Assembly: GCA_033442325.1 (NCBI GenBank) | Contig: JAWQFM010000002.1 | Location: 2,200,413-2,223,987 of the forward strand | Source: Salpingoeca rosetta | Lineage: Eukaryota > Protista > Choanoflagellata | Direction: 5' to 3' | Length of the DNA stretch: 23,575 nucleotides | Shown: positions 1 to 23,575 of the stretch, in pieces | Position numbering within the stretch: the stretch's first letter is position 1 | Layout of the letters: each line of letters begins with the position of its first letter | Program-made: the position numbers and the translations under genes | The notes under the pieces: model-generated | Told to the model about the DNA's origin: nothing | The model's input: only the letters and a program-made list of their open reading frames with translations | The model's database searches: none

Positions 1-18
1 CACACACACACACACACA

Positions 19-54
<36 letters not shown>

Positions 55-133
55 CTCTCTCTCTCTCACACTCTCTCTCGCTCTCTCACTCTCTCCCTCT
101 CGCTCTCTCTCTCTCTCACTCTCGCTCTCTCTC
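1..133. repeat. (CA)n followed by imperfect (CT)n microsatellite, intronic in the SDR gene
   Basis: Directly visible; lies downstream of the donor at 278 on the minus strand. Confidence 0.9.
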
Positions 134-278
134 ACGTATGTAACACAATGCGCACATCCAAGAGCAAAGACAGTTGTGCACACTACGAATGGGGTGTTGC
201 AGTTGCCACCAGGCATTCTCAGCAACAAGCCCAACAACAAGCGATGCACACAACACCAGACACTCTGCACATCCTTAC

Positions 279-916
279 ATCAAGGAAGTTGCCGTAGTGG
301 AGGCTAATGGCAGCGTTGCTGACAAGCACGTCGATGCCACCGTATGCACCTGCGCACACCATGCAGTGTACAACGCGATGTCCAACAACAAGAACAACAG
401 AGCGATGCTGGTGAGGAGTACGTAAACATACCCACATGGATAGACACGGCCAGGGACACGTGGCACGGTGCATGGTGTATGGTTCCAACAGAGCAGACAA
501 CAGTGCGAACCAACTTTGTGCGTGCTCGATGAGGGACTTGCGATCGTTCTCCCGTGACACGTTGCACACCGTGCCGGTGACATTCATGCCCTCGTTCTAA
601 CCAACAACACACAGAGGAACACACGTCAGCACAGGCTAACACACACACACACACACACACACGCACACTCACACGCACACACACACACGAGTAGTGGTCG
701 GATTGCTCCTTGTTCTATGTGAATGCCAGGCAAGGGTGCACGCGACTGGATCAATCCAGTTCCCACGCAAGCCAAATACACACCAGCCAGGCTCTGACCT
801 GCAGTTGTGTGACGGCGTCTTCCACATTCTTCTCCCGCCTGCTGCTCACCACCAAGTTTGCGCCTTCCTGTCCCAAGCGCCGGGCAATGGCCAAGCCAAT
901 GCTGCGTTGGTTTGAG

Positions 917-948
<32 letters not shown>

Positions 949-1237
949 AGTGTGTGTGTGTGTGTGTGTGACAACGATGAGAGAAAGACAGAAAGACAGA
1001 CAGAGAAAGACAGAAAGACAGAGAGAGAAAGAGAGAAAGACAGAGAGAGAGAGAGAGGACACAAGACGTATGGAAAGCAATGCACATACACACACACACA
1101 CACACACACACGCGTACATGCACACACACACATGCACACACACACGCGCGCGCGTACATGCACACACACATGCACACATATTCACACCCGTCAGTGGAGG
1201 CTGTGACCACTGCTGTCTTGCCCACAAAGCGCTGCAT
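279..1237 (-). CDS. DHRS4/DHRS2-like classical short-chain dehydrogenase/reductase (partial; 3' exons lie beyond position 1)
   Basis: Exons 1237-1188, 901-799, 596-515, 349-279 joined by GT-AG introns with consistent phases (2,0,1, then a phase-0 donor GTAAGG) give MQRFVGKTAVVTASTDGIGLAIARRLGQEGANLVVSSRREKNVEDAVTQLQNEGMNVTGTVCNVSRENDRKSLIEHAQSAYGGIDVLVSNAAISLHYGNFLD. The TASTDGIG cofactor motif, VVSSR and GGIDVLVSNA are typical of the DHRS4/DHRS2 subfamily. A possible extra 5' exon is at 1356-1319. Confidence 0.88.
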
Positions 1238-2161
1238 CGTATCGGTTGTGCTGACTCAGCAATTTAAATTAACAGTCTTCTTGCTTCACTTGTCACCCAA
1301 GGATGACCATGCGCATACCGCAAGTGCCAGCGAACAGCAATGAACAACGGAAGCATGTCTGAGATGTGTTCCTTGCACGGTTGTTGCTTGGCGAGGTCTC
1401 CAAGTCCCACAGCTTCGACATCCTCCAGGTCACACCGCAGCATCAACAGCGCGCTGCTGCGCCGCTTTCAACAGCAACACGACCCGTGGACTTTATGGAA
1501 GACGAACCAGACACCATGATCGAGTAGAACAGGCTGCTGCTACTGCGTGTCTGATGTCGCACATACTTCCTGTTTGGTGTGTTTGTTCATGTCAGTGGGA
1601 AGAGAGAAGTGCTGTGGGTAATTGTGTCACTTGCTGGGTTATCTGTGGACGACCACTTCGTCTGGTTTCGTTATGTATGGGCTGCAACGCCACTGCTCAT
1701 TCTGCTCGTTTGTGTTGCTTTGCTTTCTCAGCATATTACATTAACCACCGTTCCGCTGCGAGCCAAGTTGTTTATTCATCGTCGTACAGCATCTCACCCG
1801 CCCGTATGCTCGTGAACAGTAAATGAACATGATTCGCATCATGCACACGTACGTGAAGGAAACACGCAATCGAGCACACGTGAAGGAAACACAGCATCAC
1901 ATGTACGTCAATCAAGCCTACGGTAGCAGAGAAGACACACACACACTTCCACGCCACGCACACACACACACACCCACGCCACACACACACACACACACAC
2001 ACAAATACACACGCGCGCACGACCCGCACCACTCGCCGAGGTCACTGATTGCACGATTGGGAAAGGCTGTTTGGGCAAGGCAGGGCGCTAAAAGTGGCAG
2101 CGCTTGTGCACGGTGAGGCCACACAAGTCGCACAAGTACACTTTCTTGCCAACACCGAAGA

Positions 2162-10425
<8,264 letters not shown>

Positions 10426-11766
10426 GGCTCCTTGCGTGTGTGTGTGTGTGGTGTGTGTTGTCCTCTTTGTTTCGTCGTCTTCCGCCTCCTCCACAATCGA
10501 CTTTTACCCACCAACAAAACAAACTCTCTGGCAAAATTGAGATTGCCAACATCAAATCACGACAGCGCTGCCTTGTTTGTTCGCTGCTTCAAGGCACACA
10601 GTGGGTTGCTTGTGGGCAAAGTTTTGCTTGCGCTTGGACTGGACGCGTGCTCGCGTTCGTGCAGTGGCATGCAAGGAAAGTGGTTTACAAGCAGGTAGGC
10701 AAGACTCGATGGGTTGCCCCACCCGGAGGAGAACTACAACAGCAAGGAGGACGAGGACGAGGACGAGGACGAGCGATAAACAGGAAAACAAGCAATCATG
10801 AAAGCAAACAAAGCGGACACAGAAGCACTCAGAAGCACTCGGGTCGAATCGATTGGGGGGTGGAGGACTGACCGAGCGAGCTCGCGCTTTGTTGGTGCTG
10901 CCAAGGGGCTTGCGCCCAAAACGACGCGAGCAAGTGCAAAGGTCAACATGGGGAAATGTAAGACGACGACCACAGGTGAATCACAGTGAAGGTGTGAAGC
11001 AAACACTCGAAATTCAGAACAAACAGATCTGAAAGAAGCAAACACAAAAACACACACGACCACAACCCAAACCAAAGGCCTCGAAATGCACAATCAATGC
11101 GAGCGGCAAACAAAACAAGCAGCAGCAAGGCGCTGAAGCCCAAGCTGAAACGCAACAGAACGAGAGAACGGGAAGATGTGGCAGGCATTTGAATTTGTGA
11201 ACTGTGTGAAAAGAACGAAATGACATGAACGAAGCGGGCAACCCCCGCCTGAGTGGAGAAAGTGGAGAAAGTGAACAAGTGCAGAGAATGGAGGACTTGA
11301 AACAACGTCAAACACCAAACACAAGACACAAAAGCACGGATGGGCTGAAAAGCGCGTACAACTAACTGCACTTCACCGCGATCAAAACAGCCCACCCGTC
11401 ACACCTAACAACGAAATGCACACCGGTGCATGCAGGCAAACCAATCAAACCACACACACACACACACACACACGCACACACACACACACACACGCACACA
11501 CACACACACGCACACACACACACATACACACACATACACACACACACCAGCGTCTGGGACAGAAGAGGGGGAAGATGGGACTGGGGAGAGGAGTAGCAAT
11601 CGTGCCCTAGCTGACTAGCGTACTACGTGGATGTCAATGTGGAAAGTCGAGATCTGAGTCAGACATCTACTTGCCGAGAAGTATTTGGTGCTGAGGTTGA
11701 GGTTGGGGGGGGGGGACGAACGGAGTGAAGCGCAGCAACACAAGCATGACAGCTTCCTGAGAGAGC

Positions 11767-12812
11767 TTATGCCCTCGTATCAGGTCCATGCTCGCCACTC
11801 CCGTCGCTGCTGCCGCTACTGTCACTACTGCTACCACTGCTACTGCTGCCGCTGCCCGCATCACCATCGCCACCACTGTCGCTACTACTGCCACTGCTAC
11901 TGCTGCCGCTGCTGCTGTCGTCACTTCCGTCAGGGTGCGAGCGACGTCCCGCGGTCGTGTTGCTTTTCCGGGCATCCTTGACAGAGGCGCTGGCACCGTC
12001 TGACGTCGAGCGGGCCTGTGCTGCCAGTCCAGTCGGTTGGCCTTGGTCGTGGTTGTTGAGCTTTGTCATCGAAGCACCTGAGACAGCCTCGCTCTTGGGT
12101 TCTGCGCCTTGGGTTTCGGTGTGGCCGTCCATGTCCGCACGTGTCGAGGCAGCAGTGGTGGCGGTATCCTTTGCACCGTTCGCGGTGCCGTTCACTGTGG
12201 CGCTGGCCTGCTGGCCGCCGTCCTGGGACGCCGTGGCAGCCTGCCCTTGCTGCACCTGCTGTGGCTGCTGTTGCAGCTGGGATTGCAAGTGCTGCTGCAT
12301 CTGCTGCATCTGCTGCAGTTGCTGGCCTTGCTGGCCTTGCTGGGCGTAGCTGGTGGGGAACGACAGGCTCATGCCGGGGGACATGAAGCCCATGGCCGCC
12401 CATGCTGCTTGCTCCTCCGGCGTCGTGAAGCCAACAATCTCCGGGCGCTTGCGGCAGTAAGCACGCTCATGTTTGCGGCGGTTGCTGCTGTTGTTGAAGG
12501 CGTAATCGCAGTACCTGCAGCGATACGGCTTGGCGCCTGGTAACGTGTCGTCGTTCGTGATGAAAAGAGGCAAATGAGGCATTGTTGGTTGTCTGTGAGT
12601 GAGCAGTTTATGGGACAATATGCGTGTGTGCATTTGTGTGCGCGTGTGCGTATATCTGTGTGTTGTGTTGTGTGTTGTGTTGTGTTGTGTGTCTGTGTGT
12701 GTGTCTGCGTGTGTGTGTGTGTGTGTTGTGCGTGCGTGTGTGTGTGTGTGTGTCTGCGTGTGTGTGTGTGTGAGAAGCAAGCGGTGGCGTGGAGGACGCC
12801 CAGCGTCAAGAG

Positions 12813-12857
<45 letters not shown>

Positions 12858-12904
12858 GTGTGTGTGTGTGTGTGTGTGTGTGCGTGTGTGTGTGTGTGTG
12901 TGTG

Positions 12905-12955
<51 letters not shown>

Positions 12956-15197
12956 GGCGTGGGCGCATGTGTGTGTGTGTGTATTCGTACACACGCGGTG
13001 ATGCAGGTCTCGCTCTCTTCGTCTCTGGTGTAATGCGCACAGAGGATGCAGGCACAGTGCACAGGTGTAAGGCTGCAGTACGCAGGTGGTTGCATGCACG
13101 CAAACGCCAAAGGCCGTACCGGTATGAATGCGGCGGTGGCGACTCAAGTTGCTGCTGCTGGCAAAGCACTTGCCGCACAGCTTGCACTGGTGTTTTCCCG
13201 TCTGCTTGGCCGAAAAGGAACTGGAACGAATGGCTGCCAGTGGTGCTGCCTCGCTCGAAGGCACCTGCAGTGGGTCCAGAACACGGCCAATGGTGCAGCC
13301 ACGGCATTTGAACAACAATCAATGAGTGCCAACAACCAACCGTGTCAGTACCGAGTCAAGGTTTACACCCAATAAGCGCTTCTGCTTGCATGCATGCACG
13401 CAAGCGAAACGACAACTGAATGCAGCCATCACGTGAAACAAAGCCAAGACAAAGGCCTGTCTTCCCTCCAACATCCCAAGGCCCACCACATGCATGAACT
13501 GACGGACCGCTGTTCCTGGAGTGGCCACTGTTGCCAGAGTCATTGGGGAGGCTGCGTGAGGACCAGATGTTAGAGCCATGGTAGTCATCGTCCCTGGAAG
13601 TGCCATTGACCATGAAGGTTGCTGTGCAGCTGACATTGCGTGGGGAGCTGAGGCCAGCCAAACATACGTGCGGGTGGCGTAGGGCAGACGGATATAGAAG
13701 CCACGGATGACACGCAAACGATAGTATGTGCGGGTGAGATTGTGCGTGTGTGAGCGAGTGTGTGAGCGAGGAGGAAACGCGATTGTGATGCAGGGACAAC
13801 CCCACAGGCCAATGCACTACATGCATGCAATCAAGTCCACGATGACCCACAGGTTTCCACGCTTTCCCGTTTGCACGCCAATGCTTGAGCTTCACGTACA
13901 TTGTGGATGATAGTACTGCAGTGGAGCACCAGCTTGCATGGGGAACATGAGCTGCGGTGGCATTTGCAGATGTCCAAATGAAGCCGGGGCGAAGGATGCC
14001 ATTTGCATCATTGGATATGAAGCCGGTTGAAGCGCCATGGCGTGCTCCTGATGTGCGATGGGTCTGGGTGGGCCTTGCTGCATCTGTGGTTGTTGCTGCT
14101 GCTGTTGTGGCTGTTGTTGTTGTGCTTGCAGCTGCTGTAATGCAGGAAAGGGCATGTAGGAGGGTGCGAGTGCCTGTTGTGCCTGCTGCCCTCCTGTCGC
14201 GCTCGCCAGTTGCGGCTGCTGGCCGGCAAGCGTTGGTGGCATACCCGCAAAGGGTGCTCCCATTGGTGGCTGCGCAAACGCACCAGATGGCTGCTGCTGT
14301 TGTGGTTGTTGCTGTTGTGGTTGTTGCTGTTGTGGTTGTTGCTGCTGTGGTTGTTGTTGCGCTTGTTGTTGTTGGGGCTGCTGCTGAGCAAACGCAAGCG
14401 CGGCTCCCATCGCCTGCTGCTGCTGCTGCTGCTGTTGTTGTTGTGGACCAGCCATCATGTGTTGTGGAAACATCTACAAACCAATTGAGAAGCCACAGCA
14501 TCGTTACAACCAGTGGATAATAATGCATGTGTGCATGGTTGTACATGTAACGTATTGTGCACTGTGGTGTGTGTGTGTGTGGGTGTGGGTGTGTTGTATG
14601 CATGTGTGGATTGTATGTTTGTGTGGATTGTGGATTGGGGTGCATGTGTGGAAAGATGTGTGACTTTGTGTGTGCCTGGCTTTGTGAGTCTGGCGTTGTG
14701 TGTGGCTTCGGTGGCCTTGTGCACGTGCATGGCCTTGTATGCCTTGAAGGTGACGCCAACATGCACCAAGAGAGGATGCAAGGGGCCAAGGATACGATGG
14801 AAGGCCAAAGAGCACCTACCCTGCTTTGGAGTTGGAGAGCGGGGGAAAAGCTTGGGGGCATGGTCGCTGTGGGTGCTTGTTGCCCCTGGGAGGTGGGCAG
14901 GTGAGGTCGAGGGTGGTAGACCATGTTGTGCTGTTGCTGTGGAGGCTGGTGTTGCACCATGTGTGGTTGTTGCTGCTGCTGCTGTTGCTGCTGAAAGTAA
15001 GGGTACGGAGGCGTGATGAAGGCCTGCGCGGGGTTGGTTGCCTGCGCCTGCATGGCTGCCATCATGGCTGCACTTGGCGTCGACGTTTGAAGCGGGACGG
15101 AAGCAGGGGCTTGTGAGGAACCAGAAGCGGCTGCGTGCTGCGCTGACGCCGAGTCCATGGGCGATGGCTGCTTCGTACCATGGCTCTGACGATCCAT
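11767..15197 (-). CDS. Gln/Pro-rich zinc-finger transcription factor A (C2H2 finger + C2HC finger), ~668 aa, 5 exons
   Basis: Exons 15197-14820, 14473-13900, 13647-13508, 13264-13120, 12536-11767 (phases 0,1,0,1; TAA at 11767-11769). Fingers: [52 protein letters not shown], with a TGEKP-like linker. Long poly-Q/Pro/Met N-terminus and Ser/Gly-rich tail. Confidence 0.88.
12623..12982. repeat. Interrupted (TG)n microsatellite cluster in the intron splitting the zinc-finger linker of gene A
   Basis: Directly visible; within predicted intron 12537-13119. Confidence 0.9.
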
Positions 15198-15264
15198 CGC
15201 TGTCAGTCATGGTTTGTTGTGTTGTGTGTGTGATTGTGTTTGTTTGTTTGTTTGTTTGTTTGTT

Positions 15265-15299
<35 letters not shown>

Positions 15300-16517
15300 T
15301 TGTTCGTGTGTGTGTGTGTGTAGTGTGTATGTGTGTGTGTGTGTGTTTGGGTTTGTGTGTGTGTTTGTTTGTGTGGCATAAGCATGTGTGGAAGATTACA
15401 TCTAGGGATGCATGCAGGCACGACGCATGCAGGCACGGCTTTGACGACAAGAAGAAGTAATGCACGGGTGTCGTGTGCATAGCGCTTGCATGGTTTCACT
15501 TGCTTGCAAGCAAAGCGCTTACACCCCACAAGATCCAGGAAGCATCATCAACACTACAGCTGTCCGCACTGACCGATCTCGCCCATTGGGTTGTAGAGGG
15601 GGTGAGCGATAGCGGTCGTGGTGGTGGTCTTCAGGAATCGAGGCTGAAGAGAAACAGGGGAGGGTGTGTGTTCGTGTGTGTGCGTGACAGTCAATTCAGG
15701 GGATGAGAGCCAAGAGTCGATTGCCACGTTGTGAAAGCAGTGCTTTTCCAAAAGCCAACACCGATCGCACACACACAAACACACGCATGCAGGGCAGGGA
15801 TAGTGCTACGTGTGCTATGGGAGCACCTGCAGTTTTAGCAGAGCCGACCGCAGGAAAGCACCTAAACAAACCCACCAGGCGAACGCTGACGATTTGGGAG
15901 ATGTGGATTGTGAAGAAGAGGGGGTAGGGCAGGAAGATTTGATGAAGCTAAAGGGTAAACTGAGTCTGTCGCGGCGTGGTGTTGGTGTGGAAGGGCAGTG
16001 GCCTTCCTTCCTTCCTTCGCTTTCCTTGTTGCTTCCCTTCCTTGTTTTTGCTGTTTGGTGAGAGTTAACAACCACAACTGCAACCGCAGCCAACCAAGCG
16101 GTCGAGGAACGACGATGAAGGAAGCAAAGCACGGGCACAAAGGGCAAGAAGTGCGTGCAGGCGTGTGGGATGGCGAACGTTGACGTGTGTGTGAAGGAAT
16201 GACGCTGTCGAAAAACAGAGGAAAGTGTGTGCGAACGAGCGATGCAGCAATAGTGCGTGATGAACGGCAGAGGAGTTTGTGTGGAGAAGAGTTGGGGCTT
16301 GACCAGCTTTTGTGCCACCGCAATGACGCTTTCTTGGAAATGACGTGAGTGCCTCCCCACCACAGCATGCATGCAGGCAATTATCGTCACTTTGTCCCAG
16401 TTCGAGGCCTCGTTGGTGTGCATTTTTGAACGGGACATTCGGGGCAATCACACATCATTGCATGCAAGCCCAAGAGCATCGAATCAAATGAAAAATTAAT
16501 GCAGGATAATGATGAAG

Positions 16518-16740
16518 GTGTTGTGAGTGTGTGTTGTGGGTGTGTTTGTGTGTTGTGAGTGTGTGTTTGTGTGTTGTGAGTGTGTGGTATGAGTGTGTGT
16601 TTGTGTTGTGTGTGTTGTGAGTGTGTTGTGAGTGTGTTGTGAGTGTGTGTTGTGAGTGTGTGTTGTGAGTGTGTGTGTGTTTGTGTGTTGTGAGTGTGTG
16701 TTTGTGTGTTGTGAGTGTTGGGTATGTGTTTGGGTGTGTG
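16518..16740. repeat. Degenerate TG-rich repeat with recurring GTGTTGTGAGT units, downstream of zinc-finger gene B
   Basis: About 10 TTGTGAGTG(T)-like units embedded in TG runs. Confidence 0.75.
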
Positions 16741-16986
16741 CGTCATCATGAGTGTCATGCGGGTGAAGTGGTGTGATACAAGCATGAATGGTTGGGGTGT
16801 GACTAGCGCTTGAGTTGCTCAGTTGCGCAGTTGCTGGTGCCTTCTAGCTACTAGGCGTATCCTTGTTGAGCTGGGTCTGCTTCAACGGAAAGCTTGCGAC
16901 GACAACGACAACAGCAACGACAACGGCGAAGATGACACGCGGGGAGTCGTGCCGGACGACAATGCCTGTTGCCGTTGCTGCTGTCG

Positions 16987-19659
<2,673 letters not shown>

Positions 19660-20290
19660 GGTGTCGACGGAGGGTGTCCGCCTCGCCTGCTGTGCGTGGC
19701 AGGTGGTCGTGCTCCTGAGGGTTCTTTCTGCTTTCTTCTTATGCGTTCCTTGTCGCCTTTGTCGAAGGAGAAGCAGAGAGAGTGTGTGAGTGTGTTTGTG
19801 GGAGAGAGTGTGAGAGCGTGAGGGGTAGGAGCAGTCGTTGGCACAATCGCGAGGTGCTGATGAACGCTGAAAGTGCGATTGCCACAAAACCAACGGGCTT
19901 GGGTTTGGTCGTTGCGTTGTTGCCTGAAGAAAGGGAGAGAAGAAAGGGAGAGGGGGGGGACAACAGCACAAACACCACCACTTCGTTGTCCCTCCCAACT
20001 GACAACACAACAACTGCCACCTTTTGCTTGCTGTTCTCAAAGCACAACGACACACACAACAAACAAAACTCGCCGCCGCCCCACACATGCGCCCACCTCG
20101 CAGAAGCCAGAACGACAGAAGCAACGCACAAGAAAGAAGGAGCGCGGACGAGTCGTTGCTCGCCCCAAATTGCAGGGGCACTTCTTCAAGCAAGAATTTT
20201 TAAGCAAATCATACGCAAATCACCAAACCACAGTTCTACAACAGCACAAAAAGTGGCGACAGTGGTGGTGTCCGGGTTTTCAAGAGCGTG

Positions 20291-20345
<55 letters not shown>

Positions 20346-20394
20346 TGTGTCTGTGTGTGTGTCTGTGCGTGCGTGTGTGTCTGTGTCTGTCTGG

Positions 20395-21299
20395 NNNNNN
20401 NNNNNNNNNNNNNNNNNNNNNNNNNNNNNNNNNNNNNNNNNNNNNNNNNNNNNNNNNNNNNNNNNNNNNNNNNNNNNNNNNNNNNNNNNNNNNNNNNNNN
20501 NNNNNNNNNNNNNNNNNNNNNNNNNNNNNNNNNNNNNNNNNNNNNNNNNNNNNNNNNNNNNNNNNNNNNNNNNNNNNNNNNNNNNNNNNNNNNNNNNNNN
20601 NNNNNNNNNNNNNNNNNNNNNNNNNNNNNNNNNNNNNNNNNNNNNNNNNNNNNNNNNNNNNNNNNNNNNNNNNNNNNNNNNNNNNNNNNNNNNNNNNNNN
20701 NNNNNNNNNNNNNNNNNNNNNNNNNNNNNNNNNNNNNNNNNNNNNNNNNNNNNNNNNNNNNNNNNNNNNNNNNNNNNNNNNNNNNNNNNNNNNNNNNNNN
20801 NNNNNNNNNNNNNNNNNNNNNNNNNNNNNNNNNNNNNNNNNNNNNNNNNNNNNNNNNNNNNNNNNNNNNNNNNNNNNNNNNNNNNNNNNNNNNNNNNNNN
20901 NNNNNNNNNNNNNNNNNNNNNNNNNNNNNNNNNNNNNNNNNNNNNNNNNNNNNNNNNNNNNNNNNNNNNNNNNNNNNNNNNNNNNNNNNNNNNNNNNNNN
21001 NNNNNNNNNNNNNNNNNNNNNNNNNNNNNNNNNNNNNNNNNNNNNNNNNNNNNNNNNNNNNNNNNNNNNNNNNNNNNNNNNNNNNNNNNNNNNNNNNNNN
21101 NNNNNNNNNNNNNNNNNNNNNNNNNNNNNNNNNNNNNNNNNNNNNNNNNNNNNNNNNNNNNNNNNNNNNNNNNNNNNNNNNNNNNNNNNNNNNNNNNNNN
21201 NNNNNNNNNNNNNNNNNNNNNNNNNNNNNNNNNNNNNNNNNNNNNNNNNNNNNNNNNNNNNNNNNNNNNNNNNNNNNNNNNNNNNNNNNNNNNNNNNNN
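20395..21299. other. Assembly gap (905 N), probably containing the remaining DUF1365-like exons
   Basis: Run of N flanked by TG microsatellites. Confidence 0.99.
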
Positions 21300-21316
21300 G
21301 TGTGTGTGTGTGTGTG

Positions 21317-21401
<85 letters not shown>

Positions 21402-21512
21402 GGAAGGGAGGAAGCAAGCAAGCAAGCAAGCACAAACACAAAGAAAGAAAGGAAGGAAGGAAGGAAGGAAGGAAGGGTAAGACGGCATTGGTTTACATGT
21501 GTTTCCACATAC

Positions 21513-23381
21513 CGCCTGGTCACCAAAGTAGTCGCGCCGGAACAGGCCACCCCACCACGTCTGGAAGCCCGCATCAACGTTGATGCAGTGGTACTCCAGC
21601 GGATAGCGGAAGGAGTGTACCACCTTGCCCGTGCTGGGGTTAAATCTGCAGCAGACCACGCCACACCCGAGGACACGAGCGTCAGCACAAAGCTCACTGA
21701 CGTTGCGCACATGCAGCCTTGAAGAAACGTCCGCGACTAACACAGCGCTCTCGCTTGACTTGATGACGAATGTACACACTTGTGTACGCGTGGGCATTTG
21801 TGTATGCATCCGCTTGTGCGTGCGTGTATGCATGCATACCTGACGTGTGTGGTTGACCCTTTGAGCAGGAAGTGGGTTGGATGAAAGGCGTCTCCAGAGA
21901 TGGGCAGCAGGGGAATGCTCGTGTCCTGTCAGAGAAACCACACCCATCACGTACATGACGATGGTGACGATGATGATGATGATGGTGATTGTTATTCTTT
22001 CCTTCGCACACGCACACGAGCATGCAGTGTGCATCGTCAACAACGGCAGTCGGACACGTCCGGAAGCACGCACACACGCACACGCACACACACGTACACA
22101 CGTACACACGTACATACATACATACATACACACGCCAACTACCTTGAGGAGCGTGCGAGCGACTTCGATGCCGCTGCGAAAGCCATCTTCGTGGAAGCCG
22201 TAGTGCAGGTACGCACCAGCGTACCACACGCCGCCCTTGCCCTGATGGTGCTCGTGCACACGGCGCTGGCAGCGAAGAGCGTCAACCGTCATCATCGGAT
22301 GCTGCGTGCGCCACTCCATCAACACATCCCGCCGTCGCTGCTTGTGCTCAAGCATGTACGCCGGTGGGTTGAGGGAAATGAACACGTTGTCCGACTTGAT
22401 GTGCTGAAGCGGCTTCACCCAATATGTCAGCAGCGGGCGGTCGCCTGTCTCTTCCCGCTCAATCACGTTCCACGAACTCCACAGCGCGCGATCCCTGTGG
22501 TGTGTGTTGGGTGTGTGTGTGGGTGGGGGGGCTGTGGTATGAGACAAGCTTTGTCGGTGTGCATGGGCGAGCAAGAGACGTTCCATGAACAGCCAGCACA
22601 CACGCACACGAGACATACACAACACATGCACACGCACACGGGCTTGACGGCACCTTGGCATGAGGTCTGGGTTTGTGTGCAAGAGGACTGTGTTTGAGCT
22701 GCACTTGAAGCCGGAGAGCGCATCAACATCGTCCTGTGTCGGTGCCTCCAGTAGCTCCAGCGCCAGGCCCGAGGGGGTGGCGAGCACAACATCATCAAAC
22801 ACGCGCTCCCCTTGCGTTTCCGACGTGACCGCCACGGTGCCGTCTTCCTGGCGCCGCACAGCGTGCACGGGGTTGGCGGTGTGTACCTCCACGCCAAGAT
22901 GCTCAAAGAGATGGCGAAACAGCTTCAGTGTGAGCGTTGTTCGTCCGCGCGGCGTGTACCACTGCGGCGTCGACCACGTGAGGAACCCGTGGTTGCGCAG
23001 AAAGGCGAGGATGGAGTACGCGTCCATGGCCATGGCCTCGGACTTTGGTGCAGACCACACCGCCTCGCAGAACGGCTTGAGCCAGCCCTCCATGAACGCA
23101 GCGCCGTAGCCGTGCTTGGTGCAGAACTCCAGCAGCGAGAGCGCTGGCGCCGTCGCTGCGTCTGCATCCCGGTAGCGCTCGAGGAAGGCGAGCGCATCCG
23201 AGTGGAAGCGCGTCTTGTCCTTGACGAAGGACGGCAACTTGGGGTGCCTGAGTAGCTGCAACTGCTGTGGTAGGGACGACGACAGGCACCATGAGATGGT
23301 GGGGTTGTCGATGGAGAAGCCCATGTCCGTGGCCTGCAGTGGCACATGGTGCTGTTCGTAGAACCTCAGCAAGTTGGGGTA
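21513..23381 (-). CDS. Fusion of COG2907-type FAD-dependent oxidoreductase (UfaD-like) and DUF1365-like domain (UfaO-like); partial at both ends (5' outside window, 3' in gap)
   Basis: Exons 23381-22654, 22494-22143, 21925-21840, 21645-21513 (phases 2,0,2,0; GT-AG). Oxidoreductase motifs: YPNLLRFY..DMGFS, GYGAAFMEGWLKPFCEAVWS, FLRNHGFL..PQWYT, FDDVVLATP, LHTNPDLMPR..LWSSWN, TYWVKPLQ, QGKGGVWYAGAYLHYGFHEDGFRSGIEVA. The frame continues without a stop into LLKGSTTHVRF...HSFRYPLEYHCINVD...LFRRDYFGD, matching the DUF1365 N-terminal pattern (G...H.R....H.F.Y......D). Confidence 0.82.
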
Positions 23382-23575
23382 CTGGCACATACAAGCAGGC
23401 CATCAGACACGTGAGGGACCGCAATCAGGAGAGTTGGGGAAGGGGGAAGATGGCAGACAACGGGTCAGCCAAGGGAGCTGGCAGACACACACGGGAAACG
23501 GAAAACACACTATCGCCGTGTGACACAGGCAGTGGTATAGACAAGCCAGCGGCGACAGATGTTCTCAGAGAGAGA

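What the first reader, a model, noticed from the sequence alone, without database searches (positions are those of the whole stretch)
21513..23381. Spliced eukaryotic UfaD-UfaO-like fusion: candidate furan/modified fatty-acid biosynthesis enzyme in a probable choanoflagellate
Seen: a COG2907-type flavoprotein ending in GAYLHYGFHEDG..SG.EVA splices in frame, with no stop, through a short linker (DTSIPLLPISGDAFHPTH) into a DUF1365-like N-terminus (G.T.HVR..HSFRY..D..RRDYFG). Established: in bacteria these two families are adjacent separate genes in operons with cyclopropane-synthase-like methyltransferases. In Rhodobacter sphaeroides the corresponding pair (RSP1091 UfaD desaturase, RSP1090 UfaO) converts the UfaM-methylated fatty acid into a furan fatty acid that scavenges reactive oxygen. 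In some plants the same flavoprotein domain is instead fused to a cyclopropane synthase. Inference: two consecutive pathway steps are fused in operon order in one intron-bearing gene. This suggests an operon-derived (possibly horizontally acquired) bifunctional enzyme and an unrecognised lipid-modification/antioxidant pathway in this organism.
Basis: partly seen in the sequence, partly recalled or inferred. Interest (0 to 1): 0.85.

Follow-up and report, generated by a model that had tools for sequence, protein, structure and literature searches.

The report
Choanoflagellate fused UfaD–UfaO-like lipid enzyme
This is a real, spliced gene of the choanoflagellate Salpingoeca rosetta that joins a flavin desaturase-like enzyme to a DUF1365 domain, the two enzymes bacteria use one after the other to make furan fatty acids; the fusion is shared with other protists, but the assembly holds only part of the gene and no partner methylase was found.

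Summary
Observation confirmed. Four minus-strand exons (23381-22654, 22494-22143, 21925-21840, 21645-21513) with GT..AG introns give one open frame. It runs from a COG2907/Amino_oxidase flavoprotein ("D"), through an IPLLP linker, into the first ~55 residues of a DUF1365 domain ("O").

The organism is Salpingoeca rosetta. The public model PTSG_01452 uses the same junctions, but both of its ends are artefacts of assembly gaps (905 N downstream, 5,327 N upstream).

The Monosiga brevicollis orthologue (739 aa, 48% identical, collinear across the junction) has a complete DUF1365 domain (Pfam 1e-29). At least two, probably three, intron positions and a Munc13-like neighbour gene are shared.

Both halves fall in a clade whose every identifiable member is eukaryotic and carries a D-O or D-O-methylase ("M") fusion: three choanoflagellates, Flabellula, Aphanomyces and eukaryotic metagenome contigs. 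Bacterial D-O fusions arose separately. Recent HGT is therefore not supported.

In bacteria the D→O→M operon is near universal (69/69 upstream, 73/75 downstream). The link to UfaD/UfaO rests on homology and gene order only.

No UfaM/CMAS-type methylase was found in the S. rosetta assembly, so the furan-fatty-acid product is unproven. The architecture is visible in databases but I found no paper describing it. Interest is moderate.

The parts
23382..23575 (-). 3' end of the intron that precedes exon A (pyrimidine-rich, ends ..CCAG). The annotated start ATG at 23390 lies in it and is an artefact. The true upstream exon(s), about 71 residues with the GxGxxG FAD site, lie in the 5,327-N gap just beyond the window.
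   Evidence: An in-frame TGA lies shortly upstream of the ATG. Monosiga residues 1-71 have no match anywhere in the assembly.
22654..23381 (-). Exon A: flavoprotein (D) domain, YPNLLRFY.. to ..DLMP(R). Aligns to Monosiga residues 72-319.
   Evidence: (E 5.6e-73). Pfam Amino_oxidase. The donor position and phase 2 are shared with Monosiga.
22495..22653 (-). Intron A/B (GT..AG, phase 2).
   Evidence: The same position and phase occur in Monosiga.
22143..22494 (-). Exon B: C-terminal part of the D domain, including the FAD-contact motif GAYLHYGFHEDG. It ends at ..ARTLLK.
   Evidence: (E 1.5e-33).
21926..22142 (-). Intron B/C (GT..AG, phase 0), rich in GT repeats.
21840..21925 (-). Exon C: inter-domain linker (DTSIPLLPISGD..) and the first strand of the DUF1365 (O) domain (..KGSTTHV-R). 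It holds no Met, so it cannot start a separate protein.
   Evidence: The IPLLP linker is conserved in the eukaryotic D-O fusions.
21646..21839 (-). Intron C/D (GT..AG, phase 2), inside the DUF1365 domain.
   Evidence: A GT donor at the same codon and phase exists in Monosiga.
21513..21645 (-). Exon D: DUF1365 positions up to the conserved R.D.FGD motif. It ends ..RRDYFGDQA, followed by GTATGT.
   Evidence: (E 2e-13, 60% identity to Monosiga 479-523). The donor position and phase 0 are shared with Monosiga.
21300..21512 (-). Start of the next intron (GTATGT.., then CTT/CA microsatellites) running into the gap.
20395..21299 (.). Assembly gap of 905 N. It should hold the rest of the DUF1365 domain. 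In Monosiga that part is one 648-nt exon (residues 525-739), which would fit.
20209..20235 (-). Nine-codon 'terminal exon' (NCGLVICV*) of the public model PTSG_01452. It has no homology to any relative and is taken as an annotation artefact that closes the frame across the gap.

Best explanation
What it is. The locus is a genuine, expressed, intron-bearing nuclear gene of Salpingoeca rosetta. It is seen only in part because the assembly has a gap on each side. It encodes a single polypeptide with two joined domains.
- The N-terminal domain (D) is a monoamine-oxidase-fold FAD enzyme of the COG2907/UfaD type.
- A short ordered IPLLP linker joins it to a DUF1365/UfaO-type beta-rich domain (O).
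- In the complete relatives the protein ends in a hydrophobic C-terminal helix.

How it probably works (inferred). By homology and by the bacterial D→O→M gene order, the D domain dehydrogenates an unsaturated acyl chain of a membrane or lipid-droplet lipid to a conjugated diene. The O domain then uses O2 to close an oxygen heterocycle, which in Rhodobacter is a furan. The fusion hands the intermediate directly from one step to the next.

History. The fusion is old within eukaryotes. It is shared by choanoflagellates, an amoebozoan and, with an added methylase, an oomycete. It is not a recent bacterial transfer.

Shown: exon structure, reading frame, domain homology, orthology with Monosiga, clade membership, bacterial synteny.
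Inferred: the chemistry, the substrate and the membrane location.

My odds: real fused gene about 0.9; UfaD/UfaO-like two-step acyl-chain modification about 0.55; product is a methylated furan fatty acid as in Rhodobacter about 0.3. The confidence given for this explanation (0.55) is that of the two-step acyl-chain modification.
For: Frame and splice sites. The public model PTSG_01452 uses the same junctions.

Indirect RNA evidence: eleven runs from four studies hold 0.64 of the sampled 31-mers of 21513-23381. That equals the share expected if exactly the four exons and no intron are held (1179/1839 = 0.641). Exons A and B alone would give 0.555.

Orthologue: Monosiga MONBRDRAFT_30477 is collinear from residue 72 to 522 across the junction at 48% identity. 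It carries Amino_oxidase (81 bits) and DUF1365 (104 bits). Introns are shared, and so is a Munc13-like neighbour.

Conserved residues in the visible S. rosetta part: 10/10 invariant and 22/23 near-invariant D positions, and 6/6 near-invariant O positions.

Other fusions: Craspedida sp. UC1, Flabellula baltica, Aphanomyces invadans (D-O-M) and eukaryotic metagenome contigs.

Trees:
- O domain: Monosiga lies in a starred (97) clade of 16 rows scored as 10 D-O and 6 O-only. The O-only rows are fragments or proteins whose diverged D half my mapping missed.
- D domain: Salpingoeca and Monosiga are sisters (96) inside an all-D-O set (96) and a D-O plus D-O-M set (99).

Bacterial synteny: 69/69 D directly upstream, 73/75 CMAS directly downstream.

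Literature: UfaD, UfaO and DUF1365 (PMC7380195).

Structure: the AlphaFold2 model of the whole Monosiga protein has pLDDT 91.7 and pTM 0.91 with an ordered linker. The nearest solved structure to the D domain is LkcE, an amine oxidase/cyclase (E 2e-30, TM 0.8).
Against: - Most of the DUF1365 domain and the FAD-binding N-terminus of the S. rosetta gene are not in the assembly.
- The Pfam hit of the S. rosetta piece is below threshold, and the family search of the genome found nothing.
- No reads could be laid. No read or contig was seen to join exon B to exon C.
- No UfaM/CMAS-type methylase was found in S. rosetta. In bacteria O almost always travels with M.
- No member of the eukaryotic clade has been assayed.
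- Identity to the characterised RSP1091 and RSP1090 proteins was not measured here.
- The D/O binding test gave no answer.
Confidence: 0.55

Rival explanations
1. Same fused enzyme, different chemistry. Choanoflagellates lack the methylase, so the D-O protein would not make methylated furan fatty acids from their own lipids. Instead it would act on unmethylated unsaturated chains, giving non-methylated furan or other oxygenated fatty acids. Or it would act on methyl-branched or cyclopropane acyl chains taken up from bacterial prey.
For: No CMAS/UfaM-type gene was found with four queries. The only CMAS-family hits are sarcosine/dimethylglycine N-methyltransferase-like. The eukaryotic D-O clade has its own signature (WWGGL in place of the bacterial LDL.ELD stretch) and long branches. 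A bacterivorous animal is known to process bacterial cyclopropane and methyl fatty acids (PMC10876521).
Against: The assembly has many gaps, and this gene itself is half lost in two of them, so a methylase could be hidden. Sister eukaryotic lineages keep M fused to D-O (Aphanomyces) or next to it (L014). That argues the ancestral substrate was methylated. No lipid data exist.
Confidence: 0.3
2. Gene-model artefact or decaying gene. Exons C and D would be a remnant or a separate unit, and S. rosetta would make only the flavoprotein, or nothing functional.
For: The DUF1365 part seen is short and below the Pfam threshold. The public model is visibly patched at both ends. No read-level junction evidence was obtained.
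Against: Exon C has no Met and starts right after an AG in phase with exon B. The linker and the O start are conserved residue by residue with Monosiga and other fusions. The 0.64 word share fits all four exons in RNA-derived contigs from four studies. The exon D donor sits at the same codon as the Monosiga intron that leads to the remaining 215 residues.
Confidence: 0.06
3. Recent horizontal transfer of a bacterial ufaD-ufaO operon into choanoflagellates, or bacterial contamination of the assembly, followed by fusion.
For: The domain order equals the operon order. Both families are far more abundant in bacteria.
Against: The gene has four spliceosomal introns and eukaryotic neighbours. Intron positions are shared between two choanoflagellate genera. 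The closest relatives by far are eukaryotic fusions (E 1e-155 to 1e-33), against about 1e-30 for the best bacteria, which come from many unrelated phyla with no stand-out donor. Bacterial D-O fusions (Nocardioides, Calidifontibacter) form separate clades in both trees. An ancient bacterial origin of the whole eukaryotic clade is not excluded, because the trees are unrooted.
Confidence: 0.04

Closest known systems
Rhodobacter (Cereibacter) sphaeroides UfaD (RSP1091) and UfaO (RSP1090), furan fatty acid pathway (Lemke et al. 2020, PMC7380195)
   Same: The same two protein families: an FAD amine-oxidase-fold enzyme encoded directly upstream of a DUF1365 protein, in the same order D then O. The conserved DUF1365 motifs are retained in the Monosiga orthologue and, as far as they are visible, in S. 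rosetta.
   Different: In Rhodobacter these are separate genes in an operon, working with the methylase UfaM. Here they form one spliced eukaryotic polypeptide with a linker and, in complete relatives, a C-terminal hydrophobic helix. No methylase was found. Identity to the Rhodobacter proteins was not measured here, and activity is untested.
Monosiga brevicollis MONBRDRAFT_30477 (739 aa, uncharacterised)
   Same: It is the orthologue: 48% identity, collinear across the D-O junction, with shared introns and a shared Munc13-like neighbour.
   Different: The Monosiga gene is complete. The S. rosetta gene is visible only for the part matching Monosiga residues 72-523. The Monosiga model probably keeps about 17 intronic codons (residues ~464-481).
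Arabidopsis AtUFAMD1 (AT3G23510, D-methylase fusion) and AtUFAO1 (AT1G30130, DUF1365), lipid-droplet proteins (Omata et al. 2024, PMC10940516)
   Same: They are eukaryotic homologues of the same bacterial pathway, proposed but not shown to make furan fatty acids. They also use domain fusion of pathway partners.
   Different: Plants fuse D with M and leave O separate. Choanoflagellates fuse D with O and have no detectable M. In the D tree the sampled D-M-type proteins (mostly unnamed; Arabidopsis itself was not in the tree) fall on the same side as the bacteria-labelled sequences, outside the D-O clade.
Aphanomyces invadans H310_14130 (1312 aa) and related D-O-M triple fusions
   Same: It belongs to the same eukaryotic clade in both domain trees, and it aligns with Monosiga across the D-O junction.
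   Different: It carries a C-terminal CMAS methylase domain, which the choanoflagellate proteins lack.
LkcE of Streptomyces rochei (PDB 6F7L/6FJH), dual amine oxidase/cyclase
   Same: It is the nearest solved structure to the D domain (Foldseek E 2e-30, TM 0.8, 23% identity). It has the MAO/PPOX-type FAD fold.
   Different: It has a different substrate (a lankacidin precursor) and no DUF1365 partner. This is a fold relative only.

Membership tests
DUF1365 (Pfam PF07103) / UfaO family | Match to the PF07103 profile above the gathering score (25 bits) | tested here: inconclusive
   The S. rosetta piece scores 16.7 bits, E 0.006, on profile positions 1-34 only, because the rest lies in the 905-N gap. 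The family search of the genome found nothing. A custom profile gives 35.3 bits against at most 3.8 for 1000 shuffles. The Monosiga orthologue scores 104 bits over positions 14-232.
DUF1365 (Pfam PF07103) / UfaO family | Family-wide conserved residues (H.R near the start, R.D..G, FNP, NTPW, K..HVSPF) | tested here: inconclusive
   Monosiga keeps the conserved positions of alignment A1. In S. rosetta 6 of 6 positions in view are kept (H390, R392, F404, R428, D430, G433). The other 19 lie in the gap.
DUF1365 (Pfam PF07103) / UfaO family | O2-dependent conversion of a methylated diene acyl chain to a furan | not testable with these tools
   This is known only for RSP1090 and RPA2570 (PMC7380195).
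UfaD-type (COG2907) FAD-dependent acyl-chain desaturase | Amine-oxidase-fold flavoprotein (PF01593 above threshold) | tested here: met
   47.3 bits against a cut-off of 19.8 for P0001. The closest homologues are named 'predicted NAD/FAD-binding protein' by JGI. The fold matches LkcE, PPOX and MAO.
UfaD-type (COG2907) FAD-dependent acyl-chain desaturase | Bacterial homologues encoded directly upstream of a DUF1365 gene | tested here: met
   Bacterial homologues found with the S. rosetta exon A query (P0016, P0018) sit immediately upstream of DUF1365 and CMAS genes. The same arrangement is seen at the locus of P0110, a stand-alone bacterial DUF1365 found with the Monosiga O-domain query. D lies directly upstream in 69 of 69 bacterial DUF1365 loci.
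UfaD-type (COG2907) FAD-dependent acyl-chain desaturase | N-terminal GxGxxG dinucleotide-binding motif | tested here: inconclusive
   This region falls in the 5,327-N gap for S. rosetta. It is present in Monosiga (VVGAGIAG). The C-terminal FAD motif GAYLHYGFHEDG is present in S. rosetta.
UfaD-type (COG2907) FAD-dependent acyl-chain desaturase | Direct sequence similarity to the characterised RSP1091 | not tested
   The RSP1091 and RSP1090 sequences could not be obtained with the tools. The 80 bacterial loci fetched held no Rhodobacter.
Complete furan fatty acid pathway (UfaM + UfaD + UfaO) | A CMAS-family fatty-acyl C-methylase (UfaM) in the same genome | tested here: not met
   PF02353 found four places. 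The two above the cut-off are sarcosine/dimethylglycine N-methyltransferase-like. Methylase domains from Chromosphaera, Aphanomyces and an Actinopolyspora operon found nothing better. Caveat: the search works exon by exon on a gapped assembly.
Complete furan fatty acid pathway (UfaM + UfaD + UfaO) | Furan fatty acids in the organism's lipids | not testable with these tools
   No paper in the library mentions both furan fatty acids and choanoflagellates.
Eukaryotic D-O fusion clade (Monosiga, Craspedida UC1, Flabellula and others) | One polypeptide that aligns collinearly across the D-linker-O junction with other members | tested here: met
   P0001 aligns with P0002 across the junction. Single-stretch alignments of Monosiga run across both halves with Flabellula (E 2.5e-155) and P0025; Craspedida UC1 (E 3.5e-113) matches both halves in three stretches.
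Eukaryotic D-O fusion clade (Monosiga, Craspedida UC1, Flabellula and others) | Both halves place the protein in the same clade, apart from bacterial sequences | tested here: met
   In the D tree Salpingoeca and Monosiga lie inside starred D-O (96) and D-O/D-O-M (99) sets. In the O tree Monosiga lies in a starred 16-row clade (97). The S. rosetta O piece was too short to enter the O tree.

The most novel reading that the evidence does not exclude
An ancient, eukaryote-wide D-O fusion enzyme lets heterotrophic protists make furan-type or related oxygen-heterocyclic fatty acids without a methylase of their own. These protists include choanoflagellates, the closest living relatives of animals. 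The substrates would be unmethylated chains or prey-derived lipids. This would be a methylase-independent eukaryotic route to these antioxidant lipids, and a single-gene handle on their unknown eukaryotic biosynthesis.
Probability: 0.15. Interest if true: 0.65.

Novelty: new variant of a known kind. Interest (0 to 1): 0.42.

Why it matters
Furan fatty acids are radical- and singlet-oxygen-scavenging lipids found in plants, algae, fish and some bacteria. Their enzymes are known only from two alphaproteobacteria. Eukaryotic candidates, in Arabidopsis, are so far only localised and not assayed.

A single-chain D-O enzyme conserved in choanoflagellates, an amoebozoan and stramenopiles gives three things:
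- strong "Rosetta-stone" evidence that the flavoprotein and DUF1365 act together;
- a compact construct for heterologous assays of the still mysterious DUF1365 step, which has no solved structure and no clear fold relative;
- a testable hint that bacterivorous protists contribute to, or transform, such lipids.

It also corrects two public gene models. The finding is not a surprise in kind, because fusions of operon partners are common and this architecture is already visible in databases.

Tried and rejected
- Read laying. So there is no read-level junction, strand or depth evidence. Later work used proteins, other window ranges, or the window cut at 20394.
- Upstream DNA. The 5,327 bases after the window end read N, so the N-terminal exon(s) could not be found. 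Monosiga residues 1-71 and 523-739 match nothing else in the assembly.
- PF07103 search of the whole genome. There was no hit. This reflects the short exon-wise piece, not absence.
- Single exons C and D against Pfam and NCBIfam. Nothing was found, because the pieces are too short.
- Partner methylase. Only betaine-pathway-type N-methyltransferases were found. Monosiga, UC1 and Flabellula could not be searched with the tools left.
- Binding test of the D domain against the O domain. The result was 'no answer', which is evidence neither for nor against.
- Fold of DUF1365. Foldseek found no PDB match at E <= 0.001. The best VIA-align Z was 6.5 (a designed beta-barrel), with OlmO spirocyclase at 6.3 and nitrobindin-like barrels at 5.4-5.8. 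All are within the tool's stated noise range. A profile search of PDB sequences found nothing.
- Direct comparison with RSP1091 and RSP1090. The sequences were not obtainable. The scan of named bacterial genomes returned 80 loci and none was Rhodobacter.
- Earlier notes of this scan. Nothing bears on this gene.
- Literature. No paper links choanoflagellates with furan or cyclopropane fatty acids.
- Contamination or recent HGT was considered and rejected, as set out under the rival explanations.
Full report
**1. What is in the sequence**

The feature lies on the minus strand. Reading 23575 to 20200 and splicing by script gives four exons:
- A: 23381-22654
- B: 22494-22143
- C: 21925-21840
- D: 21645-21513

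Each exon is preceded by AG and followed by GT. Joined, they form one stop-free frame of 433 codons.

These are GAYLHYGFHEDGFRSGIEVA, the linker DTSIPLLPISGDAFHPTH, GSTTHVR, HSFRY and RRDYFGD. Exon C contains no methionine and begins in phase with exon B, so it cannot open a separate protein.

Downstream of exon D there is a GTATGT donor, then microsatellites, then 905 N (20395-21299). The 5,327 bases beyond the window end also read N.

**2. Identity of the gene**

A protein search with exon A returned a 100% match to PTSG_01452 of Salpingoeca rosetta (444 aa, 'hypothetical protein'). It also returned a 47%-identical 739-aa protein of Monosiga brevicollis, MONBRDRAFT_30477, carrying both Amino_oxidase and DUF1365.

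The S. rosetta model uses the same four exons. It starts at an ATG inside the upstream intron (23390). It ends in a nine-codon exon beyond the gap (20235-20209) that resembles nothing. Both ends are artefacts of the gaps.

The two proteins align collinearly from Monosiga residue 72 to 522, straight through the linker, at 48% identity. A search of the whole S. rosetta assembly with the Monosiga protein finds exons A, B and D. It finds nothing for residues 1-71 or 523-739. In Monosiga, residues 525-739 are one 648-nt exon, which would fit the 905-N gap.

**3. Is the tail really DUF1365?**

- Alone, exons C and D are too short for Pfam.
- An 82-residue stretch of P0001 covering the end of exon B and all of exons C and D hits PF07103 at 16.7 bits (cut-off 25), E 0.006, on profile positions 1-34.
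- A 77-residue version of the same stretch scores 35.3 bits against a DUF1365 profile built here without Monosiga, where the best of 1000 shuffles scores 3.8. Against the bacteria-type rows only it scores 15.1 bits against 6.6.
- All six near-invariant DUF1365 positions that fall in view are kept. So are 10/10 invariant and 22/23 near-invariant positions of the flavoprotein half.
- The Monosiga orthologue scores 104 bits over positions 14-232.

The S. rosetta evidence nonetheless covers only the first quarter of the domain.

**4. Expression**

The run index gives indirect evidence. Eleven runs from four studies hold 0.64 of the sampled 31-mers of 21513-23381. Three genome-sized runs hold about 1.00. 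If exactly the four exons and no intron are held, the expected share is (698+322+56+103)/1839 = 0.641. Without exons C and D it would be 0.555. This fits spliced RNA that contains all four exons, but it does not show the joins.

**5. Vertical history in choanoflagellates**

I mapped the Monosiga protein on its locus.
- The A/B intron has the same codon and phase 2 in both species (..LMPR|D against ..LMPK|N).
- The intron after exon D has the same codon and phase 0 in both (GDQA| against GDSE|).
- For the C/D intron, Monosiga has a GT donor at the same codon and phase. Its model uses a donor 17 codons further on. That extra stretch is the only low-confidence part of the structure models, so it is probably unspliced intron.
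- The Munc13-like gene that flanks the Monosiga gene matches window 2151-10290 (up to 38% over 268 residues, E 1e-56). The neighbourhood is therefore retained.

A third choanoflagellate, Craspedida sp. UC1, has a 936-aa D-O fusion.

**6. Wider distribution**

I mapped three domains on the 310 proteins fetched: D (flavoprotein), O (DUF1365) and M (CMAS methylase). The architectures were:

| Architecture | Count |
|---|---|
| D-O | 23 |
| D-M | 29 |
| O-M | 7 |
| D-O-M | 6 |
| D-M-O | 6 |
| O-D | 2 |
| O-D-M | 1 |
| M-O | 1 |

Named members:
- Flabellula baltica, Amoebozoa: D-O, 42% identity to Monosiga over the full length, E 2.5e-155
- Aphanomyces invadans, oomycete: D-O-M
- Chromosphaera perkinsii and Euglena gracilis: D-M-O
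- Nocardioides (D-O) and Calidifontibacter (D-O-M), both bacteria

Two unnamed metagenome contigs carrying D-O-M and D-O are eukaryotic by their neighbours, which include actin, Ras, RCC1, VHS and SARAF.

Trees of each half agree.
- O tree: Monosiga lies in a starred (97) clade of 16 rows, scored by my mapping as 10 D-O and 6 O-only. The O-only rows are fragments or long proteins whose diverged D half the mapping missed.
- D tree: Salpingoeca and Monosiga are sisters (96), inside an all-D-O set (96) and a D-O plus D-O-M set (99).
- Every bacteria-labelled sequence, including the bacterial D-O fusions, lies elsewhere.

The best bacterial DUF1365 matches reach about 1e-30 and come from many phyla with no stand-out donor.

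Recent HGT and contamination are therefore rejected. An ancient bacterial origin of the whole eukaryotic clade cannot be judged, because the trees are unrooted and were built with a quick search.

**7. Link to the furan fatty acid pathway**

Lemke et al. 2020 (PMC7380195) show three things:
- RSP1091 (UfaD) converts 11Me-12t-18:1 to the 10t,12t diene.
- RSP1090 (UfaO, a DUF1365 protein) uses O2 to form the furan.
- In R. palustris, ufaD, ufaO and ufaM are adjacent.

Here, bacterial homologues of the window's flavoprotein sit directly upstream of DUF1365 and CMAS genes, with overlapping ends. Among 80 bacterial DUF1365 loci, D is directly upstream in 69 of 69 testable cases. CMAS is directly downstream in 73 of 75. 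The fusion order D then O equals the operon order.

Plants have a D-M fusion and a separate O on lipid droplets. These are proposed but untested furan fatty acid enzymes (PMC10940516, PMC13247531).

**8. The missing methylase**

The S. rosetta assembly gives only four PF02353 places. The two above the cut-off are sarcosine/dimethylglycine N-methyltransferase-like (1.5e-100 and 4e-96 to NF041675). Methylase domains from Chromosphaera, Aphanomyces and a bacterial operon find nothing better.

The assembly is gapped, however, and the search works exon by exon. Other choanoflagellates could not be searched.

**9. Structure and mechanism**

- The Monosiga O domain models confidently (pLDDT 86.9) as a mostly beta domain followed by two helices, the last one hydrophobic.
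- It has no PDB relative above noise.
- The whole Monosiga protein models at pLDDT 91.7 and pTM 0.91 with an ordered linker. This is consistent with one compact two-domain enzyme.
- The nearest solved structure to the D half is the amine oxidase/cyclase LkcE (E 2e-30, TM 0.8), well ahead of PPOX and MAO.
- A D-against-O binding test gave no answer.

The proposed mechanism is inference from homology. It is FAD-dependent dehydrogenation to a conjugated diene, then O2-dependent ring closure, on lipid-bound acyl chains at a membrane or lipid droplet.

**10. Verdict**

- It is a real choanoflagellate D-O fusion in operon order.
- It is not a recent transfer and is not unique to this organism.
- Its product is unproven, because no methylase was found and most of the O domain is not in the assembly.

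I found no paper on it, but the architecture is visible in public databases. I class it as a new variant of a known kind, of moderate interest.

Noticed in passing
L013:11815-11870 (Monosiga brevicollis CH991593.1), protein P0002 residues ~464-481: The Monosiga model MONBRDRAFT_30477 probably retains about 17 intronic codons (YFKPPGMALFLPADTFCQ). An upstream GT donor in the same phase matches the S. rosetta C/D intron. The stretch is the only low-confidence part of the AlphaFold2 models.
   Followed up: partly
window 23388-23390 and 20209-20235; L005:1-5327: The public S. rosetta model PTSG_01452 has an artefactual start (ATG inside an intron) and an artefactual nine-codon last exon. The gene is flanked by a 5,327-N gap and a 905-N gap.
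   Followed up: yes
window 2151-10290, minus strand: A Munc13-like gene (C2 domain at 9436-10494; up to 38% identity over 268 residues to the Monosiga neighbour that has C2, MUN and C1 domains). It is a neighbour of the D-O gene in both choanoflagellates, though in a different relative orientation.
   Followed up: partly
L001:1414-2331 and L002:1258-2205 (G000 contig C1): Two intron-free ORFs of 305 and 315 aa strongly resemble bacterial sarcosine/dimethylglycine N-methyltransferase (E 1e-100 and 4e-96, below the equivalog cut-off). They are candidate glycine-betaine synthesis genes in S. rosetta.
   Followed up: partly
L014:6878-12634 (JGI metagenome contig Ga0591047_0002904): A diverged D-O fusion (P0027, 877 aa) lies head to head with a 926-aa D-M fusion. 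The three activities are thus split over two adjacent fusion genes in an unnamed organism.
   Followed up: no
L016, L017, L018 and L021-L100 (bacterial loci): The bacterial D→O→M cluster often also carries DUF1295, DUF2878, lipocalin or SRPBCC genes and an ECF sigma / anti-sigma pair. This recalls the singlet-oxygen regulon of Rhodobacter.
   Followed up: partly
window 12467-19800, minus strand: A glutamine-rich C2H2 zinc-finger-like gene with long poly-Q/poly-T tracts and two 100-N gaps lies between the Munc13-like gene and the D-O gene.
   Followed up: no
window 20280-23390, minus strand: Frame 0 stays open through all introns and the gap (a 1036-codon 'ORF'). This is a by-product of stop-poor GT/CA-rich introns and is not coding evidence.
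   Followed up: yes
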